This document shows, piece by piece, positions 1-64,000 of a stretch of 64,000 nucleotides of DNA. Numbering within the stretch: position 1 is the stretch's first letter; each line of letters opens with the position of its first letter. The DNA lies in assembly GCA_043814055.1 (NCBI GenBank), contig JBDRKL010000010.1, positions 64,001 to 128,000 of the forward strand. Direction: 5' to 3'. The stretch is from an archaeon (GTDB lineage: Archaea; Undinarchaeota; Undinarchaeia; Undinarchaeales; JBDRKL01). The translations under genes and the position numbers were made by a program. The notes below the pieces were generated by a model. The model ran no database searches. It worked only from the letters and a program-made list of their open reading frames with translations, and was not told the DNA's origin.

Positions 1-1
1 C

Positions 2-2050
2 GCAGACAGCACGCACAAAATATCCTGGGGCAAGATACAAGACCGCAACGGCATAGACCGCTATGAGTACCAGATTGATTATGGTGAGTGGCATAGTGTC
101 GGGGCTTCTGATAGTTTCAAGACACCAGAGCAGGCAGAGGGAATCCATACTATTTATGTCAGGGCAGTTGATGGGGCCGGCTTGGCCGGCAAGCCCGGGA
201 ATACCAGCATTTACATAGACCAGAGCGCGCCAAACACACCTGTTACAAAGGAATGGCACAGCGGGAAAAGCTGGAGCGCACACGATACGCCCTATTACGC
301 TTGGTCTGACCCAGGGGATTTAGGAAGCGGAGTAGCCAGCTATTTGGTAAGTGTTGACAACCAAACGCCAGTCAGCGTAGGGAATACGTCCTACCACCCA
401 ACATTAGGAACCGGTATGCATACTTTCAAAGTCAAGGCAGTTGATGCGCTTGGGCATGAAAGCGCTTGGTCTGATATAATAACAGTTTATATAGACACAA
501 CATCACCGAGGGTACTAGATGTGGGCTCTCCAACCCACCCGGATCAAGAAACAGTCTACATGGATAATATGCCTTACTTCAATTGGACTGAACCAAGTGA
601 CAACTCAGGAATTTATGGCTATTACTATCTTATAGACAATCTTGAGGGCACAATCCCAACTGAACTGTACTCCTGGGCTCCTGAACCTTTTGTAAACTTT
701 ACAGGATTTGGCAATCAGGTATATTCAGGCGCAACAAAGAAAGAGATGGGCTTGCCTGATGGCACATGGTACTTCCATGTAAGGGCAATAGACGTGGTTG
801 GAAATCTTGGGGCAGCCACTCACTACAAGGTAAACATCCTGACGAACGACCCGCCTGAGATTACTTTGTTGCAGCCAAATGGCGGTGAAATGTGGAGTGG
901 GGTGAAAGAGATAGCTTGGAACGCTTCTGACCCTGATGGTAATTTGCTTGAGTTTAGCGTTTCATACAGCACGGATGGGCTCGTTTATACCGAGATTGGT
1001 AACACAACTGAATTAAGTTATGGGTGGGACACTTCCACAGTAGAGGATATAGACACCTACACGATAAAAGTCGTTGCGAGCGATGGCAATGCAACTAGCG
1101 AAGACACTTCCGATATAAACTTCCTGATAGACAACACCAAGCCGGAAACAACAGACAATCACGACGAAGCGTGGCACACCCAGGAGGTAACAATAGAACT
1201 GGATGCAAACGATTCTTTCTCTGGTATTGCCGATACCTATTACATCATATACCAGGATGAAACGCCGCAGGAAACAAAGACAGTTAGCAGTGATGGCCAG
1301 CCGGTTGTGTCTTATGAGGATGATGACAACTGGGTTGAGTACTGGAGCATGGACAAAGCAGGGAACGAAGAGGGGCACAAGTTCGCCAAGAATATCAAAC
1401 TCGACAAAACCGCACCCAGCGTGAACATCTGGCTCGACCCAGCTCAAGAAGAGTACCCGAACACAGAACCACTCCCAGTACAACACTCAGCAACAGACCC
1501 GCAAGTCCAAGGCACGCCAAGCGGCATCGTGCAGACAACCTTTGACATAGACAGCACTCAGATTGAAGACCCAGCGAACATCTACAACTGGCTCGGAACA
1601 CACACAATAACACTGACAGCGACAGACATCGCAGGGAACATCAACGCTGCGCAGGTAGGATTCAACGTATACCTGCAGCTAATTGGCGAGGGACAAATAA
1701 AAATAACGCCAGAAGTTCTGAAAGTCAACCCAGGACTTCTAACCGCGCACACAACATTCCCAGAACCATACACAGGAGCTGAAATACTCAGCGCAACCTG
1801 CGACTACGCCACACACGACCAAATCGCAGACACGAACATCAAATTCAGACGCGAGGATGTTGAAACGGCGCTTGCTACGCGGGGAGAGGTACTTGACACA
1901 CACTTTGAAGTAGAAGGAACATTTGAGCACAATGACAATGTCTACAAGTTCAAGGGAAGCGATGATATAAGTAAAATAGTCAGTGCGGAAGAAACTGAGA
2001 CTGGAGAAATAGCCAGTGAAGAAGGAATAGGGGAAGAGGCGATACAATAG
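2..2050 (+). CDS. Large acidic surface protein with Ig-like/Fn3 repeats (5' truncated by window edge)
   Basis: Frame is open from base 2; repeated 'V(R/K)AxDxxGN/H' and 'IDxTxP' beta-sandwich boundary motifs; acidic composition. Confidence 0.75.
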   Translation, partial: ADSTHKISWGKIQDRNGIDRYEYQIDYGEWHSVGASDSFKTPEQAEGIHTIYVRAVDGAGLAGKPGNTSIYIDQSAPNTPVTKEWHSGKSWSAHDTPYYAWSDPGDLGSGVASYLVSVDNQTPVSVGNTSYHPTLGTGMHTFKVKAVDALGHESAWSDIITVYIDTTSPRVLDVGSPTHPDQETVYMDNMPYFNWTEPSDNSGIYGYYYLIDNLEGTIPTELYSWAPEPFVNFTGFGNQVYSGATKKEMGLPDGTWYFHVRAIDVVGNLGAATHYKVNILTNDPPEITLLQPNGGEMWSGVKEIAWNASDPDGNLLEFSVSYSTDGLVYTEIGNTTELSYGWDTSTVEDIDTYTIKVVASDGNATSEDTSDINFLIDNTKPETTDNHDEAWHTQEVTIELDANDSFSGIADTYYIIYQDETPQETKTVSSDGQPVVSYEDDDNWVEYWSMDKAGNEEGHKFAKNIKLDKTAPSVNIWLDPAQEEYPNTEPLPVQHSATDPQVQGTPSGIVQTTFDIDSTQIEDPANIYNWLGTHTITLTATDIAGNINAAQVGFNVYLQLIGEGQIKITPEVLKVNPGLLTAHTTFPEPYTGAEILSATCDYATHDQIADTNIKFRREDVETALATRGEVLDTHFEVEGTFEHNDNVYKFKGSDDISKIVSAEETETGEIASEEGIGEEAIQ

Positions 2051-2173
2051 CTTAGACTAGTGGGTTTTGCGGGACTACCCTAAAGTGGCAGATTGTTCAG
2101 GCATTCCGTCCTTTCCGTGAACGCTGTTAAAAAATCTTTATAAAGGTGGAACTACACTTTTATTTAGATAAAG

Positions 2174-5100
2174 ATGGCTTTAAAATCTCAGCTTAAATCT
2201 AGATTTCTTATAATCTCCATTATTTTTTTCCTGCTCTTCGGGGCTGTGGCGGTTTTTGCAGTTTATACCCCAACACCATCCGCGCCAATGCTTTGCACTC
2301 CTGATGTTGCGCACGACAAAGTAAGTTGCAGGGTTGGCGGAGACGGCAACAGGGACCCGTCTTTCTCCTGGCGCGACGGAATAAACATAGACCCAGTCAG
2401 CCAGTATTGGTCTGGGGACAACCCTGGCATGCGAATTGTTGGCCTTGATATTCCAAACAAATGCAAGATAGACCTCAGAATAGAAGGCATTTTGTGCAAC
2501 CGGCTAGACCCTTTTCCCTCATTTGAAGTGCACAAGGAGGGCACAGTCAGCGGTAATGCGTGCTTTATGGACATGGTTGACTTGCCTTTTGGGGTGGGTG
2601 GGATTTGGAACGGGTGCACAGACGTTAATGCCCCGCCTTTTGTTAACGGGGGAGTGACCTATTATTATGAAGAGCCAGCACCAGTATGCAATGATGAGTG
2701 CAGTACAGGCCAATATTCCTGTAATGGCAGTGCGCGAATTGAGTGCGGCAACTTTGACGGGGATTCCTGTCTTGAGTGGGGCAATAAGATTGATTGTGAG
2801 TATGGATGTGCGCTTGGGGTTTGCGAAGAGCCAGAACCCTTATTATATAATATTTCAGAAAAGCTTTATTTCCAGGCAGAGCCTTATCTGGAAAATACCT
2901 ATGTTAATATGGAAGATGAGTGGCAAAAAATAAGCCTCTCTCAATACCAGAAGGTCACCGCCACCGAGCCGTCATTTTTCTTTATGCAGGTTGATGAGAA
3001 CACACGAACCTTTGCGTATGATTATCCCTCTGCTTCTCTGGGTGTAAGCGACAGCTGGGCTGAGCGAAAAGCGAAAATATACGTTGAGCATCCAAAGGGC
3101 TATTCTATGAGTGGAGCATCGGTTTACACAAGCATACCTGTTAGCGATACTATTTCAATATGTGTTGGTAACGCGGTCAATGACAAGATAAACAACCTGC
3201 CAATAGAAGTTTTTGAGACACTTGGCAAAAAAGCCATTGAAGAAGCAGCCAAAGAAGGGGTTATCTGGGCTTCAGGAGTTGGCATACTCCTCGAGTCAAA
3301 GAAAGCGATGGATGTTGCAAAATTTGTTGCCTGTACTCAGGAAGATGAGAATAATTATGTTTATATTGGCACGACAAACGAGGACGGCTATGCAGAGGTC
3401 TGGCTTAGGGAAGGTCAGGATACAGAGATGATGGCTCGTTGGTATGATCTTAACACGCTCTACGGCGGGGTTTCTGTTGTGAATCAATACGGATTCCAGG
3501 GCTCAAAGAACGTGAAAATTGAAGAATGGATGGGTGGAGTTCCTGAATTCACGATAAGCACAAAGGGCAAGGCGCGTGTAATAACTATTCGCGACGAGAC
3601 TCAGAAGGATATCGACGAAGAGTTAGAGCAAATTTCCAGCTTCTTTGAGAACGAATACGGCATTGAAGTGAATCACTGGACTGCTGATGACTGGGCTTAC
3701 GCTCCAAAACCGCCTGTTGGCGGGGATGGTACTGACTTGAAAATTTACCTTGCACGCCTGGATTCCCTGCCTGGTGGTTCGCCAAATAATATTGGAGTGA
3801 ACTTCCAGAACTACAATCCAACCCTAGTTTATGAGGGTGTTGCGTGGCAGGTTTTTGATGGCACTAATTGGTATGAAGGTGATGTTTTTGGACTGGTTGC
3901 TGCCGAATCAAGCTTAAAGAAATTTTTAATAGCTGGCCTTGGTAAAAACGGATTTGAAACTGCTGTTGACGCATTCACATCAAAAGAAATGAACAAGGTC
4001 GTCAAGTGGACAGATCCTGTGCAATATGAAACTCTCAAATCGCACGTTTATCAGATTAAAGGCGCAAGCACAGTAGATATCTGGGAAGCAAAAGTTTGTA
4101 TTTCAGGCCCTAAAGACGATTGCAAAAACACAAACTCAAATGGAATTGCAGATTTTGGAAAAGTTCCAACAGGAACTTACACAATCAGTGTTGAAAAGAA
4201 AGGTTATTCAGTTGATTCAACAACTCCTTCTCCACGCCAAGTTGATTTAAACAGCCCAGGCTCAACCCAGTGGGTGAACTTTGGGATGACTGCTAACGAG
4301 TGGAATTACGAAATGCCAGAAGAAGTCCGAGTAAGTGAGCGATTCTATGTATACACCAACTTCACAAACGTGGGTGACGAGCTTGTTGAGTTCTCCTACA
4401 GCACAGAGCTTCGCGGCGCAAAGTTCACGCGGCTTATGCTTCAAGGAACAACAGTCTTCCTTGCTCCTGGAAATTCAGAGCGCGCCCGATGGGAATTCAG
4501 CGCAGACCAGGAAGGCGAAGGAACGCTATGGATAATCAAGGGCAATCAGGAAATAAATACAGGCAAGAAAATCAAGGTCGGTCCACTGCCTGATTTGGTT
4601 GCTTACATCCAGAAAATAGATGTGTGGGACTACGGCGGGCGAGTGGGGACTGATTTCCAGGTGAGTGTGGAGGTTAGGAACCGGGAGAACTACTCCGTCA
4701 ACATTACAGTTGAAATGGTAAACAAGAGCAATAACGCTGTTCTCGAAAAACATAGTTTGATACAGGTGCCCTATGGGTGGAGCATATACGGTTTTCAGGT
4801 TTGGCGCGAGGCAAATCCAGTTGATTACGTGTTCAATGTACGGTATGACGGCGCGGTAATTGACAGCAAGGACTTTACAGCTCAGGCAGGCACACAGGTT
4901 AATGTGCCTCCTGCGCCAACCAGCATAGGAGGCGGCTCTCCAAGCGTTAGAAGCCCAGCGCCTGCGAACTTGCCAGCAGATGCACCAATCGCAGGTGATA
5001 GCTCAAGTGGATCTCAAAACGCACTGCCTTCAATGCCACGCAATATCCAGCAAGATACATTTTCTACACCTGCTCAAAATGGGCCAACTGGAATGATTTC

Positions 5101-5182
5101 AGCAATAAGCAGCTTTCCAGCCCATATTGTTAATGTTTTGAACAATGCCTGGAGCTTTATTATAGGATTATTTAGCTGGTGA
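2174..5182 (+). CDS. Secreted multidomain surface protein (Cys-rich module, Ig/CARDB-like domains, Pro/Ser-rich tail)
   Basis: 1002-aa ORF; N-terminal signal peptide; CNDEC...CEYGC module; TTTATAAA box about 30 nt upstream. Confidence 0.7.
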   Translation: MALKSQLKSRFLIISIIFFLLFGAVAVFAVYTPTPSAPMLCTPDVAHDKVSCRVGGDGNRDPSFSWRDGINIDPVSQYWSGDNPGMRIVGLDIPNKCKIDLRIEGILCNRLDPFPSFEVHKEGTVSGNACFMDMVDLPFGVGGIWNGCTDVNAPPFVNGGVTYYYEEPAPVCNDECSTGQYSCNGSARIECGNFDGDSCLEWGNKIDCEYGCALGVCEEPEPLLYNISEKLYFQAEPYLENTYVNMEDEWQKISLSQYQKVTATEPSFFFMQVDENTRTFAYDYPSASLGVSDSWAERKAKIYVEHPKGYSMSGASVYTSIPVSDTISICVGNAVNDKINNLPIEVFETLGKKAIEEAAKEGVIWASGVGILLESKKAMDVAKFVACTQEDENNYVYIGTTNEDGYAEVWLREGQDTEMMARWYDLNTLYGGVSVVNQYGFQGSKNVKIEEWMGGVPEFTISTKGKARVITIRDETQKDIDEELEQISSFFENEYGIEVNHWTADDWAYAPKPPVGGDGTDLKIYLARLDSLPGGSPNNIGVNFQNYNPTLVYEGVAWQVFDGTNWYEGDVFGLVAAESSLKKFLIAGLGKNGFETAVDAFTSKEMNKVVKWTDPVQYETLKSHVYQIKGASTVDIWEAKVCISGPKDDCKNTNSNGIADFGKVPTGTYTISVEKKGYSVDSTTPSPRQVDLNSPGSTQWVNFGMTANEWNYEMPEEVRVSERFYVYTNFTNVGDELVEFSYSTELRGAKFTRLMLQGTTVFLAPGNSERARWEFSADQEGEGTLWIIKGNQEINTGKKIKVGPLPDLVAYIQKIDVWDYGGRVGTDFQVSVEVRNRENYSVNITVEMVNKSNNAVLEKHSLIQVPYGWSIYGFQVWREANPVDYVFNVRYDGAVIDSKDFTAQAGTQVNVPPAPTSIGGGSPSVRSPAPANLPADAPIAGDSSSGSQNALPSMPRNIQQDTFSTPAQNGPTGMISAISSFPAHIVNVLNNAWSFIIGLFSW

Positions 5183-5183
5183 G

Positions 5184-5519
5184 CTAAATAACAATCTCCA
5201 GGTCGTTGACGCTTTTGCGTCCAAGGGCAGTTGCGAGAGCTTGCTTCTTTTCCTGCAGGTCCAGAACTGACATATTTGGAAGGCTTACAATCACAATCGG
5301 CTTGCCCAGCTCATCCTCGCCAATTGTAATATCCTGCAGTTTTAGCTGAACGTCCGCAATGCTGTTCACACGCTCAATAAAAGTCCTGAACTTGCTGGGT
5401 TTTGTGAGCATAGTGCTCTTCTGTTCCAGCAGATTGCGCTCGGTGTAGCCTTCAAGCAGCCTAAATTTTACATTTATCATGCTTCTAATCGCCATATTAA
5501 CATCCTCAGAAATGCTCAA
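5184..5519 (-). CDS. Hypothetical protein
   Basis: 111-aa ORF overlapping the stop of the upstream transporter gene. Confidence 0.55.
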   Translation of the reverse strand: MSISEDVNMAIRSMINVKFRLLEGYTERNLLEQKSTMLTKPSKFRTFIERVNSIADVQLKLQDITIGEDELGKPIVIVSLPNMSVLDLQEKKQALATALGRKSVNDLEIVI

Positions 5520-6564
5520 TAAGCTCTCTTAGTATGTGCCGTTTCTCAACATAGAGCTGAAGTATTGCCTGGGCGAGTCCTAGCACTAAAGGTCCAATGA
5601 CTATGCCCTTCATGCCCATTATGAGCGGCCCGCATATGAATCCCAGAATTATAAGCATTGGATGTATCTCAGAGCCAATCATTACCAGCTTCGGCCTTAT
5701 GTAAAAGTCCGGGATGAGTGTCAAAACTATTGCGCCGAATGCCAGAAACACAAGCCCGCCTGTTGGGTCACCTAGGAACATTATGTGCCAGAGCCCCAGC
5801 GGGACATACATGAACCACGGTCCAATCAGCGGCAGGAATGCTATGATAAACATCATTATTGTTAGCAGTCCCAGGAATAGCATATCAGGCCTGAATATTG
5901 CCCAGTACCCTGCCCCGAACAAGAGCGCTATTATCACTGACGTGAAAAAGTGCCCGACAAACAGGCCATAGCATATCTTGTGGAACGACATCATTAGTTC
6001 TTGTATGAATTTTTCGCGCTTTGGAATCTGTGTGTCTAGGAATTTCTTGACAAGCGGAGCCTCAAATACGAAATAGAACGCTGATATGAAGAAAATCGCG
6101 AATTTAAGGAATATTTCTATGAGCCAGGTCGGATGGAGCACATTGGCCCCTATGCCGTTTGTGAAACTTATGAGAAGTTTTCCAACTTCAGAAGCAATCC
6201 GCTCGCTTACAATGCTAAGCCCTGCTGCGTCCAGCCCAATCTTGAGGTCAGACAGGAACCTGCCGGACTGGATGTGCTGCATGTTATTTATGAACCAGTG
6301 GAGCATATAGTTGATGCCGTACACTGTGGCGAGTATCAATGGCACCATTACGATTATGACAGCAGTGAGCGAGGCCATTAGCCAGCGCATACGCGGTTCA
6401 GTCTTGCCCTTGTTGAGCTTCTTAGCTACTGGGAATGTAATGTACGCAAGCGCAAGCCCAAATAAAAGAACATCCAAGAATCGCCATATTACAACCAGAG
6501 ACATTGCAAGTATGAGTATTAATAGGGCTAATCCAAAAAATTTCCAGCTTCTAGTTTGTGTCAT
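5506..6564 (-). CDS. AI-2E (PerM/UPF0118) family membrane transporter
   Basis: Multiple TM helices; 'FLPLIGP', 'IRPKL', 'IHPMLIILGFICG...GIVIGP' motifs. Confidence 0.85.
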   Translation of the reverse strand: MTQTRSWKFFGLALLILILAMSLVVIWRFLDVLLFGLALAYITFPVAKKLNKGKTEPRMRWLMASLTAVIIVMVPLILATVYGINYMLHWFINNMQHIQSGRFLSDLKIGLDAAGLSIVSERIASEVGKLLISFTNGIGANVLHPTWLIEIFLKFAIFFISAFYFVFEAPLVKKFLDTQIPKREKFIQELMMSFHKICYGLFVGHFFTSVIIALLFGAGYWAIFRPDMLFLGLLTIMMFIIAFLPLIGPWFMYVPLGLWHIMFLGDPTGGLVFLAFGAIVLTLIPDFYIRPKLVMIGSEIHPMLIILGFICGPLIMGMKGIVIGPLVLGLAQAILQLYVEKRHILRELIEHF

Positions 6565-6647
6565 CTATCTCCCGGTTCTTGTATTGCGTATTTAGGTATT
6601 TAAAGGTAGTGATAATGCTTTTATACCTGAAATCTTTATACACAGTT

Positions 6648-7157
6648 ATGGATAAAGACACAATTCATTTTATATTAACTGGTGGAACTATTGATAGTTA
6701 CTTGGATGGTAAAAAAGATGCAATAGTTACTCTGAAAAAATCATTTTTACCAGAGTATCTGAACTCATTATCTCTCTATATTAAATTCAAGTTCACTGAG
6801 CTTTTTATGAAGGACAGCCGGCAGATAACCGAAGCTGACTTAAAATTAATCAAAAAAACTATAGATGGGTCTGAATACAAAAAAATTATTCTCACACACG
6901 GAACTTACACAATGGCAGATACTGCAAGATATTTGAAGGCAAATCTAAAACGAAAAGATCAAGTAGTAGTTTTAATGGGTTCATTCTTGCCTCTGAAAGA
7001 ATTCCCTCTTTCTGATGGTGCATTTAACTTGGGTTTTGCAATAGCAAAAGCGCAAACCTTGAAACCCGGGGTTTACATCTTTATGAACGGTAAGGAATTC
7101 GAGGCAGACGAAGCTGCAAAATTAGTAAGTGAAGGTCGATTTATATCGGTTAAGTGA
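6648..7157 (+). CDS. Short asparaginase-domain protein
   Basis: 'ILTGGTID' and 'THGTYTM' motifs; start moved to ATG 6648. Confidence 0.8.
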   Translation: MDKDTIHFILTGGTIDSYLDGKKDAIVTLKKSFLPEYLNSLSLYIKFKFTELFMKDSRQITEADLKLIKKTIDGSEYKKIILTHGTYTMADTARYLKANLKRKDQVVVLMGSFLPLKEFPLSDGAFNLGFAIAKAQTLKPGVYIFMNGKEFEADEAAKLVSEGRFISVK

Positions 7158-8255
7158 TTACCCTTCAACTTTAAACCGCAAAATCGCTGCGTACCCACCG
7201 AACTGTGAAATTTGCTGTCCTTCGCGGGTCTCGTTTGAAATGATTTGAACTTCTGTTGCAGTCTGCTGTGCAGTCTCAGTCAATTCTTCAATCTTTTCCT
7301 CGTCCAAATCCTCTGAAAGCATTAAAACTTCAATCGCGCCCATCGCAAGCGCCTTGCGCACATCCTCTTCGCCGTATGTAGCGAGCCCGGTGTCCTTGCC
7401 CAAATGCCCAAGGAACTTGTCCACAAGATGCTTCTCCTTCATCACCGCGGCTTCCTTGAGAATGTCATCTGACTTCTCTATGAGCTCGCGGAGCCCTTGC
7501 TCGCCTGTGTAGCCGATATCCAGAATGCCGAGCACTTTCTCACGCAAGTCAGTGTGTATGTGCTCTTTGTCCATCAATTCAGTTTTTGTAGGCCCTGGCC
7601 CGCCAACAATAATTCCTTTTAAGTTCTCCTCTTTCTTGAATATGGTGTTCGCTGCTTCGCTCACTTCCTTGTAAAAGTCATTCGCCATTCCCTCAATCAT
7701 CCTAGCGAACCTCTGCGCTGACTGCCCGCCTGCCCTGAACTTGCCAGGGATTAGCGAGTCAAAGCTCTCTACAATGTCAAGCCGTGTGCCTTTCAGGAAC
7801 GCGATGTCCGCATGCTGTCTTTCAATAACTATGAGCCCGTAGGTCTCGCGGCTCTCAAGCATGTCCTCCAGTGGCTCAAGCACGAACTTCTGCGAGCAGC
7901 GGTAAAGGTTCATATTGAGCGGCTTTGGCGGGGTAATGCTCTCCATCAGGAAGTCATCGCGGCCCTCGTTCTCCGAGACATTGCCGCAGAACACCGCGAG
8001 CCCGTTCTTCGGGGTCTGCTTAAACTGCTTGAAATGCTGTAGAATTTTAGTCAGCGCTGTGCCAACGTTCTTGCGCGTTGTCGCGCTCTTGATGTTTGAC
8101 GCAGTGCCCTGCTCCTCAAACAAGCGCCCGGCTGCCTTGTCCAGGTTGTAGCCGTCTGCGATGTAAACTGTGATTAGCTCAGTGTGCCTGCCACGCTTTG
8201 ACCTGAGCTCGCGGAGCTTTTTCTTCAGTTCGTGGAGTTGTTGTTCGTCGGTCAT
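7158..8255 (-). CDS. prf1: Peptide chain release factor aRF1
   Basis: NIKS, YRC and GGQS motifs. Confidence 0.97.
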   Translation of the reverse strand: MTDEQQLHELKKKLRELRSKRGRHTELITVYIADGYNLDKAAGRLFEEQGTASNIKSATTRKNVGTALTKILQHFKQFKQTPKNGLAVFCGNVSENEGRDDFLMESITPPKPLNMNLYRCSQKFVLEPLEDMLESRETYGLIVIERQHADIAFLKGTRLDIVESFDSLIPGKFRAGGQSAQRFARMIEGMANDFYKEVSEAANTIFKKEENLKGIIVGGPGPTKTELMDKEHIHTDLREKVLGILDIGYTGEQGLRELIEKSDDILKEAAVMKEKHLVDKFLGHLGKDTGLATYGEEDVRKALAMGAIEVLMLSEDLDEEKIEELTETAQQTATEVQIISNETREGQQISQFGGYAAILRFKVEG

Positions 8256-8584
8256 CCCAGCTTGTCGCCCTCCTTAACTTCCTGCTCCGGCTGCATTAGC
8301 ACAACGCCCTGGTCTGAATACGTGCCTAGCACGAGAACTTCAGACATGAAATTGCCAATTTGCTTTGGGGGAAAATTCACAACAGCCATAACTTGTTTTC
8401 CCACCAAATCTTCTGGCTTGTAAAGCTCTGTGAGTTGTGCGCTTGTTTTTTTTATTCCCATATGACCAAAGTCAATCTCCATTTTGTATGCGGGTACTTT
8501 TGCACCTTCAAACGACTCTGCTTTCAGCACTTTGCCTACCCTAATATCAACCTTCATGAAATCCGCGAATGTTATCTCAGGCAT
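8252..8584 (-). CDS. csaA: tRNA-binding OB-fold protein (CsaA/Trbp111)
   Basis: 'VDIRVG', 'VVNFPPKQIGNFMSEVLVLG' CsaA signature. Confidence 0.9.
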   Translation of the reverse strand: MPEITFADFMKVDIRVGKVLKAESFEGAKVPAYKMEIDFGHMGIKKTSAQLTELYKPEDLVGKQVMAVVNFPPKQIGNFMSEVLVLGTYSDQGVVLMQPEQEVKEGDKLG

Positions 8585-10973
8585 CCAAACTCACCTTCAG
8601 CCCTTCCCCTTCCTTAATCACAACTTCTTCAGCCCGCGCAGTGCCTTTTATGTCAAGTTCCAGCAACCCAAGCAACTTCTTGTTGCCTTCAATCGTGACT
8701 GTCTTAACCTCAGCTCCGAGCGATATGCTCTTCTCCTGCTTTGCCTGCCGCACTCCAGCCACAACCTGCAGGAGAAGCTCGCCAGCTTCCTTTGCCTCTG
8801 CATCAATCCATTCTTCCTTAACTTCAGGCCACTTTGAAGTGTGAATGCTCTTCTCTTTCTCTCTCTTTGCGTAGCTCCAGCTGAAAATTTCCTCAGTTAT
8901 GAACGGCATAATCGGCGCCATCATCTTCAAACATGAAAGCAGAACGTGATAAAGCGTGTACTGCGCGCCTTCCTTGCCCTCAGGGTACTTGTCCGGGTTG
9001 TACAGCCTGTCCTTAACAATTTCCAGATAATTGTCGCAAAGAATGTGCCAGAAGAAATTCTCCACATTCATCTTGGTTTTTGAATACTCATATTTCTCAA
9101 AGAAATCAGTTGATTCCTGCACTATATCATTCAATTTTGCAAGAATCCACTTGTCCACAACCCTGAGCTTCTCTTCCCCAGTCGGCTTGTAGCCCTCTAG
9201 GTGCATCTGTACGAACTTTGACGCATTGAATAGCTTGGTCGCGAACTTCATTCCGGTCTGCAGGTCTTTTTCCTGGAACGGCATATCCTCGCCGAGCGTT
9301 GAGCCAGCTGCCCAGAAGCGCAGCGCGTCCGCGGAGTATTTCTCAATTGTTGCCTGCGGCTCAACCACGTTGCCCTTTGACTTTGACATCTTCTTGCCTT
9401 TTGGGTCAAGCGCCCAGCCGCTAATCATTATGTCCTTCCACGGCGGCTTGTTGTAGTACAGTTTTGATTTTACCACAGTATTGAAGAGCCAGAACGTAAT
9501 TATGTCGTGCGCCTGTGGTCTGAGGCTCATCGGGAAGAGCTTGTCAAACAGTTCAGGGTATAGCCCGGCTGCAATCTGCGGTGTATGAGAGCTGGTCATC
9601 CAGGTGTCAAACACGTCCTTCTCAGGCTCAAAGTCGCTTGAGCCGCACTTGCACTTCTGCTTTGGCTTGTCCTTGAGCGGGTCAACAGGCAATTGCGACT
9701 CGTCAGCAATAATTGATTCCCCGCACTTTTTGCAATACCACACTGGAAGCGGAACTCCGAAGTGCCTCTGCCGCGAGATGCACCAGTCCCACTTAAGCCC
9801 GTCAATCCAGTTGTCATACCTGTGCTTCATGTACGCTGGGAACCAGTTCATCTCTCCCCCTGCGCCGAGGAAGTCAGCTTTCAGGTCCATGTAGCGGATG
9901 AACCACTGCTCAGTCATCAGAATTTCAAGGTCTGTTCCGCACTTGTCGTGCGTATTCACAACGTGCTTCATCGGCTCTGCTTTCTCAAGCCGTCCATCCT
10001 TTTCCAGGTCCTGGGTGATTGCGTCGCGCGCCTCTTTCATCTTCAAGCCTTTGTACTGACCAGCTTTCTCATTGAGCGTGCCGTCCTTGTTAAGTATTTC
10101 AATCGGGGTTATGCCAAAGTCCTCAACCCACTGAACATCGTCCATATCTCCAAATGTGCAGTGATACACAGCTCCAGTTCCGAACTCAGGATCAGCGTCT
10201 TTGTTAGCATAAATCTCAACTTCCCTGTCAAAACCAAGTGGTAGAATCGCTTTTTTACCCACAAATTCCTTGTAGCGCTTGTCATTTGGGTGCACGAAAA
10301 CTGCAACGCAGGCTGGCAAAAGCTCAGGCCTTGTTGTTGCGATTGTGATTGGCTTTCCCTCAGTTGTGTCCATTTTGAAGTAAACGAATTTTGATTCGCG
10401 CTCCTCGTCCTTCATCTCCACCTGCGCAATCGCGGTCTGGCACTCCGGGCACCACATGAATGGGCTCCGCTTGCGATAAACGCGGTTTATCTTGTGCAAA
10501 TCCAGGAAAGATTTCTGCGCTATTTTCTGGCAGTGCTCATTGATTGTTGTGTAAGTAACATTAAAATCAGCAGAAGTTCCGATGCGCTTCCAGTCCTCAA
10601 TATACTGCGGTCTAAGCTCTTTCTCAAGTGTTTCAAGGCAGAGCTTGACGAAATCAGCGCGCTCCATCCGGGTTGATTTGACTTTCTTCATCTTCTCAAT
10701 CAAGCGCTCAGTAGGGAGTCCGTTGTCGTCAGTTCCGAAAGGGTAGAAGAGGTTGTAGCCGCGCATTCGCTTGTACCGCGCGACAAAGTCCATTTGAGAG
10801 TATGAAAAAGCGTGTCCTATGTGCATTTTGCCTGAGACAGTTGGTGGCGGAGTGTCTATTGAATAAATAGGCGCATTGCTCTTTGGGTCAAAGGCGTAAG
10901 TTTTGTCCTTGTCCCAAGTGTCGCGCCACTTCTTCTCGGCTTCCTTTGCGTTATAGTGCTTGGATGGGTCCAT
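8577..10973 (-). CDS. valS: Valine--tRNA ligase (archaeal type)
   Basis: 'IDTPPPTVSG', HIGH, 'WCISRQR', KMSKS. Confidence 0.97.
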   Translation of the reverse strand: MDPSKHYNAKEAEKKWRDTWDKDKTYAFDPKSNAPIYSIDTPPPTVSGKMHIGHAFSYSQMDFVARYKRMRGYNLFYPFGTDDNGLPTERLIEKMKKVKSTRMERADFVKLCLETLEKELRPQYIEDWKRIGTSADFNVTYTTINEHCQKIAQKSFLDLHKINRVYRKRSPFMWCPECQTAIAQVEMKDEERESKFVYFKMDTTEGKPITIATTRPELLPACVAVFVHPNDKRYKEFVGKKAILPLGFDREVEIYANKDADPEFGTGAVYHCTFGDMDDVQWVEDFGITPIEILNKDGTLNEKAGQYKGLKMKEARDAITQDLEKDGRLEKAEPMKHVVNTHDKCGTDLEILMTEQWFIRYMDLKADFLGAGGEMNWFPAYMKHRYDNWIDGLKWDWCISRQRHFGVPLPVWYCKKCGESIIADESQLPVDPLKDKPKQKCKCGSSDFEPEKDVFDTWMTSSHTPQIAAGLYPELFDKLFPMSLRPQAHDIITFWLFNTVVKSKLYYNKPPWKDIMISGWALDPKGKKMSKSKGNVVEPQATIEKYSADALRFWAAGSTLGEDMPFQEKDLQTGMKFATKLFNASKFVQMHLEGYKPTGEEKLRVVDKWILAKLNDIVQESTDFFEKYEYSKTKMNVENFFWHILCDNYLEIVKDRLYNPDKYPEGKEGAQYTLYHVLLSCLKMMAPIMPFITEEIFSWSYAKREKEKSIHTSKWPEVKEEWIDAEAKEAGELLLQVVAGVRQAKQEKSISLGAEVKTVTIEGNKKLLGLLELDIKGTARAEEVVIKEGEGLKVSLDA

Positions 10974-11015
10974 TTTAAGATTTTAAAAGAATATGAGCCG
11001 GGCTAAACCCGATGT

Positions 11016-11045
11016 TCAAACTACAACAACTGAAGAGTTGCTCAT
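11016..11045 (-). CDS. Putative valS leader peptide MSNSSVVVV
   Basis: Minus strand reads ATG AGC AAC TCT TCA GTT GTT GTA GTT TGA, ending 42 nt before the valS ATG. Confidence 0.7.
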   Translation of the reverse strand: MSNSSVVVV

Positions 11046-11067
11046 AAGGAGAGTATTGAGTGCTGGG

Positions 11068-11075
11068 TATAAAAA
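11068..11075 (-). promoter_or_regulatory. TATA box for the valS leader transcript
   Basis: TTTTTATA on the minus strand about 23 nt upstream of the leader ATG, consistent with a leaderless uORF. Confidence 0.55.
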
Positions 11076-11081
11076 GGTTAC

Positions 11082-11879
11082 TTAAAAACTCCCCAGCGTG
11101 CTCTGCGCAATCTCGTCCAAGCTTACGCGTTGCCCGTCCTTTGCCGCGATTGTCCTGACTCCAGTTTCATCCTGAATCTTGCTGGCTTCGTGCTCCGGTC
11201 CTGCCTCAAGACTCTTCATTCCGAAATGAGTTAGAACGCAGAGCTTCGGCCTGACTTCATTGAGTATGTTCACAACGTCCTCGCTGCACAAATGCCATTT
11301 TATCCTCTCATTACCTGATCTGAGCAGGCCGATTATCAAAATATCAATATCTTTATACTCTTCTGCAAGCCCTTCAAAATACTCTGTGTCGCTTGTGTAA
11401 GCAATCTTTTTCCCATCATATTCAAGCACAAAGCCGAACGTGCTCGGGTCCTTGTGCTGTGCTTTTGTTGCCCTGAACTTGACACTGCCGAGCTCATACT
11501 CATCACCTGGCTTAACCAGGTGCTTTTCTGCGAGATTCTCAGCGTGGAAACTGGATATGCAGGGCTCAATGTCCTCAACCCCGCTCAGGACGGACTCTGA
11601 AGCAAGAAGAACGCCGCGCTTTTTCGTGGCGCTGCTGGTCATTGCCTCAATCATCACGTTCATATCAGTGCAGTGGTCTGGGTGGCCGTGGGTTGTGATT
11701 AAATGCGTAACTTTGCTCGCCCACTCCTGACTCTGCCTGCACCGAACTAATGCGCCCGGCCCAGGGTCTGCGTGGATTACAGTATCACCCAAGTTGAAGC
11801 GGATGCCTCCTGTTGCGCGCTTTTGCGTAAGCATCACAAACCTGCCGCCGCCGGTGCCGAGGAATACTATGGTGTCCAT
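11082..11879 (-). CDS. Metallo-beta-lactamase-fold hydrolase
   Basis: 'FLGTGGG', 'DPGPG', HGHPDH (HxHxDH), 'YTSDT', 'THFG'. Confidence 0.9.
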   Translation of the reverse strand: MDTIVFLGTGGGRFVMLTQKRATGGIRFNLGDTVIHADPGPGALVRCRQSQEWASKVTHLITTHGHPDHCTDMNVMIEAMTSSATKKRGVLLASESVLSGVEDIEPCISSFHAENLAEKHLVKPGDEYELGSVKFRATKAQHKDPSTFGFVLEYDGKKIAYTSDTEYFEGLAEEYKDIDILIIGLLRSGNERIKWHLCSEDVVNILNEVRPKLCVLTHFGMKSLEAGPEHEASKIQDETGVRTIAAKDGQRVSLDEIAQSTLGSF

Positions 11880-11947
11880 TAGAGCTTTGAGTTGCTTTTT
11901 CGCATTAATAAAAGTAACTATAAATATTACGAGACCAACTATATACT

Positions 11948-13840
11948 ATGGGCTTTTTCAGCAAGAAGAAAACGTGCTTGAACTGCGGAGCAAAATATTC
12001 TGAAGACGAGTTTTATTGCCCTAAGTGCGGCAATGCCAATTTGCAAGGGAGCAAGCGCAAGAAGCTGAAACCTAGGGTTCATAAACTAACTGGAAAGTCA
12101 ATGCCTAAAGACACTAGGCTAAGTCCAGTACCTCCAAAAAGGCCGAAAGGCCAGCACGGCAAGAAGCCTACAAAGCCAAAAAAGACTCTGGTAGAACCTA
12201 TACCTCCTGCAGTTGCAAAGATGGGGCCTTACGACACTACTGGTATGGGCAAGGAAGAATATTTGGATTCTCTTGACACGATACTAAGGGATGAGTACAA
12301 ATTCCCAGATTCTGATGTATCCAAAATTGTAACTATTCTAGATGAGGAGATAAAAGCGGGCCGTTCAAACCGGACTGCTGCGGAAAAGCTGAGTGAAATA
12401 GTTCCAAAGAAGCAGGCTAAAGCGGTCAGGGAAACAATGGGCAAGCTTCCTCCGATTGCGAACATAGGCAAACCTCCTGAAGAGAATCCTCTTTTTATTG
12501 AAGCCCAGAAAGCGTTTGACAAAGGTGATTTCGGCGAGGTTATTACCCTAATTAACCAACTTGCTGAGAAAGGGCATTTTAGTGGAACTATTGAAGCCTT
12601 GCGGTTAAGGGCTGAAGCTCGTTTGCGATTAAAAGCTATACATCTATCCGACCTTCCGCCTAAGGAGAAAAAGCAAAATTTTGCAGCTGAAATTGAATCC
12701 GTTGACTCGGCGATTCAAGAGCTTGAGTTTGCGCTTGAGGGTGAGAGAGGGATGACAGAGCTTGAGGCTGAGTTGGAAGCTGAACTTGACTCTCTGGAAG
12801 ATGAGCTTGAAGCTAGCCTTGAGGATGAGCTGGAAGCGGAGCTTGAAGATAGCTCTAAACAACAAAATGTTTTCAGACTGATGGTTAGGAAAATACCTAA
12901 TCCTGAGTTTTTCTTCAAGATTTACAAAGGCAAACCGCACGATGCTGATGTCGCAGTACTGCGTCCAATTACAATGAAGCGCCATGGCATAGAATTCGGC
13001 GACACGTTAAAGCTTGCAATTTATAAGAGCAAACAGTCTAAATCAGGGGGGACTCCTCTCTCGCAATTAAAGGCAAAGAGCTTCAAGGTTGTCGGGAAGA
13101 AATACTTAGATGAAATGAAAAAAGTTCGTGATACTGCGGTTGACCAAACGCTGGGTCGCGAGAGCATTTACTTGTTGCCTAGCAGGCTCAGGCAAGATGG
13201 CTTTGTTGAGGGCAAGTTTGTTAATGTTAAATTGGTTAAAGGGGGTATGCGGGCACAGTCTCCGTGGAAAAACCGTGGAAAATTAGACCGCTTATTTAGT
13301 AAAGAAATGCCACCTAGTGGAAATCCTAGCTTAGATGCAATTTTTAAAAAAATTAGTTCATATCGCTCATATTCCAATGGCGGGTATAAGCTAAAATTAG
13401 CTCTTAAAGAAGCTAATACCGCTTTACAACATTATCCAATGCATAGGGAGCGGATATTAGCTCAGCGATCTATACTGTATCATAAAATGGAGAATTACAC
13501 TAAGGCTCTTAAGGATTATAATGAGTTATTGTCTATTGATCCTAATTGTCCAGCGTATATGGTGAACCGCGGACTTTTGTATCGAAATATAGGGGAGTAT
13601 CACCTTGCACTAGATGACCTTAACCGAGCATTAGAACTTTTTAAAAAGAAGGGTGAAATGCGTTGTGCAAGTCAGGTTGAACATGAACTTTTTACCTTGT
13701 TAGTGAATGAGGGTGCACACTGCTCCACATGTTCGGAGCTTCTTGACCCCTCTAAATTAACTAAATTAAAAGCCGGCGAAAAAGCTGAGGTAATATGCAA
13801 AAAATGTGGTGCTAAAAACTGGATAGAAATGTTTAACTAA
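11948..13840 (+). CDS. Zinc-ribbon / TPR multidomain protein
   Basis: CxxC...CxxC at both termini; TPR repeats ('ALKDYNELLSIDP', 'AYMVNRGLLY'); acidic coiled repeat. Confidence 0.75.
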   Translation: MGFFSKKKTCLNCGAKYSEDEFYCPKCGNANLQGSKRKKLKPRVHKLTGKSMPKDTRLSPVPPKRPKGQHGKKPTKPKKTLVEPIPPAVAKMGPYDTTGMGKEEYLDSLDTILRDEYKFPDSDVSKIVTILDEEIKAGRSNRTAAEKLSEIVPKKQAKAVRETMGKLPPIANIGKPPEENPLFIEAQKAFDKGDFGEVITLINQLAEKGHFSGTIEALRLRAEARLRLKAIHLSDLPPKEKKQNFAAEIESVDSAIQELEFALEGERGMTELEAELEAELDSLEDELEASLEDELEAELEDSSKQQNVFRLMVRKIPNPEFFFKIYKGKPHDADVAVLRPITMKRHGIEFGDTLKLAIYKSKQSKSGGTPLSQLKAKSFKVVGKKYLDEMKKVRDTAVDQTLGRESIYLLPSRLRQDGFVEGKFVNVKLVKGGMRAQSPWKNRGKLDRLFSKEMPPSGNPSLDAIFKKISSYRSYSNGGYKLKLALKEANTALQHYPMHRERILAQRSILYHKMENYTKALKDYNELLSIDPNCPAYMVNRGLLYRNIGEYHLALDDLNRALELFKKKGEMRCASQVEHELFTLLVNEGAHCSTCSELLDPSKLTKLKAGEKAEVICKKCGAKNWIEMFN

Positions 13841-13895
13841 GTTATACAGCTAGACGTGTTAATCTACTACATTCACTATTTATTTTCTCTAAAAC

Positions 13896-13931
13896 GGGCC
13901 CGTTGCCTAGCTTGATACGCGTGTCTTCGCA
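13896..13931 (+). pseudogene. Degenerate copy of the tRNA-Ala(CGC) 5' exon
   Basis: GGGCCCGTTGCCTAGCTTGATACGCGTGTCTTCGCA aligns with GGGCCCGTAGCTCAGTCTGGTAGATCGCATCCTTCGCA at 14684. Confidence 0.5.
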
Positions 13932-13999
13932 CCTGATACAACTGACTCTCTAATAAAGATATTTAAGCAACCTGCTCTTAATTTTTCTGAGGTGATTTT

Positions 14000-14506
14000 A
14001 TGAATCTTGGTTTTATGAAAGGTAAGCTGGATGTTTCGCTTGAAAACGTCAACTTCTCACCCGGCGATACCATAGCAGGGACTGTAAAGCTTGAGCTTAA
14101 AAAGCCGGTCAAGGCAAGAAAGCTTGTTGTTGCATTTATCGGCGAAAAGACCGTGAGCCAGGCGTCTGTCTCCATAGGGATGGGGAGTTCACGCCACAAG
14201 CCCCAGAACAGGAAGATTTGCATACACAAGTTTGAGATGACGCTGGACGGCGAGAAAGACTACACAATGGGCGAATACCCGTTTCAGATTGCCGTGCCGA
14301 GCGACTTGCTCAGCAGGAACCCGCAGGTGGAAGGCGCGCTCGGCTCAGTAGTGAAAGCCGTGCAGGTGCTTGGCGGCGGCTATTCAAGGGTGAATTGGTT
14401 CGTAACCGCATACCTTGACGTGCCCTTTGGCGTTAATGTCAGCAAGACTGTGCAGGTGAACATAAGCGAGGGCGCAGTCCAGGGCGGAAGTGTCATAAAG
14501 GGCTAG
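14000..14506 (+). CDS. Arrestin-N / SpoOM-like beta-sandwich protein
   Basis: 'FSPGDTIAGTVKL', 'GEYPFQIAVP', 'WFVTAYLDVP' pattern. Confidence 0.6.
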   Translation: MNLGFMKGKLDVSLENVNFSPGDTIAGTVKLELKKPVKARKLVVAFIGEKTVSQASVSIGMGSSRHKPQNRKICIHKFEMTLDGEKDYTMGEYPFQIAVPSDLLSRNPQVEGALGSVVKAVQVLGGGYSRVNWFVTAYLDVPFGVNVSKTVQVNISEGAVQGGSVIKG

Positions 14507-14529
14507 TCTTTATTGTGTTTCGTTAAAGT

Positions 14530-14660
14530 GGGCCCGTGGAGCTCTCCGCCTGGCCGCGGAGGATGGCCAGGCCGCATCACTCAACACACGTGAAACGTGT
14601 GTGCATGAATCACCGCTTTGCGGTGATCCATGTTTGTGATGCTGCGGCCTTACCGGGCTC
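14530..14660. other. Highly structured non-coding element (ncRNA or composite palindromic repeat)
   Basis: GGGCCCG/CGGGCTC closing stem, GGCCGCATCAC/GTGATGCTGCGGCC stem, three internal hairpins. Confidence 0.55.
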
Positions 14661-14683
14661 GTTAGCTGGAAGCCAAATAAAGT

Positions 14684-14836
14684 GGGCCCGTAGCTCAGTC
14701 TGGTAGATCGCATCCTTCGCAAGTCAGAACCTAACGGTTCCGACACCTCCCTTGCGGCTTCGCTGCTAAGAGGTAAACGTTCGCAGGAATGTTTCGAAAC
14801 AGGATGAGGCCTCGAGTTCAAATCTCGACGGGTCCA
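14684..14836 (+). tRNA. tRNA-Ala(CGC) with 79-nt intron at 37/38 (14722-14800)
   Basis: Acceptor GGGCCCG/CGGGTCC; anticodon stem CATCC/GGATG; TTCAAAT T-loop; TTCG/CGAA central helix with ACA bulge. Confidence 0.9.
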
Positions 14837-14886
14837 TTCTTTTCCAAATCCAAACTATTTTATAATCTCTTAACTTATCTAAATCT

Positions 14887-16728
14887 ATGAGGAGATGGCT
14901 TGTACTTATCATATTACTTGCATTAATGCCCCTAGCCCAGGCTCAAGAAATCGGCACAGCAGAAATCAGCGTCCCGGCAGTAAGTATAAACGGCACAGGG
15001 GTTATGACTTCTTTGGAAGTTGAGATAATCGAAGGCAAAGGCCGGGTTCTTCTGAGTGCCGAACCCTTGACAGGCCTGCAGACCCAGAACTCTGAGAGAA
15101 TTGCAACCGCAATTGCAGAGGAAAAAACTAATGTTGATTTTTCAAAAGTTGATGTAATTTACATGTTTTTTATTCAGGATGCAAACGCGATTGAAGGTCC
15201 GAGCGCGGGCGCTGCGATGACTGTGGCGACCATTGCCGCTGCTGAGAACAAGGAAGTGCGGAAGGACGCGAGCATCACTGGCACAATTCAGAGCGACGGC
15301 ACAATCGGCGAGGTCGGCGGAGTGATTGAGAAAGCACAAGCTGCGGCAGAAGCCGGGCACAATTACTTCCTGATTCCATACGGCACCGAGCTCCAGCCGT
15401 ACTTTGTTGAAAAAGTTGAGCACCCAGCACCTGGTTGGACAACAACAAGCATTGAGATTGAATACCGCAATATTACAAAGTACGCAGCAGAGGAGTGGGG
15501 CTTGACCATAATCCAAGTGCAGGACATAGATGATGCAGTTGAGATAATGCTTGAGGGCAAGAACTACACAACTGCTAAATTGCCAAAACTTGAAGATGCT
15601 TTAAGCGAATTTTTAACAGTTTCAATTTCTGAAGAGCTTGAGCCAATGAAACAACTCGCTGCGGATTCGCTGGATAAAGCTGCTGTTGATTTGAACGAAG
15701 CGAATGAAGTTTTTGCAGAATATAATGTTAACCCTGACCTGCAGGAAATGCTCGCAATAATACTAGGCAACGCAGAGGATGAACTTGCCCTTGGCAAAAA
15801 AGCCCTTATGAAAGGTCATCTCTACGGCGCGGCTAACCACGGTTTCAGGGCAAGTGTTGACGCAAAATTTGTCCGGGACTCCATTCTCTATAGGGCAAAG
15901 GGCGAAAGCGAGCGAACTAAATTTCTGGGCGAACGAATAAGTGAGGTTGATGGACTGCTCACTTCAACCCAGGACAAATTCTCTGATGCGGAAAAGCTAT
16001 TGAGCGACACAGGCGCGTTTGAATGGGCTCTTGGCGCTGAAGAGCGGCTGGCACAGGCAGAGGAAGAGCTTTCTGAGAAAGCGAACGAGAGCAGCGAGAT
16101 ATTATATTCGCTTGAAATTGCTGAGGCTTGGATTCTAATTGCAGATGATTTCTATGACATTGCACAAGACCAGACGAGCGGCGAGCACAAGGACCTTGGT
16201 GTTTTTGAAAATTTGAGTATTGAGAAAATGCAGAAGCTCAATGCGGAACTTGGGCAATTTCCCAGCGAAGGCGCCTATGGGCCTGAGTGGCGGTACAGCG
16301 TTGCTGTGCGGATGTATGAGAAGGGCTGGTACACTGCGTCATACGTAACTGCAAGTTCTGCGATAAACCGGCTTGAAACCTCAAGAGAATTCAATTTTAG
16401 GTCAAAGGAAGGCATTGTTAATTATGTTGAGCGCGAGATTGGTTCTGTTGAAAAAACTTCAATCTGGGGTTCAATGTACCTTGATTATGCTGAGCTTCTT
16501 ACTTATTACGCAAAGGAAGACCAGAGCTTGGTCCAACTGAACAATGCGCTGATTTACGCGCGGAGCGCGGAAGTTTATAATGAAGCAAGTGTTATCGCAA
16601 GCGAAGCTCCGGATAAGTTTGTTGCGGATAATAATGATTTTGAACTGGTTGTGGTAGTTATCAGTCTGTTTGTAGTTGCATTTGCGCTTAGATTAAGGCG
16701 TTCAAAAAGAAATTTTAAAAGAAATTAG
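14887..16728 (+). CDS. Archaeal membrane-anchored S16 (Lon-like) serine protease
   Basis: Signal peptide; 'EGPSAGAA' Ser and 'GGVIEK' Lys dyad; C-terminal TM helix; no AAA domain. Confidence 0.85.
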   Translation: MRRWLVLIILLALMPLAQAQEIGTAEISVPAVSINGTGVMTSLEVEIIEGKGRVLLSAEPLTGLQTQNSERIATAIAEEKTNVDFSKVDVIYMFFIQDANAIEGPSAGAAMTVATIAAAENKEVRKDASITGTIQSDGTIGEVGGVIEKAQAAAEAGHNYFLIPYGTELQPYFVEKVEHPAPGWTTTSIEIEYRNITKYAAEEWGLTIIQVQDIDDAVEIMLEGKNYTTAKLPKLEDALSEFLTVSISEELEPMKQLAADSLDKAAVDLNEANEVFAEYNVNPDLQEMLAIILGNAEDELALGKKALMKGHLYGAANHGFRASVDAKFVRDSILYRAKGESERTKFLGERISEVDGLLTSTQDKFSDAEKLLSDTGAFEWALGAEERLAQAEEELSEKANESSEILYSLEIAEAWILIADDFYDIAQDQTSGEHKDLGVFENLSIEKMQKLNAELGQFPSEGAYGPEWRYSVAVRMYEKGWYTASYVTASSAINRLETSREFNFRSKEGIVNYVEREIGSVEKTSIWGSMYLDYAELLTYYAKEDQSLVQLNNALIYARSAEVYNEASVIASEAPDKFVADNNDFELVVVVISLFVVAFALRLRRSKRNFKRN

Positions 16729-16729
16729 A

Positions 16730-16756
16730 AAAGGACGGCTCCTTGAGCCGCCCTTT
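16730..16756. terminator. Hairpin between convergent genes
   Basis: AAAGGaCGGCTC-ctt-GAGCCGcCCTTT with T-rich flanks. Confidence 0.5.
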
Positions 16757-16765
16757 GAGTTTTTA

Positions 16766-17926
16766 TTAAATTCCAGCGTCTTTCTTGAGCGCTTCTGCCT
16801 TGTCAGTCTTTTCCCAGGTAAAGTCCGGGTCTTCGCGACCGAAGTGGCCGTAAGATGCAGTCTTCCTGTAGATTGGCCTGAGCAGGTCAAGTGTCTCTAT
16901 GATGCCTGCCGGGTTCAGCTTAAAGTGCTTTCTGACAAGCTCAACGATTTTCTCATCGTCTATCTTGCCCGTGCCCTTGGTGTCTATGTGCACCGAGACA
17001 GGCTCAGCAATGCCGATTGCGTACGCAAGCTGAAGTTCGCACTTATCCGCAAGCCCTGCTGCCACGATGTTCTTTGCAACGTATCTTGCCATGTAAGCTG
17101 CACTGCGATCCACTTTTGTCGGGCACTTTCCTGAGAAAGCTCCGCCGCCGTGTGCGCCCATTCCACCATAAGTGTCCACAATAATCTTGCGGCCAGTCAA
17201 TCCAGAGTCTGCAGGCGGTCCGCCTATAACGAATCTTCCTGTTGGGTTCACGTGAATGACTGTGTCATCGTTAATATAGTCGCCGCAAACCGGCTTGATG
17301 ACTTTTTCCGTGATTGTCTCGCGGATTTCGTCAAGCTCAACTGTGTCAGCGTGCTGGGTTGAAATAACAACAGTTGTAACGTGCGTTGGCTTGCCGTTCT
17401 CGTACTCAACTGAGACCTGGGACTTGCCGTCTGTGCGAATCCAGGGGATTTCCTTGTTCTTCCGCACTTCAGCGAGCTTCATTGTGAGCTTGTGCGCCAA
17501 GCTGATTGGAAGCGGCATAAGCTCAGGAGTTTCATTGCATGCGTAGCCGAACATCATTCCCTGGTCGCCTGCGCCCTGCTCCTTGTGCAGACCCTTGTCT
17601 GCCTCAACGCCCTGTGCTATGTCCGGGCTCTGCTCGTGCAAAGACACGAGAACCGAGCACTGGTCATAGTCAAAGCCAACATCCGGCGAGTCATATCCAG
17701 CTTCAAATATTACCTTGCGCGCGGTCTTTTGCACGTCAACGTAGCCGGTTGTCTTAACCTCGCCTGCTACAAGAACCAAGCCTGTGGTGGCCAAGGTCTC
17801 AACTGCAACGTGCGAGTTCTTGTCCTGCCTAAGCAGTTCGTCTACTATCGCGTCTGAAATCTGGTCGCAGAGCTTGTCCGGGTGACCCTCTGTGACTGAT
17901 TCTGACGTAAATATTGTTTTTGCCAT
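16766..17926 (-). CDS. metK: S-adenosylmethionine synthetase, bacterial/eukaryotic type
   Basis: '[13 protein letters not shown]', 'GAGDQG', 'GGGAFSGK'. Confidence 0.97.
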
Positions 17927-18002
17927 ATTGTATCACCTTCTTTACGAGGAGAACGACCGGAAGGTATAAATAATTTATGGATTATAATATTCTGATTGGA
18001 AT

Positions 18003-18644
18003 ATGGATGCACAAAAAAGAAACAACATAATGATAGCCTTTGGCGGGGTATTTATGATGCTAGGAGCTGCATTGTTCACCCCGTCGCCGCTCAAGATATT
18101 TGCAGTGGTTTTTTTTCTCTTGGGTACAATTACCATAGTTGCGCGTATACTTACTGAAAATTATGGTGAAATAAGTCCTGACCAAGCATTCATTAAAGAG
18201 CCGTCTGAAAAAACAGCAGGTTACTTTCTTGGCATAGGCATAATAAGCATATTGGGAATCCTCTTGATGATTTCCATGATACTCGGCAACCGCATAGAAC
18301 TCCAAGCGAATGGGACCTTTTCATACCCTTATGCGAGTATAGTAAAACCATTATTTTATACATCATTCCCTCTTTTTGTCATTAGTATTATCGTATTTGC
18401 AATCTCTCAAAGAAGGCGAATAGTTGGGCACGGATTTCTGCTACACCTCCCATTTTTGGGACCGTGGGGTGAGAAAACAGGAAGGTTTCTGTTCAGGGTA
18501 TACGGCCTGATAAGCGTAATAGCCGGGTCTGCTGCAATTGCACTAGCAGCCCTGCAAAAACTCCCAGTTACTAGTTATCCACTCGGGGGCATTATGGTAC
18601 TGTTCGGCTTGGCATTATTTTTGTATGGGGGGTACAAAGAATAA
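18003..18644 (+). CDS. Hypothetical membrane protein
   Basis: About 6 hydrophobic helices. Confidence 0.6.
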   Translation: MDAQKRNNIMIAFGGVFMMLGAALFTPSPLKIFAVVFFLLGTITIVARILTENYGEISPDQAFIKEPSEKTAGYFLGIGIISILGILLMISMILGNRIELQANGTFSYPYASIVKPLFYTSFPLFVISIIVFAISQRRRIVGHGFLLHLPFLGPWGEKTGRFLFRVYGLISVIAGSAAIALAALQKLPVTSYPLGGIMVLFGLALFLYGGYKE

Positions 18645-18646
18645 AA

Positions 18647-19183
18647 ATGTTGCTTGAAAACATTCAAAAGCGCAGAAAAGCCATAGGGCTCACCCAGAGC
18701 GAACTCTCACGGCTGAGTGGAGTTTCCCAGAGCACCATAGCGAAAATAGAGAGCAACAAAATCAGCCCGAGTTATCAAATTGCAAAGGCCATCTTTGATG
18801 CGCTGGACGCGCAGGAGCACGAGACATCTGCAAAGGCCGCGGACATAATGACGCGGAAGGTTATCACAATAGACTCAAATGACACTGTTCAAACCGCTGG
18901 AAAAATAATGAGGGAAAAAGGTATATCTCAGCTTCCTGTGTTTGAGAAAGACCATTTAGTTGGGATTATTTCCGAGCGGATTATAGTTGAAAACTTTGAC
19001 AAGCCCAGCTTGAAGCAGAAGCGAATCAGCGAAATAATGAGCGAGGCGCCGCCCACGATTGCGGAGAACGCCCCAATCAAGCTGGTCTCAGAGCTGTTAA
19101 AATATAGTTCACTCATTGCGGTTTACCACAAATCTGAGTTCAAAGGCATAATAACCAAGTCGGATTTGCTTGGAGTGATATAA
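18647..19183 (+). CDS. XRE-HTH + CBS-domain transcriptional regulator
   Basis: 'GLTQSELSRLSGVSQSTIAKIE' plus a CBS pair. Confidence 0.9.
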   Translation: MLLENIQKRRKAIGLTQSELSRLSGVSQSTIAKIESNKISPSYQIAKAIFDALDAQEHETSAKAADIMTRKVITIDSNDTVQTAGKIMREKGISQLPVFEKDHLVGIISERIIVENFDKPSLKQKRISEIMSEAPPTIAENAPIKLVSELLKYSSLIAVYHKSEFKGIITKSDLLGVI

Positions 19184-19363
19184 GAAATCTTTTTATAAGT
19201 GAGAGATGATTAAGAGACGATAAAGTTTGACCAAAGGCAATCAAATTGCTCAGTAGTGCTGCAGCATAACCAATTTGATGCAGCACCTCAAGACACATGC
19301 GAAGCATGTGTTTGCCTCACGCGCTTTGCGCGTGAAGTTTGATCAAACTTTTCATAAAAGTTT

Positions 19364-19440
19364 GGGCCCGTAGCTTAGTCTGGTGGAGCGTTCGACTGAT
19401 AATCGAGAGGTCCTGTGTTCGAATCACAGCGGGCCCACCA
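19364..19440 (+). tRNA. tRNA-Ile(GAT), CCA encoded
   Basis: Full cloverleaf; TTCGA-CT GAT AA-TCGAG anticodon arm. Confidence 0.97.
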
Positions 19441-19499
19441 CAACCTTTTTCCGGCTTTCGGCCGCAAAAAGCTTGACCAAAAAGTCTCGCTTCGCTCGT
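19441..19499 (+). repeat. tRNA-associated ~60-bp palindromic repeat, copy 1
   Basis: CAACCTTTTTCCGGCT..GCCGCAAAAAGCTTGACCAAAAA..TCTCGCTTCGCTCGT; near-identical at 39927-39984(-) and 53289-53345(+). Confidence 0.85.
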
Positions 19500-19601
19500 T
19501 ATTAAGGGCTTCAGCGCAGCTGAACGCCCTTGCTTTACCTCCTCAAGCAGGCGGAGTGATCAAAATCTCGCTGTCGCTCGTATTTAAAGTTCCCACCACT
19601 T

Positions 19602-20090
19602 TTAATAATCCCCTTCACCAAACCACCTGTAATTATCAAAGAAATACTGCTCATTGCTCGGATGATATCGTTTCGTGTTCACAATCAATTTGTCGTCGTA
19701 ATTATACCCCTCAACCCAGGTCGCTTTCACTTCAGGGAAGACCTTGTAAACCACGCCGACCCAGTAGAAGCTCTCCACGCTCGGGTCTGCCGCGCTGTAA
19801 GTGTAATTCAAATGCCCAATACCTTTCTCGTCAATTGTGAAAGAGCGCACGCGGCTCGTGACATTCGCAAAGTCCTCAACCGGATGCGCTGCAAGGTATT
19901 CAACAATCAAGTCCTCATTGGTTTGGGGTCTCTCGACAACTTCAAGAATAACATTGGCTTTTTGCTCGGGTTGAATTTCAATAATCGGGATTATCTCACC
20001 AACAATCGGGGTCTGTGCAACCTGCAGAAGCGAGAACAATAACAGAGCTGTTACAGTCCACATTAAAACATTGATGCCACCTTTTTCCAT
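19602..20090 (-). CDS. Hypothetical secreted/membrane-anchored protein
   Basis: N-terminal hydrophobic segment; 162 aa. Confidence 0.55.
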   Translation of the reverse strand: MEKGGINVLMWTVTALLLFSLLQVAQTPIVGEIIPIIEIQPEQKANVILEVVERPQTNEDLIVEYLAAHPVEDFANVTSRVRSFTIDEKGIGHLNYTYSAADPSVESFYWVGVVYKVFPEVKATWVEGYNYDDKLIVNTKRYHPSNEQYFFDNYRWFGEGDY

Positions 20091-20141
20091 AGTGCAAAAA
20101 TGTCATCAAAATTATATATACTTAACCCCTAATGCTTAATT

Positions 20142-20906
20142 ATGGGTCAAGATAAAAGCAGTGAATACGTGCCGCGCGACCGAAAAGTGGTGAAATCGTG
20201 GTCAACTTTTCTTAATGCATTAAAAGGGAAAATCACAAGGGATCGAGCCAATGAAATACTTAAAAACTTAGACTTGGAGACGCTCATAAACGCTTTTGAA
20301 GGGCATTTTGGGGATACGCCAAATTTGATAAGATTTTATTTTTTTAAGGTCCATTCCGAAGATGTTCTATGGGCAGTTAAGCCAAATGAATTTCTTAAAC
20401 ATTTCAATGCCAATGATACAATAAAAGAGCATGGTTTAAAGCTAGACAGTACTGTGCCTATGCATAATGCCTTAGCTAACAGGTCTTTCAAGTCAATGCA
20501 GCACGTTAGCTGGTCAAATATCATAGAAGAGGTGATTGGTACGAATTATACAATAGGTAGTTCTGGAGGTAAGGGAAACAGACCTATATTCTATGATACA
20601 AACGAAATATACTTGCGGGTTTTAAAGGAGGGCGAATGTTTTGACTCGCCTAGGGTAAAATATTATAGAAGATCTCATGATATTAACAGGAAAGTAACTG
20701 TGGATGGGGGGAACAGGTACTATAAAACCCATATTGCAGACCAGATTGGGAACGACTATATCGAGCTAACCAAATTTGGCCGCGAATTAATGGATACTCT
20801 TGTTTCAGAGGAATTCACAGAAAAGTGGGATGCCTGGCAAAAATACAGGATTCCTTTCAAAGCTCGCATAACAAGCCCTAAGAAGAAGCGGCCCTGGGAT
20901 ACATAA
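20142..20906 (+). CDS. Hypothetical protein (AT-rich gene)
   Basis: 254-aa ORF with upstream TATA; no recognised motif. Confidence 0.6.
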   Translation: MGQDKSSEYVPRDRKVVKSWSTFLNALKGKITRDRANEILKNLDLETLINAFEGHFGDTPNLIRFYFFKVHSEDVLWAVKPNEFLKHFNANDTIKEHGLKLDSTVPMHNALANRSFKSMQHVSWSNIIEEVIGTNYTIGSSGGKGNRPIFYDTNEIYLRVLKEGECFDSPRVKYYRRSHDINRKVTVDGGNRYYKTHIADQIGNDYIELTKFGRELMDTLVSEEFTEKWDAWQKYRIPFKARITSPKKKRPWDT

Positions 20907-20935
20907 AGCATTTAAATTCCAATCCTGAACTACAA

Positions 20936-21769
20936 TTGATGTCAAAAAAAGTTATCAAAAGCGTCGGGATTGTGGCGCGCACTGTGCGGCCAGATATTGT
21001 AAAAAAGGCGCGTGAAGTCCTAAGATTTTTAGAAGGCAAGGTGGATATTTACATTGATGAATCGCTCGCTGAAGCCCTGCGCTACAGCAAGAGGATTGAC
21101 TGGAACCATCCAAAAATGGAGGTCCTCATAACAATAGGCGGAGACGGCACAATGCTATACGGGGAAAGTCTTGTCTCTGGCAAGAAAATCCCGCTGCTCG
21201 GCGTAAAGTGCGGTCGCGTTGGCTTTCTGACTGAAATTGACAAGAATATGGAAGAGCGCTTTGAGAAGCTTTTGAAAGGCGAGTTCTTCATTGAGGAGCA
21301 TATCAAACTGGACATCAGGATAAATGGCGAAGACGTTGGCGACGCGCTGAACGATGTGGTCATACTAACTGCAACGCCCGGCAAGGTGCAGAAGTTCAGC
21401 ATAGACATTCACGGCGACAAGATTGATGAGATTGTAGCTGACGGCGTGATATTTTCAACCGCAACCGGCTCAACCGCGTACGGGATGAGCGCGGGCGGAC
21501 CTCTAATTGACCCAATACTTGACGCCTATGAGATAGTTCCTATTTCGCCGTACAAACTGAGCTCGCGGCCGCTCGTGGTTCCTGCGGACACTCTGTGCAG
21601 GGTCAAAATCCTCAGGGAAAAAGACGCAGTTCTGGTCATAGATGGCGCTACTCAGCACAGGGTTACGCGGAAGGATAAAATAGAAATCACCAAGTCCTAC
21701 AACAAGGCATACTTCATCAAGTTTGAGAAAGACTTTTTTAACAAGATGAAGAAAAAGTTGATTAAGTAA
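20936..21769 (+). CDS. nadK: NAD kinase
   Basis: GGDGT, 'ADGVIFSTATGSTAYGMSAGGP'. Confidence 0.95.
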   Translation: MMSKKVIKSVGIVARTVRPDIVKKAREVLRFLEGKVDIYIDESLAEALRYSKRIDWNHPKMEVLITIGGDGTMLYGESLVSGKKIPLLGVKCGRVGFLTEIDKNMEERFEKLLKGEFFIEEHIKLDIRINGEDVGDALNDVVILTATPGKVQKFSIDIHGDKIDEIVADGVIFSTATGSTAYGMSAGGPLIDPILDAYEIVPISPYKLSSRPLVVPADTLCRVKILREKDAVLVIDGATQHRVTRKDKIEITKSYNKAYFIKFEKDFFNKMKKKLIK

Positions 21770-21770
21770 G

Positions 21771-22568
21771 ATGCAAATCAAACGCGAAAAGAATTCTCAC
21801 AAGGGCTCAAACGGAGTAGTTCTGGTCATCGGCGGTTCTGAGCTTTATACAGGCGCGCCAGCGCTGAGCGCGCTTGCCGCGCTCAACGTGGGATGCGACC
21901 TTGCGTATATCGCAGCTCCAAGAAGAGCTGCGGATATCTGCGCAAAGTTCTCCCCTGACTTGATTACAATCCCACTCACAGGAACTTACTTCAAAAAGGA
22001 GCACCTTGCAAAACTCGCGCAGTGGGTGAAAAAGGCAGACGCGCTTGTGATTGGTCCAGGGCTTGGCAGGGAATCTGAAACAATCCTCGCTGTGCTGGAC
22101 TTTGTAAAAACCTGCAAAAAGCCGATTGTGATTGACGCTGACGCGCTCAAGGCAGTTGCAGGGCATTTGGAAGTTCTCAAGACCTGCAAAGCGGTTCTAA
22201 CCCCGCATGACAGGGAGTTTGAGATTCTTTCAGGAACAAAGCCGAGCGAGGCGAATGTTAAAAGTTTTGCAAAGAAGCACAGGGTAATCGTGGTAAAGAA
22301 AGGCGCAGTGGATATTATCACAAACGGCAGCTCAGTTAAGTTAAACTCAACCGGGAATGAGGGCATGACTGTAGGAGGCACAGGGGACGTGCTCACAGGG
22401 GTTATCGCAGGATTAATTGCGCAGAAAATGGTTCTTTATGAAGCTGCAGAGCTTGGAGCAAAGGTGAACGGCACTGCTGGGGACTTGTGCGAGGCAGAGA
22501 AAGGGTATGACTACACAGCCACGGATGTGATTGAGAAATTGGCTGTAGCGATGAAGGGGGCGAAGTGA
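21771..22568 (+). CDS. nnrD: ADP-dependent NAD(P)H-hydrate dehydratase
   Basis: 'SHKG', 'IGPGLG', 'VIDADAL', 'TPHDREF', 'GGTGDVLTG'. Confidence 0.93.
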   Translation: MQIKREKNSHKGSNGVVLVIGGSELYTGAPALSALAALNVGCDLAYIAAPRRAADICAKFSPDLITIPLTGTYFKKEHLAKLAQWVKKADALVIGPGLGRESETILAVLDFVKTCKKPIVIDADALKAVAGHLEVLKTCKAVLTPHDREFEILSGTKPSEANVKSFAKKHRVIVVKKGAVDIITNGSSVKLNSTGNEGMTVGGTGDVLTGVIAGLIAQKMVLYEAAELGAKVNGTAGDLCEAEKGYDYTATDVIEKLAVAMKGAK

Positions 22569-22807
22569 ATAGAAAAGAAGCTGAAAAATTATACAGTAAA
22601 TTGCACAATATTTTTTACAAATCTAAAATATCCCGTGATTATGCAACTGCAGCAAAAGCACTGGTTGAGATGCTAAATATTGCAAAAATTCTGAAGGACA
22701 AAGGCAAAAAAGAGGAAGTTTTAAAGCACTGGACACACCTTCAGATGGAAATGTCCCCGGGGAATGTTGAGCCATTTCAGGAACAAATTGACAAAATACT
22801 TAATTAG
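22565..22807 (+). CDS. Small hypothetical protein
   Basis: 80-aa ORF coupled by GTGA overlap to nnrD. Confidence 0.5.
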   Translation: MNRKEAEKLYSKLHNIFYKSKISRDYATAAKALVEMLNIAKILKDKGKKEEVLKHWTHLQMEMSPGNVEPFQEQIDKILN

Positions 22808-24987
22808 GGCAGTAAAATCTTATACTTCCCGCCGCAGTGCGCGGTGATTAACTCACAAATCTCGGTTATCGCGTCGTTCACTTCTTTTTGCGGGATATTC
22901 TTGCTACCCTGCACGCACACTATGCAGCTTGTTGCGCCTTTCTCAATCTTCACGTTATCGTGCTCCTTGGTCAGCCAGCGCGTTAAAACTTTGTTCGCGT
23001 CGTCAGCGAGCACCCACTCTGTTGGCTCAATCTTCACAGCTTCCTTTGTCCCTATTGGCACGAAGTTCTCGTCGCCCTTTGCAACCCGCAGGTTCACGTT
23101 GCCCTTAATCTTCGCCAGGTCATACGCTCCCATAATGAGCCCGGTCTTGAAAGAAACCAAGTTGTAAATGTCCGTAACCGTGTTTATGTTTGGCACCTGC
23201 CCGGTGTTCCGCGTAAACTCAACTATGTTCTCTGATGAAAGCCCTTCTGTGCCGCAGTCCCGCTTCTCGTCAAGCAAATAACTGTATGCGCTAATGGTCT
23301 TCAGGACTTTCTGCTCGTCAAACTCGCTGATTATTTTCTTCTTGAGCCGCTCAACAGGGCCGCTCCTTCTTTGAACTTTAAATCCAATCACCTCTGCAAT
23401 TGAGCAGGTTACATCGCCTTTTTCAAAGAGCTTCTGAATTTCTTTATCAAGCACGATCTTCTTGCCGGAGAATTTGAGCTCAGGCTCTTTGTATTCAATC
23501 TTCTCAATCAGCGGGCTCGGAGTCCCAATCGCTTGGTCTGGGGCAACTTCCTCAAGCGCGGCTTTCCAGCCCTTTTTGTCAATTTTATCTTTCTCTCCGA
23601 GCTGCTCCCATATTTTCTCAGAAGTTTCAGGTATGAAAGGCCAGAACAGGACTGCCAGCGAGCGGATTAGGGTTGCGCAAACGCGGATTGACCCCAGGTC
23701 CTTGCTCTTCCACGGCTCTTTCTCGTTCAAGTATTGGTTCCCCAGGCGAGCCAGGTTAAGAGTTTCCTGCAGGGCCTCGTAGAACTTGAGCTGTTCAATC
23801 TTCTTGTCAACAGATTCTGAAACTTTTCGGATTTCTGAGAGGACTTTCTTTCCTGCAGGGTCTATTTCAGCCCCAGGAACTTTTCCATCAGAGAGCTTGT
23901 TGATTAAAATCAGCACGCGGTGCACGAAGTTTCCAACATTATCTGCGAGCTCTGAATTGATTAGCTGCGCCACATCTTTCCGCGAGAAATCCCCGTCTGC
24001 GCCAAAGGGCATTGCCTTGAGCAGGGCGAACCGCGTGCGGTCTGCTCCGTAGCTCGTGTACAGTTCTTCTACTGTGATTGCGTTTCCTTTTGATTTTGAA
24101 ATCTTGTCGCCTTCAACTGTCCACCAGCCGTGGCCGAACACTTTCTTTGGCAGGTCTTTCACCCCAGCGGAGAGCAGCATTGCAGGCCAGATTACTGTGT
24201 GAAACCAGAGGATGTCCTTGCCAACTAGGTGCACATCTGGCGGCCAGAGCTCAGCATATTTCCGCCCTTTCTTCAGCCCTGAAATATAGTTCACGAGCGC
24301 GTCAAACCAAACATAAGTTACGTGCTTGTTGTCCAGAGGGAATGGAATGCCCCACTTGAGCTTTGTGCGCGTTATGCTGAGATCGTTCAAGCCGTCCTTG
24401 ACGCGGTTTATGATTTCCTGGCGCTTGCCCTCTGGCGAGATGAACTCCGGGTTTTTTTCATAGAAGTCTAGCAGAGGTTTCTGATATTTTGAAAGCTTGA
24501 AGAAGTAGGTCTCTTCCTTGAGTTTTTTTACCTCGCGGTTGCAGTCCGGACACTTGCCGTGGCTCAGCTGTGTTTCAGTCCAGAAAGTTTCGCACGGTAC
24601 ACAGTACCAATCCTCGTACTCGCCAAGGTAGATGTCCTTGTTCTTGAAGCACTTACGGATTATCTCGTTCACGATTTTCTCGTGGTCCGGGTCTGTTGTT
24701 CTTATGAACTGGTCGTAGGAAATGTTCAGCTTGCTCCACGCGTCCTTGAAATGCTCAACGAGCTCGTCGCAGAACTCCTTGGGCTCCTGCTCGCGTGCGT
24801 TTGCTGCCTCCTGAATCTTCTCTCCGTGTTCGTCAGTCCCAGTTAGGAAAAAAGTGTCCGCGCCCTTCAGGCGGGCCCAGCGGGCGAGCACATCCGCGGC
24901 TATGGTAGTGTAAGCGTGGCCTATGTGCGGCACGTCATTCGGATAGTAGATAGGGGTCGTGACATAATATTTTTTGAACGGAATCAC
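22804..24987 (-). CDS. metG: Methionine--tRNA ligase with C-terminal B3/B4-like domain
   Basis: 'TTPIYYPND.PHIGH', single Zn knuckle, 'YVWFDAL', KISKS; C-terminal 'PNINTVTDIYNLVS...GAYDLAKIKG'. Confidence 0.93.
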   Translation of the reverse strand: MIPFKKYYVTTPIYYPNDVPHIGHAYTTIAADVLARWARLKGADTFFLTGTDEHGEKIQEAANAREQEPKEFCDELVEHFKDAWSKLNISYDQFIRTTDPDHEKIVNEIIRKCFKNKDIYLGEYEDWYCVPCETFWTETQLSHGKCPDCNREVKKLKEETYFFKLSKYQKPLLDFYEKNPEFISPEGKRQEIINRVKDGLNDLSITRTKLKWGIPFPLDNKHVTYVWFDALVNYISGLKKGRKYAELWPPDVHLVGKDILWFHTVIWPAMLLSAGVKDLPKKVFGHGWWTVEGDKISKSKGNAITVEELYTSYGADRTRFALLKAMPFGADGDFSRKDVAQLINSELADNVGNFVHRVLILINKLSDGKVPGAEIDPAGKKVLSEIRKVSESVDKKIEQLKFYEALQETLNLARLGNQYLNEKEPWKSKDLGSIRVCATLIRSLAVLFWPFIPETSEKIWEQLGEKDKIDKKGWKAALEEVAPDQAIGTPSPLIEKIEYKEPELKFSGKKIVLDKEIQKLFEKGDVTCSIAEVIGFKVQRRSGPVERLKKKIISEFDEQKVLKTISAYSYLLDEKRDCGTEGLSSENIVEFTRNTGQVPNINTVTDIYNLVSFKTGLIMGAYDLAKIKGNVNLRVAKGDENFVPIGTKEAVKIEPTEWVLADDANKVLTRWLTKEHDNVKIEKGATSCIVCVQGSKNIPQKEVNDAITEICELITAHCGGKYKILLP

Positions 24988-25091
24988 CTTGCGTATTCTA
25001 TGTTTAACCAGGTATAAATATTGTTTTGCCAGTTTTATTCAGTTCTGATTAATAATGTTTAAATAAGCGGCTAGCCACTATATTCCATACA

Positions 25092-27251
25092 ATGAGTGTG
25101 GATTTTAAAATCTGGGTAATTATCGGAGTGGTCGCAATTATGGGAATCGCTGCTCTTGTTTTTCTTGACGAGCCATTGCTCGGCGGCTCATTGCACGACG
25201 CGTTCTCAGGCGCGGGCGGCGGAGGTGGCAGCAGTAGTGCATCCTCAGGCAGGGGCTCTCAAGTTCAGGGCATAGATGGCAAAAGTTATACAGTTACAGG
25301 CGACTGGTTTGGGCTGATACTCTTAGTTGTAATTCTGTTCGGGGGCGCGTGGAAAGGCATTAATTTGTTGAAGAAGCGGAAAGCTGAAAACGCTTCAGAT
25401 TCGCAAGCAGTGGACGAAGGCGCTAAAGGCAAACGTCCTCGCCATCGAAATGACATTGAAGTAAAAGTTCTTCTCGGCAAGAAGCCATTTTCCGGAGTGA
25501 CCGTGACTGCAGTTGGGCTTGATGGAACTACCACAATTGGCGAGGCTACTACAAACAAGGAAGGCATTGCTAAAGTGCGTAACAAGGACAAAAAGCTAAT
25601 TTCCCGCATAACTGCAGAAACTCCTGAAACAGAAGTGCGGACAAAAAATGTGGTTAATCCTACGGGTAAAGTAACCCTGATTTTCAAAGCAGAGCGCGCA
25701 AAAAAAACAGGCGAGTTCCAGGCAATTAACCTAAAGCTTATAACTCCTACAATGGAACCTGTCAAGTTTGACAAAGGTCAGCCTGATGTGTCTTATGCAA
25801 CTCTCACTATTGAGGTTATTAACAAATGGAAGGGTGACCTGGATACTGTTGTTGCTGAAATAGTGGAAGGTCCAAATTGGCTTTCTTTTAACAATAAGTC
25901 AACAAAAGCAAAGATAACTCTTAAAGACTCTAATAAAATACACCTCACAGAGGAAGAGGGCGACACGGATTTCGTTCCATTGCCTGTCCAGATAAATCCC
26001 GTGGCTAAGCCAGACAGCAATAAGCACATAAAAATCAATTTCAGGATTCCAGGTCGCAAAGATATTTTTTCAATAAGAACTGCAAACCCTGTTCAGATTG
26101 ATTTAGATGAGGATAATAATGTAAGTGCAAGCAGCCCAACTTCTACCACTATAGGGGGTTCTGGCAGTGCTGGATTAGCCAATCTTGACGATGTTTATAG
26201 AATAAAGGATGAGAAATTCTATGAGGATGTTGTTAAGGCAATTTCAGAAATATTTAAAAAAAGGTCGGACGGATATGAACCATTATTTGATTTGTTTGAG
26301 GGGGATGACAAGTGGCTTCGGGATGAAATTCACAAGGATTTTGAGGATATTCGTTTCAAGTTCAAGTATCCTAAGTACAACGACCGGCAAACTATTTATG
26401 AGAACATTCTTCATTTTGATACCACTAACCCAGAAAAAACAATTGATAAATGGCAATTAGGTGAATCTCGGATGAACACGTCAATTAATCCAGACTTTTA
26501 TGTTACTGCCGGCGCTCTTGAATATTTGTTTGAGACCTTTAGCGCTCCTAAATTGAAGGGCGAGGTTGAGTTGTTTCTTAGGTTCTTTTCACCTAATATT
26601 AATATGGGTGTGAAAGAACAGCACTTCCAGGCAAAACTCCAGGAAATCTATAAAGATGCAAACAATAAGGATTTTGTAGAAATTAAGGGTGAAATTTTTG
26701 AGCGCCTGTTAGATGACTTTGAGTCTTGGGATGCTGATATAGAAAAACTAAAAGAGGAGGTTCTGTGGCTCCCAAAAATCATAAACAGAATAGCCAGAGA
26801 GCGCTCAATGCTGTCGCTGGGCAATGGGATTCGCGGAGATGACAAGGCACAAGAACGACTGAGGGAGTACGCTTCAAGTTTAAAGGGTATTCTGGACGGG
26901 AATTCCAGCCAGTCGGGTCTTAGAGACCTTGTGAATGAGGCATATTACCGTTTTTGTTCCGCAATACTTGAACAGTACACTGATGAAACTGTAGTAGAGA
27001 AGTTTGTGGAATCTTGGGTGGATGAGAATATAATTGAAGACACAAACCCGACAAAAGAGAGAATCCAAAATGGCGCGGAGCAGCTTCTTTATGGCACATT
27101 TGAGCCCTTGGCAAATTTCCTTGCAGTAATGAAGCTCTACGTGTTTTTAATGGACAAGCTTGTCTACTATTTGCTGGATGATTGGGAAGCTGGAGAAGCT
27201 GAAGATTCCAATGATTTTACCGACGGCATAGATAACAGTATTTTTAAGTAA
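25092..27251 (+). CDS. Membrane-anchored large hypothetical protein
   Basis: Two N-terminal TM helices with a Gly/Ser linker, followed by KKRK, beta-rich and acidic helical regions. Confidence 0.7.
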   Translation: MSVDFKIWVIIGVVAIMGIAALVFLDEPLLGGSLHDAFSGAGGGGGSSSASSGRGSQVQGIDGKSYTVTGDWFGLILLVVILFGGAWKGINLLKKRKAENASDSQAVDEGAKGKRPRHRNDIEVKVLLGKKPFSGVTVTAVGLDGTTTIGEATTNKEGIAKVRNKDKKLISRITAETPETEVRTKNVVNPTGKVTLIFKAERAKKTGEFQAINLKLITPTMEPVKFDKGQPDVSYATLTIEVINKWKGDLDTVVAEIVEGPNWLSFNNKSTKAKITLKDSNKIHLTEEEGDTDFVPLPVQINPVAKPDSNKHIKINFRIPGRKDIFSIRTANPVQIDLDEDNNVSASSPTSTTIGGSGSAGLANLDDVYRIKDEKFYEDVVKAISEIFKKRSDGYEPLFDLFEGDDKWLRDEIHKDFEDIRFKFKYPKYNDRQTIYENILHFDTTNPEKTIDKWQLGESRMNTSINPDFYVTAGALEYLFETFSAPKLKGEVELFLRFFSPNINMGVKEQHFQAKLQEIYKDANNKDFVEIKGEIFERLLDDFESWDADIEKLKEEVLWLPKIINRIARERSMLSLGNGIRGDDKAQERLREYASSLKGILDGNSSQSGLRDLVNEAYYRFCSAILEQYTDETVVEKFVESWVDENIIEDTNPTKERIQNGAEQLLYGTFEPLANFLAVMKLYVFLMDKLVYYLLDDWEAGEAEDSNDFTDGIDNSIFK

Positions 27252-27296
27252 AGTATTATCGCAACCTAATTAAAGCACTTAAATCATAAATTAATT

Positions 27297-27962
27297 ATGG
27301 CAAAAAACGTTATGGAGCTGTATAGCAGGGCAGAGCTGTTGTTTACTAAAGTTCAGGAATCGTCAAAGGTTGAGCAAGATGACCTGGAGGATGCGTTTTC
27401 TACAATATCCCAGGCACTTGAGCTTGCACCAAACAACAAGAAGGTTCAAGTACTTCACCGCAGAATTTTGAATAACTTGGTTGAATTTTTATACACACAA
27501 GCCGAGGGTTTAGTAACCCGCGGCGATATGGAAACGGCAGACCAGATTGTAACCCGCGGCTTGATCCTAAACAGCAGACATGCTGGCTTGAAAGGGCTTC
27601 ATACAAAAATACTCGCAGCAAAGTCTAGGCGCGAGGGCAAGAGCGGTGTTGAAAATGCAAGACGCGCTGTGCTTTCTGACCCAAAGAACCTGGTTTTGTA
27701 CGAGCGCCTGATAATGGCTCTTATGCATCGCGGCAAAAAAGGAGATTTCAAGGCGGCTGATGAATGGCTTGACAAGCAAAAAGCAAAAGCCAGGGATTTT
27801 ATCAAATCGGGCAAAACAGACAAAGTTCCTGCTGATATTCTCAAAGACCCTGCTGGTTATTTCAAGGCAAAAAGAAAGGCAATTAATGATGTGCGGCAAA
27901 AGCGAATAACCGAAGCGGTTGCCGAACAAAAGAAGCGAAAAGCAGCAAAAACTAAGAAATGA
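27297..27962 (+). CDS. TPR-like basic protein
   Basis: 'QALELAPNN', 'AVLSDPKN' TPR-like turns. Confidence 0.6.
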   Translation: MAKNVMELYSRAELLFTKVQESSKVEQDDLEDAFSTISQALELAPNNKKVQVLHRRILNNLVEFLYTQAEGLVTRGDMETADQIVTRGLILNSRHAGLKGLHTKILAAKSRREGKSGVENARRAVLSDPKNLVLYERLIMALMHRGKKGDFKAADEWLDKQKAKARDFIKSGKTDKVPADILKDPAGYFKAKRKAINDVRQKRITEAVAEQKKRKAAKTKK

Positions 27963-28975
27963 AAGAGCGCATTAGCACACTAATCAAAACTCTTGAGTCA
28001 AAATACTCAACCTCAGGGGACTCCAGCTTCATGCTCTCAAGCTCTGGGTTGAAGCGCTACGAACTACATCCAATTGAAAAAACCAATTTTAACACTTTCT
28101 CACCTTATGACGCGGAGAAAAAGTTTAACACCGCAGCTGCGGACTCCGGTTCGCTCCTGATTTATGAAACTCCAGGCTGGAGCATTGGCTACTACAAAAT
28201 GTCATTTCGCCTGTTTGAAATCTGCCTCAAAGGCAAAACGTGCAATACGATTCAGACGCGCAAGGCGTTCAAGGAGGACTTCGTGCTCATAGTGAATGGG
28301 GAAGGGACAAATAAAGACAATGTGATGTACAAAAAGCCCGGCAAAGACGCTGAGACTGCGCTGAACGAGTTCAGGTCACAGCGCGAGGTTGAATTCGTGC
28401 TTGAGCACTGCAAAACATTGAACAAAGAGGATTTGCTCCTCCTGGACGGCTCGCTTGACCACGAGAACTCCAAAATAATTGAAAAACATCCTAATGTTCT
28501 AGGACTTTCAAAGAAAACCGGGCTTTCAATCGCAGGCCATTCTGCACCATCATTTTTCGCACTCAAGGCAACAGAGCACAATGTGCCTGAAAAACCCTGG
28601 TTTTACCACCCGCTTGTAAAGCGCTCACAGGCAGACTCTACAACAAATCCGGAAATCATATTTGGAACCTTAAAACCAAACTCTGTTGTTTTCAGAATCG
28701 ACTTCCCTAACTCGGCAAAGAAGGACTCAATCGCGCAGAAGATGAAACAGCTCGGCGTTTGCTCATTGGACGCGAAATACCGCTCATACCCCTACCCGCT
28801 CGGCGCAGTTCATTCAGACTCAGTGATGCGCAAGAATACTAAAGAGCTCGTGAAGCGCTTCATCAAGCGCGAGTTGAACGAATACAAGGCGGGCAGCGCA
28901 AGGGACGTTTTCGCGCTGATTGAGAAAGACATATTGCATGCGGATTGGTATGATAACTTGAGGAGGTGCAGCTGA
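27959..28975 (+). CDS. nurA: NurA-family nuclease
   Basis: 'AADSGS', 'LLLLDGSL', 'GLSKKT', 'FRIDF', 'YPYPLGAVH' motifs. Confidence 0.8.
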   Translation: MKERISTLIKTLESKYSTSGDSSFMLSSSGLKRYELHPIEKTNFNTFSPYDAEKKFNTAAADSGSLLIYETPGWSIGYYKMSFRLFEICLKGKTCNTIQTRKAFKEDFVLIVNGEGTNKDNVMYKKPGKDAETALNEFRSQREVEFVLEHCKTLNKEDLLLLDGSLDHENSKIIEKHPNVLGLSKKTGLSIAGHSAPSFFALKATEHNVPEKPWFYHPLVKRSQADSTTNPEIIFGTLKPNSVVFRIDFPNSAKKDSIAQKMKQLGVCSLDAKYRSYPYPLGAVHSDSVMRKNTKELVKRFIKRELNEYKAGSARDVFALIEKDILHADWYDNLRRCS

Positions 28976-29910
28976 TGGCAAGCTCAAAAACAGGACTTAC
29001 CCCAGAGGAGCTCAGCGGTTTTCTGCTTGACGGAAACCGGTTAATCGAGCTCAAGCCAGAGCACAGGCTCCTCTTGTGGCACATATTGGCGGCAAAGGAC
29101 AGCAAAAAAAAGTTTAGGGCCAATTGGACTCGGAACTCTGCCAAGATAACAAGCCTTGAAATTGCACGTTCAATCTTAGAATTGAACCAAGAGCTGAAGC
29201 TGAACCTGACACACATTGCATTTGTGACAGACCTCCTGCGCTCAGGCGTTGCAGACGGATACGAAACGCTCACTCTAAGAGTTTCGCCAAGGGCAGTGTA
29301 CTTCTTTGGGAGAGAAGGGTGCAAAAAGCTTGTGCTGAAGAGCAGGCGCATCTGGATAAACAGGCAAAACAAAGCCCAGTGGAGAAAAACAAAAAAATAC
29401 CTAGCCGATATGAGAGAAAAACTGGGAAATGTCATAACCGAGTGCGGCGAGGTCCCAAATGCAGGGGAGATCCGAGACAGGAGGTTCAAGAGAAACCGAG
29501 TGCCAAACAAAATGCTCAACGAACTGAACGCCCTGAAAGACCTGGGAAATATTTACAACAACCTTTACAACGAAGGCACAGGATTCTTATTCACAGAACT
29601 TCATCTCATATCAATGATGTACGAAAAAGAGATTAAAGGAAAAGCCAGCGAGGAGAAACTGAAAAGCGGGCAAGAGAGGGTGGTAATGCTTGTTAATGAG
29701 TATAAAAAACTTACCGGGAGCGTACCGACAATCAGGATGATCCAAAATCCTATTCACCTGCCAAGCATTGCCAGCGACCGGGCAGAGAAGATAAGAATAC
29801 TGAATGCCCTGCAAACGCCAGCCTCAAGGCTCACTGGGAAAAGATTAAGTAGGATAGATGAGATGAAAGACTGGAGGTCGGCTCTCCGGAGGCTCGGACT
29901 AATAGAATGA
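28975..29910 (+). CDS. Basic hypothetical protein between nurA and herA
   Basis: ATG overlaps the nurA TGA and its stop overlaps the herA ATG; Arg/Lys rich. Confidence 0.65.
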   Translation: MASSKTGLTPEELSGFLLDGNRLIELKPEHRLLLWHILAAKDSKKKFRANWTRNSAKITSLEIARSILELNQELKLNLTHIAFVTDLLRSGVADGYETLTLRVSPRAVYFFGREGCKKLVLKSRRIWINRQNKAQWRKTKKYLADMREKLGNVITECGEVPNAGEIRDRRFKRNRVPNKMLNELNALKDLGNIYNNLYNEGTGFLFTELHLISMMYEKEIKGKASEEKLKSGQERVVMLVNEYKKLTGSVPTIRMIQNPIHLPSIASDRAEKIRILNALQTPASRLTGKRLSRIDEMKDWRSALRRLGLIE

Positions 29911-31541
29911 CACAAGTAGGCAAAGTTGATTATTTTGACGGCGCAAAGCGAAAATTGTATTTCTTCGTGGAAGAAGAGGACGGAGTAGAGGAGGAAGGAT
30001 TCTACAAGGTTGACACCCCGACTAAAGTGTTCTATATCTTTGTCACGAGCCTGAGCGAGCAGCCGCTTGACTCAGAGCTCGGCTCACGCTACTCAAAAGA
30101 AGGCTTCTCATACGACCTTGACGAGCGTTTTCTCCTGTACGCACAGGCGTCAATACTGCTTGAATACCGCAAGGCAGAAGACCACAAAATCGTTGGCTAT
30201 AAGACTATTCCAAGGCACGGCGCAGGCATATTTGAGCTTGAGGACTCTGATTTTGACATACTCAAGCTGCCCAAATTGGACTTTGCGAACGTGCGCTCAG
30301 GGAGCAAGGAGCTCGCAACAAAAGTCGGGTTCAAGAAGGAATCATACATCACGCACTGGCTGCTCAGCGGTTGGACAAACTCAGGAAAAACCAACTCTGC
30401 AAAAGTTCTGCTTGGGGTAACGCTCAAGGGTGAAGAGGGTGACAGTTTCGCAGGCGGGGTAGTTATTGACCCGCACGGCGAATATTACAAGGATTTGAAA
30501 ACAATGAACTCGGACGGCGATGTTCGCCTGGTTCACATGACAATAAATCCTGAGACAGGTGATTCAAACGAGCGCGCATTGGGCATCCCGCTCAGCATGT
30601 TAACTCCAAATGACCTCTACGAGGTCGCGGACTTCAACCCTGAGACACAGGGCGCGTTCATGTGGCGCTGCAGGGACTACTTTTGGCGGCTTGAGAAGAG
30701 GAATACCCCTGACACGCTCAATATACTTTCCGCGTCAAAGAACTGGATTGACATGATAATCAACAGCGACCACAAGCTACTGCCTCAGCTCGGCGACGAC
30801 TACAAAGACTCAACTGGACCGAAAGTGATGGATGCTACCAAGCGACGTCTGATGCGCATAATCAAGGATGACCAAAGCGTATGGCTTCCTGAGTACACTC
30901 CGATTGTTGAGGACATACTTGCTGGAGTCTCACGCGGCGTCTGGTACGTGATTGACGTGAGCTCAATAAGCAACAGCACTACCAAGCTCATAACTTCACT
31001 TATTGCATACAAGCTCTTCAAAAAGTACAAAGACACAGCGATAAACAACCGCGCGGAGTGGAAGACCTACAAGCCAGCAGGCATTCTGGTTGAGGAAGCG
31101 CACAACTACCTCTCATCAGATGAGTCCAGCAAGGGCAACATAATCGCGAAGATTGCAAAAGAGGGCAGGAAGTTCAACGTGTTCTCTATCATTGTTGAGC
31201 AAGATCCGAGCGGCATAGACGAGCGCGTCCTGAAGCAGATTCACAACAAGATAACGCTCCAGCTCATCCCGGTTGACGCGAGCGCGATTGTGAAAACAAC
31301 GCCGTACATCGCCGAGCTTGAGAACAAGATACCCTATTACCAGACAGGGGAAGGTGTGTTTGTCTCAACAGGCAGTTTCACTTTCGCATTGCCTGTCAAA
31401 TTCCCGCACATCTCAACCTGGCTTAATAATAATTCGCAGAAGTGCAAGGAATGCGACGAAGGCAGGAGCTTTGGGGCGAAAGGGATTTGCGGAAAGTGTT
31501 CTGGGAAGAAATTGAAGAAGGACGCGAAAGCGTTTATGTAA
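29907..31541 (+). CDS. herA: HerA-family ATPase/translocase with C-terminal Zn finger
   Basis: Walker A GWTNSGKT, 'IDPHGEY', Walker B 'LVEEAH', 'KEGRKF'; CKEC...CGKC tail. Confidence 0.88.
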   Translation: MTQVGKVDYFDGAKRKLYFFVEEEDGVEEEGFYKVDTPTKVFYIFVTSLSEQPLDSELGSRYSKEGFSYDLDERFLLYAQASILLEYRKAEDHKIVGYKTIPRHGAGIFELEDSDFDILKLPKLDFANVRSGSKELATKVGFKKESYITHWLLSGWTNSGKTNSAKVLLGVTLKGEEGDSFAGGVVIDPHGEYYKDLKTMNSDGDVRLVHMTINPETGDSNERALGIPLSMLTPNDLYEVADFNPETQGAFMWRCRDYFWRLEKRNTPDTLNILSASKNWIDMIINSDHKLLPQLGDDYKDSTGPKVMDATKRRLMRIIKDDQSVWLPEYTPIVEDILAGVSRGVWYVIDVSSISNSTTKLITSLIAYKLFKKYKDTAINNRAEWKTYKPAGILVEEAHNYLSSDESSKGNIIAKIAKEGRKFNVFSIIVEQDPSGIDERVLKQIHNKITLQLIPVDASAIVKTTPYIAELENKIPYYQTGEGVFVSTGSFTFALPVKFPHISTWLNNNSQKCKECDEGRSFGAKGICGKCSGKKLKKDAKAFM

Positions 31542-31546
31542 AGAAA

Positions 31547-32131
31547 ATGGATGATGAAATCTGTTTTAGCAAAGAGGAAGAGGAGATTCTAAAGAGTGTA
31601 AAAGAGCTGGGCTCAGCTGAAAAGTTATTGATTATTCTGGAGTTACTACAGGATTTGATTTCAAGAAACCTTATTGTTGTAAAGAAATATAGGGCATTTC
31701 AAATATATTTGATTAATGGAGCTATGAGGCATCTAGCGACTCAGTTCAATCCAGATGACATTGATAGATATGATTTGGATCACCCAACCACCCAAATTAC
31801 GAATACTAATTTGAGCAGAAAAGAGCGTAATGTGTTAAAAGGTATGATTTTGTCAAAAAGCTATACCAACTATAGCGTAACCGCAGTTGGTAATATTTAC
31901 ATCTTTATAGCAGGGGCTACGATTCGGCAACTTGCAAACTTAACTCTTACTGAGATCCGAGTCCTTGAATACCTGACCACAGATAAAGCTATTATAGAGT
32001 TTTTAAAAAACAAAAAGAAAAAATTTCCTATGAACAAATTTATTGTCATTTGTAAGCTTGTGGGGGGTATATCCATGCCATCCAATCTACTTACTAAGCA
32101 AACTAAAAAAGCCGCGGAAGCGTTAAAGTAA
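31547..32131 (+). CDS. Hypothetical protein (AT-rich) downstream of herA
   Basis: ATG 5 nt after the herA stop, in frame with the 229-aa ORF. Confidence 0.55.
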   Translation: MDDEICFSKEEEEILKSVKELGSAEKLLIILELLQDLISRNLIVVKKYRAFQIYLINGAMRHLATQFNPDDIDRYDLDHPTTQITNTNLSRKERNVLKGMILSKSYTNYSVTAVGNIYIFIAGATIRQLANLTLTEIRVLEYLTTDKAIIEFLKNKKKKFPMNKFIVICKLVGGISMPSNLLTKQTKKAAEALK

Positions 32132-32216
32132 TTAAACACCCATAGCCAACCTTAGAGTATTCCTCGCGACCTTTTTCTTTCCCGTTTGTTCAAAAAGCTC
32201 GACCAAAAACAATGTT

Positions 32217-33008
32217 TTAAACACCCATAGCTAAACGCAAAGTATTCCTTGCCCCAGGCCCGAGCGTTACGCACAGAATTGCGAACTTAATAAAATTCTT
32301 GAATGGGGTATCCCCCTCGGTCTTGTCTATTATGTAAAGAGCACCAAGAACAACTATGAACTTGAGCGGTAGCATTACCCACGCGCTGCCTGCGAGGCCG
32401 AACAAGTAATTTGGGAGCACGTGCTTCTCGCCGTAGCCGTAGAAGTCAACACCCACAAAAGTTGAGACCGCGTCAAACATCGCGGCAAGCATTATCGCTG
32501 AGTTCAGCGGGGTGAAAATCTTCGGCTTTAGCTTGTACGCGCCGAACAGCAAAACAGCTATGGCTGCGGTGTAGCTGAGTATCTGCAAAGCTGCTGCGTA
32601 CTGGGGAAATCGCATATTAATGCCAAACCCAAAAAGGAGCATGACGCCGATTAGGAACATCAGGTAGTGGTATGGAATTTTCTTCTGGAGCTTACCAAAC
32701 TCCCAACTGCACAGTAAAGCAGTGAACGTAATGCCGAAGACTAAAAAATATATGAGCGGCGTGACGTAAATCGGGGATTTAACAAGCTCGGCGTCGCGCA
32801 TCACGCGCAGGACCGCGGCGAGCACGATGTAAGGCAGGGTCGCGAAGAAGAACCTGCCGTTTATGGGTATTTTCATCTTCTGCATAACCCTGTAGAGCCC
32901 GAAGACGGCTATGACTAGGATTATAGCGTACACTGGAGTGTTGTAAATGTTATAAGGTACGTCATTTTGGAACACCGGGCTGATGAAATACTCGTTTAGG
33001 AATCCCAT
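32217..33008 (-). CDS. Archaeal DUF63-type membrane protein
   Basis: 'YNIYNT', 'YVTPLIYF', 'YGEKHVL', 'LGPGARN' pattern. Confidence 0.75.
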   Translation of the reverse strand: MGFLNEYFISPVFQNDVPYNIYNTPVYAIILVIAVFGLYRVMQKMKIPINGRFFFATLPYIVLAAVLRVMRDAELVKSPIYVTPLIYFLVFGITFTALLCSWEFGKLQKKIPYHYLMFLIGVMLLFGFGINMRFPQYAAALQILSYTAAIAVLLFGAYKLKPKIFTPLNSAIMLAAMFDAVSTFVGVDFYGYGEKHVLPNYLFGLAGSAWVMLPLKFIVVLGALYIIDKTEGDTPFKNFIKFAILCVTLGPGARNTLRLAMGV

Positions 33009-33099
33009 TTTTCAGAACTTGTTTTAGGTTGTTTATATTTCTTTAGGAATAGCCATTAGTGGTTAGCCAACGAACAGCCAAATGCCAAGAGCCAAAAAG

Positions 33100-35226
33100 C
33101 TAAGCTGTATCTGGTCCGCTCACCATAAAAACCTTTGTAGCCCCGTCAATCTCCTTGTCCCTTTCCAATTTATACAAGTGTCCTGAGACCGCGGCTTCCA
33201 AGCGCTCTTCGTGAGTGATTAAGAAAATTTGGTCAATTAACTTTGGCATTCGGGTCTTAAGCAGCTCAGCGAGCTCGTCTATGCTTTGCGCGTCCAGGTT
33301 GTGCGTAGGCTCATCAAGCACAAGCCAGCTCAAATTAGGCGCCAAAGCCAGAGAAAACGCGATGCGCAATGCAAGAGAAGCCATTGTGCGCTCCCCGCCT
33401 GAAACCCTGCCCTCAACGTCATACCAGCCAGCTGAAGTCTTTGCTCTGAGCACGTAGTCCCCTGCGTCTACAGCAAGTTTAACTGTCTCTATGTCGCCGT
33501 AGGGGTACAAAGTACCCCAAATCTCGTCCATAACCTCATTTACTACCTCTATAAACTCCTCGCGCAGGGATTCCTGTGTCCTTTGGAGAGCTGTCTGGAA
33601 CTTTTCCATTCCTTTCTTGGTCTCCCCGGTCCAGGCAAGGTCTTTCTCGTGCTCTGCTTTCAGGGCTTTTTTGCGCTCAATCTCATCAAGCCGCTTCTTT
33701 TTCTCCTCAGCAAGGCTTTGCAGCCCCTCAAGCTTTGCTCCTATTTCGCTCTGCTTTTTAATCGCTTCTTCATAAGAATTTCTCAGCTCTGCGAACAATT
33801 TATCGTCAAACCCGCTCTTATTTGCAAGCTCCTCAAGCGCTTTGGTTTCTGATTCAAGCTTTTCAAGCGCTGATTTTTCTGTTTTAATCTTTTTCTCAGC
33901 GGTTTGAAGGTTCTTCTTCCGCTCAGCAGCAAGTTTTTTCTGCGTTTCTAACTCAGCCTTGAAGGACTCCAGCTGTTTCTCAAGCGCTTTAATCTCATCA
34001 AGCGCCTCGCCAAGCTCCTTGATTTGTGGAATATTCACCTCAATAGTTTTGGCAAGCTCAAGCTTCTCAAGCCCTATGCTCTTTAATCTTTCATTATGCG
34101 CACTAAGCAGTTCTTTCTTTTTCCCGCGCTTCAGGTCAGTCTCGCACAGCGGGCACGAATCCTTGTCGTGGAGTTCATTCACGATGTGCTCGGAGTGCTC
34201 TGCGCGGGCAGCAAGGACTTTTAGGTCTTTTTCTGAATCCGCAATTTCTTTCTTAAGATTGTCTAGTTTTTTTGAAACAGTGTCCGAGTCGCCGTGCAGG
34301 TTTATCAGGTCAGCGAGCTTTGTGTTAAGTTCAAGTTCTTCCTTGTTTTCTTCTGCCGGGGCATCAAGCGTTTTTTGGGACTCAGCGAGCTCAAGCTCAA
34401 GGGATTTGATGCTTTCGCTTAATTGTGAAACCTGCCCCCGCTTGCTCTCAATTTTATTATTAAGCGAGTTCAACTCAGCCTGATTTTTCTCAAGCTTCTT
34501 GAGCTCAGCGGAAAGCTTGTCCGCTGCGCCTTTAAGATTTTTAAGCTCTTCTTTGAGCGTTAGTTCTGCCTCTTTTTGATTGTCAATTTCTGACTTGAGC
34601 GCAATCTCTGCTTTCTCATCGTCCTCGCTGAGCATTTCTTTAATCACTTTCTCTTTTGCAAAATAGCTCTCGTCAAGCATATTTCTGACAGAAGTCGCGG
34701 TCTTGCGCGCGGCTTCAAACTTGTCTATGCGAAGCAGTTTGTCTATTTGAGCCATTCGCTGGCCCTTAGGTATGCTGAGAAAATGGTCAATCTGGTTCTG
34801 CTCTGAGTAAACAGCACGCGAGAACAAGTCGTAGTCAACGCCAAGCAGCTTGCACACCTGCTCCGTGACCCTCTGGGAATTTGGGCCCTCAATGAGCTCG
34901 CCGTTCTGCCTTAGCTCAGACACAGTTGTGCCTTTCCCATAATTTACCTTGCGCAAAACAGTGAATATCTCACCTTTTGCCCCTAGAAATTCAAGTTCAA
35001 CCTCAGCGCTCTGCGCCTGCTTTGGCTTGCTCTTTATCACATCGTCAAGCTTGAGTTTCCGCTGGTTGAGCAAAGGGAACGTGCCAAAAAGCCCAAAGCT
35101 AAGCCCGTCCATTGCGCTGCTTTTTCCAGAGCCCATAATGCCGAAGAGCGCGTTGACTCCTTTTGAAAACGTGAACTCAGAGTCCTCGTGTGATTTCCAG
35201 TTCTTCAGCTTGAGTTTTACAATCAT
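33100..35226 (-). CDS. rad50: Rad50 ATPase
   Basis: Walker A GIMGSGKS, CPLC zinc hook, SGGE signature, 'LDEPT'; start moved to MIVKLKL. Confidence 0.92.
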   Translation of the reverse strand: MIVKLKLKNWKSHEDSEFTFSKGVNALFGIMGSGKSSAMDGLSFGLFGTFPLLNQRKLKLDDVIKSKPKQAQSAEVELEFLGAKGEIFTVLRKVNYGKGTTVSELRQNGELIEGPNSQRVTEQVCKLLGVDYDLFSRAVYSEQNQIDHFLSIPKGQRMAQIDKLLRIDKFEAARKTATSVRNMLDESYFAKEKVIKEMLSEDDEKAEIALKSEIDNQKEAELTLKEELKNLKGAADKLSAELKKLEKNQAELNSLNNKIESKRGQVSQLSESIKSLELELAESQKTLDAPAEENKEELELNTKLADLINLHGDSDTVSKKLDNLKKEIADSEKDLKVLAARAEHSEHIVNELHDKDSCPLCETDLKRGKKKELLSAHNERLKSIGLEKLELAKTIEVNIPQIKELGEALDEIKALEKQLESFKAELETQKKLAAERKKNLQTAEKKIKTEKSALEKLESETKALEELANKSGFDDKLFAELRNSYEEAIKKQSEIGAKLEGLQSLAEEKKKRLDEIERKKALKAEHEKDLAWTGETKKGMEKFQTALQRTQESLREEFIEVVNEVMDEIWGTLYPYGDIETVKLAVDAGDYVLRAKTSAGWYDVEGRVSGGERTMASLALRIAFSLALAPNLSWLVLDEPTHNLDAQSIDELAELLKTRMPKLIDQIFLITHEERLEAAVSGHLYKLERDKEIDGATKVFMVSGPDTA

Positions 35227-35263
35227 TCGCCCAGGCTCTAATAAGGCAGAGTAATAAATAAGC

Positions 35264-36532
35264 TTAAGCTTTATTGCCAAAAGCCTGGAACACGTAGTCA
35301 AAAATCACGCCGGAGCCGAACATTGCAACGGCAACGAGCAAGTATATTGGTTCCACAAGCAGCAGCATTGAAATTGCCAGCAAGGATGCGATGCCCGGAA
35401 CCAAATAGCCAAAAGGCAGCTTGTAGCTAATCTTAAGGCCTTTCTTCCTGTGGATAGGCATTGACATAAACATCATTAGGTACATCATCATCGCGAGCGC
35501 AACGAGGATGTATATGATTTCTTCAAACCCTGCGAGGAAAACTGCGGCTGACGCAAACACGAATTGCAGTATCAGCGCTATGTGCGGAGTTGCATTCTTT
35601 TTGTGAATTCTCATAAGGGCTTTTGGAAACAAGCCGTCGCGGGCAAGAGCATATGGCAGGCGGGCTGTTGCAACCACCCAGCTATTGAGGCAACCTAATA
35701 GAACTATGATTGCACCAACTGCGATTATTATGCCACCCGGGGCGCCAAGAAAAGCCTCTGCTGCTAGTGCAATTGGATAAAGTGATGTCTTGAGGTGCAT
35801 TGTTTGGATGATTCCAAGTGTTACAAATATCACTGCGCAGTAAAGGATTGTTACGAATATGCTGGAGTAAACGATTGCGCGCGGGATGTCTCTCCTCGGG
35901 AACTTTGCTTCCTCAGCAAAATAAGTGATTGCTTCCCAGCCTATAAAAGGCTCTATTATAAGGACTGACGCTAGGGCAAGAGATGAAATTGTTATGTTTA
36001 CGTTTGGTGTAAAATTGGACAGGTCAATAAAGTGCATGCCCCAGGTAATGAAGAACCAAAACACAAGGATTGAGATTGAAGTCAGCAAGTACTGAGCTTT
36101 CATGCCCCAATGCAAACCGTTGTAATTGAATGCTGTAATTAAGGCCAGAACTCCAATTGCTATTGCTATTGATTGCATATGACTTAGATGGACAAAATAT
36201 TGCAAATAGTAGGAGACCGCCACCGCGAGCGATGCAATTGTAACCCAGCTAATTAGCCACGCAAGCCAGCCTGATAAAAATCCTACTCTTTTGCCAAATG
36301 CTTCTTTCACGAATTGGTAAGGCCCGCCAGCGTGCGGATAAATGCTAGACAGTTCTGCCAGGCAGAGTGCCATGAAAATCGTGAGGATGCCGACTTCAAG
36401 CCAAACCCAGAACGAGCCAACATCAGCTATTCCTGCTGCAATCGCAGGCATTACGAATACGCCTGTGCCAATGACAGCACCTATGCCAAAAAAGATTAGG
36501 TCAGCGAGGCCTAAGGTGCGCTTAAGCTTCAT
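35264..36532 (-). CDS. APC-family amino acid permease
   Basis: 'IGTGVF', 'AELSS..P.AGG.Y', 'GWEA', 'RDIPRA'. Confidence 0.9.
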   Translation of the reverse strand: MKLKRTLGLADLIFFGIGAVIGTGVFVMPAIAAGIADVGSFWVWLEVGILTIFMALCLAELSSIYPHAGGPYQFVKEAFGKRVGFLSGWLAWLISWVTIASLAVAVSYYLQYFVHLSHMQSIAIAIGVLALITAFNYNGLHWGMKAQYLLTSISILVFWFFITWGMHFIDLSNFTPNVNITISSLALASVLIIEPFIGWEAITYFAEEAKFPRRDIPRAIVYSSIFVTILYCAVIFVTLGIIQTMHLKTSLYPIALAAEAFLGAPGGIIIAVGAIIVLLGCLNSWVVATARLPYALARDGLFPKALMRIHKKNATPHIALILQFVFASAAVFLAGFEEIIYILVALAMMMYLMMFMSMPIHRKKGLKISYKLPFGYLVPGIASLLAISMLLLVEPIYLLVAVAMFGSGVIFDYVFQAFGNKA

Positions 36533-37761
36533 AATGCGCCACCTATCTCTTTCAAGTATTTATACGCTACGCTTGGATTTCCTTTTGCAAGAATGTTAAA
36601 TAATTCCTCTGAATTTTGCACAGGGCACTCAAGCGCTTCAAGGTGTTTGTTGAGCAGTTCCTGCCCCATATCATCAACTGAGAGCTGCTTCTGCCTGAGC
36701 CGCTCAACCAAGTCCCTGCGTTTTATGGACTCGCTTGACTCAAGCTTGCCCTTGTCAATGCTCAGGAGGAACTTGCCGTGGTGCTCCTGCTCAATGCGCA
36801 GAAGCTTCAAGTGCTCTTCAGAAGTTCCTTCCTTAAGCGTGCCAGCGAGCGAAATCTTCACTAGCGGCTTGGGCTCAGCGGTTTCCAAAGAGCTGATTTC
36901 TGATTCTATTTGTTTAACTATTTCATTTGGCTCAGCGTCCTCAAAACTCAGCTTTTTATAGTAGAACTTTCGCTGGCGCTTCAGCTCTTTAAACCTTAAC
37001 TCATTGTTCTCATATATGAAAAAACCCTTTGGTTTTTCAGCCTCAATCTTGCGCATCTGCGTTATAAGTGTTGAGCCAGGGAGGACAAACTTGCCTGTTC
37101 CGAGCTGTTTTGTTTCACTCCAATGGATATGCCCGTTTATCACCAGATCATAGTCCTGCGGGAAGTCCCCAAGCTTCAGCGTTGGATGGTCCTCGTCAGA
37201 GTAAATAAAAGGCTCAACTGACTGGTGCAACATGAGAATATTCTTCGCATTCTGGACTTTACGCGGAGCCCATGTCTCAAGCACCTGCCTTGCGTATTTC
37301 TCAGGAACTCCTGACATCCCATGTATTGCAACTTTTTCATCACCCAGCTTGAGTACGATTGAGTTGCAGTGTAGGTGTATCAAAAGCCCGGCTTTCTCAA
37401 GCAATTCAACCGCGTTGGTTAGCCCTTTCCCGCGGCGCTCGTGCGTGCCGTGTATGGCGATTACAGGGGTTCCGTTCAGCGCAGTTTTTGGAATGCTCTG
37501 CGCATCCTTGCCGATTGCAGACTCAATTTGAACTCCTTGATTTTGAGAAGTCAATGAAATGAGAAATAGCTGCATCGCCTTGCCAAGAACATCCTGGCTC
37601 GGCACTCTGGAGTCAAACATGTCGCCTGCAATTAGGATTGCGTGGACTTTCTCGTCAAGCGCTTTCTGAATCGCTTCCCCAGCCTGGATAAAAGAATCCT
37701 CTGCTCGCTCAGTGGTTTGAGCATAACCGAGGTGGAAATCACTGAGTATGGCGAGCTTCAT
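36529..37761 (-). CDS. mre11: Mre11 nuclease
   Basis: 'SDFHLG', 'AGDMFD', 'HGTHE', 'GHIH' phosphoesterase motifs. Confidence 0.92.
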   Translation of the reverse strand: MKLAILSDFHLGYAQTTERAEDSFIQAGEAIQKALDEKVHAILIAGDMFDSRVPSQDVLGKAMQLFLISLTSQNQGVQIESAIGKDAQSIPKTALNGTPVIAIHGTHERRGKGLTNAVELLEKAGLLIHLHCNSIVLKLGDEKVAIHGMSGVPEKYARQVLETWAPRKVQNAKNILMLHQSVEPFIYSDEDHPTLKLGDFPQDYDLVINGHIHWSETKQLGTGKFVLPGSTLITQMRKIEAEKPKGFFIYENNELRFKELKRQRKFYYKKLSFEDAEPNEIVKQIESEISSLETAEPKPLVKISLAGTLKEGTSEEHLKLLRIEQEHHGKFLLSIDKGKLESSESIKRRDLVERLRQKQLSVDDMGQELLNKHLEALECPVQNSEELFNILAKGNPSVAYKYLKEIGGAL

Positions 37762-37821
37762 AGAGATGGCTAGGCGCTTGAAGTATAAAAACTTAAATAC
37801 CAATCTTGCATACGCAGTTCT

Positions 37822-38529
37822 ATGATAGACCTCCTATTCCTTCTGCTAACATTCCTCGGCGCAGTCTACCTGTGCTTCGTGATGTTCATGGCGTTCAAGG
37901 AGCGCTCAATGGTGGTTGGCATAGTTGCGATCAATCTTATAATATTCATTTACACTTTTCTTTTTGCTCCGCAGATGATAACAAAATACGCGCTTTCAGG
38001 AGGTAGAATCGCTGCAGGCGCTGGGTACACAATGATAACTTACATGTTCCTGCACGCCAACGTACAGCACATTTTCCTCAACTCACTCGGACTTTTGTTC
38101 TTCGGCTATCACATGGAAAAGGAGTTTACAGGCCCGCTGACCTTACTGATTTACTTTGTTTCAGGAATGTTCGCAGCGGCTGTGTATGTGTTGAGCGCGC
38201 CGGCGAATGTTTTGGTTGTAGGGGCTTCTGGAGCAATATTTGGCCTGATGGCGTACCTCACCCTTACGCGACCGTTTAAAATTAGCCCAATGCCTTTTAT
38301 AATTCCAATGCCAATCGCTGTAGCGTCCCTGCTCTACGTGATATTCGCCGCGCCAGTGATGGCAACTGGCGGCTTGCTCGAAGGGGTTGCGCACAACGCT
38401 CACATAGGCGGACTGCTTGGTGGCTCGCTGTTGGCTCTTGCGATGAACCGGCAGGAAGCGCTAAAAGGAGTTATAATAGTTGTCCTGCTCGCGGCTTTGA
38501 TATTTATTCTGCCGCCGTTGTTTATGTAA
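37822..38529 (+). CDS. Rhomboid intramembrane protease
   Basis: 'MFLHA..HI..N', GASGA, 'HIGG'. Confidence 0.92.
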   Translation: MIDLLFLLLTFLGAVYLCFVMFMAFKERSMVVGIVAINLIIFIYTFLFAPQMITKYALSGGRIAAGAGYTMITYMFLHANVQHIFLNSLGLLFFGYHMEKEFTGPLTLLIYFVSGMFAAAVYVLSAPANVLVVGASGAIFGLMAYLTLTRPFKISPMPFIIPMPIAVASLLYVIFAAPVMATGGLLEGVAHNAHIGGLLGGSLLALAMNRQEALKGVIIVVLLAALIFILPPLFM

Positions 38530-38635
38530 GCTAGAAGTGCTTGCAGTTAGTAGTTTGTAATAAGTAGTCAATGGTGGCCGTAGTAAACTACAAACTATCA
38601 ACTACCAATTACTAACTTTAACAAATTTCAAAGAA

Positions 38636-38992
38636 CTATTTCTTAGGAACGCCTTTCCCCTTTGCCTTTTCCTGCAGATAAACAAGCTCGTCGCAGGAGC
38701 TGCACCTGATTGTGTAAGGCCCTTCAAACTCAACAACTGCAGAGTCCGAGTTGCCGCAGGCGCACTCATAAGCCATCTTAAAAGGAGTTTCCCCGCTTTC
38801 CTGGTAAAGAATAAACTTACCCCTAAGCATATTGCCAGATGCATCCTTTGTAACAACGTCATTGTGGATGAACATCTTGGGCCTCTGCTCCTTTTCAAAA
38901 ATTAAAACGCGGGCCTCTTCCTTAATATCCTCGAAACTATCGTCTAGAGGCTCGCTTGAAATTAACTTGCCTAACTTAGGTTTCTTAGCCAT
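38636..38992 (-). CDS. Hypothetical Zn-binding protein
   Basis: CAC...CSSC motif; 118 aa. Confidence 0.55.
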   Translation of the reverse strand: MAKKPKLGKLISSEPLDDSFEDIKEEARVLIFEKEQRPKMFIHNDVVTKDASGNMLRGKFILYQESGETPFKMAYECACGNSDSAVVEFEGPYTIRCSSCDELVYLQEKAKGKGVPKK

Positions 38993-39009
38993 TCTTTTAG
39001 TTGTTATTC

Positions 39010-39306
39010 TTAGCCGAACAAAGCGCCGAGGCCAGCAGATGCTGCGCCTTCGTCTGCCTTCTTGTCTTCAGTGGATTTCTCTTCCTTAGCTGCGCCTGCT
39101 GCTGCAGGGGCTGCTGCCGCTGCTACAGGGACTGCTGCCTCAGAAAGGGCCTTCTCAATGTCAACGCCGTCGAGAGATGCCACAAGTGCCTTGACCTGTG
39201 CGTCATCCGCCTTTGCGCCGGATGCATCAACGACCTTCTTTAGATTAGCCTCGTTTATGTCCTGTTTTGCTGAATGCAATAGCATTGCTGCGTATACATA
39301 TTCCAT
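39010..39306 (-). CDS. rpl12: 50S ribosomal protein L12 (P1/P2 stalk)
   Basis: '[11 protein letters not shown]' start and 'GLGALFG' end. Confidence 0.97.
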
Positions 39307-39380
39307 TAGTTTTAACCTCCCAAAATCGGGAACATATAGTTGTCTGGAGGGTTTATTAATGTTACTATGTTATCCCCACA

Positions 39381-39869
39381 CTAATTCCCACTTAGCCAGA
39401 CCAGATGTTGATATTGCCACTCCTGCTCTTTAGCTATGGCATCGTCGGTATCAGAGGAATTTGTAGCCCTATGAATAGCTTGTAAGGCATAAATTGCAGA
39501 ACCAATAGAATGAGGTGAGACGTGTGCTGTTGCCACAGCCTGACCTGCGGCACGGGCGGCAGAGTGGGCGGCAGTATCTTCTCCAGCCGCGCGGGCAGCT
39601 GCGTGAGAATCAAGCGATGCCTTGCGTATGACCCCCATTTTAAACACACCAGTATCAACCCAAGTCTTAAGTGTTTCAATAGCTTTTTGAGGTCGGTAAT
39701 CTTTCGGGTATTCTTTTTCAAAATAAGGCAGGACACGTTCAGCGCAATCAATTGCCCAAATGGCTAGAGTTTTAGAATCAGTTTTTTTCACAAGCGCCAC
39801 AATTCGCTCGTCATTTCTGTAGCGAGCAAGAGAAAATTTTGTTTTTTTCTTTTGAGATTCAACTTTCAT
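39381..39869 (-). CDS. Imm5-like putative immunity-family protein
   Basis: 'WAIDCAERVL..FE...P.D.RP..AI' and 'AARAAGQAVATAH'. Confidence 0.75.
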   Translation of the reverse strand: MKVESQKKKTKFSLARYRNDERIVALVKKTDSKTLAIWAIDCAERVLPYFEKEYPKDYRPQKAIETLKTWVDTGVFKMGVIRKASLDSHAAARAAGEDTAAHSAARAAGQAVATAHVSPHSIGSAIYALQAIHRATNSSDTDDAIAKEQEWQYQHLVWLSGN

Positions 39870-39926
39870 AGTATTAATGCAGGAGGAGGGATTTGGGAAC
39901 CTCCGCCTGCTTGCGGAGGATAAGCT

Positions 39927-39984
39927 ACGAGAGATAGCGAGATTTGTTGGTCAACATTTTTGCGGCGTAGCCGGAAAAAGGTTG
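39927..39984 (-). repeat. tRNA-associated repeat, copy 2
   Basis: Reverse complement matches copy 1; starts directly after the tRNA-Leu CCA. Confidence 0.85.
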
Positions 39985-40073
39985 TGGTGCGGGAGATGGG
40001 ATTTGAACCCACGGAGGTACTAAACCACAGGATCTTAAGTCCTGCCCCTTAGGCCAGGCTCGGGTACTCCCGC
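39985..40073 (-). tRNA. tRNA-Leu(TAA), CCA encoded
   Basis: GCGGGAG/CTCCCGC acceptor, CAGGA-CT TAA GA-TCCTG, long variable arm. Confidence 0.96.
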
Positions 40074-40133
40074 AATTTTATTGAAAATCAATAAGACTCG
40101 CTAGTTTTTAAAATGAATCCTGCCTTCACAGGA

Positions 40134-40727
40134 CTAGTGTAATAAGCCCACGGCGCTCAATGTGAACAGCACGCGAATGAACAGCATCGGAAGCGTTATC
40201 ACGAGCGCAGCCTTCCAAGAGACCTCATAGTTCTCCTGCATTGACCACAGGCAAAGCACCCATACCCAATAACCGGTTATGAACGCTGCGAATGGGAAAA
40301 TGTTGAAGAAGAAAGGTACCATTGAAAGCCCGACTAGCTTCAGGCTGCGGTGCATCACGTCAATATTTGAAATGTCCTTGCCGGACACGATTGAACCGAG
40401 AAAATGAAATATAGCAGTCCACATCACCCAGGCAAATACAAACCAAACCGGGAGCACTATAAAAGAGATGAACAGTTTAAGTGTGTAGCCAAGCGCGACA
40501 AAGATGTTTGAAGTTAGCGCAATATTCCAGATTGCCCCGCCGAAAGCTGTCATTATTGCTGCGCATATTACTACCAGGAACGGAACTATGCTGTCCTGCG
40601 GCACAAGACCCTCCCTGATTATGCGCTTTATCGTCGGCTTCGGGTTGATTATTATGCCGTGCACGTGATCAGAGAAATGCTTGCCAATCTGGAAGCTCTT
40701 CTGCTTGACATAAGTCCTTGCTTTCAT
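40134..40727 (-). CDS. Yip1-like membrane protein
   Basis: 'IIINPKPTI' start of domain and about 5 TM helices. Confidence 0.55.
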   Translation of the reverse strand: MKARTYVKQKSFQIGKHFSDHVHGIIINPKPTIKRIIREGLVPQDSIVPFLVVICAAIMTAFGGAIWNIALTSNIFVALGYTLKLFISFIVLPVWFVFAWVMWTAIFHFLGSIVSGKDISNIDVMHRSLKLVGLSMVPFFFNIFPFAAFITGYWVWVLCLWSMQENYEVSWKAALVITLPMLFIRVLFTLSAVGLLH

Positions 40728-40829
40728 AAGACCTTATTAATGAAAAGATGAGTTTTTATACGTTACTACTGGTGAGTTGCAGAGAGTTGGGAAGGTATAT
40801 TAAGTTTTGAAATGAATAGTACAAAAGTT

Positions 40830-40961
40830 GGGGTCGTGGTCTAGTTTGGTATGATACTACCTCGGGGTTGCGTGGGTCGTGAGCATAAGTTGAAATATAC
40901 TTCCGAGCGACACGCGACAAATAGGTAGTGGTCGCAAGTTCAAATCTTGCCGATCCCACCA
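40830..40961 (+). tRNA. tRNA-Pro with ~55-nt anticodon-loop intron (40868-40922); anticodon GGG or CGG
   Basis: GGGGTCG/CGATCCC acceptor, Pro-type D arm, CTACC/GGTAG stem, T arm, CCA; directly upstream of proS. Confidence 0.75.
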
Positions 40962-40995
40962 AATTTATTTAAATCAAGCAAACATACTCAAAACT

Positions 40996-42435
40996 ATGCC
41001 AAAAGAAGAAATAATCGGAATGACAGTGAAGAAAGACGAAAACTTCAGCGAATGGTATACTGAAGTTGTGCAGAAGGCCGAGCTTGCGGACTATGCTCCA
41101 ATCGCAGGCTGTATTATATTCAGACCTTACTCCTACGAGATTTGGGAATATGTCCAGGACTACATTAACAAGGACATCAAGGCAAGAGGCCACAAAAATG
41201 CTTACTTCCCGCTCTTTATCCCAGAGTCATTCTTCAAGAAAGAGGCAGAGCACGCCGAGGGCTTCGCGCCTGAGGTAGCGTGGATTGCGCAGTCTGAGGA
41301 CGAGAAGGGACAGGAGCGCTACGCGTTGCGCCCGACTTCTGAAGCGATTATGATGGACTCCTACTCAAAATGGGTGCGGTCGCACAGAGACCTTCCAATT
41401 CTAATTAACCAGTGGTGCAACGTGGTACGCTGGGAGACCGCAGTGACCAAGCCGTTCCTCCGCACCCGCGAGTTCTTGTGGCAAGAAGGGCATACTGCCC
41501 ACAAGGACAAACAAGAAGCCGAACAAGAACTTAAGGACTCGCACGAGATGTACCGCAAGCTCGTTGAGGAAGAAATGGCAATTCCAGTGCTCAACGGCGT
41601 CAAGTCAAAAGGAGAAACTTTTGCAGGGGCTCAATACACGCGTGCTCTTGAAGCGCTAATGCCCGACGGCCGTGCGGTGCAGATGTGCACCTCGCACTAC
41701 TTTGGAAACAATTTCGCAAAGGCGTTTGACATCAAATTCCTGAACGAGAAAGAGCAGAGCGAGTTCGCGCACACCACCTCTTGGGGTATGAGCACGCGGG
41801 TGATTGGCGCGATAATCATGGTTCACGGTGATGACAAAGGCTTGATACTGCCACCACGCATGGCACCGATTCAGGCAGTCATAGTGCCGATTGTATTTGA
41901 TAAGGAAAAGGAGAAGATTCTTAAAAAGGCATCGGAGCTTAAGGAGAGTCTTAAAAACATAAGGGTTCAGCTCGATGACCGCGACACGTACAAACCGGGC
42001 TGGAAGTTCCACCACTGGGAGCTCAAGGGCGTTCCAGTCCGAATTGAAATTGGACCAAAGGACCTTGAGAAGAAGCAGGTTGTACTTGTACGCAGAGACA
42101 CAGGAGAGAAAATATTTGTCAAAGAAACCGAGCTCAACAAGAAACTGCCTGAGCTTTTAGAAACTATCCAGAAGGACTTGTACAAGAAGGCTGCGAAGTT
42201 TATGAAAGAAAGCATTCGCGACGCAAAGGACTTCAAGGAGTTTTCAAAGATAATAGAGAAGCAGCGCGGCTTTGTCAAGATGAACTGGTGCGGCGAGCTC
42301 AAGTGCGAGCAGGAAATCAAGGACAAGACCACTGCTACAGTCAGAATAATTGCTGAGAAAGAAAAGGCAGCGGGCAAGTGCCCGCACTGCGGGAAAGAAG
42401 CAAAGCACGTTGCGTATTTTGCTAAGAGTTATTAA
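40996..42435 (+). CDS. proS: Proline--tRNA ligase (archaeal/eukaryotic type)
   Basis: 'LRPTSE', 'FLRTREFLWQEGHT', C-terminal Zn domain ending AKSY. Confidence 0.97.
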   Translation: MPKEEIIGMTVKKDENFSEWYTEVVQKAELADYAPIAGCIIFRPYSYEIWEYVQDYINKDIKARGHKNAYFPLFIPESFFKKEAEHAEGFAPEVAWIAQSEDEKGQERYALRPTSEAIMMDSYSKWVRSHRDLPILINQWCNVVRWETAVTKPFLRTREFLWQEGHTAHKDKQEAEQELKDSHEMYRKLVEEEMAIPVLNGVKSKGETFAGAQYTRALEALMPDGRAVQMCTSHYFGNNFAKAFDIKFLNEKEQSEFAHTTSWGMSTRVIGAIIMVHGDDKGLILPPRMAPIQAVIVPIVFDKEKEKILKKASELKESLKNIRVQLDDRDTYKPGWKFHHWELKGVPVRIEIGPKDLEKKQVVLVRRDTGEKIFVKETELNKKLPELLETIQKDLYKKAAKFMKESIRDAKDFKEFSKIIEKQRGFVKMNWCGELKCEQEIKDKTTATVRIIAEKEKAAGKCPHCGKEAKHVAYFAKSY

Positions 42436-42457
42436 GCAGTTTGTTTATTATTGAGTT

Positions 42458-43017
42458 ATGGTTGAGATAAAAGTATACAAACATTGCACCCCTCGCGACT
42501 TTTGGGTATATGAACGGGCAAAAAATATGAGGCAAACATTCAACACGACCCAAATATAGAACACGAGCATTCAGGAACCATACGCCTAGCCTGGTTTAAG
42601 GACTCAACACACAACAAAAAATACCCAGTTCTTTTTTCACTATTGAATTTCAAATCAACTTCTGCATATGTCTGGGGCGTTGGCATTGAAAAAATGCAGA
42701 GATGGTGCACAGTTCCAGAATTTTTCTGCTATTACTATTACATAAACAAGGACGGCGTTTTCAAGGACTTCAAAAACCCACCTAAAGAAGAGGCAGATAA
42801 AGCAGAACAAGAAGCCAAATTATTTTTTGAAACCCTTGCGAATTGGATAGCAAAAAGGCACAAAGAGGTTAAAGCAGTTTATTACGAGTCTGAACTAAAG
42901 TTCTGGCGCGCGAATGATCGCATACCCCTCAAAATATCTGAACCTGATGAAGGTTATACCCAAAACTGGGGATACGAATTAAGAAAAATTCACCTCCCTA
43001 AGCGCTGGAAGCATTAA
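42458..43017 (+). pseudogene. Hypothetical gene probably split by a frameshift at the A6 run 42520-42525
   Basis: The ATG 42458 frame stops early; another frame is open 42514-43017; one extra A joins them. Confidence 0.4.
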
Positions 43018-43056
43018 TCAGAACATATTTAACCCTTAATTTGGTATGGCTACGCT

Positions 43057-43854
43057 ATGGTTTTGAAAATCAATTCAAAGAGTTTTATGGAATTCCGCGA
43101 AAAGGTTGCAAGAAAGGAGGACCAGCTCTTTGGCAATCCAAAATACTTCCTGATTTTCTGCATAACCACAATCACACTTATTCTCGTCCAGTACTCACTC
43201 ACCCTTAATGCGCTTGTGCCAGCAGTTACGCTTGGAATGCTATGGCTCATATTTTGGGGTCGCTCAACCGCCACAGGCAAGTCATACCTTGTCATCGCAA
43301 CAGCAATCGGCTACTTGCACGAGATTATAGGAGTCCATTACAGCTGGTTCAGCTACGCGACAGGCGACTTTGGGCTTGGGGTACCGCTCTGGGTTGCGCT
43401 TGGCTATGGCTGTATTTACTGGTCAATAGAAAATTTCTGGACGCACGCCGAGGACAAACATTATTTCCCAGAGAAAAACTTCAGGCTTGTTTGGGCGCTA
43501 TCTCTGCTTTCACTGCCATTGCTGGATTATTTCGTGTTTGAAATGTCAGCAAAAATACTCCCTTATCTTGTTTTCATCTTCCTGCTTTTCCTGCTGTTTA
43601 ACCGGGCAAAGGAACAGCACTTGGCAATAACTGTCGCGTTCTTCTGCGGCCTGCAGGAAGTGCTCGGCACCTTGCTCGGCGCGTGGAGCCACCCAACACT
43701 CTCGCTCGTTACAATAATACCGACTTACACGTTCTTTGTCTGGGTAATACTGTTTGCAGTGCACTTGCTTCTAAAAGATATAACAATAACAAGAAGAGAA
43801 CTAGCAATTGCAGTGGCAATTATTCTGCTCTGGGTCTGGACCTGGTTTTTCTAG
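43057..43854 (+). CDS. Hypothetical multi-pass membrane protein with internal duplication
   Basis: Two 'E.+G....W.Y/H' units; hydrophobic. Confidence 0.65.
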   Translation: MVLKINSKSFMEFREKVARKEDQLFGNPKYFLIFCITTITLILVQYSLTLNALVPAVTLGMLWLIFWGRSTATGKSYLVIATAIGYLHEIIGVHYSWFSYATGDFGLGVPLWVALGYGCIYWSIENFWTHAEDKHYFPEKNFRLVWALSLLSLPLLDYFVFEMSAKILPYLVFIFLLFLLFNRAKEQHLAITVAFFCGLQEVLGTLLGAWSHPTLSLVTIIPTYTFFVWVILFAVHLLLKDITITRRELAIAVAIILLWVWTWFF

Positions 43855-43857
43855 TAA

Positions 43858-44052
43858 CTAAACCCTAAACTCAGCAACTTCGTCAAGCAAATCAACCTGC
43901 GAAAGAATCATTCTCCTGCAGCAGTATCTTTCAACTTCAACTGCGTCCATGGCTTCCTTCGGTGTCTTGCCCTGCTCAAGCAAAAGCTTGAACTGCTCAT
44001 ACTCGCTGCCGAGTGTTTTCCCGCATGTAAAACATCTAACTGGTATTATCAT
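43858..44052 (-). CDS. rpo10: RNA polymerase subunit N (Rpo10)
   Basis: 'MIIPVRCFTCGK...RYCCRRM'. Confidence 0.98.
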   Translation of the reverse strand: MIIPVRCFTCGKTLGSEYEQFKLLLEQGKTPKEAMDAVEVERYCCRRMILSQVDLLDEVAEFRV

Positions 44053-44058
44053 AGTATA

Positions 44059-44466
44059 TCACCTATAGCTCTTCTGTCTCCTTGATCTTGGAGAACTGTC
44101 CCCTGGCTTGTATGGCTCTCTCTGCCTTGAGTCACCTGCAAGTATCTTGTCGTCGTACTCTATAAGCATTTTCTTGACGTCTTCTTTTCCAGTGAATTTG
44201 ACTATTGCCTTTGAAATCGCTGTTCGTGACGCTGCAGCCTGACCAAGCGCCCCGCCGCCGGTTACGTTCACGCTAATATCAAGGTCTTTTGAAACATTAC
44301 TTATGACTGAAAGCGGCTCTTGTATAAGGGTCCGCTCAAGCATTGTGCCCCACTTTGAAAGCTCTACTGAATTAATGCGGACACAGCCCGTGCCCTTTGT
44401 AACTGTTGCGCGCGCTTTTGCACTCTTCTTCTTGCCTATTGCAACACTTGATTTTGTTACTGCCAT
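44059..44466 (-). CDS. rps9: 30S ribosomal protein S9
   Basis: 'GGG..GQA' and 'QKSYR' terminus. Confidence 0.97.
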   Translation of the reverse strand: MAVTKSSVAIGKKKSAKARATVTKGTGCVRINSVELSKWGTMLERTLIQEPLSVISNVSKDLDISVNVTGGGALGQAAASRTAISKAIVKFTGKEDVKKMLIEYDDKILAGDSRQREPYKPGDSSPRSRRQKSYR

Positions 44467-44966
44467 TATTCTTTAGCCCTCTCAGCTTTCCCCTCTTTCA
44501 CCCTGCTCTTTTTGGCCACTGCCGGAGCAACAGAAAGGGTTTGCATTGGCTTGCCGCCAACACGGTGCGATAGCTTTTCAAGAGTTATATACTTCCGCTT
44601 CTCAACTCCAATGATTTTTGCACCCTCAACTGTCTCAAACTTGGCATTCTCAAATTCAAGAGGAACACCGAGGTAAGTTGTGATGCGCTTGAATGCGTTG
44701 GCGCCGGATGTCTTTTTGTAGGGGAGCATTCCGCGGATTGTGCGCTTTAGAATACGGTCGGCTTTCTTAGGCGCGAATGGACCCTGGTACCTTGAACCAA
44801 TGTCCTGTTTCTCAAGGTAGTCTCGCTTGGTTGTGGCCTGATTGCCAGTTATTACTGCTTTTTCAGAATTAACTATGACTATTGTGTCGCCGTTTAGCGC
44901 TGACTTTGCCACGCTGCTTGCCAGCCGACCAGCCTTCAGGTTTGTTGCGTCAATTAAGCGCCTCAT
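44466..44966 (-). CDS. rpl13: 50S ribosomal protein L13
   Basis: 'GRLAS.VAK', 'RTIRGMLP'. Confidence 0.97.
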   Translation of the reverse strand: MRRLIDATNLKAGRLASSVAKSALNGDTIVIVNSEKAVITGNQATTKRDYLEKQDIGSRYQGPFAPKKADRILKRTIRGMLPYKKTSGANAFKRITTYLGVPLEFENAKFETVEGAKIIGVEKRKYITLEKLSHRVGGKPMQTLSVAPAVAKKSRVKEGKAERAKE

Positions 44967-45316
44967 TTGATTATCCTCAGCTCTTTTGGCTTTACCTTGA
45001 GAGCAGCTGTAATTGGCATTACCTTGCCGCCTGCCTTGGTTACTTTCGCAGATGCAGAATCGGATACCTTGTATGAATATACTGTGAGAGCGTGCTCAAT
45101 GTTGCCCGCACCAAGCAGCTTGCCTGGTATCACGACGGACTCACCCTTCTTGGTTACGCGGTTTAGATTGCTCAAATTAATCTCCGCCCAGTTCTGCCTT
45201 GGCTTCTCCAAGCGCTTGGCTAGGTCGCGCCATATCGGGGCGCTGGATTCCTCTGAAGCCTTGTATAAGGAAGCTATCAGGGAAAGAACTTCAGTATTGC
45301 TCTTTCTAAGTTTCAT
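44963..45316 (-). CDS. rpl18e: 50S ribosomal protein L18e
   Basis: 'IWRDLAKRL', 'VVIPGKLLG'; conserved operon position. Confidence 0.95.
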   Translation of the reverse strand: MKLRKSNTEVLSLIASLYKASEESSAPIWRDLAKRLEKPRQNWAEINLSNLNRVTKKGESVVIPGKLLGAGNIEHALTVYSYKVSDSASAKVTKAGGKVMPITAALKVKPKELRIIK

Positions 45317-45365
45317 AATGCGAAGCTAGTATATGGGTTAGGGGGTTTTTAAAGGTTTTGCAGCT

Positions 45366-46021
45366 CTACCTTTTAGCCTTGTTCAAGACATCCCCCAGCT
45401 CCTTTTTGGAGCTGGACTTGTATATCCTCTTTGGCTCGTTGTACGCGTCCTTGAAGAATTCAGAGCCAACAATCATTATTGCGAGAAGCGTTGCTATGAA
45501 ACCAACTGCCCACCAACCGTTTGCGTTCCCCCTCATCGGCATTGTTTCACGCGCCATAACTTCAATTGCTGGCTTTTCAGGCAGGTTCTTGACTACAACA
45601 TCAACGGTCCCCTGCGTGTAAAATCCCTCGCTTGATTTCAGGTAGTATGTGCCTAGGTATGTTTTTACTTCAGCACCCTCTGGGACATTAAAGGTTATAG
45701 TAAAATAATTCTCACTCCTTGGAGCTATTGACGCAATGAGCTCAGGTTTAATTGTGAAATATTCTTCAGGTAGGTCCTGAAGTTCAAGCTGCACGTGGGT
45801 GATGCCGCACATAACATTGCTGATGACCACAACCGCCTCCCCTGAGCCGCCTGGGTAAATGTTTATCGCAGACGGCGCGTCAAAATCAAAAGAAGACGTG
45901 CACGGGAACGGGTATGAGATAAAGCCCGTAACCGAGCCACTTGAGACTACCATGCTGCTAATTAGTACAATGAGGACTAAAATCCCCAAAACGTAATTTT
46001 TATTTGCAATGTTCATGCCAT
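45366..46021 (-). CDS. Membrane-anchored Ig-like hypothetical protein (start uncertain)
   Basis: N-terminal signal/TM, beta-rich domain, C-terminal TM. Confidence 0.55.
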
Positions 46022-46102
46022 AGGTAGTAGACGAAGTAGGTTTTAAAGGTTTTGATACAGACAAAGAGATATCTTTTTATATGGGTAGTCCAAATAGTGC
46101 AT

Positions 46103-47035
46103 ATGGATTTCATCAAAAAAGTTTTTGGCAGACCAGAACCTACTTACGAACATTCTTACCACGACGACGGAGACGACGAACTAGAGATTCTCGTAAAACA
46201 GCAAATTCCAGACAAGGGTCCGGAGCTTGACCTGGACAAGATGTTCCTGAATTTCCTCGCGCAGGAATTCGGATATACTGGAGACATCCCTGCACTCCAG
46301 CCTGCAGTCCAGCCAATGGCGCCGCCACTTTTCATACTCAGATCAAAAGAGAGCCAGCTCAGTGTGTGGTACAGACTTCCACTTAAGGGCGAGAGCGGCA
46401 CGCTCCACATCCCGGACTTCGTTGTTTTCAGGGGCAATTACAGGACTGCGCCGAGAGACAAGAACCCTGACATAATCGTTGAGTGCAGAAACCTTATAGA
46501 TGACTTATCAAACAGGACTGACCTACGAGTTGTGCAGGATGTTATTGGGAGGTCGCTTGAAGTACTTCCAGGCACTTGCGTTCTTTTAACAAACCGCGAG
46601 CTTTCAGGCTATGCGAGGGGGCTTGCAGAGAAGTACGGCATCGGGCTTGTTGAGCTTGACAACACCGCAGACCCTGGGTACAGGCTGTTTAAGACGCTTG
46701 TTTCAGACGAGCAACTGACGCGGGATAAGTTCACGAGCATCGTCAACAAGAGCCTGAACAAAATGCTCCTGCTACAGAAGAAGACAAAGAGAACGCTTGG
46801 CGCGCACGAGGCAATGCAAAAAGGAACCGTTCACGACCGCGTTTACAAGGTTATCCAAACGCACCCAGGCTCAACAGTTGCTGAGATATCAAGTGTAATC
46901 GGAATACACGACAATTTCATAGTCAATGCGCTGTACCTGCTTGAAAAGGAAAAGAAAGCAAAGATAACCAAGCATAGCAACCAGCCTAACTCGCATAGGT
47001 ATCATGAGTGGAGCGCGGTAAAACCGACTGGTTAA
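46103..47035 (+). CDS. PD-(D/E)xK-like nuclease-fold protein with C-terminal winged HTH
   Basis: 'PDFVV...IIVECR', 'LAEKYGIGLV', C-terminal HTH 'HPGSTVAEISS'. Confidence 0.55.
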   Translation: MDFIKKVFGRPEPTYEHSYHDDGDDELEILVKQQIPDKGPELDLDKMFLNFLAQEFGYTGDIPALQPAVQPMAPPLFILRSKESQLSVWYRLPLKGESGTLHIPDFVVFRGNYRTAPRDKNPDIIVECRNLIDDLSNRTDLRVVQDVIGRSLEVLPGTCVLLTNRELSGYARGLAEKYGIGLVELDNTADPGYRLFKTLVSDEQLTRDKFTSIVNKSLNKMLLLQKKTKRTLGAHEAMQKGTVHDRVYKVIQTHPGSTVAEISSVIGIHDNFIVNALYLLEKEKKAKITKHSNQPNSHRYHEWSAVKPTG

Positions 47036-47265
47036 ACCGACTCAACTAATTTTACTCCAGGCACTTTCTCTTTCAGCATAGCTTCCACAAAAGTCTTCAG
47101 CGTTATTTGAGCCATTGGACAGGTCGCACAGGCGCCCTGCAGCTTCACTTTCACAACACCGATTTCTTCATCAACATTAATCAGCTCTATGCTGCCGCCG
47201 TCCTGCTCAAGCCCGGGCTTTATTTCCTCGTCAATTACTTTTTGGATTTGTTCTTTAAGGGCCAT
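47032..47265 (-). CDS. NifU/Nfu-like Fe-S carrier
   Basis: 'DGGSIEL', 'GACATCP'. Confidence 0.92.
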   Translation of the reverse strand: MALKEQIQKVIDEEIKPGLEQDGGSIELINVDEEIGVVKVKLQGACATCPMAQITLKTFVEAMLKEKVPGVKLVESV

Positions 47266-47272
47266 AACATAC

Positions 47273-47968
47273 CTAGTGATTTCTGCTTATTAACTCTTGC
47301 CGAAGTTTCTCAAGAAGCCTTAGTTTTACAGGCGCTTCCCTTAGATTTTGTTCAGCTCCGACACAATCCTCTATTAAATCAGCCCAAAATTTAGGGTCAG
47401 TTTCCGTTTCCCGCGCAAGTGCGCCCACTACTTTGTGCTTCCAAGCCATCCCGCCTTTTTCAACTATGGACTTTACAAGAGTATACACAGCGTTATATTT
47501 ACCTAACCCTTCTTCTGTATCAAGAGTTGAAATTGCAGCAAGAATTGCCTGAGGTATTTTATCAAATTCAACAACTTCAAAATCATGGTGGATTTGTTTG
47601 AGCAAGGCGCCGTACTTGCTGTCAGATGTAAAAACAGTTTTAATTATTGCAACAAGCATGCCATTAACCAGCCGCTGAGGATACCGCAGGTTATTATTTT
47701 TGCAATACGCCATAACAGTTCGGAGAGTGGAAATAACCTCAGTGTAAAGCGCTTCTCCTTTCTTTTCCTTTTCTTTCTGGCTTAGCTGGAAATAGCAGTT
47801 TGCAAGCCCGAGCAAGTATTTCATAGTGTTTTGAGAAACTTCAGAATCCTGTTTGAAAAGCTCACCATATAATCTGATAGCATCCTTCCACCGCTTTCTC
47901 TGTTCAAGATGCCATATCGTGGTCACTAATTGATTTTCATTCTGGTCTTTAGAGGAAACCATACACAC
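47273..47968 (-). CDS. Helical (TPR-like) hypothetical protein
   Basis: 231-aa ORF with 'LLGLANCY' TPR-like segment. Confidence 0.55.
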   Translation of the reverse strand: MCMVSSKDQNENQLVTTIWHLEQRKRWKDAIRLYGELFKQDSEVSQNTMKYLLGLANCYFQLSQKEKEKKGEALYTEVISTLRTVMAYCKNNNLRYPQRLVNGMLVAIIKTVFTSDSKYGALLKQIHHDFEVVEFDKIPQAILAAISTLDTEEGLGKYNAVYTLVKSIVEKGGMAWKHKVVGALARETETDPKFWADLIEDCVGAEQNLREAPVKLRLLEKLRQELISRNH

Positions 47969-48155
47969 AATTTGTTTTAAATCATATATAATCTCTCGCC
48001 CAAGAAACTATTTAAACTTAACAATCGTTAAATTTGGGTATGAAATCACTTCACTACGCTTTCGCTTCGTTCAGTCACAATGAAACTTCAGAGAATATAA
48101 ACAATAAAATTGCTGAAGCTTCATTGTGTTCAAAGCTGGTGAAGGAGGTGAAACT

Positions 48156-48521
48156 TTGAAATTCCCGTGTGAAATCATAGTTTGGAAAGTCCTCCCAGCG
48201 ATACGCGCTGAGATGGCGCGCAACCTTGCGAAAGAGGGGATGAACCAGAAGGAAATCGCAAAGGTAATGGGCATTACAGAAGCCGCGGTGTCGCAATATG
48301 CCAACAAGAAGCGAGCTGCAGAATTCAAGATTGGCAAGAGTTTTGGCCAGCGTTTCAAGGGCGCGGCAAAGCAATTAAAGGAAACTGGCAGCCCGATACG
48401 GACTGTGGAAGTGTGCTGTGAGATATGCCGCGAGATACGCGAGCAGGGCTGTATGTGCAGTCTGCACAAGGAGAGCTCGGACCAGCCAAAAGACTGCGCG
48501 CTTTGCAAAGGAAAGTGCTAG
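48156..48521 (+). CDS. Archaeal HTH transcriptional regulator with Cys-rich C-terminus
   Basis: 'PCE....VLPAIR...QKEIAKVMGITEAAVSQY'; GGAGGTGA RBS before TTG 48156. Confidence 0.85.
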   Translation: MKFPCEIIVWKVLPAIRAEMARNLAKEGMNQKEIAKVMGITEAAVSQYANKKRAAEFKIGKSFGQRFKGAAKQLKETGSPIRTVEVCCEICREIREQGCMCSLHKESSDQPKDCALCKGKC

Positions 48522-49213
48522 CGGTGCTTCACATTATCAATATGCTTTTTCGCAGCTGCAACAAACTTGCTCATTTCTTCGTCGCTCTGCGACTTTAGCG
48601 CATCATATTTTGAATTCAGGCACCGGCCGGGAACGAACTTTTGAAGCACGTATTTCTTCACACCCTTTATGCCTTTTGCAATCGCTTCAATATCCTTCTC
48701 AGTGTGCAGGCCGGGTACGACAGTGGTGCGGAGCTCGTAGTCAATGCCGGAGTCTTTCAGGATTTGAATGCTTTCCTTGATTTTTTCAAGGTCAACCTTG
48801 GCGCCGGACGCCCTGTCATACTTAGCCTGCTCAAGCTGGGCATTAATGTCCATTGCAAAGTAGTCCACTGCTTTTGCCTTAATAAGCTGTTTGATAACTT
48901 CAGGATTGCTCCCGTTCGTGTCAACTTTCACCAGCAAATCCATTGCCCTGATTTTCCTGCAGAAATCAGACAAGCCAGGCTGCAGCGTGGGCTCACCGCC
49001 TGTGATGCAGACTGCGTCAAGGAATTTCTTCTGCCTGCCAGCAAAGTTCAGGATTTTTTCTTCAGGGATTAACTGCTGTGTATCAGCCTCAAGAACAAGC
49101 GGCCTGTTGTGACAGAAAGGGCAGCGGAAGTTGCAGCCAGGAGTGAACACTACTGCTGAGATCTTGCCATCCCAGTCCAGAGTGCTTGAATCTACAAAAC
49201 CTGCAATGTTCAT
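48518..49213 (-). CDS. nrdG: Anaerobic RNR activating enzyme (radical SAM)
   Basis: CNFRCPFCHN, 'TGGEPT', 'DTNGS'. Confidence 0.93.
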   Translation of the reverse strand: MNIAGFVDSSTLDWDGKISAVVFTPGCNFRCPFCHNRPLVLEADTQQLIPEEKILNFAGRQKKFLDAVCITGGEPTLQPGLSDFCRKIRAMDLLVKVDTNGSNPEVIKQLIKAKAVDYFAMDINAQLEQAKYDRASGAKVDLEKIKESIQILKDSGIDYELRTTVVPGLHTEKDIEAIAKGIKGVKKYVLQKFVPGRCLNSKYDALKSQSDEEMSKFVAAAKKHIDNVKHR

Positions 49214-49222
49214 TATTAAAAT

Positions 49223-49486
49223 TTATTTGAGCTTTTCCAGAAGCTGTTCCTTGGTCGGGATTTCCTCGCTTCCGCGGAACACTGGCTCGTTGTTAATTAA
49301 GATTGAAGGCGTAGATGCAATTTGATGCATCAGCGCTTCAACTAGGTTGTCGCCATCCTCAATGTTCTTGGACTCGTAATCCACCCCTTCTTTCCAGTTC
49401 AACTCTTTTGCAACCTCAGCCACAACAGCTTTTGCTTTTGGGCAGTTCGGGCAGTTGCTTGCTGTGTAAAGTACTAATTTCGCCAT
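49223..49486 (-). CDS. Thioredoxin/glutaredoxin-like protein (NrdH-like)
   Basis: CPNC motif and cis-Pro 'STP'; lies between nrdD and nrdG. Confidence 0.88.
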   Translation of the reverse strand: MAKLVLYTASNCPNCPKAKAVVAEVAKELNWKEGVDYESKNIEDGDNLVEALMHQIASTPSILINNEPVFRGSEEIPTKEQLLEKLK

Positions 49487-49491
49487 TCATA

Positions 49492-51849
49492 TCACCCCAT
49501 TTTCCTGAGCTTTGCATCAACATCTTTTTCAACTGTTGATGTTTGCGCGCCTGCTGCAAGGCCGTAGCGCCGCCTCTCGCTGAGCTCAGCCAGCTTTCCC
49601 TTGTTCCAGCCACCAACATTCTGGTAGTATCCAGTAATGCGGGACCACCAGTCAACCTTGGTTGAGTTGCAGTTTGAGCAGGTGTTACTCAGGCCGCCGC
49701 TCGTGAAGTTGCAGTCACTGCAAACTGTCAGGTCCTTGGTGAACGCGAAGTATTGTATCGCAGTCTTCTGCGCGATGCGCTTGGTCAGCTCGTATATGCC
49801 CTCTGTGTTCGGATTTGCTTCCCCAAGCCACACATGGCTCATTGCCCCGCCGTCAGTGAGCGGGTGGAACGCGCCCTCAAGGTCAAGGCGGTCAAACATT
49901 GGCACGTCAGCGAACGGGCTCACGTGGAAGCTGTTCGTGTAATATGCACTGTTCCCGCTGCCCTGATAAACAGCCTGGTCCGGATACGCTTTCATGTCAA
50001 TCTGGGCTAGGCGGTACGAACAGGACTCAGCAGGAGTTCTGGCGAGCGAAAAGTTCATACCAGTCTCCTTTCTAAAGTCTGCAACTATATCTTTTATATC
50101 CTTCATGAATTTCAGACCAAATTTCCAGGAATCAGTTGATTCGTGCAGTTCTGAACCGGTGTGCGCCTTGAGCATTTCATTCATCCCAACTAGTCCAATT
50201 ATGAAACTCTGCTTGTCCGGCTCAAGATAGCGATCTCCTTTGTCATTAACAGATTGGGCCATGAAGGGCAATAAGCCATTTTTCAAATTCTTTGAAATTA
50301 TTTTCTTCTTTAGTATATGCGCCTCTTTTGCTTTGTCCATTCTATCCTTTAGGAGTTCATAGAGTTTGCCATCATCCCCTTTTGCTTCATATGCTAACTG
50401 GGGTAGATTTATTGTAACAACTTGCAATGCCCCGCCTCGTAGTGTACCACCGACAATATCATCTTGTGTATTTGCATCACCAAGTGGCATTAAAAATGCA
50501 CAGCACTGATAGCACGAGAACTCAGGCATGTAGGGCTGGTTTATAATATAATATGGAGTGCCAAACTTTGCTGCCAATTCTGAGACTTTAAGCAGAGTTT
50601 CTTCATTCTTGCCGTTCATTTCTTTTGGGTGCAACTGCACCTCAAACTTGGGGAAATTAAACGGCTTGCCGATTGCATCCCCTTCAAGATACACATCAAC
50701 AAATGCATTGAACAATTTGTTTGTTTCATTGTCAAAATCAGCATATGTTGTACTATCCTTAACTACACCACCAGGCAGCACAGCTGGGATGTCCAGGAAC
50801 TGCTTTGGCACGTGCATGTCGCAATCAATGCTTGAAAATACAGTCTGCCCACCGCGGGCCACATACATTTGACTCATCTCGTAGATGAACATCTGCGCCA
50901 TCTGCCTGAGCTTCTTGTCATCCATGCCTGTTACATAGGGGGACAGGAATGTGTTAAAGTACGAAAAACCCTGCCCGCCAGCGCAGTTTGTTTGCGCCGC
51001 AGCCAGCGCTTTCGCAGCGTGCAGGAAAGCAACTTCAGCCTTCTTTGCAGGAGCTGCAACTGCAGTGTGATTACCCACCCCGTCCGCCTTGAACCCGTTC
51101 TTTAGGAAGTACCGCACATCGTGCGAGAAGCAGAATGGTCTCATTGCGAAGTAATCCAGGTCATGGATGTGTATCTGACCCCGCATATGGGCGTCAGACA
51201 ACTCAACAGGGAGAACCTTGACTAGAGTGTATTCTTTGGCAATTTGGTCAGCCATCAACTTGTGCACTGTCTCAGGGTTGTACTGCAGGTTGGCGTTTTC
51301 CTTAGAGCCTTTCTCTATCATCTGAGTTACGTCGTAGACAGGCATTCCGATTCTGGTGTAAAGCTTTCGCTCCTTCTCAAGGCCGTGTACAATAAGCTCG
51401 CGGTTCACAAGTTCCCTGACAAGCGGGGCTGAGAGGAAATTCAAGCCAAGGCGCCTTATCTCTGCTTCAACGTCCTTGGATATCTGCTCTGCCTGTTTTG
51501 GCGCGAGCTTTGTCTCCTTTACAAGAGAGTCTTTTATGCGTAAAGCGTCAAAGGAATCCATCACGTTCTTGGTCGTCCTCACGTAGATTCCATAGTCTTT
51601 AAAGAACATGCTTTTTAGCCCGTCATAAAGAGGAGAGTTTGTATTTATCTGGAAAACCAGCATGTTGCCCTCGGAAGTCTGGCCGAGGAGACCCGTCTCA
51701 GTGAGGCGCTCTAGCTCCTTGCGCACAGAAGGAACCGAAAGATTAGTCATCCTAGCCAGCTTTCGCAGGTGAAAGCTCTTGGTAGGATTTAACAGGAAAA
51801 GCTCAAGGAGCTTAACCCGCGTCTTTGATGTGAATAATTTTTCTAGCAT
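49492..51849 (-). CDS. nrdD: Class III ribonucleoside-triphosphate reductase with N-terminal wHTH and ATP cone
   Basis: 'IHIHDL', 'TPAES', 'YYTNS', Zn ribbon, glycyl-radical 'RITGYY'. Confidence 0.95.
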   Translation of the reverse strand: MLEKLFTSKTRVKLLELFLLNPTKSFHLRKLARMTNLSVPSVRKELERLTETGLLGQTSEGNMLVFQINTNSPLYDGLKSMFFKDYGIYVRTTKNVMDSFDALRIKDSLVKETKLAPKQAEQISKDVEAEIRRLGLNFLSAPLVRELVNRELIVHGLEKERKLYTRIGMPVYDVTQMIEKGSKENANLQYNPETVHKLMADQIAKEYTLVKVLPVELSDAHMRGQIHIHDLDYFAMRPFCFSHDVRYFLKNGFKADGVGNHTAVAAPAKKAEVAFLHAAKALAAAQTNCAGGQGFSYFNTFLSPYVTGMDDKKLRQMAQMFIYEMSQMYVARGGQTVFSSIDCDMHVPKQFLDIPAVLPGGVVKDSTTYADFDNETNKLFNAFVDVYLEGDAIGKPFNFPKFEVQLHPKEMNGKNEETLLKVSELAAKFGTPYYIINQPYMPEFSCYQCCAFLMPLGDANTQDDIVGGTLRGGALQVVTINLPQLAYEAKGDDGKLYELLKDRMDKAKEAHILKKKIISKNLKNGLLPFMAQSVNDKGDRYLEPDKQSFIIGLVGMNEMLKAHTGSELHESTDSWKFGLKFMKDIKDIVADFRKETGMNFSLARTPAESCSYRLAQIDMKAYPDQAVYQGSGNSAYYTNSFHVSPFADVPMFDRLDLEGAFHPLTDGGAMSHVWLGEANPNTEGIYELTKRIAQKTAIQYFAFTKDLTVCSDCNFTSGGLSNTCSNCNSTKVDWWSRITGYYQNVGGWNKGKLAELSERRRYGLAAGAQTSTVEKDVDAKLRKMG

Positions 51850-51963
51850 TTTATTTAGGCCACCACCTTAGTGTAAGGAAAAGATATACGATTGTCATAT
51901 ATAAGTATTTCGGTGGATTTTCGGTAAAAATAGATTTATACCCCCTCAAACTATAAGATTAGT

Positions 51964-53010
51964 ATGAACACCAAAATCGTTATACTAACTTTGCTTTTGG
52001 CCGTAGTGATCTTTAGCGGCTGCATAGACATAAATGTTCCACCAGAGGAGACCCATGAAGATACTCCGATAGACATTCAGCAAGATGAGGAACAACCTGA
52101 TGAAGTGCAAATTGAGGAAAATGTAAATGAAACTCCTGCCTATGCGATAGTAGACAAAACAAAAATTGGCGACGGTTTGAATCCTGCGCTTGAAGTGTAT
52201 AATGAAACACTATTCATCTTCCGGGAGAAATATGCTGGCAACAATTATGATATTTATTACAACACATATGATGGCTCGCTCGGAGACAAAGTGCACGTAG
52301 AAGGCACGATCAAGGACGATAAATACCCATCTACAACTGTGTTTGAAGAAAAACTTTACCTGTTTACAACTGAGATTGCATCAGAAACCAGCACAAATAA
52401 TTTAATCACTTACAAGACCTACGATGGTAAGTGGGGCGATGCGCAAAAAATAGACCATATGGAGTATGATACTTATACGAAAACAGTCGCAGGGGTATAC
52501 AATCACGACCTTTATATGTTATTCAGCCAGGGCCTGAAGAATCAAGAGGGAAAAATAAAGTCAAGGCGGCTTTCAAGCGCGTGGGTCGGTGGGCCAATGA
52601 ACACACAGAGCATAGCCAGCGAGAAGAACCCAGCAATTGTAATAGAGGGCGGCAAGTTGCATATGCTCTATGAGAGCTATTATTCAGAAAAGAATGAGAT
52701 ATTCCACAGATATTATTATGACGGAAAGTGGCAGAAAGCGCAACAGATAACTAACAGCGAAAAGCCAGCCTACAAGACCACTGGAGACATTGAGATTTTT
52801 GAGGGCAAGCTCCACGCGACGTGGTACACCGACGGCGAGATATACCTGAGCACGTATGAGGCAGGTATATGGAGCAGCGCAACCCAGCTCACCAGCAATG
52901 ATTACAGCGACGAAACACCATCACTTGAAGTCTATGACGGCAAACTCTACATCGCCTGGGTTTCACAGAAAGAGCCAGCGCCGTATGTTTATTTGGGCGT
53001 TATAGAATAA
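51964..53010 (+). CDS. Lipoprotein with beta-propeller-like repeats
   Basis: Lipobox 'FSGC'; repeated 'P.+.V++GKL+' blades. Confidence 0.7.
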   Translation: MNTKIVILTLLLAVVIFSGCIDINVPPEETHEDTPIDIQQDEEQPDEVQIEENVNETPAYAIVDKTKIGDGLNPALEVYNETLFIFREKYAGNNYDIYYNTYDGSLGDKVHVEGTIKDDKYPSTTVFEEKLYLFTTEIASETSTNNLITYKTYDGKWGDAQKIDHMEYDTYTKTVAGVYNHDLYMLFSQGLKNQEGKIKSRRLSSAWVGGPMNTQSIASEKNPAIVIEGGKLHMLYESYYSEKNEIFHRYYYDGKWQKAQQITNSEKPAYKTTGDIEIFEGKLHATWYTDGEIYLSTYEAGIWSSATQLTSNDYSDETPSLEVYDGKLYIAWVSQKEPAPYVYLGVIE

Positions 53011-53059
53011 AACAGTAGCAATTATATATTGAAACCTCCATTGAGAATGAGTTCTAATA

Positions 53060-53179
53060 GCCGAGGTGAAAACACAGACCTTAAATTTGGTTACTGTGTT
53101 AAACCTCGTCGCTGGAGAATATATAAAACGCCGAGGCTTGCATGCAGACCTTACAGTTTGCAACTGCATGAGTCGCGGC
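53060..53179 (+). repeat. Two tandem hairpin repeats starting GCCGAGG
   Basis: 53060-53112 and 53130-53179; shared CAGACCTTA core and compensatory stems. Confidence 0.65.
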
Positions 53180-53203
53180 TTGCAAAGAAATTGGTTAAAA
53201 CAA

Positions 53204-53290
53204 GCCGAGGTGGCACAATCTGGTAATGCGCGACCCTGGAAAGGTCGTTTCCTCACGGATATGCAAGTTCAAATCTTGCCCTCGGCGCCA
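53204..53290 (+). tRNA. tRNA-Ser(GGA), CCA encoded
   Basis: GCCGAGG/CCTCGGC acceptor, CGACC-CT GGA AA-GGTCG, long variable arm, G73. Confidence 0.96.
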
Positions 53291-53345
53291 ACCTTTTTCC
53301 GGCTACGCCGCAAAAAGCTTGACCAAAAAATCTCGCTTCGCTCGT
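53289..53345 (+). repeat. tRNA-associated repeat, copy 3
   Basis: Near-identical to 19441-19499. Confidence 0.85.
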
Positions 53346-53561
53346 AATTAATGTTTCTGGCGCCAACCTTTTTATTGGTTCTGTTTTTGAAAAAAGTTTG
53401 ATCAAAAACTCGCTGACGCTCGTTATGAAAATTGATTCTCCCATTTGACCAAAGGCATTCAAATTGCCTGGCAAGGTGGCTTCGGCTTTAGCCGAACGCC
53501 GCCTAATGTGCCGCCTGAAGTTGCAGGCGGTTCTGAATCTTGCCCTCGGCGCTTTTCAAGA

Positions 53562-54212
53562 TCAGAACATATTTTCGTCAAACTCTAGCACCCGAAGTTT
53601 TGCTTGTTCGCGCAAAATTGATCTTGACGCTTCAAATCGGTTGTCTAAGTCACCCTTTTTGTTAACTAACCTAAATTCAGGTATTGTAATCGGCTCAACT
53701 CCTTTTTCAAAAAATTCGTCCAATTTATGGCGATCATATTTGATATAGCCCTTTGAGGGAATGCTTGCAGTTCCGATAAGGTAATAAATTTTTGGCGGGT
53801 TATATTGTACTTTATTGGAGTTCTGAAATTTCATAGTTAATAAATGATTTAGTGCAAGACTCATACATTTTTCTCTAAAATGTCCTGCTACAAAAACAAC
53901 TGTAGGTTGGATATTATTCTCTAATAATTTATCATAAAAATTTCTACAAAAAAAGCGAGTATTATCCTTACACAAAAAAATCAGGTTAGATATGTCTATT
54001 CCTATTTTTTTAGCTCGTTCTAAAAGTGACTCATCTTTATCTGCAAACACAATCTCAAATCCCTTTTCTTGGGCAATTTTCATAAGCTCTACTGCCGTTG
54101 TTCTGTGCTTTCTTGCCAAATGCCCGTATCCCCTGTGCATAAGTGATTCATCTCCGGTTCCAACAAAAAATAGGACAACTGATTTTTTTAAATTTTTAAC
54201 ATTAGTTTTCAT
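53562..54212 (-). CDS. Hypothetical protein (AT-rich), possibly cysteine-hydrolase fold
   Basis: 216-aa ORF; weak 'VFVAG....KCM' resemblance. Confidence 0.5.
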   Translation of the reverse strand: MKTNVKNLKKSVVLFFVGTGDESLMHRGYGHLARKHRTTAVELMKIAQEKGFEIVFADKDESLLERAKKIGIDISNLIFLCKDNTRFFCRNFYDKLLENNIQPTVVFVAGHFREKCMSLALNHLLTMKFQNSNKVQYNPPKIYYLIGTASIPSKGYIKYDRHKLDEFFEKGVEPITIPEFRLVNKKGDLDNRFEASRSILREQAKLRVLEFDENMF

Positions 54213-54258
54213 GTGGTGTCTATTAATTTTTATGTTGCGGCTTGTATTTATTTAAATC

Positions 54259-54834
54259 CTAAATGATCCCGCGCGCGCCCCCCAGCACATTTTTAACCTT
54301 CTTAAGAAGCAGTTCAAACTTGTCAAAGCCGGCAGCTGTGTTGAAATGCCCTGCGTTTGGAACAAACGTTAGTTCAGTGCCTAGCTGTTTAGAAGTTTCT
54401 CTCCCGTTGCCAATCGACACATAAGGATCCGGGTCAGAGTGAAAGACAAAAAAGTTTGAACAGTTTTCTTTTATCTTTACCCAATCAAAGGGATGTCCAA
54501 TAAATGGTTTATCACCTTCATAGTTTTTGATAGGCAAAACTCCCACAGGCGCAGAAACAATGAAAGCTGCTTTTATTTTAATATTAGATTGCTCTAGTAC
54601 GCGAAGCAAAAACGCGCCGCCCAAGCTGTGTCCAATTAGAATAGTGTCTTCAGTAAAATGCTCTTTGTATTGGTTAAACACAGGGAACCAAGTCGCAGGC
54701 GTTTGGTTTTCAGGCGTTGGAAACTGCGGAATAAATACTTTGCACCCTAAAGATTCCAACTCAGCTTTTAGCCAGGGAAACCAGTTCTCTTCTGGATACC
54801 CACCTGTCCCGTGGAAGATAAAAACATTAGCCAT
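54259..54834 (-). CDS. RBBP9/YdeN-family alpha/beta hydrolase
   Basis: 'IFHG....NWFPWL', GHSLG, 'DPYV', 'AGHFN'. Confidence 0.9.
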   Translation of the reverse strand: MANVFIFHGTGGYPEENWFPWLKAELESLGCKVFIPQFPTPENQTPATWFPVFNQYKEHFTEDTILIGHSLGGAFLLRVLEQSNIKIKAAFIVSAPVGVLPIKNYEGDKPFIGHPFDWVKIKENCSNFFVFHSDPDPYVSIGNGRETSKQLGTELTFVPNAGHFNTAAGFDKFELLLKKVKNVLGGARGII

Positions 54835-54947
54835 AATGCACAGTAGGCAGGTCTGAATAAATACGTTTCTGAACCTTAATCTATTTCAAAGTCGCGCAAT
54901 ACCACAGCGTACCGTTCTTATACGCACTTAGCACTGCATAACTTTCT

Positions 54948-55451
54948 TCAAATAAATACATTTCTTGCACCCTCCAGAACCGCGGTGTAGTCCATCCTGC
55001 GCGGCTCGCTGATTATTCCAAGGATTTCGTAGTCCTTGATTCGCTCGCCGAATGCCTGCCGGAAGCGCTTCAGGATTTCGCTGAAGTGCCCCTGGTCGCG
55101 GGCTGCAATTGTGATTGCGTAGTCATACCGGCCGACAAGGCCTTTTGCATTAACAATGTATTGGGAGGAATGGAGGTAGCGCGCAATTTTTTCCTCAGCT
55201 TCTGGCGTCAGGCTGTGGAATGAGACAAGAACTTCGTTCAGCGTAGTGAAGCCGATTTCTGCAGGATTGAGCACTGCGAGAAAGTCCCTGATGACTTTCT
55301 TCTCGTGCAGTCTTTTGATGCGGTAGCGCACAACCTCCTGGGACAAATCAACGCGCTGAGCTATGGTTGCGAGGGAGACTCGGCCGTCCCTGCACAGCTC
55401 CTTGAGGATGTTATGGTCCTTTTTGTCCAGTTTTTGCTCAGTTTTACCCAT
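54948..55451 (-). CDS. Lrp/AsnC family regulator
   Basis: 'LDKKD..IL..L..DGR' HTH and 'GRYDY'. Confidence 0.9.
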   Translation of the reverse strand: MGKTEQKLDKKDHNILKELCRDGRVSLATIAQRVDLSQEVVRYRIKRLHEKKVIRDFLAVLNPAEIGFTTLNEVLVSFHSLTPEAEEKIARYLHSSQYIVNAKGLVGRYDYAITIAARDQGHFSEILKRFRQAFGERIKDYEILGIISEPRRMDYTAVLEGARNVFI

Positions 55452-55772
55452 ATTTACTGATATGGAAAAGAATAGTATATAAACCTTTCTATTTCAGAAG
55501 AAATAATGATAATATTTCTTTTATAGAAAAAATATAGAATATAATTAACTATAACAGTAAAAAGTGTGAAAAATGGCGTTTTTGAAGGCATCCTGCCTTA
55601 ATATGAGAACTTTTAAGAAGTTTTTTACAGCTTCGCTCGCTAAAAAAGCTGGCGAAAAACTAAAGCAGAAACCTAACTCTTAATCTCTATCTCAGCTTTT
55701 TTGGACGTTCGCTACACTCACTAAAAAAGCTGGCAAAAAACCGTGCCGCAATCAAATTTGACAAGCGGCTGT

Positions 55773-56084
55773 TTAACTCTTGATTTCTATCTCAATATTA
55801 ACGCCGTCAGGAACCTGTAGCCTCATAACCTGCCGCATAACCCGGTCATTCGGCTCAACATCAAGAACTCGCTTGTGAATGCGCATCTGCCAGCGTTCCC
55901 AGGTTGCCGTGCCGTTGCCTGAAACGCTCTTTCTTGTTGGTATCTTAAGAATTTTAGTAGGTAGTGGAATAGGGCCTGCGTAATCAACCTTGCTCTCGCC
56001 TGCTATGTATTTAATCTGACTGCAAATCTCATTGAGCTGATTTATGTCAACGCCACTGAGTCTGATACGCGCTTTAGTTGTCAT
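55773..56084 (-). CDS. rps10: 30S ribosomal protein S10
   Basis: 'GPIPLPTK', 'MRIHKR'. Confidence 0.97.
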   Translation of the reverse strand: MTTKARIRLSGVDINQLNEICSQIKYIAGESKVDYAGPIPLPTKILKIPTRKSVSGNGTATWERWQMRIHKRVLDVEPNDRVMRQVMRLQVPDGVNIEIEIKS

Positions 56085-56104
56085 TTAAAAATAGGAAACA
56101 GGAA

Positions 56105-56126
56105 GAGGGGTCTGCATTGACCCCTC
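56105..56126 (-). terminator. Hairpin with T-rich tail after tuf
   Basis: GAGGGGTC/GACCCCTC 8-bp stem followed on the minus strand by TTCCTGTTTCCTATTTT. Confidence 0.5.
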
Positions 56127-56139
56127 AACCTCAGATTAT

Positions 56140-57468
56140 TTACTTTTTAGCCTTAGCCTCCGGTTTTTCTTTGGCGTCTGATTTTGTCTTACCCTCTACT
56201 TTTGCCTTGACATCAGTTACCATTCCAGCTCCAACTGTCGCGCCCATGTCTCGGATAGCGAACCTGCCGAGCGGCGGGAAATCAGCTGCTTTCTCAACCA
56301 CAAATGGCTTTGTTGGCTTGAGCCTCACAATAGCTGCGTCACCTGTCTTGAGGAAGTCTGGGTTCGCTTCCTTGACCTCACCAGTTGCCGGGTCAATCTT
56401 CTTTAGAAGCTCAACGAATGTGCACGCAACCTGGGCTGTGTGGCAGTGGAACACTGGAGTGTAGCCCTTTGTAATTGCGGTTGGGTGCTGCAGCACGATT
56501 ATCTGTGCTGTGAACTCCTCTGCAACTACCGGCGGGCTTGATGCCTCGCCAGCCACGTCTCCGCGCTTCACGTCGCCTTTTCCGATTCCTCGGATGTTAG
56601 CTCCAACATTGTCGCCTGGCTCTGCCTTTTCAAGCTGCTCGTGGTGCATTTCAACACTCTTTACCTCACCAGTTGCGCCTGATGGCTGGAATACCAGCTT
56701 CATGTTAGGCTTTAACACACCAGTCTCAACACGACCGACAGGAACTGTGCCGACACCAGTGATGGTGTATGCGTCCTGAATTGGCCACCTGAGCGGCTTG
56801 TCTGTCAGCTTCGCCGGCGGGACTAGGTCGTCAAGCGCAGCGGTTAAATGCTTGCCCTTGTACCAGCCCATCTTCTCGCCTGCTGGCTTTGTAACGTTCT
56901 CGCCGCTTACGAAAGAAGCTGTTGGTATGAACGGAACCTTGTCAATCTTGACGCCAATCGGCTTCAGAAGGTCTTCAACAGTCTTCTTGACCTCGTTGAA
57001 GCGGTCTTCCTTGTAGTCAACCTCGTCCATCTTGTTGATGCAGACGATAAGCTGGTTGACGCCGAGCGTCTTGGTAAGCCAAGCGTGCTCCTTGGTCTGG
57101 GGCTGTATGCCCTCTTTTGCGGACACCATCAAAACTGCAGCATCTGCCTGGGAAGCACCCGTAATCATGTTCTTCACGAAGTCCCTGTGACCCGGAGCAT
57201 CAATGATTGTAAAGTAGAACTTGTCCGTGTCAAAGCGCTTGTGAGCAACATCAATTGTAAGCCCGCGCTCGCGCTCTTCTTTCATTCTGTCCATTATGAA
57301 AGCCAGACCAAAAGTTTCCTTTCCGTATTTCTTGGCCTCCTCCTGGATCTTCTTCATTTCCTGTTCAGGAATGTTGCCGGTGTCGAACAAAATTCGTCCG
57401 ACTGTGGTCGATTTGCCGTGGTCAACGTGACCAACAACGACCAGATTCATGTGTGGTTTGTTTGCCAT
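56140..57468 (-). CDS. tuf: Elongation factor aEF-1A
   Basis: [18 protein letters not shown]; start at MANKPH. Confidence 0.98.
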
Positions 57469-57664
57469 TTTATGTAACCTCCATATTACTATTAAATAGA
57501 TAACATTAGCTCGGTTAAGATACTTTTGCCATCTCCCTTTAAACACCTAAAAGGTGCTCTGTTATATGGTTCTAAGGAGTATATAAAGTTTATCTCAAAG
57601 ATGTGGAAGCTTCATACTGTACCACTTTGAGATCAACTAAGTTACCAATTACAAAGTCTAAGTG

Positions 57665-59854
57665 TTATTCAAGGTAATCGCTTGGCTTTGGCAGGTCCTC
57701 TTTGAGCCCTTTCCTCTGCCTGATTTCCTTCACGACCTTCATCTGGATTTCCTGCGGGAGCTGCTCAAACCCTGCGTTCTCTGTGCTCCAGAGCACGCGG
57801 CCCTCTGTTGCTGAGCGGATATCATTTGAGAAACCAAACAATTCAGCCACAGGCGCCTTGGCTGTAATCTCAGTGCTGTCCCCTTCCTGCTGCATGTCCA
57901 GAATCTGCCCTCTACGGGACTGCATCTCCTTGTTCACAGCACCCATGTGCTCGTCTGGAACTCGGATAAAGAGCGTCTGTTTTGGCTCAAGCAATCTCAC
58001 GCCCGCGGTTAGCATAGCGCCCTTGATAGCGGAACGCACTGCTGGAATAACTTGTGCCGGGCCCCGGTGAATGGCATCTTCGTGGAGTTTTGTGTCGTGC
58101 AGCTTGACCTTTACCCCAGCGCACGATTCATCGCAGAGCGGGCCTCTCTTCATTACCACCTCAAATGCCTCAATTGCGAGCTCCATAATTTCAGTAAGGT
58201 GAACCTCACCCTTGACCATGCTGATTAGCATGTTCTGGCCGCAGATGTCAGCAACACCCTTTGCCTCGTTTTTGTCAAGTCCAAGCTCCTGGAATTCAGC
58301 CAGATACTCCTTCTTCTTGACCTTGCCCTGCGCAAGCTTGCCCTGGAATATCGCAGTCTGGAGGGGTTGCTCAAGGGGCTCAACTGTTATGTAGAACTTG
58401 TTATGCCTGTTTGGGCTCTTGCCCTCAACCTCAGGCGATGCCTTGTCAATGGTCTCCCTGTAAACCACAATTGGGTCAGAGTGAGTGATTGGAATTTTCT
58501 TGTCGTGTTCTATCCTGTACCTCCAAATCTCAAGGTGCAGTTCGCCCTGGCCGGACATCTTGTGCTCACCAGTGGCTTCGTCAAGCTCAATCTTGATTGC
58601 AGGATCCTCCTTTTCTATGTTCCTGAGAACTTCAACCAGCTTAGGAAGGTCTGCTGTATTCTTTGCCTCAATAGCCTCTGTAACAACTGGCTCTGCCTCG
58701 TGGATTGCTTCAAATGGCTCAATTGGATTATTTGGGTCGCAGACAGTTTCCCCAGATCTTGCTGATTTCAAGCCCATCACTGCGATTATGTTGCCGGCAG
58801 GAACCTTCTCAATCTTTGAGCGTTCAGGCCCCATGTAAATTCCAACCTGCTGGGTTCGGAAATTCTGACCAATGTTGCACAAGTGTACTTCAGCACCGTC
58901 ATACAGTGTTCCTGAGAATAATCTGCCTGTTGCAACATCGCCCGCTTGCGGGTCAATTATCATTTTTGTAACCATTAGGGCGAGCGGACCCTCAGAGTTG
59001 CACTCTGCCAATTTTGCCTCCATTTCCTTGTCGTCACCAGGCCAAATCTGAGGTATCCTGTAAATCTGCGCCTGCTTCGGGCTTGGGTGGTGCTTTACGA
59101 CCATATCAAGAAGAATCTTGTGAAGCGGTGCTTTCTTGTAAAGGTTCTGCCATTCCTCTGATGCATAAGAATCAAGAATGTCCTTGAAGCCGAGCCCGAG
59201 CTTCTTCATGTGCGGCAAAGAAAGCGCCCACTTGTGGAACGCTGAGCCGAACATGACAGAGCCGTCATCCACACCAACCTTGAACTGTTCATAGAGCTCT
59301 GGTGTGCAGTTCTTGCGGATGAGCTCGTTAACACGCGCTATAATCTTGACAAACCGCTTCTGCATCTCCTCAGGCGTAAGCTTGATTTCCCTGATTAAGC
59401 GGTCAACCTTGTTAATGAAAAGAATCGGCCTGACGCGCTCGCGCATTGCCTGCCTGAGCACGGTCTCAGTCTGGGGCATGGCGCCTTCAACAGCGCATAC
59501 CACAACAACCCCGCCGTCAACAGCGCGCATCGCGCGGATAACGTCACCGCCGAAGTCAACGTGGCCTGGAGTGTCAATCATGTTTATGAGATATTCCACA
59601 CCATCAACTTCGTGCAAAAGCGAAACGTTAGCTGCATTAATCGTGATACCACGTGCCTGTTCCTGCTCGTCAAAATCCATAAACAGCTGCTTTCCTGCGT
59701 GCTCCTCTGAAATCATGCCTGAGCCGGCGACCAGGCTGTCCGACAGCGTGGTCTTGCCGTGGTCAATATGCGCTATAATACCAATGTTCCTGATTTTGTC
59801 AGGCTTCCACATCAATTCCTTTACCTTAGCAATCAAATCTTCTTTTCGTGCCAT
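57665..59854 (-). CDS. fusA: Elongation factor aEF-2
   Basis: AHIDHGKTT, DTPGHVDF, diphthamide loop HEDAIHRG. Confidence 0.98.
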   Translation of the reverse strand: MARKEDLIAKVKELMWKPDKIRNIGIIAHIDHGKTTLSDSLVAGSGMISEEHAGKQLFMDFDEQEQARGITINAANVSLLHEVDGVEYLINMIDTPGHVDFGGDVIRAMRAVDGGVVVVCAVEGAMPQTETVLRQAMRERVRPILFINKVDRLIREIKLTPEEMQKRFVKIIARVNELIRKNCTPELYEQFKVGVDDGSVMFGSAFHKWALSLPHMKKLGLGFKDILDSYASEEWQNLYKKAPLHKILLDMVVKHHPSPKQAQIYRIPQIWPGDDKEMEAKLAECNSEGPLALMVTKMIIDPQAGDVATGRLFSGTLYDGAEVHLCNIGQNFRTQQVGIYMGPERSKIEKVPAGNIIAVMGLKSARSGETVCDPNNPIEPFEAIHEAEPVVTEAIEAKNTADLPKLVEVLRNIEKEDPAIKIELDEATGEHKMSGQGELHLEIWRYRIEHDKKIPITHSDPIVVYRETIDKASPEVEGKSPNRHNKFYITVEPLEQPLQTAIFQGKLAQGKVKKKEYLAEFQELGLDKNEAKGVADICGQNMLISMVKGEVHLTEIMELAIEAFEVVMKRGPLCDESCAGVKVKLHDTKLHEDAIHRGPAQVIPAVRSAIKGAMLTAGVRLLEPKQTLFIRVPDEHMGAVNKEMQSRRGQILDMQQEGDSTEITAKAPVAELFGFSNDIRSATEGRVLWSTENAGFEQLPQEIQMKVVKEIRQRKGLKEDLPKPSDYLE

Positions 59855-59939
59855 TTCAAAGTTTCTCCTTTTTCTCCAGCTTTGAAATGCACACAAAGCT
59901 GGAGACCTTTATGATGCTTTGTTGTGCCATTTTTTAAAA

Positions 59940-60542
59940 TTACCTCGCGCTCTGCGCCACTCGCTCAAGCTCGTCGCGCTTGCCGATTGAGTAGCACTTG
60001 TTGTCATAATTAGATGCAGCTATGATTTCCTCTGCCAAAGCAGATTCAAGTGTAGCCTTCTTTGAGAAAGACCTCTGAGCTGCGCCGTGCGTTACAAATT
60101 TCAATGCAATGTCCAATCGCCTTGCTGGCGCAACATCAACTGCCTTATGAACTATGATTCCACCCTGCCTGATTCTTGTGGTTTCTTCCCTTGGTGCTGC
60201 GTTCTCAATTGCCTGCACCAAGACCTGGACTGGATTCTGCTTTGTCCTCTTTTCTATAAGGTCAAACGCGCTCTCTATGCTCTTGTAGGTGCGCTGCTTC
60301 TTCCCAGAGTCTCGGCCACTGATTCTCTTGTGGACTCTTGTGTCCTTGATGTGACCTGTAACCATGAGGTTATTTACCAGGCGCTCAACAAGGTGGATCT
60401 TTGACTTGCCAAACTTCCTGGTCGCGCCGAGGCCGAAAGAATAAGGAAGCGCCTTGTTTGGCAGGTTTATGTAGCTTCGCAGCCCAACGTCTTTGATTAT
60501 GACACTTGCACAGTCCCATTTGTTGAATAATTTAACGTCCAT
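59940..60542 (-). CDS. rps7: 30S ribosomal protein S7
   Basis: 'ENAAPREE', 'ERVAQSAR'. Confidence 0.97.
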   Translation of the reverse strand: MDVKLFNKWDCASVIIKDVGLRSYINLPNKALPYSFGLGATRKFGKSKIHLVERLVNNLMVTGHIKDTRVHKRISGRDSGKKQRTYKSIESAFDLIEKRTKQNPVQVLVQAIENAAPREETTRIRQGGIIVHKAVDVAPARRLDIALKFVTHGAAQRSFSKKATLESALAEEIIAASNYDNKCYSIGKRDELERVAQSAR

Positions 60543-60546
60543 ATGT

Positions 60547-60984
60547 TTATTTCACCGGTTTTTCTTTTTTGCCCCGAACCATCTGATTCAGGCTTGTCCC
60601 CTTGACTTTCGTGACCTTGAAACGGACACCAGGAATATCACCCATTGACTTGCCGCGCGGACCGCCAATTCCTGCTATCTCAACCTCGTCGTGCTCGTCA
60701 ATGAAACTTATGGCGTTGTTGCCAGGCGCAAACGCTGTAACCATCCTGCCACTCTTGATAAGCTGAACCCTGACACACTTCCTAATACCTGAGTTCGGCT
60801 GTTTTGCTTCAAGCCCGACCTTCTCAAGAACAATCCCGCGGGCCATTGGAGCGCCTCCGAGCGGGGATGACTTGATGTTAAGCTTAAGGGCACGCCTCTT
60901 GTAATCCATGTCGTGCCATCTAAAGGTCTTGCGCCTTTCTTCAAGTTTTCGTGCTGTAAACAGCCCCTTGGGTTTATTTGCCAT
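60547..60984 (-). CDS. rps12: 30S ribosomal protein S12
   Basis: '[11 protein letters not shown]', 'GDIPGVRF'. Confidence 0.98.
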
Positions 60985-60988
60985 TTTA

Positions 60989-61411
60989 TTACTTTATTAT
61001 TACCTCACTTATATTGTGGTGCCTCTTTAGTAGATCTTTTAGTATTTGAACCTTTTTCCCGCCCTTCCCGAGCACTGCGCCGCGGGATTTGAAGTCAACC
61101 TCTATTTGAATTGAGGTTAAACCAGAATCCTCCGTCTTTGTGACAGTCTTTTGCGCGATTGTGCTGAGCATGTTGCTCACGAACTTAACAGGGTCAGTTG
61201 AAAATTCAATGAGCTGTACTCTCTTGCCGAGCGCGGCATTGAGCTTTTTAACATTCACGCCGTTCTTGCCTATTGCCTTGCCGAGCTGACCCTCTTTCAC
61301 GACGAACATTATTGTATCCTCGTTTGCTATGCAGTCCTTGACCTCAACACCGGTTGTGCTTTCAAGAGCAGCAATGTAACGCAGTGAATCCATGTTCAAC
61401 TTTATCGTCAT
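60989..61411 (-). CDS. nusA: Archaeal NusA (KH domain)
   Basis: 'AIGKNG' and 'LGKGG' KH loops; operon position. Confidence 0.92.
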
Positions 61412-61683
61412 TTGCTTTTTGTTTCCTCTTTAAGCACAACAAGTGAAGATACTGGAAAAGGTTTTTTGCACAATGCCCCAAGGCTTTTTGAATCGCCCTT
61501 GAATTCAAAGAGTTCTGTACCGGAGCTCTCTGAGTACGCCCTGAGTTTCTCAAGGTTTGGGCAATTGCTTGCCGCGACTATGAATTTTGGGTTTCCCTGC
61601 TTGATTGCGCGGAGAGTTTCATCACTGCCGAAAACAGTTGTTCCACCCTGCACTATTTTTGGAAGTTCTTTTACTATGTCCAT
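61408..61683 (-). CDS. rpl30e: 50S ribosomal protein L30e
   Basis: 'ASNCP', 'LGALCKKPF'. Confidence 0.93.
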   Translation of the reverse strand: MDIVKELPKIVQGGTTVFGSDETLRAIKQGNPKFIVAASNCPNLEKLRAYSESSGTELFEFKGDSKSLGALCKKPFPVSSLVVLKEETKSK

Positions 61684-62828
61684 TATTTCTTCTTCACTAT
61701 GCTCCTATTGAGCACCAGTTCAGGCACTCCTGTGCCCAAGTTAATTACCTGCCCAACTATGATATTTTCAACAACCCCATTGAGCTCGTCTGACTCACCA
61801 TACGCTGCAGCCCTGAGAAGGTGCTTTACGGTTTCCTCAAAACTTGCCCTTGCGAGTATGGATGCCTTGTTCCCGGAAACCCCGTGCCTGCCGATTGCTT
61901 TTACCAGACCATCTGCACACATCGTGTCTGCCACGAGCGTCACGTGCCTTACGTCAACACTCAAGCCAGCCTCTTTTAGAGTTTCAAGTGTTTCATCAAC
62001 AAGAAGATTTCTTGCAGCTTCAACACCAAGCACACGCTCAGTTTCCATTATGTCATTTGTGCGGGTCCTCTTAACGTCAACTTCCTTGACCAGCAACATA
62101 TCCTTCAGATTTGTCCCCTTGGTGTAGAGCACGTATCGGTGGTCCTCCTTCTGGATAACCACGTAACTTACGCCCTTGACACCTGAGACGTGAACCTGCT
62201 GGATTTCTTCCCTGAGCTTCTGAAGCGCTGAAGCGCTGCGCTTTGGCGCTTTTATGATTATTTTGTCCTTGACCACGGCTGCCTTGTCGGCGAACTTCTC
62301 TTCCAGTATCTTGCTGAGATTCTTGGAGGTAACACCACGCTCGCTGAGTTTTTTCACGTCAAGAGTGATTGTAAGCTCAAACTTAGCGAAGTTTGATTCC
62401 ATCTCTTTCATAACGTGCTTGATATTAGTTTCTTTTATGTGGTTTGCAAGCTTTTCCGCTTTCTCCGCAGTATTGTACTCGCTCTTCAGGAACACAGACA
62501 TCATTGGAGTCTTTGGAGTTTTCCTTGCGTCAAAAATTTCAATAAGCCTTGGAAGACCCCGCGTAACGTCCATTGCAGTTCCTGCGTAGTGCTTGGTTCG
62601 CATCATCATCTGGGTGCCTGGCTCGCCGATTGATTGTGCTGCAACAACGCCAACCCCTTCACCTGGCTCAACCTTTGCCTTTCCATAAACCTCAATTAGC
62701 TTGTCTAGGACTGGCTCAATATACTTCTTCTCTACTTTTGCGCGCTTGATTTGTATCTCTATTTCATTAACTAAGTTTGAGGGAAATTCAGCCCCTTTCT
62801 TTTCCAAGAGAATTTTTATGTCACTCAT
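61683..62828 (-). CDS. rpo1C: RNA polymerase subunit A'' (Rpo1C)
   Basis: '[12 protein letters not shown]', 'GLPRLIE', 'ASFEET'. Confidence 0.97.
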
Positions 62829-64000
62829 TTTGAGCCCTTCCTAAGGGTGACGTCTTTTATTACTTTCTTGATATTAACACCCTTTCCGTGATCAGACTTT
62901 GCAGGGTCAATTCCATCGTCACCATACTTGAACTGAATGATAATCCCGCGCCCGTCCTTTACGGTTTCATTATAATCAACCATTATGTCCTGCAGCGCGT
63001 TCACGAGACGCCTCTGTAGATAACCTGATTTTGGCGTTCGCATTGCCGTGTCTGTTAGAGATTCGCGGCCACCCATTGCGTGGAGGAAGAATTCAACTGG
63101 GTCCATTCCGCCCTTGTAACTGTTGCTAACGAAACCTCTAGACTTTGCACCAAGGTCGCCTTCCTTAAAGTGCGGTAATGTTCTTCCGTGATAACCACGC
63201 AAGATACGCTTGCCACGCACAGCCTGCTGACCAATGCACGCAGACATTTGAGTAATGTTAAGTGTACTTCCCCTTGCCCCTGTCTTTGCCATCACAAGCG
63301 CTGCGTTTTCTTTCTTCAGGTGTGCGCCTGCCATTTCTCCAGCCTTGTTCCTGCCGTTGTTTAGCTCAAGCATTATTAGCTCTTCAAGAGTATCAGTAAC
63401 TGTTTTGCCCTTTGATGGCTGTAGCTTGCCTGCCCTGTACTTTTCAACCAGTTCGTCAACTTTACCCCGTGCCTTTTCCAGAACCTTTGCAATTTCAGCA
63501 CGAACCTCGCGAGGCAGATGCTCATCGTCCAGCCCAGTTGTGAAACCAACCAAATCAAGATATGCGATTCCCAGCTTTGTTATGCCGTCAAGGAAATCCT
63601 TGACCTTTGCTGGTCCGTGCTTCCTTAGTATTTCGTCAACCAAGCGGCCAGACATTGCGCCGATTGCGCGCTCATCAATTATTCCAGACAGCAGTTCGCC
63701 GTCCCGAATCAGCACATATTCGTTATACTTGCACTTTGACTTTATACAATCCCCGCACTTGCGGCACATCTTTGACTTGAAACCGATTGAGAGGTCATCT
63801 GGGAGGAATATTGAGAATATCTGCTTGCCATCAATCATTCCCTTCTTTGACTTTGGCAATAGACCGTCATAGTTTGCCCTCGCAAGTATGTTCGCTGCTT
63901 CCCTCTCAGTGAACGTGGATGAGGTCAAGAAGTACAAACCGGAAATGTGGTCGTGAATAGCGCCTATGATTGGACCAGTAAACCTTGGTGAGCGAATCTG
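62825..64000 (-). CDS. rpo1N: RNA polymerase subunit A' (Rpo1N), C-terminal part
   Basis: 'GARG', '[19 protein letters not shown]' bridge helix; frame runs off the window. Confidence 0.96.

Follow-up and report, generated by a model that had tools for sequence, protein, structure and literature searches.

Paired cognate-codon leaders before valS and ileS in an archaeal order: candidates for ribosome-sensed control of tRNA synthetase genes

The window, a 64,000-nucleotide stretch of the archaeal genome GCA_043814055.1, carries on its minus strand a gene for valine--tRNA ligase (valS; 8577..10973, 798 aa) that is preceded by a compact leader and is the gene this leader is proposed to regulate. 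The encoded protein (ValRS) matches NF009687 with 1048.8 bits (cut-off 738) and contains the Pfam domains tRNA-synt_1 and Anticodon_1. Upstream on the same strand lies an MBL-fold hydrolase gene (11082..11879), of interest here as context only, whose stop codon falls 6 nt before the TATA box of the leader promoter. This box, TTTTTATA (11068..11075, minus strand), follows a purine-rich, BRE-like GTAACC, and 22 nt lie between its TTTATA hexamer and the ATG of a short upstream ORF, hereafter the uORF. The uORF (11016..11045, minus strand) reads ATG AGC AAC TCT TCA GTT GTT GTA GTT TGA and encodes MSNSSVVVV, nine codons plus a TGA stop. Four of the nine codons specify Val, compared with a genome-wide Val share of 7.0%, and these consecutive codons (GTT GTT GTA GTT; 11019..11030, minus strand) form the proposed sensor.

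The stretch between the uORF and valS contains three further elements, all on the minus strand. An inner GC hairpin, CGGG-TTTAG-CCCG (10999..11011), starts 4 nt after the uORF stop. It is followed by GCTCATA (10992..10998), hereafter segment B, which ends 24 nt after that stop and which in MFE folds forms the 3' strand of a closing helix. The partner strand is segment A, (T)ATGAGC (11041..11047, minus strand), the predicted transcript 5' end together with the start codon of the uORF. Adjoining B is a U-rich tract, TTCTTTT (10985..10991), with a longest run of four T, which is the proposed site of premature termination. The valS ATG, at 10973, lies 42 nt past the uORF stop. The original prediction had placed these minus-strand elements from the letters of the sequence, and its coordinates proved accurate to the base.

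Two simpler accounts of the locus could be ruled out. The uORF is in frame with valS, which might suggest an N-terminal extension of ValRS running through the uORF TGA; a second in-frame stop (TAA) separates the two, and the corresponding uORFs of relatives (family f3, below) are not all in frame. A promoter of valS's own within the last 25 nt, represented by TTTTAAAA at -18 to -11, would be too near the ATG. No separate valS promoter is visible otherwise in GCA_043814055.1, and no Shine-Dalgarno-like motif was seen before its valS. Among the metatranscriptome contigs of one run, one of 208 nt falls within valS (9302-9509), alongside a partial piece of 36 nt; the leader is left uncovered.

The promoter geometry of the uORF is that of a gene start in this genome. 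GCA_043814055.1 comprises 0.98 Mb in 14 contigs (82% complete, 46.7% G+C) and is the sole member of its family, f1, in the collection searched, which holds 13 species genomes of the order and 17 of the phylum. The closest ValRS sequences outside this collection come from Woesearchaeota, Nanoarchaeota, Pacearchaeota and Aenigmatarchaeota, which marks the organism, an uncultured one, as a small-genome archaeon of the DPANN kind. Genome-wide, TATA-like hexamers end 22, 23, 24 and 25 nt before the starts of 50, 62, 77 and 36 ORFs, respectively, against a background of about 6 per position. This peak 22–25 nt before start codons implies that most messages are leaderless or nearly so. Since the spacing at the uORF falls inside the peak, we predict that the uORF ATG coincides with the transcript 5' end and that the uORF is leaderless.

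The run of Val codons is equally distinctive. A two-strand census of the 0.98 Mb genome for ATG ORFs of 4–25 codons yielded 11,711 short ORFs, and the only VVVV run among them is that of the valS uORF. An IIII run occurs in just two of the 11,711, one of which, MNTDSEIIIIR, lies before the isoleucine enzyme gene ileS. Intergenic short ORFs that have a TATA-like hexamer 21–25 nt upstream and a same-strand gene no more than 200 nt downstream number only 12 in the whole genome, and the valS and ileS leaders are two of these. The Val run before valS is more than chance.

We examined whether the valS leader recurs by reading 30 valS loci: that of GCA_043814055.1, 11 others of the order, 4 of the phylum and 14 of other archaea, with the 13th genome of the order added. 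A Val-rich uORF precedes valS in 4 of the 13 order genomes, namely GCA_043814055.1 and three genomes of one genus in f3, another family of the same order. The original prediction had looked to relatives for Val-rich uORFs with synonymous changes, and the three f3 genomes supply them before valS: MITNTVVNV, MKTNVMVVV and MTSNIVVVI. All four uORFs have nine codons, a TGA stop and three or four Val residues, with the Val codons synonymously varied (GTT/GTA/GTC). Position 7 is Val in all four (GTT, GTA, GTT and GTC); the other Val codons move among positions 5–9 while their count stays at three to four. Judged from these sequences, this is the pattern that would be expected if codons, rather than a fixed peptide, were under selection.

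Beyond these four genomes the Val-rich uORF was absent: from families f2, f4 and f5 and from the other 26 of the 30 loci read, from all 36 usable metagenomic valS loci and from all 26 further DPANN archaeal genome loci. The metagenomic set derives from 38 examined loci, of which one was truncated and one had no N-terminal match, and leaves out eight distant loci (L102-L109); the genome-locus survey, which overlaps in part with the metagenomic set, leaves out 11 bacterial loci (L146-L156). In most valS loci that lack the uORF, the valS ATG is itself preceded, at a distance of about 24 nt, by a TATA-like box. Family f5 is instructive in that it keeps the MBL-to-valS synteny, lacks the uORF and has its TATA-like promoter (tttata, about 27 nt before the start) adjoining valS. 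With the f5 promoter directly before valS, the leader looks like a 72-nt module set between promoter and gene.

The valS leader is thus known from just two lineages, the f1 genome and one f3 genus of three genomes. In a ValRS tree, f3, f4 and f5 are grouped (97/99) and f1 is unplaced, and the leader may have had one origin followed by losses or may have been gained twice. A covariance model of the valS leader matched its four training loci only, plus one site at E 0.27 that sits inside a membrane-protein ORF and that we dismiss as chance.

A second leader of the same kind precedes ileS. The ileS gene of GCA_043814055.1 is a 976-aa ORF that matches TIGR00392 with 935.6 bits (cut-off 621.4). The MNTDSEIIIIR uORF lies 122 to 86 nt 5' of it, with Ile codons ATT ATC ATA ATA and an ATG 23 nt behind a TATA-like TTTAAA. 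The original prediction had pointed to other aminoacyl-tRNA synthetase (aaRS) genes as places where cognate-codon uORFs might occur, and at ileS an Ile-rich uORF is present in 10 of the 13 order genomes (families f1, f2, f3 and f4) among 30 ileS loci read. The uORFs of the relatives are MNTDTSIIIIIR, shared by two genomes, and MNTDTQIIIIIR, MSTIIETIIIRN, MSTISGIISIIIRE, MSAISGTISIIRE, MVYTAGIIIAIGIAA, MKSTASIIIVIGIVA and MARTASIIIVIGIVA, each from one order genome. The ileS uORFs have four to six Ile codons (ATT, ATC, ATA) per 11–15 codons, compared with a genome-wide Ile share of 7.3%. No Ile-rich uORF was found before ileS in the three f5 genomes or in 17 genomes outside the order.

A covariance model of the ileS leader agreed with this distribution, with one match per genome, always before ileS, in 10 of the 17 phylum genomes and no match in f5 or four other families. 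The ileS leader is probably ancestral to the order. Each of the three f3 genomes appears to have another TATA-like hexamer 23 nt ahead of the start codon of ileS, and f3 ileS probably has a second promoter of its own, to judge from that spacing.

Cognate-codon uORFs are specific to these two genes within the survey. Among 19 aaRS genes of GCA_043814055.1, located by Pfam families and read in their upstream regions, valS and ileS alone have one, in a genome that is 82% complete and in a survey where the Pfam families of class I LysRS and CysRS were not searched separately. A candidate peptide, MNSTKVGVVV, before a class II gene at C10:104995 was dismissed as it overlaps a tRNA-like sequence. 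The leuS gene of GCA_043814055.1 is of the bacterial type (TIGR00396, 991.4 bits) and has no Leu-rich uORF; neither did any of nine leuS loci of the order, four genomes giving no match to the bacterial-type LeuRS query. The finding is therefore a pair of cognate-codon leaders in one order, Val before valS and Ile before ileS, and is larger than first noted. Both comparisons named in the original prediction, relatives of valS and other aaRS genes, came out in favor of its interpretation.

The valS and ileS leaders share one architecture. When leaders are cut just after the U-run, MFE folds pair the RNA 5' end (A) with the segment before the U-run (B) in 14 of 14 cases, and the loop of the predicted A:B helix encloses the uORF together with one or two inner stems in every one. 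The pairing of GCTCATA with the uORF start, proposed originally for a single locus, thus reappears across the 14 leaders as a family-specific helix between the 5' end and the post-stop segment. Each of the 14 leaders has B ending 18–24 nt past the uORF stop and a T-rich tail behind it, the next 10 nt containing four to nine T with a longest run of four to six. TATA-like hexamers end 22–27 nt before the uORF ATG in 11 leaders. In the three f3 valS leaders the hexamer ends 30–33 nt before the ATG, and A is located inside this short 5' stretch, as the 6–10 nt that precede the ATG; in the ileS leaders and in the valS leader of GCA_043814055.1, A coincides with uORF codons 1–4.

The sequence of the A:B helix differs from family to family while complementarity is kept. 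For ileS the pairings are CACAG:CUGUG in f1 and f3, GAGCAC(A):(U)GUGCUC in f4 (with one G-U in locus L040), and GCACCGC:GCGGUGC and GGUUUACAC:GUGUAAACC in f2. For valS they are AUGAGC:GCUCAU in GCA_043814055.1 and AGCUAGA:UCUAGCU in f3, with an A-U to U-A swap in locus L005. Native ileS A:B duplexes average -12.4 kcal/mol, versus -8.05 kcal/mol for cross-family pairings (sd 2.4, n = 72) and -5.6 kcal/mol for shuffled A, and between 0 and 78 of 1000 shuffles equal the native value, depending on the leader. The valS duplex of GCA_043814055.1 reaches -11.0 kcal/mol, a value equaled by 12 of 1000 shuffled A segments; across the four valS leaders, 7–19 of 1000 shuffles equal the native duplex. The GC hairpin after the valS uORF stop is also kept in f3, with its strands swapped (GGG...CCC in f1 versus CCC(C)...GGG(G) in f3). 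Its loops are unrelated (UUUAG, UGCA, AUGA and GUGU) and have no Val anticodon triplet in common.

Other features of the fold are less distinctive. The stability of the whole leader is unremarkable, with z-scores of -1.1 to -2.3 against mononucleotide shuffles. A consensus terminator scan did not call the valS-leader site, and hairpin-plus-T terminators in 20 kb of the window showed no enrichment (20 found versus 20.8 expected). Segment B of the ileS leaders has an alternative partner, a conserved downstream segment C (GGGGCAC), and pairing with C places the U-run UUUUCAAAAAUUU in the loop. This B:C hairpin is the MFE structure in most full-length ileS-leader folds and is 91% paired. We detected no B:C covariation among the ileS leaders: five of nine pairs are invariant, and 415 of 500 shuffles score as high as the real alignment. 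The B:C hairpin may serve to lock the read-through state, offer a binding site or take part in a translational switch. No separate antiterminator was seen in the valS leader.

These elements suggest a mechanism in which a ribosome and a helix compete for the same RNA. The transcription start would fall some 23 nt past the TATA box, on the first letter of the uORF ATG or right beside it, and the nine-codon uORF would be translated as a leaderless message as it emerges. Because the A:B helix encloses the whole uORF, it should close only when the uORF is free of ribosomes; a ribosome on a uORF of 27–45 nt would fill the loop, so that by geometry helix and ribosome should be mutually exclusive. 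When Val-tRNA is plentiful, the ribosome would complete the nine codons and depart, and A:B could close, stacked on the GC hairpin. With RNA polymerase at the weak U-run, this closure would cause the transcript to end, or otherwise be shut off, before valS. Under a shortage of Val-tRNA, the ribosome would wait at the four Val codons and block A:B, the polymerase would pass the U-run, and valS would be made. The cognate codons would thereby tie ribosome dwell time to charged tRNA-Val at valS or to charged tRNA-Ile at ileS, and the sign of control would be homeostatic, with less charged tRNA-Val leading to more ValRS. Archaeal RNA polymerase terminates at oligo-T, according to a 2026 review (PMC13675443). 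For a regulated site, a U-run that is too weak on its own is what is needed. valS itself might be translated by re-initiation after the uORF, whose stop lies 42 nt upstream.

Our confidence differs among the parts of this model. The sequence comparisons make it likely that the uORF works as a sensor of Val-tRNA on behalf of valS. That the valS leader as a whole is a ribosome-dependent attenuator gauging the supply of charged tRNA-Val is the interpretation we favor, with reasonable but far from full confidence. To premature termination as the sensor's read-out we give about an even chance. At its broadest, the reading falls a little short of even and we offer it tentatively: an order of small-genome, DPANN-like archaea would use ribosome-mediated transcription attenuation for two tRNA synthetases, through a minimal "ribosome-in-the-loop" device. 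In this device, a helix joining the RNA 5' end to the post-stop segment would surround a leaderless sensor uORF and would make a weak U-run a terminator only when the uORF is empty.

The same sensor could be read out in translation, with the stalled ribosome freeing the valS start or controlling re-initiation and with no termination involved. We consider this rather unlikely, but a serious competitor all the same. The closest described system, the leaderless poly-Cys sORFs of mycobacteria, works in this way (10.1101/834739), and hairpin terminators are no general feature of GCA_043814055.1. Some leaders carry structure near the gene start that would suit such a switch. Two of the three f3 valS leaders have a second hairpin before a purine-rich GGGAGG or GGGG near the valS ATG, the MFE fold of one f3 locus (L003) pairs the U-run with the purine-rich stretch near that ATG, and in two f2 ileS leaders 14 nt separate the end of the conserved hairpin from the ileS ATG. 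Yet valS of GCA_043814055.1 has no Shine-Dalgarno-like motif, and its free and uORF-masked folds are nearly alike around the valS ATG, which these folds do not sequester. Most ileS starts lie 62–123 nt beyond B, and the sole feature downstream of B that the 14 leaders have in common is the U-rich tail, not a sequestered start.

The remaining explanations do without codon reading. The leader could be a structured RNA element, such as a protein- or enzyme-binding operator or a 5' stability element, and the conservation of the 5'-terminal closing helix and GC hairpin would fit this, as would the ileS B:C hairpin and its loop, which are kept in sequence and not by covariation, as a binding site would be. 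We judge it improbable, since it leaves unexplained why a Val-rich uORF stands before valS and an Ile-rich one before ileS, why cognate codons change synonymously and shift position at constant number, and why the ATG lies at gene-start distance from a TATA box; the unconserved valS hairpin loops, which share no anticodon-like triplet, and the lack of an Rfam family match also speak against it. That the uORF makes a functional small hydrophobic peptide, its site before valS being incidental or serving co-expression only, is more doubtful still. Its promoter geometry does resemble that of a real leaderless gene, but nine residues are very short, conservation between families is poor beyond the richness in Val or Ile, and the match to the downstream enzyme's amino acid occurs twice. 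Coincidence, in the form of a low-complexity (GTT)n-like stretch that by luck follows an ATG in the right frame within an AT-rich spacer, is hardly credible. GTTGTTGTAGTT is a near-repeat, and most relatives have no Val-rich uORF; against this stand the uniqueness of the VVVV short ORF in the genome, the parallel case at ileS, and a second family whose leader differs at the nucleotide level yet agrees in architecture, uORF length and stop codon.

On present evidence from sequence, archaeal tRNA-charging enzymes appear to have in the valS leader their first good candidate for ribosome-sensed control of the bacterial kind. A literature search for archaeal leader-peptide attenuation or a cognate-codon aaRS leader, with subscription journals mostly outside its reach and an earlier mention therefore possible, gave bacterial work only. 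The word attenuation is absent from the 2026 review of termination across domains (PMC13675443). If the attenuation reading is true, archaeal termination could be hairpin-gated in vivo, and coupling of transcription to translation would be used for gene control. The pair of leaders offers a concrete system in which to ask whether archaeal translation couples to transcription termination for regulation, whether RNA hairpins gate archaeal termination in vivo, and how genes behind a leaderless uORF get translated. Small DPANN genomes generally belong to organisms unable to make their own amino acids, and the leaders suggest how such auxotrophs may keep their synthetases in step with the valine and isoleucine available.

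In bacteria, attenuation by leader peptides is textbook knowledge, with examples in the trp, his, ilv and leu operons and in pheST with its Phe-rich leader. The archaeal leaders resemble these attenuators in having a short cognate-codon uORF, helices overlapping it, a U-run ahead of the gene and ribosome stalling as the signal proposed; the gene under control encodes an aminoacyl-tRNA synthetase, as it does at pheST. They differ in that the valS leader is archaeal and its uORF is predicted to be leaderless, with no Shine-Dalgarno sequence. The valS leader would also rely on a single helix between the 5' end and the post-stop segment, unlike the four-segment 1:2/2:3/3:4 set of bacterial attenuators, and its U-run is weak, in a domain where termination generally needs no hairpins.

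Another familiar way for a synthetase gene to be controlled is a tRNA-mimic operator bound by the synthetase itself, as in the thrS type, where an anticodon-like loop of the cognate tRNA is conserved. We rejected an operator of this type for valS, as its four hairpin loops all differ and share no Val anticodon triplet. T-boxes, found in Firmicutes and Actinobacteria, are alike in standing before ileS and valS and in taking the charging of the cognate tRNA as their signal. They are unlike the archaeal leaders in reading uncharged tRNA directly, through a specifier codon and the T-box sequence, without translation. An Rfam search of window positions 10850-11150 gave no match, T-box included, at E up to 10. 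The ileS leader matched only RF01730, the cis-regulatory Termite-leu RNA family, at 15.7 bits against a gathering threshold of 51 (E = 0.79); we do not accept this identity, as the score is at chance level and the valS leader has no match. In many bacteria, valS and ileS are under T-box control and not under leader peptides (PMC1262725).

The nearest parallel is with the poly-Cys sORFs of mycobacteria (10.1101/834739). Those sORFs are leaderless first cistrons, as the archaeal uORFs are predicted to be, and likewise have cognate codons in a row. In mycobacteria an inhibitory RNA duplex is kept from forming by a ribosome that has stalled, and several loci respond to one amino-acid signal (10.1101/834739). 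The mycobacterial system is bacterial and governs genes of Cys metabolism, whereas the valS and ileS leaders have a U-run behind the duplex and stand before tRNA synthetase genes.

The genome that carries the valine leader (G000) also carries an Ile-codon leader before ileS, outside the window, on the minus strand of contig C12 (G000:C12:21893-21992). Its uORF, MNTDSEIIIIR (3487-3452 of the extracted ileS locus L032, minus strand), contains the Ile codons ATT ATC ATA ATA, and a conserved hairpin, GUGCUCC-[UUUUUUCAAAAUUUCU]-GGGGCAC, lies downstream. The ileS leader occurs in 10 of the 13 genomes of the order, in one copy per genome. Immediately upstream of it is a gene for an APC-family amino-acid permease (L032:3538-4902, minus strand), whose top match is the general amino-acid transporter model 2A0306 (291.1 bits); its second match, the branched-chain amino-acid transporter model BcaP, falls short of the cut-off of 690 with 253.9 bits.

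Family f5 is the only family of the order that lacks the ileS leader. The IleRS N-termini of this family (loci L048, L050 and L052) are 51% identical to that of G000, and some archaea outside the order are closer (54%). Since f5 combines a divergent IleRS with the loss of the leader found in the other families of the order, gene replacement may have removed its leader. In f3, a single genus represented by three genomes, ileS probably has two promoters: a second TATA-like hexamer, whose end lies 23 nt before the ileS ATG, is found at loci L035, L036 and L037. At L036 an inserted stretch of about 60 nt, which forms a hairpin of its own, has shifted this hexamer.

The valS leaders of f3 (L003, L004 and L005) contain two extra elements. 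A second ATG overlaps the uORF stop as ATGA and opens a further short frame that varies in length (35, 14 and 4 codons). Between leader and valS there is also another hairpin, the loop of which is U-rich (CUUCACAG...CUGUGAAG). Both the overlapping frame and the U-loop hairpin are absent from G000.

Sequences resembling a tRNA T-arm and acceptor end lie closely upstream of several aminoacyl-tRNA synthetase genes: G000 leuS (L033:1220-1300), valS of family f2 (L006, L007 and L009) and one class II synthetase gene (window, about 40800-40990). ARAGORN called no tRNA at any of these sites, which may represent tRNA genes that are split or contain introns. The window also holds genes for tRNA-Ile (GAT; 19364-19440, plus strand), 8 kb from valS, tRNA-Leu (TAA; 39985-40073) and tRNA-Ser (GGA; 53204-53290).

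No Leu leader precedes leuS of G000 (L033:1377-4037, plus strand, on contig C6). Its LeuRS scores 991.4 bits against the bacterial-type profile TIGR00396 versus 305.3 against the archaeal TIGR00395, which suggests that the gene was transferred; the bacterial-type LeuRS is common to nine genomes of the order.

Follow-up and report, generated by a model that had tools for sequence, protein, structure and literature searches.

A winged helix–turn–helix domain fused to an ATP-cone-like domain and a class III ribonucleotide reductase core in an archaeon

Can an enzyme of deoxyribonucleotide synthesis also report the dNTP supply to its own gene? The question is posed by a gene at 49492..51849 (minus strand) of the window, by which we mean the whole 64,000-nucleotide stretch of archaeal DNA analysed here. 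Its 785-residue product, P0001, combines a winged helix–turn–helix (wHTH) domain, an ATP-cone-like domain and the core of the class III ribonucleotide reductase (RNR) NrdD. A sequence-only reading of this DNA had proposed that the enzyme doubles as a dNTP-sensing repressor of its own operon. P0001 is a directly testable candidate for feedback at the enzyme and gene levels in one polypeptide. On the evidence below, we hold self-regulation as a tentative proposal whose chances fall somewhat short of even.

The fusion gene and its catalytic core

The ArsR-like wHTH (residues 1–88; 51586..51849, minus strand), the ATP-cone-like domain, or ‘cone 2’ (residues 89–165; 51355..51585, minus strand), and the NrdD core lie in a single open reading frame, as the earlier reading had stated, and the fusion is real. 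The frame opens at the first ATG past an in-frame TAA, with the motif GGTGGTG (51861–67, minus strand) placed 8–14 nt upstream. An AlphaFold2 (AF2) model of full-length P0001 has a pLDDT of 90.8, and the top Foldseek matches are the NrdD enzymes of S. thermophilus and P. copri. The same fusion is present in a protein from another assembly, P0002 (793 residues, 76% identical), which comes from a different contig and different sources and has a junction identical to that of P0001. These two are the only carriers of the P0001-type fusion among the collections searched.

Relatives give no sign that the wHTH exists as a separate reading frame. A 151-sequence family hidden Markov model (HMM), run on stop-to-stop open reading frames of at least 40 amino acids in 76 related loci and the window, matched only the window’s own frame; a wHTH gene beside nrdD was found in 0/76 loci, and the domain is not split off in P0002, the single homologue that shares it. 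A fusion with a neighbouring regulator gene is unsupported by these loci, and the clade is therefore left without a precedent for a ‘regulator gene next door’. The rest of the 64-kb window yielded neither a further NrdD or ATP-cone nor, with the wHTH family HMM relaxed to E ≤ 10, another wHTH of this kind.

Between P0001 and P0002, the wHTH is 76% identical (67/88), the core 78% (467/596) and the C-terminal tail, which is unconstrained, 29% (6/21). On this comparison, the wHTH is conserved to the same degree as the catalytic core, which we read as selection. The fusion starts at the conserved Met1 of the wHTH family, and P0001 retains the invariant or nearly invariant positions M1, S8, R11, L15, R29, E45 and L49 (alignment A4; a joint MAFFT alignment of wHTH-only proteins and cones, A3, misaligned both domains, and the separate alignments A4 and A5 were used). 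We consider it very unlikely that the fusion arose by evolutionary accident or reflects an artefact of assembly or annotation, with a functionless wHTH and a product that might start at the internal Met81. The scarcity of carriers is compatible with such an origin, as is the position of Met81, which precedes the cone by 9 residues, much as the start codon does in short forms such as L003 and L011. However, the junction recurs in two independent assemblies, the wHTH is far better conserved than the tail, neither a stop codon nor a frameshift interrupts the frame, all family-invariant residues are kept, and, as we read the sequence, the strong GGTGGTG before Met1 has no equivalent before Met81.

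The catalytic part matches the NRDD core model PF13597 at E = 3.1e-160 (535 bits, cut-off 26.2), and P0001 matches the full-length curated NrdD model TIGR02487 at 532.6 bits (cut-off 326.35). It also carries the motifs of a class III RNR, the conservation of which was judged in A5 (69 sequences). Just past the cone lies the Asn-x-Asn flap, N185-A-N187 (51289..51297, minus strand), in which E184, N185, A186 and N187 are nearly invariant; the role and position of this flap are described in a section of PMC12662201. The finger loop holds the double-cysteine motif C446-Y-Q-C-C450 (50500..50514, minus strand), with no Met before it and with Q448, C449 and C450 nearly invariant, and passages of PMC9669993 tie double-Cys motifs to thioredoxin-type reduction. 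The four-Cys zinc ribbon of the glycyl-radical domain (C710, C713, C724 and C727; 49669..49722, minus strand) has its first two cysteines invariant and the others nearly so, and around the glycyl-radical motif, R737-I-T-G740-Y741 (49627..49641, minus strand), S736, R737, T739, G740 and Y741 are nearly invariant. Judged by these motifs, the core looks catalytically intact.

Downstream of the fusion gene and on the same strand are the genes of an 87-residue thioredoxin-like protein with a CPNC motif (49223..49486, minus strand; PF13192, E = 7e-11) and of the radical-SAM activase NrdG (48518..49213, minus strand; TIGR02495, NrdG2, E = 2.4e-62, 209.7 bits against 131.15), confirming the operon continuation first read from the sequence. 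The CPNC protein also resembles TIGR00411, the MJ0307 family, at E = 2.6e-13, which is below that model’s cut-off. In 51 of the 76 related loci, nrdD is followed directly by a homologue of it, and nrdG is present in 32 of the 76. P0001 is best explained, from its sequence, as a working thioredoxin-type class III RNR of an Altiarchaeota-like archaeon.

The wHTH and the retained cone

Pfam and NCBIfam searches with the whole of P0001 leave the wHTH uncalled. Matches obtained with the domain only are sub-threshold: HVO_A0114 at E = 0.0028, HTH_5 at E = 0.053 (13.8 bits, cut-off 22) and HTH_metalloreg (NF033788) at 19.7–24.7 bits (cut-off 55), so that neither HTH_5 nor NF033788, as curated ArsR/SmtB family models, claims it. 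The AF2 model of the domain, with a pLDDT of 94.2, has a helix–strand–helix–helix–wing–helix topology (H1, 9–20; strand, 25–27; H2, 28–35; H3, 39–52; wing, 55–60/63–68; H4, 75–86). At E ≤ 1e-3, Foldseek returns 8 chains from 6 entries, comprising HlyU (3jth), Rv0081 (6jmi), Sso10a-2 (4hw0) and three entries that their depositors named possible or predicted regulators; CzrA, SmtB, CadC and DNA-bound NolR come next, with E values of 1.3e-3 to 2.4e-3. The winged-helix fold matches solved ArsR/SmtB members with E values of 7e-5 to 2e-3 and TMq of 0.63–0.74, and 50/50 neighbours among the matches listed are DNA-binding, either known or depositor-annotated (regulators, Sso10a-2 and a plasmid centromere-binding protein). 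The wHTH has a net charge of +5, compared with −2 for the remainder of P0001. We confidently assign the modelled fold to the ArsR/SmtB type, which is typical of DNA-binding regulators.

In sequence, residues 1–88 retrieve 2,385 proteins with phmmer at E ≤ 1e-3, the best at 1e-19. The closest relatives are the N-terminal wHTH domains of MntA-like wHTH–nucleotidyltransferase proteins of about 190–200 amino acids, with 44–48% identity and E values of 1e-16 to 1e-14.

The domain that follows the wHTH scores 19.7 bits against the Pfam ATP-cone model (PF03477) in the whole protein and 22.3 bits in the N-terminal 234 residues, under the cut-off of 25.8, which its homologous domain passes in many relatives. 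With hhalign, it aligns to the canonical outer cone of relatives at a probability of 96.6% (E = 5e-10), and the AF2 model of residues 89–165 has the β-hairpin cap and helical bundle of an ATP-cone (strands 89–91 and 97–99; helices 102–113, 117–134 and 141–154). A PDB profile search with this inner cone, aimed at nucleotide-binding residues, gave a single spurious match with an unusable alignment. The retained cone may bind ATP or dATP.

Two ATP-cones are found in the N termini of 30 of 60 relatives, and the closest NrdDs, from Altiarchaeota, have a second, canonical ATP-cone where P0001 has its wHTH. P0001 and P0002 group together in two trees (SH-aLRT 99) and nest among these two-cone Altiarchaeota NrdDs, apart from the short forms, with L007 as sister (support 91–92). 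Because the closest NrdDs hold a canonical cone in this position, an outer cone most likely gave way to the wHTH, rather than the wHTH being simply added to ‘its ATP cone’, as the fusion had been described. The cone that is left immediately precedes the Asn-x-Asn flap. In StNrdD, according to part of PMC12662201, the activity-regulating cone sits by the flap and undergoes ATP/dATP-dependent repositioning and dimerisation. By analogy, the retained cone of P0001 is in the position of the regulatory cone in solved NrdDs.

The upstream region and the self-regulation proposal

The fusion gene is preceded by a divergent intergenic region of 114 bp (51850..51963). It contains a TATA-like TTATATAT (51897–51904, minus strand; sequence reading) and a direct repeat, ACCGAAA-N4-ACCGAAA (51908–25, minus strand), and the promoter placed here is putative, based on general knowledge of archaeal promoter architecture. 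An imperfect inverted repeat, GTGTA-N9-TATAC, had been pointed out near the promoter. It is present at 51871–51889; however, its arms are complementary at only 4 of 5 positions, and such a repeat is expected by chance. When the window is shuffled 100 times, 25 of the shuffles contain one or more copies of the exact pattern, and inverted repeats of equal quality are found in 1,121 of 1,121 segments of 114 bp along the sequence. With a criterion of 5-nt arms, at most one mismatch and a spacer of 5–13, the intergenic region holds 27 inverted-repeat pairs, and 506 of 2,000 shuffles hold as many or more. The inverted repeat is at chance level and therefore gives no operator support. The 7-bp direct repeat is also within chance, both were rejected as operators, and the 114-bp region contains no significant operator candidate or palindrome.

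A second, large archaeal family has the same domain order. In locus L038, an NrdD-like protein (P0154) carries a DUF7347-type wHTH that meets it at the same junction, and its gene lies directly upstream of an intact nrdD. A perfect 14-bp palindrome is present at 3808–3821 of L038, within the stretch 3600–4010. A search with the L038 N terminus returned 2,076 matches; among the matches listed, 116 of 120 combine an HTH Pfam domain with NRDD. The R-x-x-G-Y glycyl-radical and double-Cys motifs are absent from all 117 full-length family members examined. At the first flap position (N185), Asn is found in none of the 117, and at the second (N187) in three; the cone residues R91, F100, I105, E112, R145 and E146 are kept in 117/117. 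PF24038 matches P0154 and is absent from the matches of P0001 even at E ≤ 10. With a different wHTH, retained motifs and a separate tree position, P0001 falls outside this family. On these comparisons, the combination of wHTH, ATP-cone and NrdD-like body has been built independently in archaea in the DUF7347 family. The family is, by its motifs, catalytically dead; what it shows is therefore a scaffold capable of regulation, and not an active enzyme with a double role.

In the ESM-Atlas, there are at least eight DUF7347-type clusters over five archaeal phyla, which we take as leads only. The DUF7347–cone–NrdD-like proteins are annotated only automatically, and literature searches confined to the main text of freely readable papers found none on the P0001 or DUF7347 architecture, and word searches within PMC9669993, PMC9531940, PMC9110341 and PMC11226230 likewise gave nothing on it.

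Because a wHTH of DNA-binding type occupies an extra nucleotide-sensing slot, the enzyme of the window may also govern expression of the gene that encodes it. What the analysis shows is how the domains are arranged and conserved, the replacement scenario and the intact catalytic motifs; we infer DNA binding, its target, its dependence on nucleotides and the direction of regulation. The NrdD dimer would present two flexibly tethered wHTH domains, their geometry set by the retained inner ATP-cone, a domain whose position or dimerisation differs between ATP and dATP in solved NrdDs. In one nucleotide state, both wHTH domains would occupy an operator within the upstream 114 bp and repress nrdD–trx–nrdG. 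With operator binding set by nucleotide state, the enzyme would therefore signal the dNTP/ATP state straight to the promoter from which it is expressed, acting as a ‘trigger enzyme’ and resembling bacterial NrdR in function.

An alternative, which we rate as unlikely, is that the wHTH does not bind DNA and serves as a protein–protein or oligomerisation module in the outer cone’s role, tuning enzyme activity rather than transcription, for instance because it favours or prevents dimers or tetramers, or because the redoxin or NrdG docks on it. The terminal helices, which mediate dimerisation of ArsR-type domains, are present in the wHTH model as H1 and H4; that the upstream region shows no operator also accords with such a role. 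The replaced domain is known for oligomerisation-based allostery, as sections of PMC9669993 and PMC12662201 describe. Yet the listed structural neighbours are without exception DNA-binding by knowledge or annotation, the wHTH is basic and keeps the family-conserved R11, R29 and helix-3 positions, and the dead NrdD-like family retains a wHTH although it has no activity to tune. Quite unlikely, in our judgement, is a low-specificity DNA tether that would keep the reductase at the chromosome or replisome and place dNTP synthesis at the point of use, with no part in transcriptional control. The fold and charge of the wHTH would suit a tether, as would the neighbour Sso10a-2, titled in the PDB only as a DNA-binding protein, and an upstream region with no significant palindrome; however, specific regulators make up the nearest sequence family and most of the structural neighbours, and tethering would be of no benefit to the convergent dead paralogues.

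Self-regulation has observations on both sides. In its favour are a real and selected fusion, a DNA-binding fold in a regulatory slot, the retained cone position, the convergent family, the described rarity of NrdR in archaea, and intact catalytic motifs with adjacent nrdG and redoxin genes. Against it are operator candidates at chance level, only two carriers in the collections searched, a retained cone below the Pfam cut-off, a convergent family that is dead, no family wHTH gene by nrdD in the 76 related loci, and nearest wHTH relatives that are MntA-like, for which we found no documentation of their own DNA binding. A wider scenario, which we find rather doubtful, is that archaea, most of which lack NrdR, repeatedly made NrdD into a nucleotide-sensing transcription factor of dNTP synthesis by means of a wHTH. 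P0001 would be bifunctional, an active enzyme whose repression of its operon follows the ATP/dATP state of the inner cone, and the DUF7347 family would represent the last stage, reached once the gene had been duplicated and catalysis lost, an undescribed archaeal counterpart of NrdR. The wHTH–cone–NrdD-like pseudo-enzymes are a candidate class of archaeal regulators and offer a natural series for the passage from enzyme to transcription factor.

Comparison with known systems

The ArsR/SmtB repressors HlyU, CzrA, SmtB, CadC and NolR are like P0001 in the fold and size of the DNA-binding domain, but they are stand-alone dimeric metal sensors, whereas the wHTH of P0001 is part of an enzyme and scores below curated thresholds. 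In the MntA-antitoxin-like wHTH–nucleotidyltransferase proteins the wHTH is also N-terminal, but there it is joined to a Pol-β-type nucleotidyltransferase instead of an RNR, and neither the window nor the 76 loci have such a gene close to nrdD. The trigger enzymes PutA and BirA are active enzymes that repress their own pathway genes via an appended DNA-binding domain. They are of families unrelated to P0001, for which a dual role is one that we infer.

Cone-bearing class III RNRs (P. copri, 8p23; S. thermophilus, 9dca; the two-cone L001 and L007) have the core, flap, Zn-ribbon, glycyl-radical motif and inner cone in common with P0001, in which the outer cone appears exchanged for a wHTH; the nrdD–trx–nrdG order is typical of the clade. 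The survey of RNR extensions in PMC9669993 ascribes, in part of its text, their diversity in length to zero to three ATP-cones, and a word search finds no instance of HTH, winged, DNA-binding or transcription in it. The DUF7347 proteins (for example P0154 in L038; from Bathyarchaeia and, by the ESM-Atlas, further phyla) have the same three-part order and junction as P0001 and keep the cone signature; in contrast, their wHTH family and tree origin are separate, and they have lost the glycyl-radical motif, finger-loop Cys and flap.

Bacterial NrdR resembles P0001 in that a DNA-binding module is coupled directly to an ATP-cone in an RNR system, with the same proposed logic, in which transcription of the RNR operon follows nucleotide state. 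Part of PMC11226230 describes the ATP-cone as essentially restricted to RNRs and NrdR, and passages of PMC9110341 describe NrdR boxes as overlapping the transcription start site and NrdR as rare in archaea. The module of P0001 is, however, a wHTH and not a Zn-ribbon, there is no Cys4 ribbon in its N terminus, and the two proteins have no sequence relationship beyond the cone. Whereas NrdR is a stand-alone repressor of about 150 amino acids, P0001 has its cone within a complete and apparently active NrdD of 785 residues. P0001 is not a member of NrdR, which is defined as a small stand-alone protein with an N-terminal Zn-ribbon and an ATP-cone, but it may work like one.

Architecture of the NrdD fusion and its operon

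The 785-aa NrdD fusion P0001 is encoded on the minus strand (49492..51849) from the first ATG past an in-frame TAA, with GGTGGTG 8–14 nt 5′ of that ATG. As the sequence-only reading had claimed, a winged helix-turn-helix (wHTH) domain lies in frame with an ATP-cone-like domain and an NRDD core in this one ORF. The core spans residues 184–762 (Pfam/NCBIfam, E 3.1e-160) and the protein scores 532.6 bits on TIGR02487 against a cut-off of 326.35; the cone, at 89–159, is sub-threshold in Pfam (19.7 or 22.3 bits versus 25.8). The operon proposed in the same reading is also borne out, with genes for an 87-aa CPNC thioredoxin-like protein (49223..49486) and NrdG (48518..49213; TIGR02495, E 2.4e-62) downstream. 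A redoxin homologue is present in 51 of 76 related archaeal loci and nrdG in 32, and the order nrdD–trx(–nrdG) is typical for the clade of P0001. Convergent with nrdG, and overlapping its end by 4 bases, is a gene (48126–48521, plus strand) for a 131-aa protein that has a weak HTH_3-type helix-turn-helix and, at its C terminus, a Cys-rich tail; none of the 76 loci holds a homologue of this protein, which could be an unrelated regulator.

The N-terminal wHTH domain is real, as phmmer matches, an AlphaFold2 model and Foldseek neighbours demonstrate. Residues 1–88 give weak HTH matches only in Pfam/NCBIfam (HVO_A0114, E 0.0028; HTH_5, E 0.053; NF033788, 19.7–24.7 bits versus a cut-off of 55). An exhaustive phmmer search of 1.84 billion representatives gave 2385 matches at E<=1e-3, 125 of them at E<=1e-10. 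The model (pLDDT 94.2, pTM 0.83, 107-sequence alignment) has the topology H1, β, H2, H3, β-hairpin wing, H4, and its PDB matches are ArsR/SmtB-type and related regulators, namely 3r0a, HlyU, 3cuo, Rv0081, Sso10a-2, CzrA, SmtB, CadC and DNA-bound NolR (E 7e-5 to 2e-3, TMq 0.63–0.74). The best 150 of the 2385 phmmer matches include no NrdD-length protein; apart from a spurious RTX-repeat protein they are 77–343 aa long, with the domain mostly N-terminal. A Pol-beta/NTP_transf_2 nucleotidyltransferase domain follows the wHTH in 6 of 14 matches scanned with Pfam, with a weak NCBIfam link to MntA antitoxins (30 bits versus a cut-off of 60).

The catalytic motifs of P0001 are intact: the Asn-x-Asn flap (N185-A-N187), the double-Cys finger-loop region (C446-Y-Q-C-C450), the four-Cys ribbon and the glycyl-radical motif R-I-T-G-Y are conserved in a 69-sequence alignment. 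A full-length AlphaFold2 model (pLDDT 90.8) matches solved NrdDs of S. thermophilus, P. copri, T. maritima and T4. Within it, blocks of the wHTH score 71–90 and the linker approximately 69–77, which fits a flexibly tethered wHTH. According to PMC12662201, the flap is situated between cone and barrel, and dATP leads to cone dimerization in StNrdD with the flap withheld; on this basis the retained cone is the positional equivalent of the activity-regulating cone. P0001 also looks like a redoxin-dependent NrdD: PMC9669993 connects double-Cys finger loops that lack the Met in front with reduction of the thioredoxin type, and thioredoxin systems serve some class III RNRs (PMC5704485).

Carriers, relatives and the outer cone

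Two carriers of this fusion are known, P0001 and P0002. In word-indexed searches of 5.8 billion clusters, restricted to proteins of 431–1374 aa, residues 1–180 gave three matches among 739 candidates (P0001, P0002 and a Hermodarchaeota NrdD-like protein without the wHTH), and residues 1–88 gave two among 65, again P0001 and P0002. The architecture search thereby adds a second example, of 793 aa, from a different contig and different sources and with the same junction. Between the two, identity is 76% in the wHTH (67/88), 68% in the cone (52/77), 78% in the core (467/596) and 29% in the C-terminal tail (6/21), so that the wHTH is conserved like the enzyme part and not like an unconstrained segment. 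An accident or artefact without function, perhaps with translation starting at Met81, is a very unlikely explanation of the fusion given the wHTH identity, unlike that of the tail, the shared junction, and the presence in P0001 of all invariant or nearly invariant wHTH-family positions (M1, S8, R11, L15, R29, E45, L49).

Met81 itself (51607–51609, minus strand) is an internal methionine conserved in P0002, nine residues ahead of the cone, at the position where extension-less NrdDs of the clade start. No Shine-Dalgarno-like motif was read before it; a second, wHTH-less product may start there. P0003, a 618-aa Hermodarchaeota protein without a wHTH (compare L076), ends short of the Zn-ribbon and glycyl-radical domain; it is NrdD-like and may come from a truncated gene model or be a further NrdD derivative without catalysis.

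The 76 related loci came from a scan of GTDB species genomes, the best matches being Altiarchaeota NrdDs at ~70% identity; tblastn alignments begin at query residue 83–90 in nearly all of them. An HMM of the wHTH family, run over the ORFs of all 76, gave no match, so these relatives have no separate wHTH gene beside nrdD, and the claim of a fusion stands. We read the N-termini in these loci and scanned 60 with Pfam. Two ATP-cone matches occur in 30 of the 60, where a canonical outer cone precedes the inner one kept by P0001; hhalign shows the two cones to be homologues (probability 96.6%, E 5e-10). Some relatives, L003, L004 and L011–L013 among them, lack an extension, one has a different wHTH (L038 ORF 1), and others, of the Aenigmatarchaeota type, have an unrecognized extension of ~95 aa. 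This extension precedes the inner cone and is conserved in NrdDs of the Aenigmatarchaeota and Undinarchaeota types (L015, L016, L019, L020, L022, L023, L025, L026, L028–L032, L044 and L050); it has no Pfam match and may be a degenerate cone without the β-hairpin. Two or three tandem nrdD genes, often one with and one without the outer cone, occur in L002, L009, L034, L041, L053 and L071.

Trees were built from the inner cone onward (71 rows, LG+G4; 33 rows, LG+C20 PMSF), with 16 truncated, intein-bearing or N-containing rows left out before the first; the over-long frames holding NrdD matches in L043 (1859 aa), L044 (1236 aa), L072 (1134 aa) and L074 (2037 aa) probably carry inteins and were left out. 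P0001 was placed taxonomically from the NrdD tree alone. P0001 and P0002 pair (SH-aLRT 99) inside a clade of 24–25 Altiarchaeota-type rows (17 two-cone, 5–6 short, 2 wHTH), separate from the short forms and with the two-cone L007 as sister (support 91–92, under the star threshold). The wHTH occupies the slot of the outer cone, and this tree position makes it most parsimonious that it took that cone's place. A wHTH standing in for the lost cone as an oligomerization or allosteric module that does not contact DNA is conceivable, but we consider it unlikely.

A DUF7347-wHTH family of NrdD-like proteins

The L038 ORF (Bathyarchaeota; 1366–3600) encodes the 745-aa protein P0154, in which a PF24038/DUF7347 wHTH (38.6 bits versus a cut-off of 27.6) joins the cone at the same junction as in P0001. 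The next gene downstream is an intact nrdD (P0155). P0154 falls just below the NrdD equivalog cut-off (313.4 versus 326.35 bits) and lacks the glycyl-radical motif, finger-loop cysteines and flap. A search with its residues 1–180 gave, from 2871 candidates, 2076 matches at E<=1e-3. An HTH-type Pfam domain plus NRDD is precomputed for 116 of the 120 matches listed, and most are Bathyarchaeia proteins whose only name is 'anaerobic ribonucleoside-triphosphate reductase' or 'helix-turn-helix domain-containing protein'.

Our full-length set comprised 117 proteins, P0154 and 116 matches of at least 700 aa, with four shorter matches left out. None of the 117 has R-x-[TCSV]-G-Y within its final 80 residues or C..CC/C.QC within residues 350–560; at the Gly column of an alignment, 47 have A, 45 have S and only 5 have G, the rest having other residues, and the flap Asn columns hold Asn in 0/117 and 3/117. 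All 117 retain the four ribbon cysteines as well as cone positions R91, F100, I105, E112, R145 and E146. The family has thus given up catalysis while preserving cone and wHTH, the parts that a DNA-binding regulator sensing nucleotides would require; it (P0154, P0156–P0275) is a candidate NrdD-derived transcription factor. It forms a separate long branch in the tree, and is a convergent family, independent of P0001 and much larger. ESM-Atlas feature searches gave, as leads without alignments, at least eight clusters of 55–168 members combining HTH families with ATP-cone and/or NRDD, most commonly from Bathyarchaeota, Nitrososphaerota, Thermoproteota, Promethearchaeota and Nanobdellota. In L038, the dead gene and the intact nrdD are separated by an AT-rich spacer that contains a perfect 14-bp palindrome, TTATAACGTTATAA (3808–3821), which could be an operator, and a second ATAACGT at 3827–3833.

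The upstream region and possible self-regulation

On the minus strand, a TATA-like TTATATAT (51897–51904) lies ~50 nt before the ATG; from archaeal promoter architecture, we take it to be the nrdD promoter element. Archaeal repressors usually act between the TATA box and the expected start. The inverted repeat proposed as a cis element near the promoter (51871–51889) is present, with arms only 4/5 complementary, and was rejected as not above chance: when the window was shuffled 100 times, the exact pattern turned up in 25 of the shuffles; repeats of equal quality occur in 1121/1121 segments of 114 bp, and at least as many as the 27 in the intergenic region in 506 of 2000 shuffles. Immediately upstream of the TATA-like box is a direct repeat, ACCGAAA-N4-ACCGAAA (51908–51925, minus strand; 11-bp spacing), unique in the window as a pattern, but at least one exact 7-mer direct repeat at 8–15 bp spacing occurs in 114/1121 segments (~10%) and 140/2000 shuffles.

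The analysis establishes the architecture of P0001 and its conservation, the slot that the wHTH fills, the intact catalytic motifs and the convergent family, whereas DNA binding, its target, its nucleotide dependence and the sign of regulation are inferred. In the dimer of the active enzyme, each NrdD protomer would contribute one N-terminal wHTH, and this pair would bind DNA upstream of nrdD–trx–nrdG; the ATP/dATP state of the inner cone would govern their relative position, whereby the enzyme would feed nucleotide state back to its own promoter. We favour this reading tentatively, at slightly less than even odds. A wHTH that tethers the enzyme to DNA non-specifically is quite improbable.

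We found no account of NrdD or an ATP-cone fused to an HTH, winged helix, ArsR or DUF7347 domain, and no paper on the DUF7347-wHTH family, in openly accessible full texts. A survey of RNR insertions and extensions (PMC9669993) attributes N-terminal length diversity to 0–3 ATP-cones, and the words HTH, winged, DNA-binding, transcription and tandem are absent from its text. NrdR is described as rare in archaea (PMC9110341).

By every sequence feature tested, P0001 is a class III RNR, and it is not a member of the dead DUF7347 family. Its wHTH has the fold of ArsR/SmtB regulators, yet scores below curated family thresholds. P0001 would work as NrdR does without belonging to that family, since it lacks the Zn-ribbon and is no small protein standing by itself.
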